This document shows positions 1 through 64,000 of a stretch of 64,000 nt of DNA, piece after piece (the stretch's first letter is position 1; each line of letters opens with the position of its first letter). Origin of the DNA: Mobula hypostoma (lineage: Eukaryota); NCBI RefSeq assembly GCF_963921235.1, contig NC_086097.1, positions 54,128,001 through 54,192,000 of the forward strand, read 5' to 3'. Below the pieces are notes generated by a model. The model was given only the letters and a program-made list of their open reading frames with translations, made no database searches and was not told where the DNA came from. The translations under genes and the position numbers were made by a program.

Positions 1-1635
1 TGAATTGGATGAAGGCATTGATGGCTTTGTGGCCAAATTTGCAGATGATACAAAGATAGGTGGAGGGACAGGTAGTGTTAAGGAGGCAGGGTGTCTGCAA
101 AAAGACTTAGGTAGATTGGGAAAACGGGAGATCTAGAGATCAGAGATCTAGACACCCAGGAACTTGACACTGCTCACTCTCTCCACTTCTGATCCCTCTA
201 TGAGGATTGGTATGTGTTCCTTCGTCTTACCCTTCCTGAAGTCCACAATCAACTCTTTCGTCTTACTGATGTTCAATGCCAGGTTGTTGCTGTGACACCA
301 CTCTACTAGTTGGCATATCTCACTCCTATACACCCTCTTGTCACCACCTGAGATTCTACCAACAATGGTTGTATCATCAGCAAGTTCATAGATGGTGGAT
401 GGTGTTTGAACTATGCCTAGCCACACAGTCATGTGTATACAGAGAGTAGAGCAGTGCGCTAAGCACACACCCCTGAGTTGCGCCAGTGTTGATCATCGGC
501 GAGGAGGATATGTTATCACCAATCCACACAGACTGTGGTCTTCCGGTTAGGAAGCCGAGGATCTGATTGCAGAGGGAGGTACAGAGGCCCACGTTCTGCA
601 ACTTCTCAATCAAGATTGTGGGAATGATAGTATTAAATGCTGAACTATAGTCGATGAACAGCATCCTGACATAGGAACTTGTATTGCTTAGGTGGTCTAA
701 TGCCATGTGAAGAGCCATTGAGATTGCGTCTGCCGTTGACCTATTGTGGCGATAGGCAAATTGCAAAGGGTTCAGGTCGTTGCTGAGGCAGGAGTTCAGT
801 CTAGTCATAACCAACTTCTCAAAGCATTTCATCACTGTCGATGTGAGTACTACCGGGCAATAATCATTAAGGCAGCCCACATTATTCTTCTTAGGACTGT
901 TTTCCAAATGGGGACAAAATTCAGAAATCAGAGTTGCAAAGAGACTTGGGAGTCCTTGTGCAGGGTTCCCTGGAGTTTAACTTGCAGGTAGAGTTGGTGG
1001 TAAAGAAGGCAAATGCAACGTTAGCATTCATTTTGAGAGGGCTAGAATATAAGAGCAATGATGTAATGTTGAGGCTTTAGAAGGCCTTGGTCAGACTGCA
1101 CTTGGGGCATCGTGAGCAGTTTTGGACCCCTTATCCAAGAAAGGATGTGTTGGCATTGGAAAGGGTCCAGCAAAGCTTCACAAGAATTATCCCAGCAATG
1201 AACGGTTTTATATATGAGGAGCTTTTGATAACTCTGGACCTGTACTCGCCGGAGCTTAGAAGAATAAGGAACGTCTCATTGAAACCTAGAGAATATTGAA
1301 CAGGTTAGATAGAGTGGATGCAGAGAAAAAGTTTCTTATAGTCGGGGAGTCTAGGACCAGAGGGCACAGCCTTAGAATAGAGGGACATCCATTTAGAAGA
1401 GAGATGAGGAAAATTTTCTTTCGTTAGAGGATGGTGAATCTGTGGAATTCATTGCCACAGATGGCTGTGCGGGCCAAGTCACTGGGAATATTGTAAGTGG
1501 AGGTTGATAGCTTCTTGACTAATCAGGGCAAAAAAGGTTACGGTGACAAGGCAGGAGAATGGGGTTGAGAGTGATAATAAATCAGTCTTTATGGAATGGT
1601 GGAGCAGAGATTCTGTTCCTATGTCTTATGGTCTT
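1..1635 (+). mobile_element. CR1 LINE 3' part (RT C-terminus and 3' UTR), interrupted by a Rex1 fragment at ~150-895
   Basis: 1-128 translates DEGIDGFVAKFADDTKIGG; from ~896 typical CR1 motifs (LVRLHL..QFWTPY.RKDVLALERVQ); ends in CR1-type tail cctatgtcttatggtctt. Confidence 0.9.
150..895 (-). mobile_element. Rex1/Babar LINE RT fragment
   Basis: ORFs 386-907 and 148-468: [68 protein letters not shown]. Confidence 0.9.
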
Positions 1636-2438
1636 CTGATCACATATAATGGGCGGGAAGTTAGATCACATTCCACTGCTTACTTCAATGCCTCCTGATC
1701 AAAAATATATTTGATATTGTGTGAAGTATATCAATGGCAATTTCCAGGGTATCTTACATCAGCTACAAACTTAGCTCTAATTTCATGTTTTGAGTTACGC
1801 TTCCATTTCTGGCAATTTCCAAGATAGTCACTAATCAAGTTCATTTGTTCCCAGACAAGATGCCTCTTGGAGCACTGCTAGCAACTCCTTGGAATGACCA
1901 ACCCCCACACAGCACTGTGCACACACTGGGATCCAAATATATTAACTCCCACACTTGTATTCTGTCTTTGTGAATTTTACTCATGGAACTGACACCCTTA
2001 AACACCAGCCTCAACCTGCAAACCTGGAAGGCCGATAACCCCTTTGATTCCAGTCCTCTAGAACTCCCTAAGTCCCTCAAAGAGGTTCTGAGCTTTCCTG
2101 CTCAGGTCCCAGGTTCCTGATCCAAATCGCACCACACTTCACTCCCTGACCAAGCACCACTCACCAACCCTCACTCCCGCATCCTCCCAACCTCATTTAT
2201 AAATAATAGGCTTTCATTCCCGAGAAAATCCACCAGCTAATGGGTGATGCTGAGGCCTTTGCCTCTGATTTTTACTGACCAGTCTACTGCCATGCACCGC
2301 AATGTCCTTACTCTGATCTGAAAACGTTGTCTTCACGAATTTCACGGTGACTTTTCCATTGCCCACACTGAACATTTTTGTGTAGCCACAATGATAGACA
2401 TTGGATGTTTAGCAGTCACTCTCAGGCACTGTACATAA

Positions 2439-4722
2439 GGGCAATTCGTTAATTAGGATAACTTTTCTGTCCCTGGGGTAGATTTTCAAGAAAAAACTAT
2501 TTTTTACAAAAACAACAACTGTAGTTTTAAAAGTCAGGTAATAGTAACTCTAAACCTTTTCAGTATTTTTCATAAATAATATTTTCTTAATTTTTGTGAA
2601 TTAAAAACTTGAATGTGCCAGAATTTCACTATTTTGGGCTTGTCCCCTGCCCAGACTATAACCTTGTCTTCAAAATAAAGTAATAATAAGTATTAAATTC
2701 TTGAAACTTCTAGTTTGTATTTTCTCGCAGGAACTTTTAGAACACATGTCAAATTCATGTGGGTTATTTTTTGTGCAATTTGTACATTTTTTATGACAAA
2801 GAACTGCTGTCATCTGATATTTAATGTGGAGACTCATAAAATATTTTGAGGCTTTTGTGGATATCTACCAGTATATGCCACTCTTAAGTAGCCTCTGACA
2901 ACCAAGTCCAGCTCCGGACCTTCAAGTGTGGCTTAGCTACTAAGCCCAGTGGAACCATTTCTACTGTCAGAAGTGGCAAAAGCATATTACCTTCATCATT
3001 ATTACCAATACGCAACACGTTTTAGAGATGAATCAAGTTTTTTCAAACAACTGCTAATGTGGTGGACATTAAAATAGAGAAGTGACAGGGGAGCATGTGG
3101 CTGTCATGACAGAAGACTGACATTTTGATGTTCAGAAATGTGAGTGATTTAAAGATTCATGCTTCCGGATCTGAGAGTGTGTTTACTATGTGTTATTACC
3201 AAACGAGTTAATATTTGAGTGTTACAACTGAGAAATAAATAACTTCATTTTATTTCTGTATATTAAAATTACACTCCCAAGCTAACTATCCAGTCGAGGT
3301 AGCAAGCACGAGAGTTAACCAACTTTTCCTTTAAAAAGTGAGAAATGTCACTACCATCACACAACTGGCGAAGTTGTCAAGATGGCCCCAAAATCATCAG
3401 CAGTTAGATGAAAAAAATCAGAGACAAAGTTAAAGAAGACCCAGTGAAATATCAGCAGTACCTTGAAAGAGAAAGAGAGACACACAAAACATGGAGACAG
3501 GAAAACTTAAGAACATTTCACAATTACCGAAGCACAAACAGAGACTGAAGGGACTGCAGTGGAAAAGGACTGCTGATAAAGAAAGGGCAGGCAGTATGAA
3601 GTTTTACAGCAGAGAATACCCAGCCAGAATCTCCAGTGGGCCAGCAACAAGAACAGAATGACCTCCATCTTCCTTAGGCTTCACCTCTGCACTAATGGAG
3701 ACCACAAAAAGGTGCTTTAAATTTCAAAAGTTACTTTTCTTTAGAGTTGTTGAGGTTTCTGTGAATGCTCCATAAGTCTTACTGATAAAAAAGTGTGTAG
3801 AGGGTTGAGTAAAGGTTTTGTCAGTATTAAAAAAGTGTACACCTTTATGAACAGTTGAAAACTAATGATCTCTATAATCTGTTTGAAATTTGAATAGCTG
3901 TTTATCCCAGAGTTGGGGAGGGTTAGGCAGATGTTTCGTAAGCATTTTTTTTATTATCAAGACTAAACGACATCTAGTTTAGCTGGGCTGCCTATGTTCA
4001 TGTTTCACATGAATGTCTTTAACAAAGTTCTCTAGCCGCCTGCCTTAAAAGCTGTGATTTCTTATGGTATTTTGATAAATAGGATGTGTTTTTAATTCTA
4101 AGTGTTGCTTCTTCTAGTTAGACAGACGTTTTGTCAGACTCAATGTTAAACTAAAACCATTGTTTGTCAATGTCAAAAGTATTTTGTCATTACCATCACA
4201 GTGCATATTTTGATGGAATGAAAGTATTGTTTAGCAGTATTGATCTGAACTCATTTCCTGGAGTCAAGTGCTTTGATGCCAAAATCAGCATTCTGTCAAA
4301 AAGGGTTAAAATTCCGATAGACTAATTAGCAAACAAGTGTTTTCTTGTTTAGCCAACAAACATATTGGCACACTTAAGAAAATGTGTCTCAAAAATATAT
4401 TCTGAATGTACTTCAAAATGAGTTAAAACTAATTTCTTAAAGAGCATGGTTCTTATTCGCAAGATTGACTTTGAAATCCTTGTTTGTCATTTCATTTTAA
4501 ATTAAATTCAGTTTTTTGATTGTGCGATGGTAATGACACTCATCCATGAAAACTCTGCAAAGTGTCCTAAAATATAAAAGTTCTCTTTAAGTTCTCTTCA
4601 AGATCTGGTCTTCATTCCAGAGCCTAAAATGAAGGTTACAACATAAACAAAACAGAGCGTCGAGAAATTTCATTTTTCAGAATTTCAAGTTGCCAAAAGT
4701 GCCACAAATTGAAGAATCACCT
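2439..4722 (+). mobile_element. Probable decayed non-autonomous DNA transposon (Sola-like)
   Basis: Imperfect terminal inverted repeats (gggcaattcgttaatt / aattgaagaatcacct) with 4-bp flanks ataa/gtaa. Internal motif TGTCAYTACCATCRCA at 3346, 4185 and inverted at 4521. Broken ORF from 3382 (MAPKSSAVR..KKIRDKVKEDPVKYQQYLERERE) resembles a transposase N-terminus. Confidence 0.45.
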
Positions 4723-4782
4723 GTAAATAGTATGGGTCCAGTCCTTGAAGTAATTAAATTTCTAGTCTGAGAAGTGAAGTGC

Positions 4783-6000
4783 TGAATGAGGCCTTCCGTT
4801 GGTCTAAGTCGAACGTGGATGTTGCATCCTTGTTGTCTGTGTGCTACGCAAGCCAGGATATGAAGATATGAAGAACAACCTGTTGCCCGTGCAGCAAGTC
4901 CCCCCTTTCCATGCAGCTGATGAATCCAAAGGAATTAAACTCTTTATGTTCCAAAGGAACATAAAGAGAGCTTTTGGTACATTGGCCTTTATTAATCAAA
5001 GTACTGAGTATAAGAGCTGGAATGTTATGATGAGGTTGTATAAGGCATTGGTGAGGCCGAATCTGGAGTATTGTGTTCAGTTTTGGTCACCAAATTACAG
5101 GAAGGATATTAATAAAGTTGAAAGAGTGCAGAGAAGGTTTACAAGGATGTTGCCGGGACTTGAGAAACTCAGTTACAGAGAAGGGTTGAATAGGTGAGGA
5201 CTATATTCCCTGGAGCGTAGAAGAATGAGGGGAGATTTGATAGAGGTATATAAAATTATGATGGGTATAGATAGAGTGAATGCAAGCAGGCTTTTTCCAC
5301 TGAGGCAAGGGGAGAAAAAAACCAGAGGACATGGGTTAAGGGTGAGGGGGGAAAAGTTTAAAGGGAACATTGGGGGGGCTTATTCACGCAAAGAGTGGTG
5401 GGAGTATGGAATGAGCTGCCAGATGAGGTGGTAAATGCGGGTTATTTTTTAACATTTAAGAATAAATTGGACAGATACATGGATGGGAGGTGTATGGAGG
5501 GATATGGTCCGTGTGCAGGTCAGTGGGACTAGGCAGAAAATGGTTTGGCACAGCCAAGAAGGGCCAAAAGGCCTGTTTCTGTGCTGTAGTTTTTTCTATG
5601 GTTTCTATGGTTTTTTCTATGGAACACAGAGACCGATATAATTTGATACCAGCAGCACCGCAGGAGTTACTAGTCAGCATTGAATTCAATGTAAGACTGC
5701 CTTAAGGACTCCTGCTCCAGATTTTTACTGGGGGTTTACTCCCGAAGCCTTCCCCATGAGAGGATATACCCGCAAGGTAGCGGAGGATTGAAATCAGAGT
5801 TTTCCTTCCCCTAGATGAGCTGCCAACTTTCAACTGCCATCTGCCTGAAGCACCTGGTTTAAAGACGCCAGTAATATGGCCTTGCCTCTTCTGTCAGCAG
5901 AAATGGTTCCACTGGGCTTAATAGCTAAGCCACACTTGATGTCCAGGAGCTGGACTTGGTTGTCAGAGGCTTTGTGAGAGCTGCATATATTGGTAGATAT
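4783..6000 (-). mobile_element. Non-autonomous RTE-derived element (5' UTR plus 3' end), split by a CR1 insertion
   Basis: RTE 5'-UTR-type sequence (tcagagttttccttcccctagatgagctgcc); homologous to 2866-2990 and 32120-32347; continuous across the CR1 insertion at ggaac. Confidence 0.65.
4961..5620 (+). mobile_element. 5'-truncated CR1 LINE
   Basis: LYKALVRPNLEYCVQFWSP, MRGDLIEVYKIM; tail tttctatggtttctatgg; flanked by ggaac on both sides. Confidence 0.92.
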
Positions 6001-6942
6001 CCACAAGAGCCTAAAAAATATTTTATGAATCTCCACATTAAATATCAGAATGGCATAATTTGGAAAAGTTTAGTGTGAAGGTGTGCATGAGCTACAAGGA
6101 ATTGGATACAAGATCTGGATACAACAAAGCAAAAGGCAAGGCTTGAGAATGTCAGGAATGCTGTGCCTGTTTAGGAACTTGATTTCTTCACACCTGTGTG
6201 CCAGAATGCTGTCATATCAGGAGTGGCCCCTTATTACAAGAGGGTCAAGCACCAAGCAGACCTAATTAAAAGATCATTACATGAGACAATTTCCATTAGC
6301 ATGCCAGGCTCTGTGTTAATCCATTAGCACCATGACTCTCTTCCGAAGCTTTAAATTCCTGCTGACCCCAAGGGACAGCAAACCTGAGAAAGCCAGTCAG
6401 TGCCCTGTTTTACTCAGTGCACTTCAGTCAATTGAATTCGACTGCTCAATTTATGGATTATTTCACATGTAGAATTATTGTTCCACTATTTTTCAAAATT
6501 ACTTTAAGAAGGCAAGCCAAAGAATCAGAAATAAGAAATCTTCAATTCTCCCAAGCAGAAAGAAAATAAAGTAAGAGACATTCAAGGTAAAAACGGATGT
6601 TCAGGCAAATTTTATTAAAAAGGGACTTTCAGACAAATTCAATTGTATATATTACTATGTTTTTTGTTGCACCATTCTGGTTTTATTTGTGATATTTGGC
6701 AATGTTTAATCCCCCAAGTACTGTATGTCTTTGACACCGACAATAAAACAGTTTCAGAATTATACATAGATAATGTCTTTAGGATGAATTCTCTTCTAAG
6801 GTTGAAAATCTGTCGCATTCTCCACTAAAATGGAGAAAAATATTACAGTGGTTCTTCAATAACCCAAAGTTTACCGCAAATTAATACAACTGCCATGGCA
6901 CTCAGGGATTTGGGCTATATTATTAATTTTTCTTGTGACTGT

Positions 6943-8002
6943 ACGTTCAAAGTAAGTTTATTATCAATTTATGGTATATGTCACCATATACAACCCTGAG
7001 ATTAATTTTTTGTGGGCATACTCAATAAATCCAATAGACATAATAGAATCAATGAAAGACTGCACCAACTTGGGCATTCAACCAGCGTGTAAAAGACAAG
7101 CTGTACAAATACAAAAAGAAAGAAATAATTACAATAAATATCGAGTACATGACTTGAAGAATCCTTCAAAGTGGGTCCATTGGTTGTGGGAACATTTCGA
7201 TGAAGGGGCAAATGAAGATGAGTGAAGTTATCCCCTCCATTTCAAGAGCCTGATGGTTGAGGGGTGATAACTGTTCCTGAACCTGATGGTGTGAGTCCCA
7301 AGTCTCCTGTACCTTTTTCCTGATGGCAGCAGCAAGACGAGAGCATGTCCTGTGGGTGGAGGGGTCCCTGACGCTGGAAGCTGCTTTCCTGTGACAACAC
7401 TCCACATTGATGTGCTCAATGGTGGGGAGGGCTTTACCTGTGATGAACTGGGCTGAATTCACTACTTTTTGTAGGATTTTCTGTTCAGGGGTATTCATGT
7501 TTCTATACCTGGCTGTGATACAGCCAGTCAACATACTCTCCACTGCATAACTATAGAAGTTTGTCATAGTTTTAGATGTCATGCCGAATCTTCGCAAATT
7601 CCTAAGGAAACAGAGGTGCTGCTGTGCTTTCTTCGTAATTGCACCTGCGTGCTGGGCCCGGAACAGGTCCTCTGAAATGATAACACCGAGGAATTTAAAG
7701 TTGATGACCCTCTCCACCTCTGATCCTCCAGTGAGGGCTGGCTCCTGCCCCTCCGGTTTCCTCCTCCTGAAGTCAATACTGAGCTCCTTGGTCTTGCTGA
7801 TATCGAGCAAGAGGCTATAAACACAAAAAGGTCTGCAGAAGCTGGACATCTGAAGGTTGTTGTCACGGCACCAGTCAGCAAGATTTTCAACCTCCCTCCT
7901 ATATGCTGATTCGTCATCACCTTTAGTTTTGGCCTGTGGTGTTGTTGGCAAATTTGAATGTAACATTAGACTCATGCTTAGCCACTCAGTCCTAAATGTA
8001 AA
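6943..8002 (-). mobile_element. Rex1/Babar LINE 3' fragment
   Basis: ORF 7166-8053 contains DESAYRREVENLADWCRDNNL, ISKTKELSIDFRR, FKFLGVIISEDL, VESMLTGCITA; 3' UTR tail near 6945. Confidence 0.88.
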
Positions 8003-8276
8003 ACACGTTTTACTGCTGCTGTAATTATATGTGCTATAGGTGCCTTGTGCCACATGTGAATGTTGGTTCTGTGTTTTTCACCTCTCCCTTGGAGTAATAC
8101 TGTTTCGTCTGGCTGTATTGACGTGTGTGGTTGAATAAACTTGAACTTCAAACTTCAAACTGAGCTGAAGGTGAAGTTTTGTTCCAACTTGTTTGTGGGT
8201 ACATAATCAACAACACACTGGAAGTGCACACTAGAGTCACAAGCAAATGAAAGACCAAATGCCTAAGTGGGTTTAC

Positions 8277-8361
8277 TGTCCCCAGAACCCCAGAAGAAGA
8301 GAAATCCTGCTGAACATGGGTCAGCAGCAGCCCCTGAAGGCGTCTTGGCTCCTGATTAAAG
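8277..8361 (-). CDS. Candidate host-gene exon (85 nt, phase 2 to 0): FNQEPRRLQGLLLTHVQQDFSSSGVLGT
   Basis: Strong acceptor tttttatttttctttag, donor gtaaac, only one open frame, and its phase matches the upstream candidate exon 10969-11204. Non-repetitive sequence. Confidence 0.55.
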
Positions 8362-8896
8362 CTAAAGAAAAATAAAAACCACTTCATCGGTGGCATTGGC
8401 TAGAAACCACAACCACAGTGGACTTGGAGGATATTATTTTTACAAAGTTAAGTTGAGCCACGTATTAGCAAGCACTCAAACTGGAGCTGCTTTAGATACC
8501 TATATACGGGGCATAAGACGTACTTCAAATATTTATTGAACATGTGAACACATGAAATAGGATCGGAGTGGACCCCTAGGTCACTTGAGTTTACTCAGCC
8601 AATGCAATTGAACTTAATCTCAACTCTGCATTGTTATCTACTTTAATTTACTTGCAAATCAGAAATCTACTTCTATCTTTAAAAATCTGCAAGTGCTGCT
8701 TCCACCACCTTTTGAGGAAATTAGTTCGAAAGCTTTAGAAAAATCTGGAAGAAAATTTTCCTCATAGAAACATAGAAAATAAGAGCATTTAGCCTTTTGG
8801 GCCAGCTCCACTATTCAACACAATGATGACTAATCATTCACATTCATCCTTCATCCCTTGATCTCATCAGCATTAAGAATTACAGTACATATACTC

Positions 8897-8976
8897 CAGG
8901 GGTTCCCAGCCTTGGGTCCATGGACCCCTAGCTTAATGGTTTTTGTCCATGGCATTAAAAAGGCTGGGAACCCCTG
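8897..8976. mobile_element. 80-bp hAT-type MITE
   Basis: TIRs caggggttcccagcctt / aaggctgggaacccctg; 8-bp flanks atatactc/atataaac; second copy at 33700-33780. Confidence 0.85.
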
Positions 8977-9237
8977 ATATAAACCCTCCTTGATTACTAG
9001 ATTTTCACTGCTTGCTGTAATAGAGAATTCACCATGTTCTGGGTGAAGAAATTTCTTCTTATCTCTGTTCAAAGTTGCCTATCTTTCATCCCAAGGCTGT
9101 GACCCTTGATTCTAAATTCTCCAACCATCAGGTTTATACTTTTTGTATCTAGTCTGTCCAGTCTGGTTAAAATTTTAACAGTTTTTCAGAAATTCCTTCA
9201 CTTTCTTCTAAACTGCAATGAACATAGGCCTAATTCT

Positions 9238-10655
9238 TTGAAGAAATAACAAGCAAGATAGACAAAGAAGAATTGGTTGACGTTGCAAACTTGGATTTTC
9301 AGAAGGCCTTTGACAAGTTGCCACACAATATGCTACACATGGTATCACAAGAAAGATTCTAGCATGGATAAAGCAGTGGCTGATTGGCAGGAGGCAAAGA
9401 GTGGGAATAAAGGGAGTCTTTTCTGACTGGCTGCTGGTGACTAGTGGTGTTCCACAGGAGACTGTGTTAGGACTGCTTCTTTTTACATTATATGTCAATG
9501 GTTCGGATGATGGAATTGAAGGCTTTGTTGCAAAGTTAGCAGACAATATGAAGATAGATGGAGGGACAGGTAGTTTTTCAGAAGTAGAGAGGCTAACAAG
9601 GACTGTGTCAGGAAGTATATGGTCATGCACTTTGGTAGAAGAAATGAAAGGGTTTATTATTTCTAAATGGATAGAAAATACAAAAAAACTGAGGCACGAT
9701 GGGATTTGGGAGTCCCTGTGCAGGATCCGTGGAGGTTAATTTACAGGTTGAGTCTGTGGTGAGGAAGGCAAATATGACATTAGCATTCATTTCAAGAGGA
9801 CTGGAATATAAACCCAAGGATGTAATGTTGAGACTTTATAAGGCACTGGTGAGGCCTCACTTGGAGTATTGTGAACAGGTTTGGGCCCCTTATCTTAGAA
9901 AGGATGTGCTGTAACTGGAGAGGGTTCAAAGGAGGTGCACGAAAATTATTCCAGTATTGAACAGCTTGTCATTTAAAGAGCGTTTGATGGATCTGGGCCT
10001 GTACACACTGGAATTCAGAAGAACAAGGGGTGACTTCATTGAAACCTACTGAACAGTGAAAGGCCTTGATGCAGTGGATGCGGAGAGGATGTTCCCTATG
10101 ATGGGAGAGTCTAAGACCAAAGGGCACAGCCTCAGAATAGAGGGGTGTCCTTTTAGAACAGAGAAGAGGAGGAATTTCTTTAGCCGGGGAGTGGTGAATC
10201 TGTGGAATTTTTTGCCACTGGCAGCTGTAGAGGCCAGGTATTTATGTATATTTAAGGCAGAGGTTGATGGATTCTTGATTGGTCAGGGCATGAAGGGATA
10301 TGGGAAGAAGGCAGGAGATTGAGGAAGGAAATTGCCCTTTAAACTCACCAGAGAGCATAGGCCATCAACTTTTTGCTGTTGATGTTTCTGTAGCAGGCAA
10401 TTTCTTTTTTTACAAGGTCATGTTGCTAGCTTGGCGCTCAACCCAGCACGGATGGAAAGCGTGCCTGGGGAGCCGGCTGGGTTCGAACTCGGGAGCCTTC
10501 GCTCCAAAGTCTGGCGCTGATGCCGCTACGCCACCAGCCAGTCAGGAGATTGAGGCCGAGAGGAAAATTGGATCAGCTGTGATGAAATGGCAAAGCAGAC
10601 TTGAAGGGCCAAATGGCTTAATTCTGCTCCTATTTTTTACAGTCTTATGGTCTTA
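9238..10655 (+). mobile_element. CR1 LINE RT/3' fragment with internal deletions and a SINE insertion
   Basis: DFQKAFDK, VTSGVPQETVLG, VAKLADNMKIDGG, LYKALVRPHLEYCEQVWAPY; tail gtcttatggtctta. Confidence 0.9.
10325..10542 (-). mobile_element. tRNA-derived SINE with 13-bp TSD
   Basis: Minus strand has A box TGGCGTAGCGG and B box GAGTTCGAACC; perfect direct repeat caggagattgagg at 10312-10324 and 10543-10555. Confidence 0.9.
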
Positions 10656-10719
10656 ATTGACTCTACATATCAGGACTGCTATATTAGGGATTAGTCTAGT
10701 ACAGTAAACCTCTAAAGGC

Positions 10720-10830
10720 ATAAAAGACTGCAGATGCAGAAATCTGGAGTAAATTCAGACTGCTGGAAAAACCCAAAGGATCAAGCAACATCTGGGGAGG
10801 TAAAATGACTGCTGATGTATCAGGTCGATC
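10720..10830 (-). mobile_element. Old Penelope-like pseudo-LTR tail fragment
   Basis: ctgcagatgcagaaatctggag... resembles the tails at 46581 and 16066. Confidence 0.55.
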
Positions 10831-10968
10831 AATCAATTAAATATATCAACACAATTATTATTTATTTCAATTTGCATTTGTTATTGCAGTTGCAGGTAAT
10901 ACAGCTTCACATTACAGAAGTTCATGAGGCAGACCATCATCTATTAATATGGGGTCACCAGTACGTAC

Positions 10969-11204
10969 AAACTTTGGTGCAAAGAACATAGCTTCACCTC
11001 ATATGTCTGCTGATTTTTGACCTCCTTTTCAGACCAATAATGAAAGTCCGTTTCTACATTCACAACCTTTCTCATTGCTATTGAAGTTCCGTGTTTCATA
11101 TGCCTGTGGAAATCCGCCATCTTTGGATATATCAGGCTCACAGTGATAGAATCAAATGGAGAGCCTTCAATTTGGTCAAATTTAAGGTCAGTAAAGGACA
11201 ATGT
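10969..11204 (-). CDS. Candidate host-gene exon (236 nt, phase 0 to 2): TLSFTDLKFDQIEGSPFDSITVSLIYPKMADFHRHMKHGTSIAMRKVVNVETDFHYWSEKEVKNQQTYEVKLCSLHQS
   Basis: Acceptor catttttctcag, donor gtacgt, open frame across the whole interval (inside ORF 10944-11240), protein-like composition, no transposon motifs. Product not recognised. Confidence 0.65.
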
Positions 11205-12217
11205 CTGAGAAAAATGTCTGCTTATGTGAAACAAATTCAAAAAGTTTTACCTTCAGAACTCAAGGAAGCTGAAATGGATCAAAGTAAACAGAGACATCAA
11301 AAAGCTTTTGTAAGTTAAAAGCGGCTCTCTGTTGCCTGGATTGCCTCATTAACTGCTGATGGAGGTACCAGCTTAGCCTTCTGGGATACATAACACCCAA
11401 AGACTGTAACAAGATGAACTCTGGGTTATTTCATCTTGTACGTTCACATTCATGCTTAGCTTTAAACACTTCTTGACCTCAACCCTTTTTATATACCCAT
11501 GCTATTAACCATTTGAAGGAATGATAGATGTGCCCTTCAGAAGACCTGCCAAAAGCTGGTCATCATCAGTGAAGTAGATCAATAAAAGCTTTGCAGAAAA
11601 ACGTTAAGCTATCAATTGCAGACTCATCCCCTGGGTTTTCCTTTCCCTTCCTTCTTTCTTTCTTTAGCTAAGTGAATAGAATGAGATGGAGATCTCCCTC
11701 CTGTCCTAGGAAACGGTATCATTATCCCAGTAGGGAAACCTGTCTGAAACTGAGAGGCCTGTCTACCAGCAGTGAAATGCTGTTTCTTTGACTAGGACCA
11801 GAGGATCTCAGTACAGTGTAATGTTACGGCTCTCACAGACAGGCTGCAGGCCTGCTCCTAAAAGAGCCCATCTGGCACAGGCAGCGAATAGCAATAATTA
11901 CAAGCTGATGATGGACACGGAAAAAAAAGAACCACCGAGTTAGCTTTCATGCGCTACAGGCTGGGACTGCTGGAAAATTACAGACTGAAGCCCTTTCTAG
12001 TTCAGTCCCTTTAGTGTTCATGATTTAAACCACATCAAATTTTAAATACACCAAAGAAAGCTTAAATTTTGTGACAGACTTCGTTTAGTTCTTGTTATTT
12101 CAGGTAACTACACTTGTCTGTAAGAACCAAACCTGCATTTTGTATATTAAGGATAGAAATATAAAGCTTGTTTCAATAGCAGATAGTGCAGAAACCCTGA
12201 ATCACAATTTTACATAC

Positions 12218-12274
12218 CTGTATACAGAATGGTTTAACAGAATTTATAATTCCTTCCCCAGAACAAGAAAATAC
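12218..12274 (-). CDS. Weak candidate exon (57 nt, phase 0 to 0): VFSCSGEGIINSVKPFCIQ
   Basis: Good donor CAG|gtatgt and compatible phase with 10969-11204, but the acceptor has a poor pyrimidine tract. Confidence 0.25.
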
Positions 12275-12901
12275 CTGTCCAAATGTTGTTGGTTAACCAT
12301 TACAGATATGCAACAGTAAAGCAATGTTTCACTAAAGATGTTACCTTTTCAATTTAAATGAAAATATATGAAACTTTATAAAAAAGTGAGCAAGGAAATC
12401 ATGCTGATTTTGTTTTTATAGATGGATCACAGATAGACTAATAGAAAGTAAGTACCGTCCTTTTAACTTTACAGTCAATAAAGTTTATGTCTGTCTGGAA
12501 TACTGTGATTTCCTGCAATTAATTTTATATTGCCCATCTCTACGGTACATGTGGAGCAACAATATATGCTTTTTCTTAAAGACAAATATAAAGTTGCCTT
12601 ACATTTATTCTTTGAGCCATGAGCAACATTTAGCAGATCAACACATCGGCACATTGATAAACCAAATATTGATTTAACTTCCATGAACAGTTCATGAGGC
12701 AGAATCATATCCTAACTCACTAATAAGTTTACCCAGAGCGATCAGCATCCTTTTCAGCAAATCACCTCCTACACACTTACTTTGAATCAGAATCAGAATC
12801 AGGTTTAATATCATTGGCGTGTGTCGTGAAATGTGTTAACTTTATGGCAGCAGTTCAATGATATACATGATAAAAAATAGAGAGAAAATAGACATTATAT
12901 A

Positions 12902-14456
12902 CAGTGGTATGCAAAGGTTTGGGCACCCCTGGTCAAAATTTCTGTTACTGTGAATAGTTAAGTGAGTAGAAGATGAACTGATCTCCAAAAGTCATAAAGT
13001 TAAAGATGAAACATTCTTTTCAACATTTTAAGCAAGATTAGAGTATTATTTTTGTTTTGTACGATTTTAGAGAACTTTTACCAAGGTCTCAGACCTTAAT
13101 TGACTTGTTAGGGCTATGGCTTGTTCACAATCATTGTTAGGAAAGGCTAGGTGAAGCAAATTTCAAAGCTTTATAAATACCCTGACTCCTCAAACCTTGT
13201 CCCAGCAATCAGCAGCCATGAGCTCCTCTAAGCAGTTGCCTAGTACTCTGAAAATTAAAATAAATGATGCCCACAAAGCAGGAGAAGGCTATAATAAGAT
13301 AGCAAAGTCTTTTCAGGTAGCTGTTTCCTCAGTTCGTAATGTAATTAAGAAATGGCAGTTAACAGGAACGGTGGAGGTCAAGTTGAGGTCTGGAAGACCA
13401 AGAAAATTTTCCAAGAGAACTGCTCATAGGATTGCTAGAAAGGCAGGTCAAAACCCCCTTTTGACTGCAAAAGACTTTCAGGAACGATTTAACAGACTCT
13501 GGAGTGGTGGTGCACTGTTCTACTGTGCAGCAACACCTGCACAAATATGACCTTCATGGAAGAGTCATCAGTAGAAAACCTTTCCTGTGTCCTCACCACA
13601 AAATTCAGCATCAGAAGTTTGCAAAGGAACATCTAAACAAGCCTGAAGCATTTTGGAAACAAGTCCTGTGGACTGATGAAGTTAAAATACAACTTTTTGG
13701 CTGCAATGAGCAAAGGTATGTTTGGAGAAAAAAGGGTGCAGAATTTCATGAAAAGAACACCTCTCCAACTGTTAAGCACAGGGGTGGATCGATCATGCTT
13801 TGGGCTTGTGTTGCAGCCTGTGGCACGGGGAACATTTCACTGGTAGAGTGAGGAAGGAATCAATTAAATACCAGCAAATTCTGGAAGCAAACATCACACC
13901 GTCTGTAAAAATGCTGAAGATGAAAAGAGAATGGCTTCTACAACAGGATAATGATCCTAATCACACCTCCAGATCCATAATGGACTACCTCAAGAGGCAC
14001 AAGCTGAAGGTTTTGCCATGGCCCTCACAGTCCCCGACCTACACATCATCGAAAATCTGTGGATCAAAAGAGCAGTGCATGCAAGACAGCCTAAGAATCT
14101 CACAGAGCTAGAAGCATTTTGCAAAGAAGAATGGGTGAAAATCCCCAAAAACAAGAATTGTAAGACTCTTAGCTTGCTACAGAAAGCGTTTACAAGCTGT
14201 GATACTTGCCAAAGGGGGTGTTACTAAGTACTGACCATGCAGGGTGCCCAAACTTTTGCTTCAGGCCCTTTTCCTGTTTTGTTACTTCGAAACTGTAAAA
14301 GATGGAAATAAAAAAAAGTAATCTTGCTTAAAATATTAAAGAAATATGTCATCTTTAACTCTATGCCTTTTGGAAATCAGGTCATCTTTTACTTGCTTAA
14401 CTATTCACAGTAACAGAAATTTTGACCAGGGGTGCCCAAACTTTTGCATGCCACTG
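12902..14456 (+). mobile_element. Tc1/mariner transposon, long IR/DR-type TIRs
   Basis: TIRs cagtggtatgcaaaggtttgggcacccctggtcaaaatttctgttactgtgaatag and its reverse complement ending at 14456; TA on the left (TT on the right); inner direct repeat near 14240. Confidence 0.96.
13218..14234 (+). pseudogene. Frameshifted Tc1 DD34E transposase
   Basis: Paired-like HTH (GEGYNKIAK..RSGRPRK), VLWTDE, QQDNDPNHT, WPSQSPDLHIIENLW. 34 residues between the second D and E after repairing one frameshift; split across four ORFs. Confidence 0.93.
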
Positions 14457-16065
14457 TTTGTCTATTAAATAGTTAGATAAGTAGTGCAAAATAACAGAAA
14501 TAAAGAAGTAGTGAGGTAGTGTTCATGGGTTCAATGTCCATTTTGGAATTGGATAGCAGAGGGGAAGAAGCTGTTCCTGAATCACTGAGGGTGTGCCTTC
14601 AGGCTTCTGTATCTCCTACCTGATGGTGACAGTGTGAAGAGGGCATGCCCTGGGTGGTGGGGATTCTTAATGATGGATGCCACCTTCCTAAGATTCTGCT
14701 CCTTGAAGATGTCTTGGATACTACAGAGGCTGATACCCATGATAGAGATGACTAATTTTACAAGTTTCTAAAATTTATTTCAATCTTGTGCAGTAGCTGC
14801 CCCTCCTCCATACCAGAAAGTGATGCAGTCAGTCAGAATGCACTCCATGGTATATTGGTAGAAGTTTTTGAGTGTTTTAGTTGACAAATCAAATCTCCTC
14901 AAACTCCAACTGAAGTACAGCCACTGTCTTGTCTTCTTTACAGCTGCATCAATATGTTGCATCCAGGTTAGGTCCTCAGAGATCTTGACACCCAGGAACT
15001 TGCAATTGTTCACTCTCTCCACTTCTGATCCCTCTGTGAAGATTGGTTTGCATTCCCTCATCTTATCCTTTCAGAAGTCCACAATCAGCTCCTTGTTCTT
15101 GCTGACGTTGAGTGCAAGGTTGTTGCTGTGACGCCACTCAACTAACTGATATAGCTTGCTCCTGTACACCCTTTCATCTCCATCTGAAATTCTGCCAACA
15201 ATGGTTGTATCATCAGCAAATTCATAGATACTGTTTAAGCTCTGCCTAGCCACACAGTCATGGGTGTAGAGGGAGTAGAGTAGTGGGCTAAGCACACATC
15301 CCTGTGGAGCGCCAGTGTTAACTGTCAGTGAGGTGGAGATGTTATCACCAATCCGCACAGATTGTGGCCTTCCAGTTAGGAAGTTGAGGATCCAATTGCA
15401 GAGGGAGGTACAGAGGCCTAGGTTCTGTAGCTTTTCAATCAGGACTGTAGGAATGATGGTGGTAAATGCTGAGCTATATTCAATAAATAGCAACCTGACA
15501 TAGGTATTTGCATTGTCCAGGTGACCCAAGGCTGCACAGAGAGTCACTGAGTTTGTGTCTGCTGTAGGCCTATTGTTGCAACAGGCAAACTGCAGTGGGT
15601 CCAGGTCCTTCCCGAGACAGGTGTTGATTCTAGCCATGACCAACCTCTCAAAGCATTTCATCACTGTAGGTGTGAGTGCTAGTGGACAATAGTCATTGTG
15701 GCAGCTCACTCTGCCCTTCTTGGGCACTGGTATAATTGCCGTCCTTTTGAAGCAGAGGGTTTGAAAGCTGCAACAAAGAACAGCTGCATCTGAGAGCTCT
15801 TAAGAATATAACCATTAAGAATTGAGACTGCTCTTCAGGTTAAATTGAATTCTCAATTTTCTTAGCTATCCATCATGTGCACATTTATACGGATATCAAA
15901 AATGCCCTATTGATATTGCAGGATTACCTCCACAATAAACTAATATTAGTCCAGTTCTACATAAAACATTTCTTCCTCCTACCCGGAGATTGATGAAGGC
16001 TTCTGTTGGATTCTGCATCCATGGGCATGAGCAATGTTTCATTTTCTCAGCCAAGGAAAGAGGAT

Positions 16066-16255
16066 GCACACAAGAGATTCTGCAGGTGCTGGAAATCCAG
16101 AATACCATAGACAAAAGCCAGAGGAACTCAGCAGGTCGGGAAGCATCTGTGGTTCTAGTCCTGATGAAGGATCTTGACTAAAAATGTTGACTCTTTATTC
16201 CTTTCCATAGATGCTACCTGACCCGTTGAGTTCCTCCAGCATTTTGGGTGTGTTA
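16066..16255 (+). mobile_element. Short foldback Penelope derivative (inverted tail, degenerate hammerhead at 16157-16192, tail)
   Basis: gaggaactcagcaggtcgggaagcatct pairs with agatgctacctgacccgttgagttcctc; agtcctgatgaagg...aaaatgttgact lies between them. Confidence 0.7.
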
Positions 16256-16409
16256 CTAAAGAACGTGCATTTGCTCATTGGTTGCTGGAGCTGGATGCCA
16301 ATTTAATAATACTGGCATCACTGCAAATGTCAGTCCTGTTTCTGATGATATTCTTGAGCCAGGACGTCAATCAGAAAGAGTAACATGGTGGCATTTCTCT
16401 GCATTACCA

Positions 16410-16540
16410 GCAGCGCACACAAAGTGCTGGAGGAACTCAACAGGTCAGGCAGCATTTACCTCCTGAGATGCTGAGTTCCTCCTGCATCTTGTGTGTGTTG
16501 TTCAAGATCTTGCATCTTCAGTGTCTCCCATGTCTCGTGT
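16410..16540. mobile_element. Second short foldback Penelope-tail derivative
   Basis: cacacaaagtgctggaggaactca pairs with tgagttcctcctgcatcttgtgtg. Confidence 0.6.
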
Positions 16541-17307
16541 TTTCTCTTTGTTTTCCTTTTCCCACTGCTGTAATGGCTGAGGTCAACTCGGTCAATGTGG
16601 ACTAAGGTTCACAACTCCAACACAGAGTCCTGCTGAATGGATCACACAAGTGCTCACAGAGGTTGGTTCTGCCAGTTCATGTCACTACTAGTTTTCAGAT
16701 GAGTTACATGAACAGCCACGATAGGATGGAAGTGCTGATCTTTGCACCCATTCTCCAATCGATTGAAACACTGGGTCGCAAGCAGAAACTCACAAAGCAT
16801 ACCCTCAGGGTTCCCACTGGTTTGTCTGGTTCAGTGTTACACCAAATGATACAATTGCTCCCTGAGCCAAGCAAGGTGTACATTGTACAAGCTTTTCTTA
16901 TAAGCTGCAGTGAAAAAAGTGATGGAACTCCACTACTAATGAATGTATTTCATAGTGCTTTGAACCTAGTACACTTACAGTACCAACGCAGGCCTAAAAT
17001 AGCACGGCTTTGCATTTGCCTTTGATCTTCTTGCTTCTCTGCAACAGTAAATAAAGTTTTAACATCCAACAGATACCAGAGGAGGTAAAGCAAACACTGA
17101 AAGTTTTCTCCATAAAGCATTGTGTGGTGAGTCTATTGTTTACTAAAATTAACATACAAACAGAAGAACTTTAATTATTTGATAAGCTTTTACTGGTAGA
17201 GAAAACCTTTTTAAAGAATACTAATTGTAATTGCCGTTGAAATACAGAACAGAAAGCACTCAAGATGCAAGCAAGTCAGCAAAGCAGCTCAAATGAAATA
17301 TTATTCT

Positions 17308-17862
17308 GTTGTTGTTTGTCCATCGTACGTCAATGAGGACCTCGACACCATTATTGATGGTGTCGAGACTAGCGCGTGACTTGGATTTAAGTGAAGGAGA
17401 GTTGCGCAGCGTCAGCCTCACTCTCTCTTCCCAATTCCCATCTGGATCCAGTGGCAAGACAGAGTTGAGACAGCTGGAGATGGGACTAGGCGCAGTGGAT
17501 GACCAGGACGTCTTTTGTATCTTGTCCTGCTCTACACGTTCCACGACGCTTGCAGAGACTGCCTTCTTGACCGTTGGATCTTCCATTGGTCTCGTCCGCT
17601 CAGTCCGCCGGAGTCTGTCTTCACATGCTGGGATAGACAACTCCCTATCTCACCGAGGGTTTGAGACCCGTCGGCTACCCTCACCTGGTTTAGCCGGTTT
17701 GTCGAAGCCGTTGCCCAGGGTGTGGCCGCTGTTGCATGCAAACAGCTACGGGGAGCCACAGGTGAGAGCTGAGTGCCAGGTGGGGACCAAAGGTGGACTA
17801 ACCGCCTTGAAAAGGACGCGACATGTTACCCCACCAGAGGTGCTACCCCTCCCTAACACCCC
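17308..17862 (-). mobile_element. Non-autonomous RTE-derived retroelement (5' UTR, short ORF, 3' hairpin, (CAA)n tail)
   Basis: RTE-type leader and short ORF MEDPTVKKAVSASVVE...; 3' hairpin ctcgacaccat/atggtgtcgag; minus-strand tail caaacaacaac; imperfect TSD aaatattat/aaatactat. Confidence 0.75.
17680..17862 (-). ncRNA. HDV-like self-cleaving ribozyme (predicted)
   Basis: Minus strand: P1 GGGGUGU/ACACCCU, P2 CUCACCUG/CAGGUGAG, P3 GGC/GCC, L3 UCCCCGU plus hairpin, J1/4 GG-GCAA, P4 CGGCUU/AAACCG, J4/2 GCUAA. Confidence 0.8.
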
Positions 17863-17989
17863 AAATACTATATTATAACCCAAGTAGCTGTATGTGGCAG
17901 AATACTTTGCACTAGTGCAATCATTTTTCCACTTGCTCCTCATAAGTAATGCAAGGTTCATTGGTCCTGTCATTTATTTGAAAATCTTG

Positions 17990-18566
17990 CGTTCCCATTC
18001 TGATATGTCTATCCACGGCCTCCTCTACTGTAAAGATGAAGCCACACTCAGGTTGGAGGAACAACACCTTATATTCTGTCTAGGTAGCCTCCAACCTGAT
18101 GGCATGAACATTGACTTCGCTAACTTCCGCTAATGCCCCACCTCCCCCTCGTACCCCATCCGTTATTTATTTATATACACACATTCTTTCTCTCTCTCTC
18201 CTTTTTCTCCCTCTATCCTTCTGACTATACCCCTCGCCTATCCTCTGGGTTTTCCCCCCTCCCCCTTTTCCTTCTCCCTGGGCCTCCTGTCCCATGATCC
18301 TTTCATATTCCTTTTGCCAATCACCTGTCCAGCTCCTGGCTCCATCCCTTCCCCTCCTGTCTTCTCCTACCATTTTGGATCTCCCCCTCATCCTCCCACT
18401 TCCAAATCTCTTACTAGCTCTTCCTTCAGTTAGTCCTGACAAAGGGTCTCGGCTCAAAACGTCGACTGTACCTCTTCCTAGAGATGCTGCCTGGCCTGCT
18501 GCGTTCACCAGCAACTTTGATGTGTGTTGCTTGAATTTCCAGCATCTGCAGTATTCCTCGTGTTTG
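17990..18566 (+). mobile_element. Penelope-like element 3' fragment (GIY-YIG C-terminus and pseudo-LTR; mutated hammerhead 18432-18467)
   Basis: SHSDMSIHGLLYCKDEATLRLEEQHLIFCLGSLQPDGMNIDF; same family as 54469-57479. Confidence 0.9.
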
Positions 18567-18639
18567 TATACAAAAGAATTATTCAGTTTTCCTAACCCCT
18601 CAATTTATTGCATATCCCATTGTCTTTATCTATTGTACT

Positions 18640-21600
18640 ACTGCTCAAGAAGAGCAGGGTGACCTGCCTCAGTGGCTGCTATCTGGTAATGCATACATCA
18701 ATCATAATAAAGTGCTTTGAGAGTTTGGTTATGGCACAAATCAACACTTGTCTCAAAGATGACCTAGATCCACTTCAATTTTCCTACCAACATTGTTGGG
18801 AGGTGGGAACCAAACTGAAGAGACTGGAAAAGAGGAGGTTGGCTCGCAAATAGAGAAAGCTTGGAGACAGTGTGTGAGGGAGGATAGGCAGGTGATAGAA
18901 AAGGGACGTGCTCAGACCGACGGTTTGAGATGTGTCTATCTGAACGCAAGGAGTATTGTGAACACAGCAGATGAGCTTAGAGCGTGGATCAGTACTCGAT
19001 GCTATGATGTGGTGGCCATTACAGAGACTTGGATGGCTCAGGGACAGGAATGGTTACTTCAAGTGCCGGGTTTTAGATGTTTCAGAAAGGACAGGGAAGG
19101 AGGCAAAAGAGGTGGGGGCGTGGCACTGTTGATCAGAGATAGTGTTACGGCTGCAGAAAAGGTGGACGTCATGGAGGGATTGTCTACAGAGTCTCTGTGG
19201 GTGGAGGTTAGGAACAGGAAGGGGTCAGTAACTCAACTGGATGTTTTTTATAGGCTGCCCAATAGTAACAGGGATATTGAGGGGCAGATAGGGAAAAAGA
19301 TCCTGGAAAGCTGTAATAATAACAGAATTGTCGTGGTGGGAGATTTTAATTTCCCAAATATCGATTGGCATCTCCCTAGAGCGAGGGGTTTAGATGGGGT
19401 GGAGTTTGTTAGGTGTGTTCAGGGAAGGTTTCTTGACACAATATGTAGATAAGCCTACAAGAAGAGAGACTGTACTTGATTTGGTATTGGGAAATGAACC
19501 TGGTCAGGTGTCAGATCTCTCAATGGGAGAGCATTTTGGAGATAGTGGTCATAATTCTATCTCCTTTACAATAGCATTGGAGAGAGATAGGAACAGACAA
19601 GTTAGAAAAGCGTTTAATTGGAGTAAGAGGAATTATGAGGCTATCAGGCAGGAACTTGGAAGCTTAAATTGGGAACGGATGTTCTCGGGGAAAGGTATGG
19701 AAGAAATGTAGCAAATGTTCAGGGGATATTTGTGTGGAGTTCTGCATAGGTATGTTCCAATGAGACAGGGAAGTTATGGTAGGGTACAGAAACTGTGGTG
19801 TACATAGGCTGTAGTAAATCTAGTCAAGAAGAAAAGAAAAGTTTACGAAAGGTTCAGAGAGCTAGGTAATGTTAGAGATCTAGAAGGTTATAAGGCTAAC
19901 AGGAAGAAGCTTAAGAAGGAAATTAGGAGAACCAGAAGGGGCCATGAGAAGGCCTTGGCGGGCAGGATTAAGGAAAACTCCAAGGCATTCTACAAGTATG
20001 TGAAGAGCAAGAGGATAAGACATGAAAGAATAGGACCTATTAAGTGTGACAGTGGGAAAGTGTGTATGGAACCGGAGGAAATAGCAGAGGTACTTAATGA
20101 ATACTTTACTTCAGTATTCACTATGGAAAAGGATCTTAGTGATTGTAGTGATGACTTGCAGCAGACTGAAAAGCTTGAGCATGTAGATATTAAGAAAGAG
20201 GATGTGCCGGAGCTTTTGGAAAGCATCAAGTTGGATAAATCAGAGGGACCAGATGAGATGTACCCCAGGCTACTGTGGGAGGCGAGGGAGGAGAATGCTG
20301 AGCCTCTGGTTATGATCTTTGCATCATCAATGGGGATGGGAGAGGTTCCAGAGGATTGGAGGGCTGCAGATGTTGTTCCCTTATTCAAGAAAGGGAGTAG
20401 AGATAGCCCAGGAAATTATAGACCAGTGAGTCTTACTTCAGTGGTTGGTAAGTTGATGGAGATAATCCTGAGAGGTAGGATTTATGAACATTTGGAGAGG
20501 TATAATATGATTAGGAATAGTCAGCATGGCTTTGTCAAGGGCAGGTCATGCCTTATGAGCCTGATTGAATTTTTTGAGGATGTGACTAAACACATTGATG
20601 AAGGAAGAGCTGTAGATGTAGTGTATATGGATTTCAGCAAGGCATTTGATAAGGTACCCCATTCAAGGCTTATTGAGAAAGTAAGGAGGCATGGGAGCCA
20701 AGGGGACATTGCTTTGTGGATCCAGAATTGGCTTGCCCACGGAAGGTAAAGAGTGGTTGTAGACGGGTCATATTCTGCTTGGAGGTCGGTGACCAGTGGT
20801 GTGCCTCAGGGATCTATTCTGGGACCCTTACTCTTCATGATTTTTATAAATGACCTGGATGAGGAAGTGGAGGGATGGGTTAGTAAGTTTGCTGATGACA
20901 CAAAGGTTGGAGGTGTTGTGGATAGTGTGGAGGGCTGTCAGAGGTTACAGCGCGATATCGATAGGATGCAAAACTGGGCTGAAAAGTGGCAGATGGAGTT
21001 CAACCCAGATAAGTGTGAAGTGATTCATTTTGGTAGGTCAAATATGATGGAAGAATATAGTATTAATAGTAAGACTCTTGGCAGTGTGGAGGATCAGAGG
21101 GATCTTGGGGACTGAGTCCATAGGAAACTCAAAGCAGCTGTGCAGGTTGACTCTGTGGTTAAGAAGGCATACTGTGTATTGGCCTTCATCAATCGTGGAA
21201 TTGAATTTAGGAGCCGAGAGGTAGTGTTGCAGCTATATAGGACCCTGGTCAGACCCCACTTGGAGTACTGTGCTCAGTTCTGGTCACCTCACTACAGGAA
21301 GGATGTGGAAACCATAGAAAGGGTGCAGAGGAGATTTACAAGGATGTTGCCTGGATTGGGGAGCATGCCTTATGAAAACAGATTGAGTGAACTCGGCCTT
21401 TTCTCCTTGGAGCGACGGAGGATGAGAGGTGACCTGATAGAGGTGTATAAGATGATGAGAGGCACTGATCGTGTGGATAGACAGAGGCTTTTTCCCAGGG
21501 CTGAAATGGTTGTCACAAGAGGGCACAGGTTTAAGGTGCTTGGGAGTAGGTACAGAGGAGATGTCAGAGGTAAGTTTTCTACACAGAGAGTGATGAGTGC

Positions 21601-22875
21601 GTGAAATGGGCTGCTGGCAATGGTGGTGGAGGCGGATATGATAGGTTCTTTTCAGGGACTTTTGGATAGGTATATGGAGTTTAGAAAAATAGAGGGCTAT
21701 GTGTAACCCTAGTAATTTCTAAGGTAGGGACATGTTCGGTACAACTTTGTGGGCCAAAGGGCCTTTATTGTGTTGTAGGTTTTCTATGTTTCTACGTTTC
21801 TACATAACAGGCCAACAGCAGATGTGATTTCTGTGGCTGTTTGCTCTACTCTGGACCATCTGGGCTACTGGTTCATCAACTACAGCTCAGTATTCAACAC
21901 ATAATCCCATCCAAATTCATTATCAAGCTTCAAGACCGGGGCCTCTGTACCTCATTGCCAGACCTCAATCAGTGAGGATTGGAAACCACATCTCCCCCTC
22001 TGACTTACCATCAACACAGGTGCACCTCAAAGCTGTATGCTTAGCCCCTGGCTTTACTCTCTATACAATGTGTGGATAAAGACAGCTTCAATGTCAGATA
22101 TAAATTCGCTAATGGCACTACTGTTGTCAGATGAAACACAGGTGATGAAGACTCAGCTTACTGGAGTGAGATGGGACACTTGTTTAAGTACTGCCACAAC
22201 ATCAACCTCTTGCTCAGGTAAGTTAAGGAACTGATTGCTGGCTTCAGGAAGGTGAAGGAGAGTAATCCAGTCTACTCTGGGGGATCAGTGGTAGAGAGAG
22301 TCATTTGTGGGGATTAACACATGGACGACCGGCCTGAGCCCAGCACACAGGTACAATCACAAGGTAGAACGAGCGCCACTGTCTTTACTTTCTTAGGACA
22401 TTAAGGAGGTTTGGCTTGTCACCACAAGAAGCTGCAGAGAATCGAGGACACAGACCAATACATCAAGGACACACCCTTCCCCACCATCTACAGGAGACAG
22501 TGCCTCAAGACTTTAACATCAATCACAGATCCCTACCATCCAGGCGGAGCCATCTTCTCGCAGCTACCCTCAGACAGAAGGTACAGAAGCCTGAAGTCTC
22601 ACTGCAGGTTCAAGAACAACTACTTCTTCTCTTGAACCAACTGGCACATGAGTTATTACAAGTTTAGCAATACTATGACCACCTTGACCACTTTGTACTA
22701 AAATGGACATTTTATTTGTTCTCGTTGTGTTCTTCCTTGTAAAAAAATATGTATAATTTAGGTTTATTTTATGCCTTTCTATGATGCTATGTACCTGTGA
22801 TGCTGCTGCAGGTAAGGTTTTCATTGCGCCCGTGCATACATGTATTTGTGCGTATAACAATACTTTCACCTTGAA
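18640..22875 (+). mobile_element. Old Rex1/Babar fragment split by the 3-kb CR1
   Basis: IIKCFESLVMAQINTCLKDDLDPLQFSYQH resumes after 21802 as ..NRPTADVI; later RRYRSLKSH.RFKNNYF and 3' UTR. Confidence 0.82.
18794..21802 (+). mobile_element. CR1 LINE with nearly the whole ORF2 (APE endonuclease and RT), disrupted
   Basis: YLNARSI, DVVAITETW, GGGVALLI, GDFNFP; NYRPVSLTSVVGKLME, QHGF, DFSKAFDKVPH, GVPQGSILGP, FADD; tail (tttctayg)n; short TSD (a)cat. Several stops and frameshifts. Confidence 0.97.
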
Positions 22876-23154
22876 ATGTTGAGCAACGATCTGCCAGAAC
22901 TAATATCTCGTCACTAAACTGTATCAAAATGGATAACAGATCAACAAGCTAACTAAAGATGTCCTACATCATTAATGAGAAAACAAAAAAATCTCTTTAG
23001 GTATGAAAAAAATCATACTTGAAATTTCTAAATACAAAACTATGCCATCAGGTTGCCATGGTAAAGGCAATTGTATCAGTTTTCTGTCCTGTTACATCAC
23101 AGCAGACTCTATGAACACAATTAAGACTTCTTTCAAGAAATAACCCTATCTTAC

Positions 23155-23220
23155 CATGTTTCTTGCATAAAATAGGAAAACACCTCCAAAATACTTCATT
23201 ATGAAGCAATTTTAAAAAAC
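23155..23220 (-). CDS. Candidate exon (66 nt): (G)FLKLLHNEVFWRCFPILCKKH(G) in the only fully open frame
   Basis: Acceptor gttttgagtatttag, strong donor ATG|gtaaga; phase 1 to 1. Confidence 0.4.
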
Positions 23221-23745
23221 CTAAATACTCAAAACATGGAATAAAATTGGTCTGTTTTGTCCAAAATAGATGTATCTTTAGCATCTTTTAGTTACTCTTC
23301 CATAATATTCCTCCTTTATAAGGTCAGAAACAGGAATGTGCAGTGATGATGAACCAATATTTAGTTTCATTATCAAAACTTCAGAAAATGAAGCATCCCT
23401 GGAAGCTAGATATAAAACAACCAGCCAATTGCCAAATGACTTACATCACATCATCTTTAGTAAGAGAGAATGCAATCACCTATTTAATGCCATTTGCATC
23501 AGTGAGTCCCACACCATTAATTCCTTATAGATTTAAAAAACTAGACCAACTGTGGCCAAAGGGCAGAGTAAGAGATTGGGTGTGTAGCCCTTAAGGCATT
23601 TATTTGACTTTGTTGGGTCTACACTTTAAATGATCTGTTTGTAATTATTTTCTAGTTAAAGTTAAAGGTTGATAATTAAGTTACAGTATAACAAAGGTAA
23701 ATTCATTGTCTATGGTATATCGCGGCATGCGATGATGTCACCTCC

Positions 23746-23781
23746 AGTCCTGACGAAGGGTCTCGGCCTGAAACGTCGACT
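23746..23781 (+). ncRNA. Minimal hammerhead ribozyme motif, intact core
   Basis: AGUC-CUGACGA-AGG(gucucgg)CCU-GAAA-C-GUC-GACU; stem I AGUC/GACU. Confidence 0.8.
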
Positions 23782-23877
23782 GTATCTCTTCCTAGAGATG
23801 CTGCCTGGCCTGCTGTGTTCACCAGCAACTTAGATGTGTGTTGCTTGAATTTCCAGCATCTGCAGAGTTCCTGTTGT
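23749..23877 (+). mobile_element. 129-bp Penelope pseudo-LTR tail inserted in the BEL 5' LTR
   Basis: Absent from the 3' LTR; flanked by tcacctccagt (23738-23748) and tcatctccagt (23878-23888). Confidence 0.9.
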
Positions 23878-24428
23878 TCATCTCCAGTTTCACTGTGTCT
23901 TATGTGTAACCTCTGGTTCGGGAAGGTGTGAAGGTGGGTGCCAGCGTGCAGCATGATCGTGAAGAGCTCCGTTTCTACCCACAAAGAAACATTATAGAAG
24001 CAACGCCGTAAGTTCCTATGAAAGTATTTGAAGTAAAAATATTAACGCGGTTTCTGTTAAGGAAGCGACGGTTTGGTTGGCGTGCGTGTCGGCTTTTCAA
24101 TTTCAAACGCGGGGTGGGCTCAAGCCCAGCGGTGGTTTGACGCGACCCCCTCACTCCCTACTCAGGGCAGCTGGAGACACTCACTGAAAGAAGAGAGCGT
24201 GTGTGGTCTCCAGAATGAAACAGACGCTGTATATGTTTGTATATTTTTATCAACAGTTTTCACCATATGATGTTAATGCGGAAGAGTGAACAGTAAATGG
24301 TTAACCTTACTACAACTCTGTTTTCAGTGGCTCCAGTTTAACTTGGCGTTTAGTCAGAGTTTCAACACACTGCACGAGAACACTACGGTAAAAAGGCAAA
24401 ATTATTAGATGCTCCAACAAGTGGTACG

Positions 24429-27400
24429 ATGGCTTCGCGAACAAGCATCAAGTCGCTTGCACTCAGCGCCAAGAGCAGTAGGACATTGACAAGTGTGGCT
24501 GCCCTCGCAAGAGCTAAAGCAGAAGCCGCCAAGGTGCGAGCGTCATACGCTAACCAAGAAGCAAAACTAAAAATGGAAAAGGCTGCCAGAGAAGCGGAAA
24601 TCCAGTTGGAAAAGGCAAGGATAGATACAGAGTTAGAAGTGCTGACGCTACAACGAGAAGCTGATGCAGCCATGGTAGAAGCACAAGTGTTGGAAAATGC
24701 TGAAGAAATGCACATTCTAGATGAAGCAGGAAAATCTATGTCAGAAAGGGCCAAAGTGGAACGCACCAGCGAATATGTCCAATCTCAAATTGACCTGCAG
24801 CTTCATTCTCCCTCTCCATACTTGCCTGTTGGCGTCCCATCTCATGTGAAATCATAGGGAAGCTTCATTGCATCGCGTCCCCCTGGGGAAGACAACTCAT
24901 AATTACAACCTTGCCACAAACTCAAGTATGAAAGGGCTGACTACGAATACTTCCCGACACCAAACTTACCAGATCTGGCAAGATCAGAGACAAAGGCTGA
25001 AGTCAGAACATCAAATCCCATCATGAATGTGCACGCTCAGTCATATGTTCCGGAACATGTTCCCCTAGCTAGCACACCACCTGCAGCAGAACCCTTGGCA
25101 CGGTATTTAGCGCGACGAGACCTCGTCAATTCAGGACTGTACCAGTTTGACGATAAGCCTGAAAATTACCGTGCGTGGTACTCCCCATTCACCAGTGCCA
25201 CCAGCGGAGTCCAGCTCACAGCAACCCAAGAGTTGGACCTTATGACTAAATGGCTGGGAAAGGAATCAAGTGAACAGGTGAAACGCATACACTCAGTGTA
25301 CGTCAACAACCCCAAACTAGCCTTACACAAAGCATGGGAGAGACTTCAGGAGTGCTATGCGGCGCCTGAAATTATTGAGAGGGCGCTATTTCAATGGCTA
25401 GCCAATTTTCCTAGGGTGTCAGTCAAGGACCACACTAAATTATGAGAACTCGGAGATTTACTCATGGAGATTCAAGGTGCTAAAGAAGACAGCTATTTAA
25501 TTGGCTTGTCGTATCTGGATACCTCACGCGGAGTTGGACCAATTGTGGCCAAGCTTCCATTTGGGCTGCAGGAAAGATGGGTGTCTATTGGCTCAGAGTA
25601 CAAGGAAGAGAACAGTGGTTGATTCCCTCCCTTTGAGTATTTTAGTAGGTTTGTGTGCAAGGAGGTGAAGAGGCAAAATGACCCTAGCTTCATGAATCAA
25701 GGCAGCACCACAACTCACACCAAACCAGTCAAACACATTTCGAACAATTTTGTCATCAATAAACCCATCTCAGTGCATAAGAACGAAGTCTCCGCAATCA
25801 ACGATGACCCTAGCAAGAATTGTCCATTGCACAACAAACACCACCCCCTCAAAAAATGCAGAATGTTTCGAAACAAACCCTTTGACGAAAGAAAGGCCCT
25901 TCTCAAGGAAAAAAGAATATGTTTTAAGTGCTGTGTTGTAGCATGGATGAAATTACCAGAGAGACAGAGTTACTGGTAGATACAAAGCAGCTTCTTTATT
26001 CAACACAACAAAGTACAGCAGGCATCTTACGGACGGAGACGCTTTCGGTAGAAAGTTCTGCTAGCTCAATGTGGGCTCGATATTTATATGCTAAACACAA
26101 AGGCGATCGCTACTTAAACAGTTACAGACAATGCTTCCTTTTGAAGTTACATACAAACATCACACCTTCGGATTTCATCCTTTCCTTCTGACGCCAACAT
26201 GTCCGTGTTGGTATCCACAGCCTTTAGTTCAATCCACAATACATTTATTTGGCATTTTACGTGCTAACATAGAAGACAATTAATATTTATAATGTATAGA
26301 TAATACTGTCCTCGAAACTACAGCATCAGGCACCAGAAGCATCTGGTATTTACACCTTTTAGAAAGCCCATTGTGGTGGACTCAATCCACAGTCCTTTGT
26401 CAAACAGTTAAAATAGAAGTCTGGTGGCCAAAGTCATTTAAGTGTTAACAAATCATCTACCCAAAAAGAAATCCACTCTAACATGCTGTTCCTCTACCTC
26501 CCACCTCGCTAAATAGTGTACGTTCCCCGTAAAGTGCTTGGAATGTAACAGCACTAATCACGATGGAGCTATGCATCCCGGCCCGTCACCGCAAACTGCC
26601 AAGGCTCCTCCACTCCCACAAGAGGATGGCGGGAAGGGAGACCACCACTCTGATACAACTATTGTCAGCTCGAGCTGCACAGAAGTTTGCAGTCCAGGTC
26701 AGTCGAGCCGTTCGTGCTCAAAGATCTGCCTCACTAGGGTATACCCTAGTGGAACCAAAGACAAGGCCATCAAAGTCTATGTAATTCTGGACAACCAGAG
26801 CAACCACTCACTAATGAGACCAGAGTTCTTCGAGTTGTTCAGTGTAAAGGGTAATCCATTCCCATACTACCTCAGAACTTGCTCTGGCATTGCAGAAACG
26901 TATGGCAGGAAGGCAGAAGGCTTTCAGTTTGAGTCGCTGGATGGCAAAGTCGTCATCAGTCTCCCTCCACTCTTAGAGTGCAATGAGATCTTGAATAACC
27001 GATCTGAGATTCCAACGCCAAGCGCAGTGCTACACCAGCCCCATCTCCACCACATTGCCAAGCACATCCCAGAACTGGATCCAGAAGCAGAAATACTCCT
27101 GCTACTCGGAAGAGACGTTCTTAGGGTGCACAAAGTCAGGCAGCAGGTCAATGGACCACACAATGCCCCCTTCGCCCAACGTCTGGATCTGGGCTGGGTG
27201 GTGATAGGAGAGGTGTGCCCTGGCAACGTACACAAACCGACAGTTAACACGCTCAAGTTTAACATGCTAGAGAGAGGCCGCCATTCAATTTCTCAGCCCT
27301 CCACAAGTGTTATGTGTATCAAGGAAGCACAACAAAGGCGCAAGCATAGTAAAGTACCTGAGAAGACACTGGAACAGTCAGTCTTCACTCAAACTAAGCA

Positions 27401-28167
27401 CGATAATAAACTTGCTCCATCAGTGGAAGACGCCATCTTCTTAAAAATGGACACAAAGGTCTTTAGAGACGAAGCGAACAACTTGGTCACCCCACTACCG
27501 TTCAGAGAACCATGCCAGCACTTGCCAAACAACAAAGAGCAGGCAGTCATGGAGGCCTTCCCACCCGACGAATGTGCTCCAGCAATCAAGGACATAGATC
27601 TAGGTGAAGAAACTATACTCACACAAAGGAGCTTGGGTCTCCTTCGGGAGAGCACAACCGACACATTCACGTTCTCCGTGCCGACCACAAACAAACCATT
27701 CACCCACTGTGGAGTTCTCTCCACTGTCAACAGTGTTTTTGATCCCCTAGGTCTACTGGCGCCAGTTACGATCCAGGGAAGAGCCCTCCTCAGAGAACTT
27801 TCCTCTGAGCTCTCCAACTGGGACACTCCTCTACTAGAAGACAAGCTAAGCAGATGGGAAGCAATGGAGACAGGTTCAGGCTCTTGCAAATCAGTTCTGG
27901 ACCCGTTGGAGCCACAAATACCTACCTTTGTTGCAACACAGATGGAAGTGGACAGCACCTCGCAGGAACCTTCAAGTTGGAGATCTAGTCCTGCTCAGGG
28001 ACAAGCAGATCGCCGGCAACTGCTGGCCAATGGCCATAATCACTGCCACATTCCCTGGAAGGGATGGACATGTCACGAAGGTTGAGTTAAAAACTACTGA
28101 CCAAGGTGATGTGAAAACTTACCTGAGACCAGTTACAGAGGTCATTCTACTTCTACCTAAAGACTGA
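24429..28167 (+). pseudogene. Disrupted BEL gag-pol
   Basis: Coiled coil ARAKAEAAKVRA, FDDKPENYRAW, knuckles CPLHNKHHPLKKC / CFKCC..SHLAK / CLECNSTNHDGAMH, protease YVILDNQSNHS, LSTVNSVFDPLGLLAPV, integrase tail NLQVGDLVLL..WPMAIIT..GRDGHV..YLRPV. Confidence 0.92.
25934..26483 (-). mobile_element. Solo LTR (550 bp) inserted in the BEL gag zinc knuckle
   Basis: TGTT...AACA ends, perfect TSD TGCTG (25929-25933, 26484-26488), minus-strand AATAAA near 25995; gag resumes after removal. Confidence 0.85.
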
Positions 28168-28226
28168 TCTAGAGACTAAAGTTCTATCCCATGTTTATAG
28201 TGACCTTACAAAGGTCAGGCGGGGAG

Positions 28227-28878
28227 TGTTGTTGCCCTTAAGGCATTTATTTGACTTTGTTGGGTCTACGCTTTAAATGATTTGTTTGTCACAATTTTCT
28301 AATTAAGGTTAAAGGTTGATAATTAAGTTACAGTATAATAAAGGTAAATTAATTGTCTATGGTATATCGCAACATGTGATGACGTCACCTCCGGTTTCGC
28401 CGCGTCTTATGTGTAACCTCCGGTTCGGGAAGGTGTGAGGGTGGGTGCCATGCGTGCAACATGATCGTGAAGAGCTCCGTTTCTACCCACAAAGAAACGT
28501 TATAGAAGCAACGTCATAAGTTCCTATGAAAGTAATTGAAGTAAAAAGATTAACACTTTCTGTTAAGGAAGCGGTGGTTCAGGTTTTTCAATTTCAAACG
28601 CGGGGTCGGCTCGAGCCCGGCGGTGGTTTGACGCGACCCCCTCACCTGCTACTCGGGGCGGCTGGAGACACTCGCTAAAAGAAGAGAGCACACGTGGTCT
28701 CCAGAATGAAACAGACACTGTATATGTTTGTATTTTTTTATCAACAGTTTTCACCATACGCTGTTAATGTGGAAGAGTGAACAGTAAATGGTTAACCTTA
28801 CTACGGCTCTGTTTTCAGTGGCTGCGGTTTAACTTGGCGTCTAGTCAGAGTTTCAACACACTGCACGAGAACACTACA
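28227..28878 (+). repeat. 3' LTR
   Basis: TG...CA, follows the polypurine tract, followed by TTGGG. Confidence 0.95.
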
Positions 28879-29686
28879 TTGGGTATCATGGAGCCACTTT
28901 TCCATCACCATGTCAGATCAGTATGACGGAACACCTCAACTGCCTGGATTAGTTTATGTAAATCCTATTGCATTTCTTTTTCCTCTGCAAGAGAATGAAT
29001 CTCACTTTGATAATTTATTTACTTTGAACCTTGGCACACGTCAAATAATTTTTAATCCACCCAATAAAGAGCAGCCAGCATGACTGAAGCCTCACCTACT
29101 GTCCTTTCTTTTACCACCTTATAGTTGTAGTATTTGCCATCTACGTTTGTACAAAATTCACTGCAGTGTCTTGCCTCATCAAGTCTCCAGAATGCATAAG
29201 GCTAAAAGTTTTGGGGGGGGGGGGCGCGGAAGAGCAAGCACATTGGAAGGCCATCATTTGCAAGTCCTGTTGAAGTTGTACACTTTCATGATCTAGAAAT
29301 ATATCACAATTCCCTCAACATTGCTGTGCCTAAATCCTGGAACACCACAGGAGTACATTAACCTGAAGGACTGCAATGGCTCATGAAGCCAGTTAGCCAA
29401 TCCTTTCTCAAGGGAGGTTTGAGATAAATGAGCAATAAATGCTTGTCTTCCCAGCAAAATCCACTTCCCATAAATTACTAATATGCAACTTTTTAGGTAT
29501 GTTATTGAGCACTATATTTGTGGAAAGATAATTTGAAATTCAAATTCAAATGATTCAAGTTGAAAGAATTAATTTGGCCTGTTAAGAGTTAGCCATAAGA
29601 ATCTTAATTGTTTGCAAAACATCAAACCTAACATAGTTGCTAGACCAAATAATATAGATCAAAGAAGCTGTCCGCATCTGACTCAC

Positions 29687-29766
29687 CTGTATCGGTTTTC
29701 CCTATTCATGGTCATCATTGCATGGAATGTAGCAAACTTCCTGTCCTTTATCCCCAAAATCAAACT
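29687..29766 (-). CDS. Candidate exon (80 nt), frame uncertain (SLILGIKDRKFATFHAMMTMNRENRY in the only open frame)
   Basis: Very strong splice sites attttcttttcag and CAG|gtgagt; phase does not fit its neighbours. Confidence 0.5.
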
Positions 29767-29874
29767 CTGAAAAGAAAATTGCATAAATTAACCTTAGCTT
29801 CCTCTCAACCAAAGCTACTGAAAGTTTAGTATATGAGAAGCTGTTCAATTCTTTGAGTCAAGTAAACCACATAC

Positions 29875-29991
29875 CTGTTAACAACATTGAGTAAGAGCAA
29901 TCTGACTGACTTGTAATGCTGTCAATCTCAAACTCCAGCAGTAGGCTTAATCTCCTTGATTCCCACAGCAATTTCTCAATATTTCTGAAGC
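29875..29991 (-). CDS. Candidate exon (117 nt, phase 1 to 1): (G)FRNIEKLLWESRRLSLLLEFEIDSITSQSDCSYSMLLT
   Basis: Donor CAG|gtatgt, moderate acceptor ttcgtttttgtatcatatcaaag, one open frame. Confidence 0.4.
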
Positions 29992-30532
29992 CTTTGATAT
30001 GATACAAAAACGAAGGTTGTGGAGAAGTTAGCCTCTAGTCTAGACCATATGTGATGACAAATAAATTTTTGACGCTTCGATTGTAGGTCAATCAAAACTA
30101 AATCATTCCTCTTACTGCCCATATCACTGTTTATGGAGGTTTTGAATAATCACCCGAAAGAAAAGTGGCATTCAAATCACAGCAGAAGAAAAATAGACTT
30201 TTGAACTATATGGAGACTCACAACTTTAATAAATTTCTTTGAAGTTCAGTGATTGCCTTTATGTGCACAAACGTTGTTACTGTTCTCCTAAAGCAGCTTC
30301 CACAAAGAGCTCTGAAGAAAAGGTACTTCATCTGTCTCAGTTTGTGGTGGACTGTGAGCAATCAGACGATTTATTTGCTCATTACATTTATGCATCTAGG
30401 ACTCTTTAGAACAGATATTTACTCTAATTAGCTAAATTTAATATTTGATCCATACTGCAAGTTGCCTAAAACAGGCAATAGATTCCTTACTGTTGTAACT
30501 AAGGACCTTAACAAGTAATTTAGTGCAAATAA

Positions 30533-30896
30533 ACTCTTCTCAGGCTTCCAGCCAGTGCAGGTATTGATTATAACCTCCATTTCAATGACAAACTCTACCA
30601 TCTTCTTCAGTGATGATGCCTGGATACATTTATACACACATAGTCCGATGATATTTACACACCACCCCCCACCCCGGTCCCCCTGTAGTCTATCCCTCCT
30701 GATGGACTGACCAATTATGAGGGATGGACTACAGGGGCATAAAAACCACCGTACTAGACACGCCCAGGCATCATCCCCGAAGAAGATGGCAGAGTTTGAA
30801 ATGGCGAAACGGCGGTTATAATCAATACCTGTACCCAGCTGGAAGCCCGAGAAGGGCTTTTTCATCATATATGCCATGAAAACACTAGACACTTTT
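30533..30896. mobile_element. Palindromic non-autonomous element, probably from a second Penelope family
   Basis: ~90-bp inverted arms 30533-30623 and 30764-30856, each with a decayed CUGAAGA-stem-GAAA motif. Confidence 0.7.
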
Positions 30897-31014
30897 TGAA
30901 ATAATTTAGTACTCTGCAGCTATAAACTGAAAATTGTAGCTAAGAAGGTGGCTTAAGAAATCAACCAAGAGGTCAGAATCTGAAGCATCCTGTGAAGCCT
31001 GACCAGAAACGGAA

Positions 31015-31842
31015 GAGCTGGAGCAGAGTAACAGTGGCACTAAACGGCGACTCCTTTGCTTGCTTCTTCGGAAATAGCTCTATTTCCATCTTTAATATCT
31101 TCGTTTTTCCCTTTCAAGATTCTTTTGGAGACCCTGACCTGGAGTTACACGCTGACTTCGGTTCCTTGCGGGAATGGGACCCGCTCTCGGGGTTTCATAA
31201 CTGGCCATTGTTCGGCACGCCAAAGGCTCGGCCTAAGAGTCTGGCTCAGATTTGGAAGTCTAGGATCTCAGGGCTCTGGAGAAGGGTGGCTTGAGGGTCG
31301 GTGTCACAGCAGGAGACCCATGTGTCATTGGGGGAGTCGGGATATCTGAGGCTGTGTGCCTGGAGACCCGGGATCTTTGAGATCTTTTGGCACAGATCTC
31401 GGAAAAAGCAACATAATAGACTTTGAACATTGTAAACCAGCAAGTTGTCCATTATGTCTCCCCACTCACTGGGAAAACGGAGACATCTCCTTCTCCCTTA
31501 TTAGGGAGCGAGAGAGCCTGTGTTATGTCGTATACCAGGTGAAATGTGAAGTCTTTGGGGTAACTGCAAGTCTGAGTCTTTGCTATTGCTTTGCCCACGC
31601 TGAGTGCATGGTTGCGGGTGACGATACTTTCTTTTGCTGGTGGGGGAGGGGCTATTCTTGCTTGCTGCCGCTTACCCACAGGAGGGAGGGGAGCTGGGGG
31701 GGACTTGAGTTCCAACATTTAACTGTCATTCATTCTGTGAGGCACTCCTCTGTTGTCGTGGATGGTTGCAAAGAGAAAGAATCTCAGGATGTATATTGTA
31801 CACATTTCTCTGACATCAAATTGAACTTTTGAACCTTTGAAC
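31015..31842 (+). mobile_element. Non-autonomous retroposon with Rex1-type 3' tail
   Basis: CpG-rich non-coding body ending ttgaacttttgaacctttgaac; the 3' end resembles the Rex1 3' UTRs in this window. Confidence 0.6.
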
Positions 31843-32119
31843 TGCCATGTTGCCTCCACTCCCCCACCCTGCCATCACCATCACTCCCACCATCCTCACC
31901 CATCTATGAACTAATAAGTTGAAAATACCAAGAGGTTGGAAATATGTATCCATTTCAAATAGGCAAATTGCCTATCAAATAGTTACCAGCAGTTTACTCA
32001 AACTCAAAAAACAGGCCTGAAGCAATTTCAGGCACAAATTTTTCTCTACACCCTCAAGAAAATTGGCCTACATGTGAATGGCTTGGAAGAAAGACTATAA
32101 TCCCTGTGGCAGCACTGGA

Positions 32120-32347
32120 AGTGACTGGTTTTAAGGCACCAGTAACCCACCTTTGTTCCTTCTCCTGTCTGTGGAAAAGGTTCTGCCTGGGCTTAGTAGC
32201 TAAGCCACATGTGAAGGCCTGGAGCTAGATTTGGTTGGCAGAGGCTACTTGAAGTGCACGCTTTTGGAAACATTTATAGACAGAGGGAGTTTATTCCCCC
32301 CTCCCCTCCCCCCACCTCTGCCCTACTATAACCATCCCTGAGGAACC
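32120..32347 (-). mobile_element. RTE-type 5' UTR fragment (family of 4783-6000)
   Basis: Shares gggcttagtagctaagccaca..ggagctagatttggttggcagaggct with 5915-5970. Confidence 0.7.
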
Positions 32348-33263
32348 AAGCACCGGATGGAGCAGAATGACATGGATGGGGAATAACTGGAGTACAATAA
32401 ACTGCTAATACTACAGCACTTGCTTAGTACCAAAGATTAACTTCTACCCAAGTGTTGAATATTTTAGGCTGAGTTGTGGGTCTTCCATTGTGGCACTGCA
32501 TTACATAATCATATAATTAATGACGAGATGTTGACAGCATATTCCTCACTGCAAGACAATTCCTCCATGTGACCACTGCCAGGCCCAATTTTGCCCAGAG
32601 CTGTTACTCTTTGTGATTCAAACGTTTAAAGAATAACTTACTTCACCGTTACATGAATTCACTTTATAAAAGCTCCTCCCTCTATATCCTGCTTCATTAA
32701 AGAAATGCAATCTACTTATATTATGATGCGCACAACATTTAATGCTCATATACATACAATTGCCAGCATCGTGTTTATGCTAAAAGCACAGTAGCTTCTA
32801 AAGTTGCTCTCCTACGTGTTGATACCGGTATTGGAATTGGTTTCTAATTGACACATGTATCCTGATACAGTGAAAAGCTTGTCTTGCATACAATTTATAC
32901 AGAGCAAATCATTACACAGTGCATTCAGCTAGAATAAGGTATAATAATAAAAATCGGAATAAAGTTTAAAAGCTATTGAAAAAGTACAATGCGAATAAGC
33001 AATGAAGTGCTAGATCAGAATGAAGTTGAAGTAACTTTAAAAATGTCCAAAGTGAAAATACCAGCACTCACAGCCCAAGCCAATAAAATACGAAGCCAGA
33101 GATATCTGCAGCACTGGAGATGACTACTTGGCCTGTTCGGACTGTGCCAGCTCTTCGAGCGTTCTAAATTTTACCTGACTCCATCATTCTCTCTTCTTAC
33201 TAAACCATCTTTCTCTTCAAATATTTATCCAGTTTCCCCTTAAACAAAATTATGGGCCTGTTC

Positions 33264-33512
33264 AAGATAGATTGATACTTTAGTGATCCCAAAGGAAATT
33301 ACAGTGTCACAGTGGCAATTACAAGTGTACAGATATCCAAATATACACATATTAGGAGAGAAGCAAGAAAGAATAAAAAATAAGTTACCTCAATCAGTCT
33401 AACATGAGGCTATAGGTTGACTCATTATAGAGCCTAAAGGCCACGGGTAAGAATGACCTCATATAGAGCTCTTTGGAGCAGCACTGTTGTCTTAGTCTAT
33501 TACTAAAAGTGC
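33264..33512 (-). mobile_element. Rex1/Babar-type 3' end
   Basis: SNRLRQQCCSKELYMRSFLPVAFRLYN followed by 3' UTR. Confidence 0.7.
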
Positions 33513-33699
33513 TAATTATTATTTTCAAATTATCTATGGTCATGCCTCCCAGTACCTCTGGAGTCGCCCCAGCCCTATAACCCTCCAAGATACCTGTATT
33601 CATCCAGTTCTGCCCTCTTGGCCACCTCTGAATTGGATCACACTATTGTTGGCTCACGTTTTTACTTCCTGGACAGAAGCTCCAAGATTCCATCTAATG

Positions 33700-33780
33700 C
33701 ACAGGTTCCTAACCTGGGATCCACTGATCCCTTGCTTAATGGTAAGAGTCCATGGCATAAAAGAGGGTTGGGTACCCCTG
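33700..33780. mobile_element. hAT-type MITE, second copy
   Basis: Homologous to 8897-8976; perfect 8-bp TSD atctaatg. Confidence 0.88.
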
Positions 33781-36700
33781 ATCTAATGTCTTTACTTTAT
33801 GGACAGAAGCTCTGAAACTCCACCTAAACCTTCAAAAATCTTTTTCCTCTTTTAGGAAGCTCATTAAACCATAACTATTTAAGCAAACATTGGCTCAGTT
33901 ATCTATCATTTCCTTACATGGTTTGATGAACTTTGAAAGATCTCTTGGAAAATTTTGATACCTTAAAAGCACTACATTATAAACAGCCTTTGTTGTTATT
34001 TTCCATCACCCCTTAGGGCAAAATATTCAAATGCAACAATCTGGAGATTTGAGACTCAGTTGGAGAGCTGTAGTCTTAGCCAGCTCCAACACAGGAACAA
34101 GCCTCCTCACCATCGACGACACTTTCGAAAGGAGGTGCCACAATAAACAGTATCGATCATTAAGGACCCTCATCAGCTGGGAGATGCACTCTTCTCATTG
34201 CTACCATCAGGGAGGAAGTACGGGAGCCTGAACAAGAATGCCCATTCATTCTATCACAACCGTAAAAAAATGTTACAATACCCTTTGCTCCAGTAGGAAA
34301 AATCCCACTATCTCAAATACACCTTGCGTGATCAAAAGCACAAGTAATCATCATTTGCTATGTCTGACTTGTTTGAAAATAAAGGAAAGATATGCACAGT
34401 GACTTCTAATACACTGAGACAGATTCTCCCACATTCATCTGCACTCTAAAAGATTAATAGGGTTAAGCTGGGGAAACATCTGTCTTTGCTGATATGACAA
34501 GTAAAAAAACCTGTAAAAAAATCTATTTGTCTTAATGTTTAGAAGCTAGAAAGAAAGTATCCAAACATATATTGAATAGTAAAAGAACTTCATACGTGCA
34601 TATTTTAACTATTATTTGCTTATGTCAGAGAACTTTGAAGTACATAATTAAGAAGGGTCAGAAGATGCAGAGCATTCCATGATAATGAGAAAATATTAAG
34701 GGATCAAGTCCAAATATGGAAATTTAATTATGAAGAAGATTAGTAAAATATCTTTCACATAAGCAAACACAGGTACAAATTGCAAGAAAAATGCAGAGAG
34801 CAGAACAATACAAATTATAAAAATGACCATATATAACAGAACTTCTAATAACCTTCTTGTGTAAAACTGAACAAATATTCAAATGAAGGGGAAGCAATAT
34901 CCACTCACACTCAAATGTTACACAGAAGTTAACTGTAAGAAGGACCTACTTTAAATGTTGCATTGGAATATGTGGTAACACACCATGAATAGAGTTCCCA
35001 AAGAGATACATTTACAAAGTCTGGTCATGGGGAGACTTGTTCGGTCTCCTGAGATATATATCGTCTTGGTTTCACCAATGGGGACTTCTGCTTTTCCCTA
35101 CTATATGTGTGTACAATTATCTTCTCTGTTACCTGAGACAGTTTACAGCAGTATTCTTACTACTGAATAATCCTAACTATCCCCAAAGGCAAGATTTAAT
35201 ACCAAATACAGGTGGCTGGCCCTTTCAGCCTTTGGAAACCAGAGGTCGAGTTAGTTTTCTTCAGGCAAATAAAGGTGGTTATTCCCTTTCCTGTAAGAGG
35301 GAACAACTTTATTTTGGTATTAAATGAAATCAGAAATATATATAAATACATAATACTTGCAAAGCTGGGGATCGAGTGGAAATGTAATTAGCGAAAAGGC
35401 TAGCAAAATATCTTTCAAAGAAACTGGCTCTCATTTGAAATGTTCGGAGTCCAGGCAAGTTATGCATGTGTCATGGATTCTCACTGAGCCTGATCAGATA
35501 AAGTGCAATTTGTGTAAGTGTGTATTGCATACACACACTCCAGAAATCTACGCCCTTAACTCCTGGCATGCAGGCACAGTGATTGTTACATTTGCTGATA
35601 GCTTCTCTCAGCTCTTTTGATCTTATGGCCTCTGCTCAGGAAATTGCGTTCTATTTGCCAATGCTTTCAGATAAATTAAGCAGAGAGGGTGCTGTGCAGT
35701 GTCACCAATTTTGTTCTTTTTACTTAAGATGACAAGTCATCCAACTCTATGAACCAGAACTAACTCTGCAAGCTGTTAGCATTTTACTTCAATAACAGAG
35801 CTCTTGAAATTCTTTTTATTTGCAAGGACACGCATTTCAAAGTTTGCCTGGCCTTTTCCTCCCCAGCACTCCCTCTAAGCCCCCAGCTGAATTCAAGTAA
35901 TGAGTGGCCATGAAACTCATTGTCCTTTATCTTGCTGGGGTACGTGCACCTTTTGAACTGCCATCTGCAAGTGTGCTGATGTACTAACTTGTTAACTATG
36001 CCATACTGTGAAGGAAATGGCATGATTTAGATCAAGTGTTCAGGACGGTTGTTCATAAGAAACACTTGAGCCAAACTGTTGCAGTTCAGGATGTGCCCTG
36101 GGGAGAGAGGCTTCGTTTCGGGTCACGCTCTTGTCTTGTATGAGGGCAAGCACAGAGTAAAGAAATCACAGTTTTATGCCGGAGCTGTGAGAGGAAAAAC
36201 ATTAAGAACCCAGAGAAGTGAAGCTGCCAAATTAACTTCTCACCTTTTCAATCACACTCCAGAGGGTAGACGCCTGAACTTTATGCTTCTGAAATAAGAT
36301 CAGTTTACATTAAGGAAGACGTTACTCCACTTTTATAGATTATAACTAGCCTTGGCTTCACTCAATCAATCCAAACTTTACAGCTCATTAATACTTACTT
36401 TGTTACCTGCATTATTTTGGCATAATAATATAATGACTTTCGTGCTCAGCAAAAGTCTGGAACCATTTTTAGAAAAACCATTAAAATTCTAATGTTACGT
36501 AAAACACAGCTAAATTAAGAGTGAGTATTGAAACCATTCCAAGAAAATAAAGAAACTACAATCTATCTTGGGTTATATCCAAAGCAAGAGCTACAAATTG
36601 AGTTCAAAATTCAATATATGACATGTTTAATTAATTAAAATGAAAGTAGTTCTTAAAATGCTTTTGTCTATTAAATGTATTACTGAGCATGAATATTCGA

Positions 36701-37794
36701 TGTGTTTGTCTAGTGAATACATAAGCAGATTATTACAACTATTCTCTCAAACAAATTCGCTTTCCCGCACAATCTAAATCTGTTTAGTCATATTTAATGG
36801 TGTCAATTATTGGAACAGGCTCAGGCTATGAATTTCTTACTAATGGCTTTAATAACATTAGTAAATGAAAACCAGATGACTCTACGTTGGCTTACTTTGA
36901 AAAGACATATGAGTATTTCTGTTTTTAATTTATATCCTCTTCTACATCTGGAATTCCTTATAATTAAAACTAAAAGCTCAACTACTATTTCCACCTCTCA
37001 AATGTTGAAAAGATGAATACAGTAATAGGTTTCTAAACAGTCAGAGTACACAAACATTTGCTTTTATTTACTGTGGACCAAGGAGAATATCCATACTAAT
37101 TTCTCCGATCAATTTCAGATAAAGATTCTACATCCTGAGTAAGTGTTTGAAAGAATAAAAATTGTTATTTACAAAGTAACTTTTGCACCTCATATAAAGC
37201 TGCATTCCCTTTTCTGAAACCATAATTTTAAACAAACATTTCTAATCCAGCATGAAAGATCAGATATATCGTTACACATGTGATACAATTACATTTTCTT
37301 CCATCTAAATTGCCCTATGAAAGGGGTCAGGTTTTGTTCAGATTGCAGGTGGTTAACCCTTCTGACCGGGTTTTCACATATCATACGCTATCAGTTGGCA
37401 CACAAAATGTGGATTTAATCATTCTTTGATTTTTCTTCAATTCCTCTAAGAAACCATTGTGACACTATCTCACTAAAGGTCCTGCCATGTAAACCAGTGG
37501 GCTATTCATCATATGGCTCCATGATGCAGTGTGCAAGAGCTACCAGGGCCAATATTGCTGTTCATCTGCTAACACAGTCTCTTTCCTTCCACCTACATTT
37601 TCTAACATACATTGTAAACCATTTAAATCCATCAAAGCAACACAATGCCAAAAGCAGTAATCCAAAAGGTAATTGTACAATTGTTTATCAGTAGATCCAA
37701 AAGTAGTCTTCGTTATTACATATTTATGATCCACATATTTACATATTTATTATTCACATGTTCATTATTCGTCAGGTAGCCAAAACTATCCCCA

Positions 37795-38268
37795 ATGCAT
37801 CAGCAGCACCAGCCTCCCTACCATCAAGGACACATCTACAGAAAGGAGTTGGAATATGCCAGCAACATCATGAAAGCGCGTGCACTGTTTGTCCCACTCC
37901 CATCAGGGAGGAGGCTACATAGCATCCACCCCAGGCCCACCAGGCTCAAAAACGGTTACTTTTCCCAAGCAGTAAGGCTGATCATCACCTCCACCCACTA
38001 ACCCACCCCTCTACACCCCCACCACCACTACTTTATCATTTCCTGTCAGAGTCACCGTATGTACAGACTCTCCTGTGCCCAGCATCACCTCATGGGCATA
38101 CAATCTGTGTATATACGCTATCTTATATATTTATATTTATTGTGTTTTTTATTATTATGTACTTTATCTTATTGTGTATTTTTTGTGCTACACCAGATCC
38201 AGAGTGACAATTGTTTTGTTCTCCTTTACAATTGTGCACAGAAAATGACATTAAACAGTCTTGAATCT
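37795..38268 (+). mobile_element. Rex1/Babar 3' fragment
   Basis: LFVPLPSGRRLHSIHPRPTRLKNGYFSQAVRLI plus 3' UTR ending cttgaatctt. Confidence 0.8.
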
Positions 38269-39217
38269 TTTCAGACAATTTGAAGAAAGCCTGTACCCTG
38301 AATATGGAAAGTATTGTTCTGCCTTGCTGGTGTTCAGCACGTATATGCACAGTGATGTGCTTCTCTAATCTTCTCTGCCTTGATTGATACTTTGTGTGGA
38401 GCTATCCACAAAGCCTAAAAACATCTTGTGACCCCTAATCTCGCTGCATTGTCCATATTTTTACATCAGGAATAAATTAGCATACCATCTGGTTTAAGAT
38501 AAACTTCCATGATAAAGAAGTTTGCTTCATTTTCCATGCATCACAACTCAATCAATGAATCAGATAATGTTTGCATTTTGACATAAATACTGGTAGTATT
38601 TTGTGCTGATATTTTAATTTAGTAACCAGATTTTTAAATTTAGTAAATTCTATGAACAGTGAAACAAGGATGAAGTGATCACTGTTAAAGATAACTAATG
38701 TTTAAAATGGTCAGTATTTAAATTAAAAACATTTATTTTCTACCTGCCTACGTTTGTTGTCTGACAACAATTCAAGCTTGCTGTAATTCATAAATCCTGA
38801 TGGGGATAGTACCCATTACAAGGCTGACTAAGTGCTGTAATAGAGAATTGAAATTTAAATACACGAGTATTCGAAAGTGTTATAAAATACTTTTGTAGAT
38901 ATATTAAAATGACTTACAAGTCGGGCTGTGTTGCTATTAAACTATATTAATAATACAATAGCAATCTCGGCCTGAGAAATGCTCCAAATACAGAAATACA
39001 AACAAATTCAGGGATTAAATTCTAATTAGACTTTAAGGGCAAAAGTTATTCCTAGGGGCATAAAATTTTTAAAAGAGGAATTTTTTTAACACTTACATTC
39101 TTAATGTATTCAAATCATGACTGTTGCTTAAAAATACAGCATGCCAAACTTTCATCAAACTGGCAAGTGCCTTGCATTTTGGTGATATGGATGAATCAAT
39201 TTATCAGCTAATTATAA

Positions 39218-39792
39218 ACATAAGAGATTGTGCAGATGCTGTAAATTCAGAGCAACACACACAAAACATTGGAGGAAATCAGCAGAGACCTATGGAAAGG
39301 AATGGGAATGGGCCTCCTCAACTATCACGATGAGGTCTGCCTCAAGTTGGAGAAGCAACACCTCTTATTCTATTTGGGTAGCCTCCAACCTGGTAGCATG
39401 AACATCGATTTCCCTAACTTTGGTAATTCTCCCTCTTCTTCAATTCCCCACCCTGGCTCCCCTCTTACCTCTTCTCTTTTCCTCACTTGCTTATCACCTC
39501 CCCTGGTACCACTCCTGCTTCCCATTCTCCTATGCTCCTTTCTCCTGTCCAATCAGATTCCTTCTCCTCCAGTCCTTTACCTTTTACAGCTATCTTACCT
39601 ATCACATTCCAGCCTCTTACATCACCACGCTCCCCCATCCTCCTGGTGTCACCTATCGCCTTCTATCTTGTATTCCTTCCCCTCCCTTTTCCAGTGCTGG
39701 TGAAGGGTCTCGGCCTGAAACCTCAACTGTTTATTCATTTCCATAGGTGCCGCCTGACCTGCTGAGAATTGCCAGTAATTTGTCTGTGTTAC
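39218..39792 (+). mobile_element. Older Penelope 3' fragment with inverted tail at its 5' side; degenerate hammerhead 39693-39728
   Basis: GLLNYHDEVCLKLEKQHLLFYLGSLQPGSMNIDF; 39218-39285 is an inverted copy of the tail. Confidence 0.82.
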
Positions 39793-41422
39793 TATCAATT
39801 TACTTAATACTGCTTCTGTGAAGCAACCTGAGATCCTATATTAAATTGCTTTATAAATGCAAATTGCTGTTGTTATCCATCTCAACACACATGAAAGTCA
39901 AGTGCAGGCTGAACTTAAAAGAATCAAGTGTAAAGAAGCCATTCTGAGGGCAGCTCCTGGTACAACATGGCAAAGAAGTTAGCACGATTGTTTTTGAAAC
40001 ATGCTGTCACATGTTGTGCAGATAAAACACCTATGTCAGACAGTGCCATCTCTATTGCTTGCCTCTACCATTAACAATTTTCACCCCAAACATAGTATAT
40101 GCACTGAAATGTTTCAGATTTAATGTATGAAAACTCAGTTCAACAGAACACATTAAGCATTCTATTGCTGCATTTAATATGCTGGTGAACGATCCAGGAA
40201 ATACACAGAAGGGATCCCTTGTCAAGTGTTGTAAGACCATCTCTGGGTGAAGAGAAGTACATTAGATTTCTTCATTGTTCATTCATGCTCGGGAAAATTA
40301 CTGCTTTTGTGTAGATTAAAGTTACACATCATCACTTGCGCTCATTCATCTGTTGTCTCTGTGGTTGCATACAATCAGTGGAATAATCACAGAATGACAT
40401 CATTTTCTGTATTAAAATTTTCCCTTCCGGAATCTTCTGAAAGGCAATGAACGACTGAAACACTTGTCACAGATGCAATAAAAAACGGTTCACGCCCCTA
40501 TTTATCAAGTCTCCTATTACTACAGCATTGAGGCTTTGACTCCTCCCTTAAAACATTTTAGGCAGTTTTTTGTTCTTCGCTTATGAATTGACAAAGGGGA
40601 AGATATGAAAGAACTTGCATTTTTATTGCGACTTTTCTGCTGTTTTGCAACAATATAAAGCTCAGCATGATATCACAAAACAATAGTTACCACACTCATA
40701 AAGAAACATTATGAACAGAGTTACCTTTCTGGAAAATGTTTATTGAGCAAGCTTCCATAAATTACAAGTGTTATGGAAAAATGCATCCTGAGTGTTTTCA
40801 TGCAATACATTCTTGGGGTGGAGGGAGGTGTGCTATTTTTTAAAAGTAAGAGTAGATTCATAAGTCAAGAAAAAGCACGCTAAAGTGTCAAGGGTACTAC
40901 AGTGAAAAGTTACAGATGGAACTTCCATGAATCGAGAAACGTTAGCTCTGTGTGATATTTTCTGAAGTTAATTACTGTTATGTGGATAAATCCACTCTCT
41001 TCAATGGATTAGTGGATTAATATTCCGTGTAGTATTCTACTGTACGGACTGAGATTACTGTCTAGTTTGTGATACACTAACTAAATAAGTCAGGGTATCT
41101 AATAAAACTCTCAGTTGGAATGGGTTTGGTAAAAATAAAGACAGTTACTGTTCTCCAGTGTTTTCTCTGGAATGTACGCATCAGGGAACCAGCAAGAACA
41201 AATTCAGGTTTGTCCTGCTGGTCTGACGGTGCTCTATTCTGCTAGTTTTCACTATCACATGAAGAACGGCTATTTTGATGAAGTACCAGAGAACTTATAA
41301 CATGCAGGAGAAGTACATCTAATTAGAAGCCAGCAGCTTTAGCAGAAAAGTACTGAAAAGGAAAAGCACTCACAAAAGCAGAAGATGCACGCTTGCCTCA
41401 TGCACTGGGGTGCTCTCTACAG

Positions 41423-42545
41423 TTAATTGATGAGGTGAGCACAGTCTTCGGCCAGGAGCTGATGTCGTCAGGTGGTGCCCAACCTTCATAGGAGTGTTTC
41501 AGCCCTTAACCATGACACTCTCCAGTTGGTGGGTCAGCAGTGGTGGCCAAGTCATTGCCCATCTGCTCCTGACGTCCAGCTCAACTCCTCTCGCCTGCTC
41601 CATTTCCAGCAAGAGGCTCTTTCTGCTCCCCGCCCCCCCATCCTGTAAACTGCTTGGTTCTTGCAGTTTTCATTAAGGCCCAGCTCAGACAGCAACCTCC
41701 ATGCTGACCTTGCTGGGAACCCTCTTCAGCCCATCTCCACGGGGAATAGCCACATCTGCCATCCTTTGTCCCTGCACTCCTGGACCAAGGGCTGGTACTT
41801 CAGGGCCTTCCTCTCGTGGGCCTCCTCACATCCTTCCTCCCATGGTACTGTGAGCTCCACCAGGATGATTTTCTTGTCTCTGGTGGACCATGGTACGACA
41901 TCTAATCGAAGTGTGGTCTGCACACCTCCAGGAACTACAACTTCCTTCCCACACCAACCCTCATCTCCAGTGATTCGGCAGTTTGCAGCAGATTGGATTT
42001 AGGCTTCTTTGATATAACTGGCATTTGCCCTCTCCTTGATGAAAATGACTGCCCTGTTTGCCTCTCCGCCAGCTGGTCTCGTTTTCACCTCTCCCACTTC
42101 TGTGAGTCAGCAAGGGGCAGCCAGACCTTGTTGTGGCGCCACCTACACTGTCCCTGTGTTGAAGTAGTTTTGCATCCTGACAGTCTGTGTGCCAGTGAAC
42201 CCTGCTGACCACAAAGCTTGCAGTTAGGGTCCTCTCTCAGTCCCCATGTGAGCAGCTGTGATGGTGTCGGGAGAGTATCATACACGGACCGCAGGAGGAA
42301 AGAACTGTGGAAGAGCTCCACTCCCCAAAGCTCTGCCCAAGTTATCTTGTGTTTGAGAAGATCCTATTTTGTCCAGGTGCCCTGTGACCCCAACGCCACC
42401 GCCTTCAATAACGCCTTTTATCCTCGTGGTTCCGTACCTCTGCCTGGACCACGTCTTGCACTTACATTCCCCCGCCACTGGAAGTGTGCAGAACTGAGGC
42501 CTCGCCGTCCCAGGCATGGGTTGCCGATGACATCTCTCAATTCCG
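41423..42545 (-). mobile_element. R2-group (HERO-like) non-LTR retrotransposon 3' fragment
   Basis: FLLRSVYDTLPTP, CCHC knuckle CKLCGQQGSLAHRLSGC, RWRHNKV, restriction-like nuclease TTLRLDVV..IILVELTVPWEE..ERKALKY..PVEMG. Confidence 0.9.
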
Positions 42546-44049
42546 ACAAGCTAGAAGCATTGAAAATGTTAATAATATAAAATTATTGATAAAGAACAAG
42601 CTTTCAGAGTTCCAACACTGAGGAGAAGAAAATATTATTTATACCGGATAGAAAAACAGAAAAGCAAAAGCTGTAGAAAATATATTCAGGCCATTTGTAA
42701 AATAAGCTGCTGATGTACTTCTACCTATTTCAAACAGAAGCCAAGGACATTTATTTTATCTCAATAACCTCTTACAGAACATTACAAAATATCATAATAA
42801 GATCATAAAAAGGAATATCACAATATTACAATCTTCCAATATATAACAAATCAGAAGCAAAAGAGCTACCCTTATTTGTGAAAAAAAAAGCATTACGGTG
42901 GGGCGGGTGGATCTCGCTGTATATGAGATCACTGTGGGAACAGGAGCAGCAGTGGAAAACTCAGCCTGATCCACCATTCAATAAGATCCTCAAGTCTATT
43001 TTCCAGCACTCTCTCCATAATCCTTGATTAATTCATTGATTACAAATCTATGGCAGCTTTGATTTCAGCTTCCAGAAAGCATGAGGATTAACAGGATTGA
43101 TCTAGATGTAAAAAAAAAACTTAGATTTTTCAGTGAAGAAACTACCTGTGTACTAGACAAAATGTACAGGAACATCTAAGACCCTTGCAAGAGATTACAC
43201 GACCTTAATTCCTGAGAGTCCTTCTTCATATCTGAAAGACTGATGACAGGATGATCTTCCATTTCAAAAGATGTGCATATTTTATTACATTTGTGTGAGA
43301 GAACATACTTAATAATAAATATATTCTGAAAAAAACTTTCGTAAGCAATTAATTTCCATCTGCAGTAAGCTATTCCCCTTAAAAACAAGTTATTTTATCA
43401 ACCCCAGTGCACCCTAGTGACCTAAAATGACCTTGCCCCTCTAGTCCTGTAGTCTGCATTATAAATCACCCATAATGATCCAAAGTTCACGTAACAAAAG
43501 TCTCAGAATGAGTCAATAGCCTGTTTTCAAATTGTAAGAAGTATCACCTTTCCAGTTTGTGAGATTTGGGTTCATCCCAATGAAAGCTTTTAACAGGTCA
43601 ATCAATTAAAAGTTTTTAAAAATTGCTTTAAATTAAATTAATGTAGGTAAATAAATATATACGTGTATGCTGATAAATAAATTTAAGACACTGATCATGG
43701 GAGCACAGTTTCCGAGGCTTATCTTGGCATTGCACCAGTCTCAAAGACAATAGCTTCCCCATTGTCGTATTACAGTCAATTCACTGAAGCAATGTGTTCG
43801 ACTGGACTGAATGAAAATTATTACGTATATTCCTGCTGCTTGGAGGTGCAGGCAGCATGGATCTGAGCACTGCTTTGATTAGCAAAATAATATCATGTCT
43901 GTATACTCAAACTTATTCTACACAATGAAGTACAGTAAGTTTGACATGGAACAGTGCAGTTAGAGTTTTGTACACTGCAAAATACCACAAATAGAAAAAG
44001 ATAGGTTTTTCTTTGTATTTGTTTGTTGGTTACGAGGATAACTCACTGT

Positions 44050-44077
44050 CTCTCTCTTCAGGAGAAAATGAGATCTA
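44050..44077 (-). other. Weak candidate small exon (~28 nt)
   Basis: Acceptor ctttttcaatcgtacatgttttag and donor gtgagt; too short to assess. Confidence 0.2.
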
Positions 44078-46222
44078 AAACATGTACGATTGAAAAAGTA
44101 ATTGAAAGGAAGCTGCACGGAGAATTGTGAATGCCTCCACTCCGGCATTGAAATTTCACTCAAGTGATGTTCCCTTCTTAGGCCTGAGGTGTGCCCTCCC
44201 TGTACAGCTCTCTGGCTCAAAGGGAAAAATGATATGAACTGAGATAAGATTATATATTGAAAATATCAAACACTATAAAACTAATTGGTTTAATTTGTGG
44301 TTTCCTGGTCCTTTATTAGTAGCCCACATTAGATTGATCTTCCTGGTATGTGCAAGTTTGTGACTCACAGAATCCTATTTTCAAAATTACCCTACACTTT
44401 ATGTTTGGAAGTTTTAACCTTATCTACTGGTATCGGTAATGGTTTCGTATTGTCACATATACAGTAAAAAGCTTTTATTTGTGAGCCATGTAGCTAGATT
44501 ATGTCATATATAAGAACCTTGAGGGAGTAAAAAACAAAAATGAAAGCAAAATATGGCTTTGTAATTCCAGAGAAAGTTTATTGCAAGTAGACAATATTTA
44601 TATTATTTATTATAAATTACTATAATTGCTCATTTGAACGGAAACGTAACGTATAAAGATTTTTACACCCCTTGTATATGGAGTAAATGAAGTAATAAAG
44701 TCAATTCAATTCAATTCATTCCAACGAAGTGCAAGATTACAATGAGGGAGAGTAGGCTATCAACATTTAACAAATCACATTATTGGCTTAGCAGATGGAG
44801 TTTATCTGAGGTCTCAAGCTAAGTACACAGACAGTCTCCAGTGCATCAGAGGCAAGCTAACAGAAAATGGTTAGGTAGATAGGGTAGGCAGAGAAATAGA
44901 TAAACATATATAGTATTAGAAAGATAGGTATTAAGCTGGTGGGGATGAAAGGGAAACATTCCATTGCCAACAAAACTCCTCATTCCCAATTGGTCTTGAA
45001 TGAAGTGGTGTGATGTACCATTTCTGAAGACACCTAAAAGCCCACACCTCTGCATGGTCTATGGCTACAAAAAGTTGGTTTTCTTCTGCAAAAACATTAT
45101 GAACTCCTTGCTTTTATTGTACATCAAAACTAAATGTATATTTAGTATCAAAGTACATTAATGTTACCATATTAATGTTACCTTGAAATTCATTTTCTTA
45201 TAAGCATTCACAGTGGAACAAAGGAGGAGAACAGAATTTCATTGAAAACTCTGCATAAAACAAAGACTAAACAACCAATACACAAAAGAAAACAAACTAC
45301 AAATAAATAAAATACACTAAGAACAAGAGTTGTAAAGAATACTTGAACGTGAGTCTGTAGGCCATTGGATCAGTGCAGTTCAGCGGTGATTGACATCCAC
45401 ACTAGTCCAGGAGCCTGGTAGTTGTAGAGTAATAACTGTTCCTGAACCTGGTGGTGTGGGACCCAAGCTTCTGACACCCCTTGCTTGATGATAGTAGCGA
45501 GAAAAGAGCATGATATTGATAGTGGATGTCTTTGATGCTGGGTGCTGATTTTCTTGTGATGCCACTCTGTGAAATTATACCCAATGGTAGTGATGGTTTT
45601 GCGTCTGATGGACTGCGCTGTACCCACCACTTTCTGCAGCCTTTTCCATTCCTGGGCAATGGTGTTTCCACACCAGGCCATGATGCACGCAGTTAGGATG
45701 CTCTCATTTGCATTTATAGAACTTTGTCCAAGGGCCTGGTGACATGCTGAATCTAATGAAGGAGAAGTTTTCTCGCACCTTCTTTGTGGAAACTCTTATT
45801 TACTGGTCCCAGGACAGATCCTCTGATATGTTAACACCAACAAATTTAAAGCTATTGACCCTCTCCATCTCCGTTCCACTAATGAAGACTAGCTGACGGG
45901 CCTTCGGATTCTTCATCCTGTAGTTGATAATCAGCTCTTCGATTTTACTGGCATCGAGTGAGAGGTTGCTGTTGTGGGCATCCAGACTTTCAAATTCCCT
46001 TTAAATGTCAATTTGTCACCACCTTTGATTCCACCAACAATCAGCATTGGAGGTGTACTTAGCCACACAGGGATAAGATGAGTAGTGAAGGGGGCTAAGA
46101 TCACAGCCCTGTGGTGTACATGTGCTGATGGTGGGCGTGGAGGAGATATTGTTCCTAATCTATACTATCCAGGATCTACCAGAGAGGAAATCGAGGATCC
46201 ACCTGCACAGGGAGGGATTAAG

Positions 46223-46559
46223 TAATGCTCCCTCTAAGGTGTGTGTGTCTGCAGATTTTAGAACCAGCTTATTTACACTATTTTTATTGAAGAAATTATT
46301 AATTCACTACATCAAATTCCAGAGAAGCAAAGGCTGTGAAGTGCAAAAGAACTGCTAGTTCATTTATTAACTGCTACACCAAAATTTTATGAGGTCAAGA
46401 ATGTGCAGTTATCAGAAATATTAATGTACATTGCTCACTGTTAAAATGAATACCTCTACATATAAAATTCAGTGCACATGTGTTGTTGTCACTAGGCAAA
46501 AAATTGCACAGGACAAGATTTTTGTGCACACTGGTCATTACAAATTAGAGGGAACTTTG
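46223..46559. mobile_element. hAT-type MITE (~337 bp)
   Basis: TIRs taatgctccctctaa / ttagagggaactttg; 8-bp flanks ggattaag/ggaccaag; interrupts Rex1. Confidence 0.7.
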
Positions 46560-46581
46560 GGACCAAGAACCAGGTATTGGA

Positions 46582-47893
46582 AACACGAGGAAATCTGCAG
46601 ATGCTGGAAATTCAAGCAACACACATAAAAGTTGCTGGTGAACGCAGCAGGCCAGGCAGCATCTATAGGAAGAGGTACAGTCAACGTTTCAGGCCGAGAC
46701 CCTTCATCAGGACTAACTGAAAGAAGAGTTAGTAAGAGATTTGAAAGGGGGAGGGGGAGGGGGAGGGGAGGGGAGGGGGAGATCCAAAATGATAGGAGAA
46801 GACAGGAGGGGGAGGGATGGAGCCAAGAGCTGGAAAGTTGATTGGCAAAAGGGAAATGAGAGGATCATGGGATGGGAGGCCTAGGGAGAAAGAAAGGGGG
46901 GGGGCCCAGAGGATGGGCAAGGAGTATAGTGAGAGGGACAGAGGGAGAAAAAGGAGAGAGAAAAAATATATAATAATAATAAATAAATAACGGATGGGGT
47001 ATGAAGGGGAGGTGGAGCATTAACAGAAGTCAGAGAAGTCAATGTTCATGCCTTCAAGTTGGGGGCTATCCAGATGCAATATAAGGTGTTGTTCCTCCAA
47101 CCTGAGTGTGGCTTCATCTTGGCAGTAGAGGAGGCCATGGATAGACATATCAGAATGGGAATGGGATGTGGAATTAAAATGTGTGGCCACTGGGAGATCT
47201 TGCTTTCTCTGGTGGACAGAGCGTAGGTGTTCAGCGAAATGGTCTCCCAGCCTGCATCAGGTCTCGCCAATATATATAGAAGGCCGCATTGGGAGTACTG
47301 GAAGCAGTATATCACCCCAGCCGACTCACAGGTGAAGTGTCACCTTGTCTGGGGCCCTGAATGGTCGTGAGGGGGGAAGTGTAAGGGCATGTGTAGCACT
47401 TGTTCCACTTACAAGGATAAGTGCTGGGAGGGAGATCAGTGGGGAGGGATGAGGGGAACAAATGGACAAGGGAGTCGTGTAGGGAACGATCCCTGTGGAA
47501 AGCAGAGGGGGGGGAGGGAAAGATGTGCTTGGTGGTGGGATCCCGTTGGAGGTGGTGGAAGTTACAGAGAATTATATGTTGGACCCGGAGGCTGGTGGGG
47601 TGGTAGGTGAGGACCAGGGGAACCCTATTCCTAGTGGGGTGACAGGAGGATGGGGTGAGAGCAGATGTGCGTGAAATGGGAGAGACGCGTTTGAGAGCAG
47701 AGTTGATGGTGGAAGAAGGGAAGCTCCTTTCTTTAAAAAAGGAGGACATCTCCTTCGTCCTGGAATGAAAAGCCTCATCCTGAGAGCAGATGCAGTGGAG
47801 ACAGTGGAATTGAGAGAAGGGGATGGCATTTTTTCAAGAGACAGGGTGAGAAGAGGAATAGTCCAGATAGCTGTGAGAATCCGTAGGCTTATA
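46582..47893 (-). mobile_element. 5'-truncated Penelope-like element
   Basis: RT thumb (YYKPTDSHSYLDY), RVPLVLTYHP, CNKCYTCP, GIY-YIG (IYCFQYSQCGLLYI); TSD gtattgga at 46574-46581 and 47894-47901. Confidence 0.93.
46679..46714 (-). ncRNA. Minimal hammerhead motif (CUGAUGA/GAAA intact, GUU triplet)
   Basis: Reverse complement agtc ctgatga agggtctcggcct gaaa cgtt gact. Confidence 0.7.
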
Positions 47894-49227
47894 GTATTGG
47901 AGATTAGTGATGAGTTGAGGGGATGATAATATTGACTGCTGAGCTGTAGTTAATGAAGAGCATCCTGATATATGCATCTTCATTGTCCAGGCGTGCCAAT
48001 GAAATGGCATCTGCTGTTGACCTGTTGTGATTGATGGAAAATTTGAGAGTATCCAGTCACTTCTCAGGCAGAGTTTATTTGCCTCATGAGCAACCTTTTG
48101 AAGCACTTCATCATGGTGGATGTACATGCTACTGGATGGTAGTCTTTCAGCCAGGTTACCACTCTCTTCGAGGGCACCTGTATGATTGATATGGGTACCT
48201 CAGACTGCCAAAGAGAAAGGTTGAAGATGTTAAAAACACTCCAGCCTGTTGATTAGCACAGGTCTTCAATACTCAGCCAGGTACACCATCTGGGTCAAAT
48301 ATCTGAAGGACGCGCTGGCGTTGGCCTGAGAGACTGAGATCGCAATTGTGGGTGCTCCATGTTCTGTCAGTCAAAGCCAGCTTAAAAGGCATTGAGCTGA
48401 TCTGTGAGTGAAAGCTTGTTGTAATTTATGTTCCTTGGTTTTGTTCTGTAGTAGATGATGGTAGTCAGCCCCTGCCACAGACGGTGAGCATCCCTAAGTG
48501 ATTCAAGTTTAGTCAAGAATTGCCACTTTGCACATGAGATGGCTTTCCAGAGATCACACTTGAACTGCTTCTGCTTTCCTGGAACACAAGTCCTAAATGC
48601 CACTGATCGGGCCCCCAGCAGATTTTGACTCTCTCAGTTCATCCAGGGATTCTGGTTGGGGAAGAGGCTGCGTCTGAACCCATTTTGGCGGCTACAAACA
48701 TTCTCTGCATCTTCTCACAGTCTTAAAGATCCTCCTTAATACCATTATATCCTCCTTGATACCAGATCAATAATACCATCGATCTGTGCATTCAGTCACC
48801 AGTCCGAGTAGATCTTTCCATTGTCTTAGTGTCAATTTCTTTTCTGTATGGTCCTGTGAATCCCATTTTGGCTCTTTATTGCATTCAAGGTTCTTTAAAA
48901 TACAATTTTTGTTTGTAAAATGGTCTGATGAAGGAGCTTTCACAATGCTGATGAGTAGAGAACAGTGCATTTCCTAATCAGGATGGTGTGCAGTTTGGGG
49001 TGGCATTCTAATGTGCCTGATACCTTTGTCCTTATAGATGGAAGAGTAACTCCAAGTGGGAAGTGTTGCTGAAGAAGTCCTTGCCGAGTTGCTGCACTTT
49101 GTGTTGTAGTTGATAATGACCACAGAAAATTTCTAAAACATATTTATTCATACATGAAATGAAGATCTGCCCACTTTTTATCATTGATGAACCAGCTGAA
49201 GACAGTGCCCCTGCAGTGATGTTACTG

Positions 49228-49866
49228 TTAAGGCGGGAGGAGAAGATGGCTGCGCGACGCAGCGCACGTAGCCTCTCCGGTGAAATGATATTGTATTTGT
49301 AAGTAGGACGCCGTGCACAATTCTGATTTGATGAAGACAGACGTGAGAAGCAGAGGAACATCTGGAGAAATTTCTGAAATGCCCGGTTCGCTGCCGCTGC
49401 TACTGTGCGATCGAGAATCTCCAGAGGGAAGGCCCCAAAATCCCCGGCTTTGCCTGCTGCTGGCGACCGACGCTGAGGTCGAAGTGTTCGGCAGAGATGG
49501 TGCTTGGTACTCGGTGTCGGAGGTCTGATCAGAGCTTGAAGTTTTCGGACGACTCTGAGTCAGACTGTGGTCGGGCATGGCAGGGAGAGTTTTTTTCCTT
49601 CTCCCGTCTGCATGAGATGTGGGACTTTCAAGAGACTGAACTTTTTTTACTGTGCCATGGCCTGTTCTTCATCAAGTTATGGTATTGTTGCACTGTTTTA
49701 ACTATATGTTATAATGATGTGGTTTTTTGTTAGTTTTTCAGTCTTGGTCTGTCCTGTGTTTTGTGATATCACATCGGAGGAATATTGTATCATTTCTTAA
49801 TGCATGCATTACTAAATGACAATAAAAGAGGACTGCATGTCCTCATAATCTAATAATCTAATCTAA
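49228..49866 (+). mobile_element. Young CpG-rich non-autonomous retroposon with (TAATC)n tail
   Basis: Starts ggaggagaagatggctgcg, no coding capacity, AATAAA then taatctaataatctaatctaa. Confidence 0.65.
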
Positions 49867-50404
49867 TTCAATGCCCCTTTCTAATGTTGATGTGGTGCTG
49901 CAAAGCCATAAATTTTCATAATTGTCATGACCATTATTCATTAACCACTGCACACCATGAACACTACTGCAGTACACATTTATCAGGATGGCTTGAAGAA
50001 CAGCTGCTAAATAGCCAAATACCTAAAACTGCTAGATAGCTTATTGGTATTCAGAATATGCAGGGACACACTCCAGAAATTTAAGCAACTTTAAAATGTC
50101 AAAAGCACAAGGCCCTCCAGCAAGCAATATGTAAGAAGACAGAAATGCAAAATGGTTTGTGCATTACTTGTGATACCCCAGACTGATAAGACCCTTAGAG
50201 AGCATTGAATATACACTGTTCATACTTGCCTGAATGGAGAGTGAGCATACTTTCATAGACACTGTTATTTTTTTTTAACTTATTATGTATCTTCTAACTG
50301 ATTTTCTACTTGTTTAGATACAATCTACTTGTTTAGGCACAATTTACCCCTTGTCTGTTGCTGACACACTTCATCCAAAGAGGACAGTAGACAATATGTC
50401 ATTG

Positions 50405-50748
50405 GAGGCACAGTGGAGCAGTCTGTGGAACTGTTGCCTCACAACACCGTGGAGATTAGCTTAATCGTGACCTTAAGTGCCTCTTGTGTGCTTGGTACGT
50501 TCTCTCTAATATTGCATTGGTTTCCTCCCACATTCCTAAGGTGTGTGGGTTGGCAAGTTAATTGTTCAATTAAATTGTCCCCGGTGTGGGTGAGTGCTGG
50601 AATCTGGGAAAGCAGAGGAGAATACAGGGAAAATAAATGAACTGGGGACTAATTATGGATTCGTGCAAATGTATGGCTTGATGGTCAGTGTGGACTCGAT
50701 GGGCCGAAGGGCCTGTTTCCAAGCTGCATCACTTCATGCCTCTATGTG
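50405..50748 (+). mobile_element. Old tRNA-derived SINE (HE1-like) with CR1-derived tail
   Basis: Head ggcacagtggagcag, tail gggccgaagggcctgtttcc..ctatg shared with CR1 3' ends in this window. Confidence 0.75.
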
Positions 50749-51164
50749 TGTCACCAGATTCGGGTATGGCCCAGTGAGAGACACTGAAGCGGGTCGGTAT
50801 TTCACAGACTTTGATGCGAACACTGTTACAGGGAAAAGAAAACAATAAACACTAAGCTAAACAGGGCCGTCAGCTAAAACTCTCAAATGGTGAATGAAGC
50901 CTACACTGCGGCTGAAAAGAACAGCGGAGAATAAAATGAATACCACTAGACTTCAGAGTCAGTTGACTTGACAGTCCAATTTCTCAGGCAAGGCGGAATG
51001 CAGAAAGTGAAGTGTAGCTATGTCCATGTCCAAGTCTCAACAAATACTACAATGGAATGAACAGAGTTAAATATAATCACAATTAAATAATAATTAGCTG
51101 ACAGGTGCATATTCACAAGCGCAATTGCCGTATCTACTGCGCTGCCGAATCCATCGTTGTGACA
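50749..51164. mobile_element. Solo LTR (416 bp)
   Basis: TGTCAC...GTGACA inverted ends, perfect TSD ATGTG (50744-50748, 51165-51169). Confidence 0.85.
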
Positions 51165-51939
51165 ATGTGACTCATTCAAGGCCTGGGCTATTGAGTACAA
51201 GGCTGAGTGTTTCTCTTCACATCTCCAGGTTGTAAGATGTATTGTTTGATTTGAAAACCACTAGTTTGCCATTTACGTTTTTAAATGAGGAATTATATAA
51301 ATTCTCCATAGTCCAAGTAGCAAAGATCATCCACAAATATTTTTAGCAAATTTTTGCTGCTGCCCTTTTCATTAGAAAACAGTTGAAAAGGGATAAAATA
51401 TTGAAATTATTTGCATCAAAGGGCAGATTCTAATAGGGCACGGGTTAGACCACGATAATAATTATTAGGCAACTGTCTCTTCTGAAAAAAAATCACGAGG
51501 AAAAATTAAACCTTTAAGTGAAACAGAGTCACAACTGCTTAAACTCAGTTTTTCAAAAAACTTAAGCATCAAAAAACCGATGGCCATTGCTTGTGCCTAT
51601 TCGGGATGGCAATCACCTCTGCCCACTAGGGCCAAATCTCACAACTGTAAGACACCAGCAAGGAACTGAAGTGCTGGCTTCAGTGGTTTGCATGTTCATT
51701 TCTATTCTTAGATTCCAGGCAGTGAGAATGTCCCACAGCTAATCACAGGATACATAAAAGGTTTTAAGAGTGTCCTGTATAAGGCAGGGAAAGGGTGCAA
51801 CAAAACACCTCCTCATCCTCACGGAGCATCCCAAAGCATTTCATGACAAATGAGTTAGTAAATGAAACATTTCAACATATGACCTATTTTCTTTTTCCCC
51901 AGAATGTGCCTAAATTATTCACGTTTTAAATCTAAACCG

Positions 51940-52425
51940 AGTGATTTTTACAGCTTGGTATGGAAACTGCTCTGTCGATGACCATAAAACACTGCAGCGA
52001 GTTGTGGTCACAGCTCTGCACATCACAGAGACCAGCCTCCCCTCCATGGATTCTGCCTGTCCTCTTACGGCCTCAGTAAGGCAGCCAGCATAATCAAAGA
52101 TCTCACCCACTCCAGACACTCTCTTCTCCCCACTCCTATTGGGAAGATGATTTTTAAAATCCTGAAAGCACGTACTATCAGGCTCAAGGACAGCTCCTGT
52201 CCTACTGCTATGAGACTACTGAACAGTTCCATAGTATGATAAGACGGACTCTTCACCTCAGAAACTACCTTGTTATGATCTCTCACCTGATTGCCCACCT
52301 GCCCTGGATGTATTCAGTAATTGTAACAGTTTACTCTACCCTCTACTATTGCTTCACCTTGTACTACCTCAATGGACTGCTGTAATGAATTGATCTGTAT
52401 GGATGAACTAGTTTTTCACTGGACC
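51940..52425 (+). mobile_element. Rex1/Babar 3' fragment
   Basis: TAWYGNCSVDDHKTLQRVV..IIKDLTH..RLKDSSCPTAMRLLN. Confidence 0.8.
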
Positions 52426-52659
52426 AATTTGTCTTACTGAGATTGATAGCCTTATGTATGTCATAATTAGAATTTACAATCAGTATTTAAAATAGATATG
52501 AAATATCAATCCTTGAATTATAAGACAACAATAATTCTTGCCTGGCAGTCAATATCTCAGGTTTGAAAGACTGAAGAATGTGCTTGCAGTCCTTTCAATA
52601 GAACATTAAATAGCTTTATGCTGTAAAGAGGGCAATGGACGCCCACACCCTCTGGCAAA

Positions 52660-53300
52660 GGTTCAAGATTGTTTAATGTCATTTCCATTAAACAAGTGTA
52701 AAGGATAATAAAATAATTGTTACTCCAGATCTGGTACAGCACAAAAAACACACACACACACAAGTTGAGTGAGATGTGCACTCCCAGGAAGGAGAAACTG
52801 TTCACAGTTTCCACTGCTGTGCCACAGATGTAAAAAGCTGCACGAGTGGCGCGAGTTCTGAAGTCAATAACCACCTTCTTTGCCTCGTTGACATTGAGGA
52901 AGAGGTTATTTGCTCTTGCACCTCCGCTCTGTGGGCCATGAGCGCCCCCCCCCATCCCCACGGTCATGTCATCAATGAACTCGACAATGTGAGTTTTCAG
53001 GTATTTGGCCAGGCAGTCGTGTGAGAGCAGTGGGTTAGAACACAACCCGTGTTGAGGATGATGAGAAGGGAAGAGTGACTGTTCTGCAGTCTGTGCGTCC
53101 TGTTGCACAGTGGTGTATTTCGACTGAGTAGGAATTTGTTCATCAGGGTCTGTGGGACAATAGTGTTGAACACCAAACTGAAATCCAGGAACAGTATTCT
53201 GTCATAAGTGTCCTTATTTTCTAGGTGTGTCAGGGTCAGGTACATAACAGATGCTATGGTAGACTGGTTCTGTTGGTAAGCATATTGGTGAGTGTCATTG
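52660..53300 (-). mobile_element. Deleted Rex1/Babar RT fragment with 3' tail
   Basis: THLENKDTYDRILFLDFSLVFNTIVP, EFIDDMTV, VETVNSFSFLGVHIS. Confidence 0.78.
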
Positions 53301-53477
53301 GTGTAAGCATATAAAGTTTTGTTCCATAATGTTTTGCATATACATTTTTTAAAATTCAATAATTTTCATCCTCTGATTCCTGTATTGTCAGTCACTTTGG
53401 AAGAGTCAATAACTTTGCATAATGCTACATTGAGGAATTCCTTATTCTACACACAAATTAAGAAAACTTTTAAAAAG

Positions 53478-53750
53478 TCCTCTCCGATTAGATTCTCCCT
53501 TCTCCAGTCCTGTATCTCTTTCACCAATCAACTACTCAGCTCTTTACTTCACCCCTCCCCCCATTTCAACAATCACCTCGTGTTTCTCCCTCCCTCCCCC
53601 CCGCCCCACCTTTAAAATCTACTCTTCATCTTTTTGTTCTGCCGTCCTCCAGTCCTGTGGAAGTGTCTCAGCCCAAAACGTCGACTGTACTCTTTTCCAT
53701 AGATGCTGTCTGGTCTGCTGAGTTCCTCCAGCATTTTGTGTGTGTTGCTA
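53478..53750 (+). mobile_element. Old Penelope pseudo-LTR (decayed hammerhead 53651-53686)
   Basis: Pyrimidine-rich body then agtcctgtggaag..aaaacgtcgact and the standard tail. Confidence 0.75.
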
Positions 53751-54530
53751 ACCTTTTAAAAACAGATTTTTCCGGCATGGTTCTAGGCCATTAGTTGATA
53801 AAGCTGCTTCAATTCCATGCACCCCAGAAATCTGTAAACCCAGTTACTGAATCAGGCTGCAAGAGTTAGACCTGAATGACATCATTAAGTACTATTTTGT
53901 GAACTTTGTAGGCCCAGAGATACTTGGAGATAAGTTTCTCCTTGGTGTTGACTGAGTCCATTGAAAACCAAGTGAACATGCCACTGTATCTAAACTTTTT
54001 GGATTTTAAATATTTGAAGCAGGATTCCATGAAGTTCAGAATAGATTAATTATACAAACAAAATTACCTGGGATATAAAATTGGAGGTAGAACTTGAAAT
54101 TCTCAAAGTTTTAAGAGTCTCAATCCTCAAGCTTCAAGATTCAATAATAAAACATGAGATTTTAATATAAGTACTTGAAATACTTAGTGTGGATTGAAAA
54201 TTCTGCATTTTTATTTTTGGGAGGTTAGGACCAACTTTAGAAAATGAATCCCGAAATCTCAGAGGCTCACTCAAACTATTTGATTTTAATTGAATTTAAA
54301 TCTCCATGTCCTCTAAGTTATTTTATATTCATTTTATATAAGGCACCTTTATTTGTTTCAAATTATATGCATAGAACATTATTTTGTCAATTATGTTACC
54401 ATTGAGTGTGAACATAATTTTGGACTTATTACAATCATTTTATTATTAATGAATTAATTAATTTAAAGCAACACACATCAAAGTTGCTGGTGAACGCAGC
54501 AGGCCAGGCAGCATCTCTAGGAAGAGGTGC

Positions 54531-54566
54531 AGTCGACGTTTCAGGCCGAGACCCTTCGTCAGGACT
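54531..54566 (-). ncRNA. Minimal hammerhead motif, intact
   Basis: Reverse complement is identical to 23746-23781. Confidence 0.8.
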
Positions 54567-54869
54567 AACTGAAGGAAGAGTGAGTAAGGGATTTGAAAGT
54601 TGGAGGGGGAGGGGGAGATCCAAAATGATAGGAGAAGACAGGAGGGGGAGGGATGGAGCCAAGAGCCGGACAGGTGATAGGCAAAAGGGATACGAGAGGA
54701 TCATGGGACAGGAGGTCCGGGAAGAAAGACAAGGGGGGGGGGACCCAGAGGATGGGCAAGAGGTATATTCAGAGGGACAGAGGGAGAAAAAAGAGAGTGA
54801 GAGAAAGAATGTGTGCATAAAAATAAGTAACAGATGGGGTACGAGGGGGAGGAGGGGCCTTAGGGGAAG

Positions 54870-57140
54870 TTAGAGAAGTCGATGTTCATGCCATCAGGTT
54901 GGAGGCTACCCAGACGGAATATAAGGTGTTGTTCCTCCAACCTGAGTGTGGCTTCATCTTTACAGTAGAGGAGGCCATGGATAGACATGTCAGAATGGGA
55001 ATGGGATGTGGAATTAAAATGTGTGGCCACTGGGAGATCCTGCTTTCTCTGGCGGACAGAGCGTAGATGTTCAGCAAAGCGGTCTCCCAGTCTGCGTCGG
55101 GTCTCGCCAATATATAAAAGGCCACATCAGGAGCACCGGACGCAGTATATCACCCCAGTCGACTCACAGGTGAAGTGTTGCCTCACCTGGAAGGACTGTT
55201 TGGAGCCCTGAATGGTGGTAAGGGAGGAAGTGTAAGGGCATGTGTACACGGATAAGTGCCAGGAGGGAGATCAGTGGGGAGGGATGGGGGGGACAAATGG
55301 ACAAGGGAGTTGCGTAGGGAGCAATCCCTGCAGAATGCGGGGGGGGCGGGGAGGGAAAGATGTGCTTAGTGGTGGGATCCCGTTGGAGGTGGCGGAAGTT
55401 ACGGAGAATAATATGTTGGACCCGGTGGCTGGTGGGGTGGTTGGTGAGGACCAGGGGAACTCTATTCCTAGTGGGGTGGCGGGAGGATGGAGTGAGAGCA
55501 GATGTACGTGAAATGGGGGAGATGCGTTTAAGAGCAGAGTTGATAGTGGAGGAAGGGAAGCCCCTTTCTTTAAAAAAGGAAGACATCTCCCTCGTCCTAG
55601 AATGAAAAGCCTCATCCTGAGAGCAGATGCGGCGGAGACGGAGGAATTGCGAGAAGGGGATGGCGTTTTTGCAAGAGACAGGGTGAGAAAAGGAACAGTC
55701 CAGATAGCTGTGAGAGTCAATAGGCTTATAGTAGACATCAGTGGATAAGCTGTCTCCAGAGACAGAGACAGAAATATCTAGAAAGGGGAGGGAGGTGTCG
55801 GAAATGGACCAGGTAAACTTGAGGGCAGGGTGATAGTTGGAGGCAAAGTTAATAAAGTCAACGAGTTCTGCATGCGTGCAGGAAGCAGCGCCAATGCAGT
55901 CATCGATGTAGCGAAGGAAAAGTGGGGGACAGATACCAGAATAGGCACGGAACATAGATTGTTCCACAAAGCCAACAAAAAGGCAGGCATAGCTGGGACC
56001 CATACGGGTGCCCATAGCTACACCTTTAGTTTGGAGGAAGTGGGAGGAGCCAAAGGAGAAATTATTAAGAGTAAGGACTAATTCCGCTAGACGGAGCAGA
56101 GTGGTGGTAGAGGGGAACTGATTAGGTCTGGAATCCAAAAAGAAGCGTAGAGCTTTGAGACCATCCTGATGGGGGATGGAAGTATATAAGGACTGGACAT
56201 CCATGGTGAAAATAAAGTGGTGGGGGCCAGGGAACTTAAAATCATCGAAAAGTTTAAGAGCGTGAGAAGTGTCACGAACATAGGTCGGAAGGGATTGAAC
56301 AAGGGGGGATAAAACTGTGTCGAGGTATACAGAAACAAGTTCGGTGGGGCAGGAGCAAGCTGAGACAATAGGTCGGCCAGGACAGGCAGGTTTGTGGATC
56401 TTGGGTAGGAGGTAGAAACGGGAAGTGCGGGGTGTGGGAACTATAAGGTGGGTAGCAGTGGATGGGAGATCCCCTGAGCGGATAAAGTCTGTGATGGTGT
56501 GGGAGACAATGGCCTGGTGCTCCTTAGTGGGGTCATGATCGAGGGGTAAATAAGAGGAGGTATCCACGAGTTGTCGCTGTGCTCAGCAAGGTAGAGGTCA
56601 GTACGCTAGACTACAACAGCACCCCCCTTATCGGCGGGTTTAATAATAAGGTTAGGATTAGTGCGGAGGGAGTGGAGAGCAGAGCGTTCCGAAGGAGTGA
56701 GGTTGGAATGGGGACAACGTGCAGTAAAGTCGAGATGGTTGATGTCCCGTCGGCAGTTAGCGATAAAGAGATCCAGAGCAGGCAGAAGACCAGAGCGGGG
56801 TGTCCATGAAGAAGAGGAGGGTTGAAGACGGAAGAAGGGGTCATCGGTGGAGGTGGAAGAGTCCTTGCCGAAGAAGTAGGCTCGGAGACGGAGACGGCGG
56901 AAGAAAAGTTCCGCATCATGGCGAACACGGAACTCGCTGAGGTGTGGGCGAAGGGGGACAAACGTGAGGCCCTTACTGAGAACAGAGCGTTCTGCCTCCG
57001 ACAGTTGAAGGTCGGAGGGGATGGTAAAGACCCGGCACGGATGAGAGCTGGGATCAGAGGGGGGAGGGGGGAGGCTGGGCGTGTCAGTGGAGAGGGGAGG
57101 GTTGGGGTGAGAGGAAGATGGAGCCTCTGAGGGCCCAGGA
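54870..57140 (-). pseudogene. Penelope RT plus GIY-YIG endonuclease, lightly disrupted
   Basis: LSKGLTFVP, IIKPADKGGAVVV, FYLLPKIHK, GRPIVS, MDVQSLYTSIP, GVAMGTRMGPSYA, RYIDD (ORF 55164-56567), then IYCVRCS.CGLLYIGET; one or more stops and frameshifts. Confidence 0.95.
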
Positions 57141-57344
57141 GTTATACCTCTTGCCCATCCTCTGGGTCCCCCCCCCCTTGTCTTTCTTCCTGGACCTCCT
57201 GTCCCATGATCCTCTCGTATCCCCTTTTGCCTATCACCTGTCCAGCTCTCGGCTCTATCCCTCCCCCTCCTGTCTTCTCCTATCATTTTGGATCTCCCCC
57301 TCCCCCTCCAACTTTCAAATCCCTTACTCACTCTTCCTTCAGTT

Positions 57345-57380
57345 AGTCCTGACGAAGGGTGTTGGCCTGAAACGTCGACT
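57345..57380 (+). ncRNA. Minimal hammerhead motif, intact core
   Basis: agtc ctgacga agggtgttggcct gaaa cgtc gact; predicted cleavage after 57376. Confidence 0.78.
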
Positions 57381-58930
57381 GCACCTCTTCCTACAGATGC
57401 TGCCTGGCCTGCAGCGTTCACCAGCAACTTTGATGTGTGTTGCTTGAATTTCCAGCATCTGCAGAATTCCTGTTGTTTGTAATTAATTTAAAGACCTGAT
57501 TCAACAAATGATGGATCACAGCTATACTTAACAGCAGATTGCTTATTTAAATACATTTGTCTTGGTTTTGAATATGAGAATTTTTAGAAGATGCTCAGAT
57601 TATTGAATCTATAACAATGCAAAATATTTGGCGTGGAATTCAAGGCAAATCATTCTAAGTTTATAAACCACATGGACTGACACAAACTTAGGAAACATCT
57701 GGCGCAATGAGAAATACCAAAGGCCTGGGTTTGTTTAGTGTGGAACAGATCCGAATAGAATAGTTATCACACTTAATTCCTCATCTGTGCTTTATTTTAC
57801 GTATATGATTCCAGAAGCAGTGGTAGTGAGAAGTGGCATCTGGCCTTTGTGCCCAACAACAGGGAAGAGGAAAGGGCAGGATGCTGACTCAGCTAAATCC
57901 CCGACACTTAGAATTAAGGACATCAACAAAAAGACAAGTTCATCCAGTTTGCTTGTCCTTGCTTCTAAACACTGAGAGTTTAGCTGATTTGCCGAGGGCA
58001 CTTTTACACTCTCATGAGGAGTCCAGGCAGAGCAGCACTCAAATGATGACCTGTGACCTTTGTGCGTCACTCTCACTTATTTATCGTATCCCTGTTGCCA
58101 CTTCAATCAAGATTAGTTTGAGGTCAAAGAGCCATGATTCCCATTGCTAGAAGGAAGGGAATCTGTCTTTGCACATTTAGCTGTAAGTGGAGACTCAATG
58201 ACATGAGAACCATAAAAATCTGGGTCTCCCATGTTGATGGATCTTAGTAGGTCAGGTGCTTTCTATTAGCGTATCCAGGCTGCCACTGATGTGCTCTGTT
58301 GAAATGTGATATGGTCAGGAGACCAGGCTCTGAACTTTGACTAATGGAAGGTGCTGACTCCCTAATGGATTGTAGTTCTAAAGCCTGGTCTGTACTGGCA
58401 AATTATTTGGCAATAGGGGCATCACACCTGACCTGTGGGAAGTACTATAAACCAATTATGAGAAGGCAACTGGTTGAGATCCCCTCTTGAAAATCAGAGA
58501 CAAAGTGAAACTGATCATTGAATTTTCCTGATCTGCATGACCCAGAAATGTATAAAATGGCTCACTTACACACGGACTAACAATAAAACTGTTTCAATAC
58601 AAATACACTAGGACTCACAGTCAAGTTTATAAGAAATAAATTATTATATTTAACAAATGATACACAATTAGTAACATGCAAATAGCTTGAATCAGACATG
58701 GACTTTTCAGTTTCCAGTCAATATATTAAATATTTCTTCACATCACATAAAGAGAAACATTGTTAAAGTTACTATTAGAAGTACAGTGTGATTTTCTTAT
58801 TTTCTTCAACAGGTGTATAACCATAGTGCTCTTTTTAAGTTATTATCAAATTGTGGTAGTTATCAAAGAGACTTTATTTCTTCACCTAAAGGCGGCTCAC
58901 ATTAAAATATTATCTACCTCTCTGAATACG

Positions 58931-59002
58931 TACCTGAAGTTGATGCACACAACTGGCTGTTGCTAAGTCAGAAATTGGAAGGTTGACAAAAAAAACACCA
59001 TG
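58931..59002 (-). other. Weak candidate exon (acceptor position uncertain)
   Basis: Donor CAG|gtacgt; two possible acceptors; open frame NHGVFFVNLPISDLATASCVHQLQ. Confidence 0.25.
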
Positions 59003-59184
59003 GTTCTAATATATAATCTGGCTCATGTATTTTGCTCTTGAATACTGATTTAAGATTCTTTACAAATAATGCCATTTGTAGTTATAAAGGAAAATTGATT
59101 CCATTTCTGTAAAGGTTACTGATTTTTACTTGGCTTCTACTCTAGAAAGCATCAAAACTAGTTTGATGTATATCATCACAGACA

Positions 59185-60000
59185 GACTTACTGACTATGC
59201 AATCTGGCATCAAGCAGGGCTGTGTCATTGTTCCAATCGTTCTCTCAATTTTCCCTGCTACAATACTGAAGCTTGCTTCCAAAAAGTTTCCGGCAAAAAA
59301 CAAGTTCATTTACAGGACAAATACAAAACCTTTCAAACTGCAGAGCCAGGATCTCCATCCTCCAGGTATGGTCTCAAACAGCAAACAAGTGCATATATGC
59401 AAACTCAGGTCACGTTCCTCTGAGTCATCACTGATTCCTTCATCAAACATTGCAAAAGAATAGATTTTACATTGAACAGCCCGAAGACAATGGCTGTCTG
59501 TCAATTTGCCCACTCTTGCAGCAATCATGATCCACAATGAGACCCTTTAAAATGTGGGTCTTTTTCCATGCCTCAGGATATCACAGCGGTCAGATATGGA
59601 CAAGGGAATGTACCACCTGCTGTGGCCTTCCAGCAACTGGGGAGTGGAGTGTATGAAAACCAAGACTCAGACTTGGCATCATGTTCATAATCTACCCAGC
59701 AGCAGCATTTCTGACCTCCTGTGTGCTACAGAGCAACCTATAGTTGGCACTTCACATCCCTCTAGAAGTACTACCAAAGCCTATGCAATGAAATCCTTTA
59801 AGTCCACTCACATAATAAACAATACAATGTTAACATCCTCTCCCAGGCTCACAATCCCGACGTAAAGGCTCATATCATGCTTACTTTACCCTAAAGACAA
59901 GTCATAATGTTTGCATGCCTGATGGCAGAATCCTGAAGCAAACAGTACGATCTCTGTCACAGGATCAGTTTTCCAGACAAACAGAAAGAATGTTATCAGA
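59185..60000 (+). mobile_element. Highly decayed RTE LINE RT fragment
   Basis: SGIKQGCVIVPIVLSIF..FIYRT matches the RTE GVKQGCVLAP motif. Confidence 0.6.
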
Positions 60001-60658
60001 GTCGTCTTCTTCTTGATGAGTTGCTAGGATTGGTCCTGGCCCCTAACTACTTACAAGCTTAATCAATGATTTGGCAAAAGGGACCAAATTGCAAACATTG
60101 CAAAGAGGCTTTGGGATATAGACAAGCAATAAAGTAGGCAACACCATCGTAGCTAGGCTACAATGTAGAAAAATATAAGATTTTCCAACAGTAGAAATGC
60201 TGATACTTTTCCAAATAACAGTATAGTGGGAATTGTCGTTCAAAGAGATCAAGGGTTACTTGTATACACGTCAATGAAAGTTAACTACAAGCACAGTGGG
60301 AAATTGGGAAGGCAAATTATAATCTGGCACCTATTACATGATTATTTGAGGATAAGAGAACACAAGAAAATAGGAGTAGAAGCAGACTGATCAGGTTCAT
60401 CCATGTTGGCCTCAGCTCCTCTTCTGTGTCAGTCCCTCATAACTCTCAATTCCAAATATTTATCCATTTCCTTAAGTATATCTAAAGATCTGGCCACCAC
60501 CACCCTCAACAGCAGAGAAATGCACTGATTTATTCACTCTTAAGTGAAGAGACTTATATACACCTCAGCCCTTATTTTGCAGCCATATCCCTTTGTTTGA
60601 GAGTCTCCCGTGAGGGAAAACATCTCAACATCAAGAGAAAAGCTGCCTTATTACAACT

Positions 60659-60754
60659 AACACACATCAAAGTTGCTGGTGAACGCAGCAGCCCAGGCAG
60701 CATCTCTAGGAAGAGGTACAGTCGACGCTTCAGGCCGAGACCCTTCGTCAGGAC
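60659..60754 (-). mobile_element. Penelope tail starting at the hammerhead (GAAA mutated to GAAG)
   Basis: Near-identical to 54471-54565. Confidence 0.88.
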
Positions 60755-62237
60755 CCTATCTTCTCTGACTTCTAGTATGACTGCAGTAAACAAATGGATG
60801 AGCAACTATTTCCTAAAACTAAATGAAGTTAAAACTGAAATATTTTTGGTTGGTCCCAAAACCAGAAGAGATCAACTCCTTGACAAACTTGGGGATTTGA
60901 CTCCCGTTGTAAAATCAGAAGTAACTAGCGTGGGTGTTACCCTTGATTCAGATTTGAATTTTAAATCCCACATAAAGTGATCAGAGTAGCATTTCTACAC
61001 TTACGAAATATTGCAAAGATACGTTCATTTCTGTCACATAATGATGCTGAAAAACTAATTGATACCTTTATATTGAATAAACTAGATTATTGCACTGCAC
61101 TTTTTCCTGGTCTTCCAAAGCAATCTATTGGCTTCAACACTTTCAGAACGTCGCTGTTAGACTCTTAACCAAAGCCAGAATAAGGGAACATATTGCTCCC
61201 ATATTAGCTACTCTGCTTTGACTTCCTGTATCTTTTATAATTGATTTTAAAGCTTTCTTACTTGTTTTTAAAGCTCTTAATGGTCTGGAACCTGAATAAA
61301 TCACAGAATCGTTTTCATTTTACAATCCCGCTCGAGCTCTCAGGTCTTTTTCGGACAGTCTCTTAAATTTAAATAATCTCCCTCAAAAGATAATTGGCAG
61401 GTTAGCTTTTTTGAGCTATGCTCCTAAACTGTGGAATTCAATACCTAAAGCTATGAGAGATGCAGACTCAGTTGACACTTTTAAACGCCAGCTCAAAACC
61501 TATTTATTTCAATTTCATTTATTATCAAGGTGTGTACGCTCTATACAACCTTGAGATTTGTCTCCTTACAGGCAGCCACAAAACAAAGAAACCCAGCAGA
61601 ACCCATTTTAAAAAAGACCATCGAACATCCAATGTGCAAAAAAAAAACAAATAGTGTAAACAATAAAAGCCAGCAAACAACTGAAGCTCACGAAAGTGAG
61701 TCCCCAGCCACAAAGCCAGTCATCACTGCAGCCAATCCAGGAGCCCATTATTTACAGGCCGCAGCCCCAGTTCAGCTGAGAGACGAGTAAACCACATGGA
61801 GCAGTGAGCTGAACTGGCCCATCCCTCACCTCCAGTTCCAACACCCAGACCTTTTCAATCTGGCCCAGTGTTTAAATCATCCAAACCTTGCCCTTGGATC
61901 CGGAAGCTGCCACTTTGATACACCCTTGGCCTCAGGTCCCGCCACACCCGGACTTTCCAATTCAGCCCAGTGGTTAAATTGATCAAACCTTGGGTCTTTC
62001 CATGCTCTCGGGCCTGGGCCCTGAAGCCTTGACTCTGCCTCACCTCAGTTCTGCCACATCGAATCACCTCCATCTGCTCCAGCAATGGTCATAACCTTGC
62101 TTTTAACTAACATCTTCTTGTCTTTTAGCGTCATGTTTACTTTCATGTTTGTAATTTTATCCCATTGTAAAGAACTTTGAATTGCATCATCTGCATGAAA
62201 AGTGCTCTATAAATAAAGTTATTATTATTATTATTAT
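60755..62237 (+). mobile_element. L2 LINE 3' fragment
   Basis: WMSNYFLKLNEVKTE, GVTLDSDLNFKSHI, AFLHLRNIAKIR, LDYCTALFPGLPK; AATAAA and (TTA)n tail. Confidence 0.92.
61510..62090 (-). mobile_element. Non-autonomous Rex1-tailed element inserted in the L2
   Basis: The L2 sequence ctcaaaacctatttatt|taaccttgctttt is split by it; its end resembles Rex1 3' UTRs. Confidence 0.65.
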
Positions 62238-63818
62238 TCAGAGAATGGTAAATTCTCCACCTTGGAGGGCTATGGAAGCTCAGTCAGTGATTGTATCTGT
62301 TATGATCTTATCAGATGATGGAGCAGTAGGAGGAATCAAATGGTCTGCTGCAGTTTCGAATTCCTTGTTGTTGGATTCCTTGAGATAGAGCTTCTGGGCT
62401 AATAGTGCCATTAAAATTGGAGGTTGGGATGTTATGTTGCAGTTTGTTCACTACTGAGTGCTGATGGCAACAACCAGCAGATAAGTTAACAGCAAAGCAT
62501 TACAGAGCCTTATCCCATCACCTGGCAATCATGCATGTACTTTCAGCAGGGATTGCTGGATAGCATTCAGGAGTAAAGCCCCTGATGGGTTATACTATTT
62601 TAAACCAAGTGTGCTAAGTTCAACCGCAAAACTCTTACCTCATCCCAGTTGAGATGAGTCTACTCTGCTCAGAGAAAAGTTTGAACCTGGGTTCTCTCTG
62701 GTCTATACATGCTCACTGGTATTCAGAAGGATGAGGAAAACCTACCTAACATTAGAAGACTTGGATAGAGTGAATATTTCCTATGGTGGGTGAGTCTAGG
62801 ACCAGAGCGGACAGCCTCAGAATGCAAAGATGTCCCAATGCAGTAGAACAATGTGATTGTGCAATCCAATTTCTAGGTAATTTTTTTGTAAAATGCCGAG
62901 AGCTGGCAGGTGTACTTCAGTACCACAATAGTTGGATATCACCTTTTGTATTGACTGAACACTGCTGTAGATGGCAATTCAAGTTCAAGTTTAATTGTCA
63001 TTCAGCTATATACATGAACACAACCAAACAAAACAGTGTTCCTTTGGCATGAATGAGGACCTGGTTGGTGCAACAACTGAAGCCACACAGCTTCTCACCA
63101 ATGAACCAGTGAATATGACTCGTAGCATTCTACACTACCAACGCTCAACAGGGTCTTGCAATCATAACAAAAACATCCAAGATAATCACCTGCACCGTCC
63201 GTTGGATCACACGCTGAGCTCCCGGCTGAAGTAGGCTGCAAAAACAGTACACACCAGGTACAGTTCCACCACCATCCAGCAACTCGCTAGGGGGGTAGGT
63301 CTGCAATACTTGGCGTTCTTGATAACCGGCAGTGACCTGTGAAAAAGATGGAAAGGATGAACTACAAGTTTGAATAAAGCAGATGGTCCCCATGGCTTTG
63401 CTTCCCTTCGAACTAGAACCAATGAGAAAGGAACCACCTAGAGCTACCATCAGTGTCATTTTCAGGTAATGTGCTGTACAGATTTATCTGTTGATGTGGC
63501 AGAATCAATAACTGCTGATTGTATTTCTGGGTGTCGGATGCAGAGAGTCCAATACGGGACGTGTAGGCTCTGCACATCCCATATTGACTCTGAGTAGGAT
63601 AAGTAGCTTGGGACATTGCATGCTCCTTTGTTCTTTATAAATGATCTCTGCACGTACCTATCACAGATAATCAAATAGTCAGTGCCTTTACAGGGGCTCT
63701 TTGTCCATTCCCAAGGATCAATGAGGATGTTACAAATTTTAAGGAAAATTGTGGATACAGTATATTTGAATTGTATTGGTTCCTGTTTTGGGGATAGGGA
63801 GGATGATCAGATATTAGC

Positions 63819-63945
63819 AGTCCAGATGAAGAATCTCAAACCAAAGGTCGACTGTCCGTTTCCTCCACAGATGCAGTATGATCCACTGAATTCCTCCAGC
63901 ATTTTGTTTGCTGCTCAGATTCCAGCATTGACAGCTTCCTGTGGC
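63819..63945 (+). mobile_element. Old Penelope tail beginning at a decayed hammerhead
   Basis: agtccagatgaag..aaaggtcgact followed by the standard tail. Confidence 0.65.
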
Positions 63946-64000
63946 TTTAGGGAGCAGTTGATGGGATGGGAGAGTAAATGCTAGCAGTCAGGGAGCAATT

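Follow-up and report, generated by a model that had tools for sequence, protein, structure and literature searches.

A locus in the genome of Mobula hypostoma raises the question of whether an HDV-like ribozyme can carry a whole hairpin inside loop L3, and of where such a ribozyme would cut relative to the 5′ end of the retroelement that it heads. We analyzed the window, a stretch of 64,000 nt (RefSeq assembly GCF_963921235.1, contig NC_086097.1, positions 54,128,001 to 54,192,000), on the minus strand of which a sequence-only reading had placed a double pseudoknot of this kind, together with related repeat copies. The explanation that we favor, with a probability of roughly 0.6, is that the window holds a decayed copy of an HDV-like ribozyme that would form the 5′ end of related LINE and LINE-derived elements by a cut immediately in front of a terminal repeat, upstream of the site first proposed.

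Direct reading of the minus strand, on which all features given here lie (element position p equals 17863 minus the window coordinate), found every helix of the HDV-like order in place. The 5′ strand first named as P1, GGGGTGT (17856-17862), can pair with P1′, ACACCCT (17717-17723; ACACCCC in the family majority), and is followed by an 89-nt peripheral domain, J1/2 (17767-17855). P2 has 8 bp, formed by CTCACCTG (17759-17766) and CAGGTGAG (17680-17687), and P3 pairs GGC (17755-17757) with GCC (17724-17726). The core of L3, TCCCCGTA (17747-17754), supplies the U and G of a putative reverse wobble and a CC (17753-17752) opposite the GG of P1.1 (17715-17716), and its 3′ end carries a 19-nt hairpin, GCTGTTTGCATGCAACAGC (17728-17746). 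A single G between this hairpin and P3′ (17727) had been left out of the original segment list. J1.1/4 and the P4 hairpin together span 17695-17714, with GCAA at 17714-17711, CGGCTT at 17710-17705, a CGAC loop and AAACCG at 17700-17695; the hairpin had been drawn correctly except that a C·A mismatch between 17707 and 17698 was overlooked. J4/2, GCTAA (17690-17694), places the presumed catalytic C at 17693.

The order P1-J1/2-P2-P3-L3-P3′-P1′-P1.1-P4-J4/2-P2′ is the nested double pseudoknot of the HDV class. The short L3 of that class, ~7-8 nt closing a 3-bp P3, is absent here: L3 with its hairpin measures 28 nt in the window, and in families D and E, described below, its length is 26 nt. A descriptor with 7 bp for P1, 6 bp or more for P2, 3 bp for P3, an L3 of 7-45 nt starting with TCCNNG, GG after P1′ and C.AA before P2′ matched only this site when both strands of the window were scanned, and 100 dinucleotide shuffles yielded no match, although the descriptor was composed with the site already in view, so that the shuffle test is post hoc. 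Rfam gave no match at gathering score in the window, and its HDV-type models (HDV, CPEB3, drz) gave none even at E ≤ 10 in the window and in intact copies of four families, which bears out the prediction that standard models miss this variant.

The fold heads a repeat of ~556 bp (17862 to ~17307), here family A, which ends in an (AAC)n-type tail and is flanked by target-site duplications, usually 7-13 nt long; copy alignments assign 17305-17679 to the remainder of this non-autonomous element. Family-A copies align from 17863/17862 to ~17307 at 92-96% identity, and the first 26 bases occur exactly 1642 times in the 3.48-Gb assembly. When 20 copies were sampled by their 3′ ends, 16 reached position 1-3 and the other four started at 8, 23, 77 and 121. 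Family A contained no Pfam-recognisable ORF. Family B is a LINE, present on the same contig, for which a first look gave more than 3000 candidates and whose ORFs in copy L031 match Pfam Exo_endo_phos (1.7e-6) and RVT_1 (6.7e-27); it has its first ~276-290 nt in common with family A, from the same starting base, at 78% identity over 276 nt. We take family A on this comparison to be a short non-autonomous derivative of an APE+RT LINE, as the initial description of a short LINE-derived element had suggested, and LINE-type features are present: an autonomous APE+RT partner, a short-repeat 3′ tail and target-site duplications. Relatives of the LINE protein at 60-77% identity came from opossum, coral, crustaceans and fishes and bore no clade names, and the label RTE for this LINE, carried over from the sequence-only reading, is provisional.

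Three further families carry the fold. Families C and D, both older and in the same genome, were reached through short patterns taken from variant contig ends aligned to a family-A copy; the family-C pattern had 170 matches with at most one mismatch (control 0), and family D is represented by copies L116-L119. Family E consists of two copies (L125 and L134) of one source in metagenome-collection records, and the other 12 of the 14 matches in the metagenome pattern scan were discarded as unrelated GC-rich sequences. The helix order, including the L3 hairpin, is common to all five families.

Fixed across these families were P1′, P2 and P3, together with U, CC and G in L3, GG in P1.1 and C in J4/2, while the middle bases of L3, J1.1/4, the base after the J4/2 C, the distal L3 hairpin, P4 and most of J1/2 varied. 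The L3 core reads TCC-NN-GTA, with NN being CC in family A, TC in B and AA in C, D and E, so that its variation is confined to the two positions known to be free. J1.1/4 is GCAA, TACA, TAAA or CAAA, and J4/2 reads GCCAA in family D and GCTAA in the other four; the C kept in all five is assigned its catalytic role by position only. The L3 hairpin has 19 nt in families A-C and 17 nt in D and E (GCTG, a 9-nt loop and CAGC), and its four basal pairs were paired in 100% of 21 copies.

We also assessed whether the helices are maintained through compensatory change. In 21 natural copies from the five families, 95.2% of the cells of the model pairs were paired, compared with 35-51% when partners were slid, and the covariation score (0.154 vs. 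0.127) was reached by none of 500 shuffles; in a larger set of 41 copies 89.2% of cells were paired and the score was reached by 10 of 500 shuffles. The copies are related by descent, and such shuffle controls therefore overstate the covariation case. Within the 21 copies, P4 changed on both sides at pair 2 (GC 10, CG 9), pair 4 (CG 16, UA 3) and pair 5 (UG 9, UA 7, CG 5). RNAalifold, which was not fitted to the proposed model, recovered P2, P3, the L3 hairpin and P4 together with a J1/2 rod bearing two hairpins; 15 of its 55 predicted pairs had two-sided changes, mostly in J1/2, as at columns 51:96 (GC 15, AU 5), 61:87 (GC 12, AU 8) and 70:79 (GC 10, AU 9). Covariation, proposed at the outset as a check, was present in P4 and J1/2, but P1, P2, P3 and P1.1 hardly varied among the 21 copies, and covariation there speaks neither for nor against pairing. 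P2 was paired in 98.2% of cells and nearly invariant, with a U·G in family E, and of the two P1.1 pairs one was CG in all 20 cells that had letters and the other in 16 of 21. Because these four helices vary so little, the case for them rests on their match to the class.

Whether the conserved fold also cleaves is a separate matter. A G·U wobble as the first pair of P1 is typical of the HDV class. The G-U pair originally reported at the cleavage site is correct for the window copy and does not describe the family: the last base of P1′ (T at 17717) is T in 9 of 46 family-A copies and C in the family majority and in families B-E, and across 21 copies of the five families the first P1 pair was GC in 18, GU in one, AU in one and unpaired in one. 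The T at 17717, and hence the G·U pair of the window, comes from a CpG-to-TpG change. A majority G-C pair in place of the class-typical G·U counts against activity, and a hairpin in L3, beside the active site, might be incompatible with catalysis. The hairpin lies at the place of the one or two looped-out bases that precede P3′ in HDV, so that its helix could project outward there.

These features leave room for an alternative in which the fold is conserved without self-cleavage, as a structured element of the 5′ UTR with a part in translation, protein binding or promoter activity, with the element's 5′ end set by transcription initiation. Core helices devoid of covariation, the G-C pair at the presumed cleavage site, an L3 insert with no precedent in the literature searched and the lack of an Rfam match would all fit such an element. 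We nevertheless regard it as unlikely, for the letters that are fixed while their neighbors vary are those that matter in HDV catalysis (U..CC..G in L3, GG in P1.1, and C in GC(U/C)AA), and the class requires just such a double pseudoknot, in this order and with a 7-bp P1 that ends at the element's first base. RTE, R2, R4 and L1Tc elements, moreover, use this arrangement for 5′ processing (PMC3774820, in the sections available). We conclude that the HDV-like fold is real and that the ribozyme probably cleaves itself.

The position of the cut depends on which of two P1-like strands is used. Directly upstream of the base equivalent to 17862 (G1), and behind the target-site duplication, most family-A copies carry 5-9 further bases of a 9-nt terminal repeat, GGGGTGTAT, in which the P1 strand recurs followed by AT; GGGGTGT at 17856-17862 is accordingly the internal copy of a 9-nt repeat. 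The proposal that G1 is the 5′ end of the family did not survive this comparison: 46 of 50 examined family-A copies reach the motif, with the exact 9-mer in 15, at least 7 of its 9 bases in 35 and at least 6 in 42, and where the terminal repeat is shorter the bases are missing from its 5′ side. Target-site duplications adjoin GGGGTGTAT directly, 9 nt farther upstream, in copies L009, L016, L030, L065, L070, L073 and L075, others being ambiguous by no more than a G, and no family-A copy with a clear duplication starts exactly at the internal-repeat G. Among 39 non-self matches, 29 start at query position 38 (17863) and 10 at positions 27-33, a few bases upstream.

The terminal repeat is inherited rather than re-copied, because it ends in TAT and the internal repeat in TCA, and because the genome contains 860 exact copies of GGGGTGTAT joined to the internal start compared with one of the re-copied form. 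On these counts we dropped, for family A, the idea that the repeat is remade at each insertion by a slip-back of the reverse transcriptase on G-runs. A TATAT variant of the terminal repeat is tied to one body subfamily (6 of 6 copies). Families C, D and E retain the terminal repeat as well, and it is exactly upstream of it that the two family-E copies part from each other; GGGGTGT is conserved as the second repeat in A, C, D and E. The retrotransposed RNA of the family is therefore best taken to start with the opening G of the terminal repeat, which lies 9 nt upstream of the 17862 equivalent. Since its first seven bases equal those of the internal repeat, the terminal repeat can form the same P1, which would move the cut 9 nt upstream of the G1 first named and thus to the true element boundary.

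With the terminal repeat as P1, the internal repeat is free to pair with CCUGGCACUC just 5′ of P2 in a 10-bp helix, P1.2, whose proposed strands in the window are GGGTGTTAGG (17852-17861) and CCTGGCACTC (17771-17780). In constrained folds of intact copies the terminal register was better by 5-12 kcal/mol overall, at −70.9 vs. −60.0 kcal/mol in family A, −73.2 vs. −61.2 in family C, −71.5 vs. −66.0 in family D and −60.8 vs. −54.3 in two-repeat family B. P1.2 was paired in 92.1% of cells and persists in families A, C, D and E in spite of bulges and altered bases, most of the changes being purine swaps opposite U, which have little proof value. The internal GGGGTGT strand thus probably closes the J1/2 domain in these four families. 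The stem GGUGGGG/CCCCACC that had been suggested for J1/2 gave way to another pairing, which both folding and covariation favor.

The competing placement takes the internal repeat (17862-17856) as P1, with a cut between the two repeats and the upstream repeat removed as a leader. All helices drawn in that register are present, and the shared family sequence of the window copy begins there. The base before the internal-register cut site is a conserved U, the terminal repeat ending in AT, and U is the best −1 base for HDV (PMC1874588, available text). Family B, which has two identical repeats, offers a further point, as the 5′ end of ~12 of 30 copies coincides with the proximal repeat, without another in front; the remaining copies carry part or all of one more repeat, and two carry about two more, extra repeats for which a slip-back origin is possible. 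In copy L102 both P1′ (GCTCCCC) and the internal repeat (GGGGACC) are altered such that an A:U pair is kept, a combination unique in the genome. No subfamily in which P1′ and a repeat change together was found among 20 copies, the P1′ variants GCACCCC, ACTCCCC and GCTCCCC being mostly single-copy and without a matching change. Against the internal cut, a removed leader would not be heritable, yet most family-A copies retain it and families C, D and E conserve it, its TAT ending differs from the TCA of the internal repeat from which it would have to be re-copied, clear duplications never place the start at the internal G, and the constrained folds are worse. We consider this placement rather improbable, although both registers may be in use. 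Chance resemblance within a repeat, for which one could cite a descriptor composed after the site was seen, is scarcely credible given that no shuffle matched and that the fold is kept, with compensatory changes, in five families including records from another source.

A ribozyme that cuts at the terminal repeat can be placed in a mechanism that we infer because of published precedent in RTE, R2, R4 and L1Tc elements (PMC3774820 and PMC6765202, in the parts available). In an intact source element, P1 would consist of the terminal GGGGUGY repeat and ACACCCC. J1/2 would be a structured domain of ~90 nt that the helix using the second repeat copy would close in families A, C, D and E, and the core would comprise P2, P3, an L3 with U/CC/G and a 3′ hairpin of 17-19 nt, P1.1, P4 and J4/2 GC(U/C)AA. 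Such elements would have no promoter of their own and would be read through from upstream; the ribozyme would fold co-transcriptionally and cut the read-through transcript just in front of the terminal repeat. Once the RNA so freed has been copied into new sites, its first base would be the first base of inserted copies, and the ragged loss of a few 5′ bases and the occasional extra bases would arise at integration.

A more elaborate possibility, which we hold to be doubtful, is that the L3 hairpin is a working helix, “P3.1”, stacked on P3, and that the tandem P1 strands serve as two interchangeable registers. Where both repeats are present, the terminal one would make P1 and the internal one would close J1/2; a copy that has lost the terminal repeat would still cut itself free through the internal one, as a built-in spare. 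If this were true, 5′-truncated copies would stay processable and both kinds of family-B 5′ end would be explained. The doubled P1 strand also provides an easy means of testing in what way a retroelement sets, or moves, its 5′ end.

We compared these elements with known systems of the class. In HDV ribozymes J1/2 is short, L3 measures 7-8 nt and lacks a hairpin, and G1 pairs with U37. The genomic and antigenomic HDV ribozymes resemble the present fold in L3 UCCUCG, in the run CUGGGCAAC after P1′ and in J4/2 GCUAA, and the L3 of family B (UCCUCG) is the closest of the families; the ~90-nt J1/2 and the hairpin within L3 set the elements apart from HDV. HDV-like ribozymes have been described at the 5′ ends of RTE, R2, R4, Baggins and L1Tc non-LTR retrotransposons (PMC3774820, PMC6765202), and the G/U reverse wobble of L3 is described as conserved (PMC3774820). 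As far as the available sections of these papers go, the present elements share with non-LTR 5′ ribozymes a double pseudoknot at the very 5′ end, a P1 that ends at the first base of the element, presumed co-transcription without an own promoter and the retention of the ribozyme in non-autonomous deletion derivatives. They differ in the 17-19-nt L3 hairpin, in a majority G-C rather than G·U at the cleavage site, and in the tandem duplication of the P1 strand, the second copy of which probably serves in the J1/2-closing helix.

The likeness to R2 (Eickbush et al. 2013, PMC3774820, available text) extends to a cut site set by a ~7-nt stretch pairing with P1′, to frequent mismatches at the top of P1, as with the C·A of family B, and to 5′ junctions with duplications and extra bases. 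In R2, however, the duplicated bases are 28S target sequence, whereas here they are element sequence and the insertion sites are dispersed. Large structured J1/2 (P1.2) domains in HDV-like ribozymes were reported by Webb et al. 2016 (PMC4908430, available text), and drz-Agam-2-1 and other large HDV-like ribozymes likewise have a stable J1/2 helix joining P1 and P2; the P1.2 “pinch” described there resembles the 10-bp closing helix predicted here. Unlike in drz-Agam-2-1, the predicted closing helix would be built from a duplicate of the P1 strand.

Ribozymes of this class at the 5′ ends of RTE elements and long structured J1/2 domains are therefore already known, and a hairpin in L3 is apparently undescribed, in that we did not find it for the HDV-like class in the literature searched, a search whose reach did not include Ruminski et al. 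2011. Descriptors and covariance models assume a short L3, and the hairpin variant escapes them, so the class may be under-counted; in a single vertebrate genome the number of retroelement copies that begin with the variant is well above a thousand. If it is active, the loop beside the active site tolerates a whole helix, with a bearing on fold models and on engineering.

The window copy itself departs from the family pattern. The 9 bases upstream of 17862 match the terminal repeat at 4 of 9 positions, placing it among the 4 of 46 copies with 5 or fewer matches, and the C·A mismatch of its P4, where the family majority has AAGCCG as the 3′ strand, is seen in one other copy of the 46. Because it has no recognisable terminal repeat and carries this mismatch, we regard the copy as a worn relic; if transcribed, it could only use the internal register, with 17862-17856 as P1. 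Its insertion boundary can be drawn in two ways. In the first, a probable 7-nt target-site duplication, ATAATAT, lies at 17870-17876 on the 5′ side and, past the (AAC)n tail, at 17298-17304 on the 3′ side, leaving seven extra bases, AGTATTT (17863-17869), at the place of the terminal repeat as a degenerate, truncated or non-templated 5′ end. In the second, a 5-nt duplication, TATTT (17867-17863 and 17300-17296), adjoins G1.

Contigs from two sequencing runs (X19 and X22) joined positions 1459-1492 of L009, a stretch of the animal's own genome carrying a copy of the element, directly to positions 2082-2086, so that both flanks of this copy were present without the element itself. These joints coincided with the edges of the copy's terminal repeat, the 9-nt second copy of the P1 strand, and of its (AAC)n-type tail. 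The L009 flank is a repeat too, and its other copies serve as empty sites.

At the 5' junction of L053, an own-genome copy of the related APE- and RT-encoding LINE (family B), the bases just before the 5' end repeated the first 8 bases of the element in reverse-complement form, with ATGCACCC followed by A and then by GGGTGCAT. The junction thus carries an inverted duplicate, which possibly arose by snap-back during second-strand synthesis. A ribozyme variant at L102 had the short sequence GG AGCCACAGC GGCC in place of most of the L3 loop and its hairpin, and its P1', the 3' strand of P1, read GCTCCCC. This variant occurred once in the own genome; a contig of run X1, from another organism, carried it as well, as a loose end.

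The motif GGGCC(R)AAGG(N)CCTG(N)TTCTGTG recurred at L031:8800-8850 and in the flanks of L088 and L098, at or near the termini of other repeats. It resembles a 3' tail belonging to another LINE/SINE family that is abundant in the own genome. The flank of L125 (positions 22-159), a family-E copy from a metagenome collection, contained a long inverted repeat that several models of miRNA precursors matched below threshold, the highest score being 62.5 bits where the gathering score is 95. It is probably a mere fold-back repeat.

Within the window, remnants of a Tc1/mariner-type transposase occupied 13155-14230 on the plus strand (Sleeping Beauty HTH, 7.4e-12; HTH_Tnp_Tc3_2, 7.5e-11). Two further LINE fragments lay beside the family-A element, an RVT_1 piece at 14780-15799 on the minus strand (1.9e-20) and an APE endonuclease piece at 18763-19452 on the plus strand (4.3e-13).
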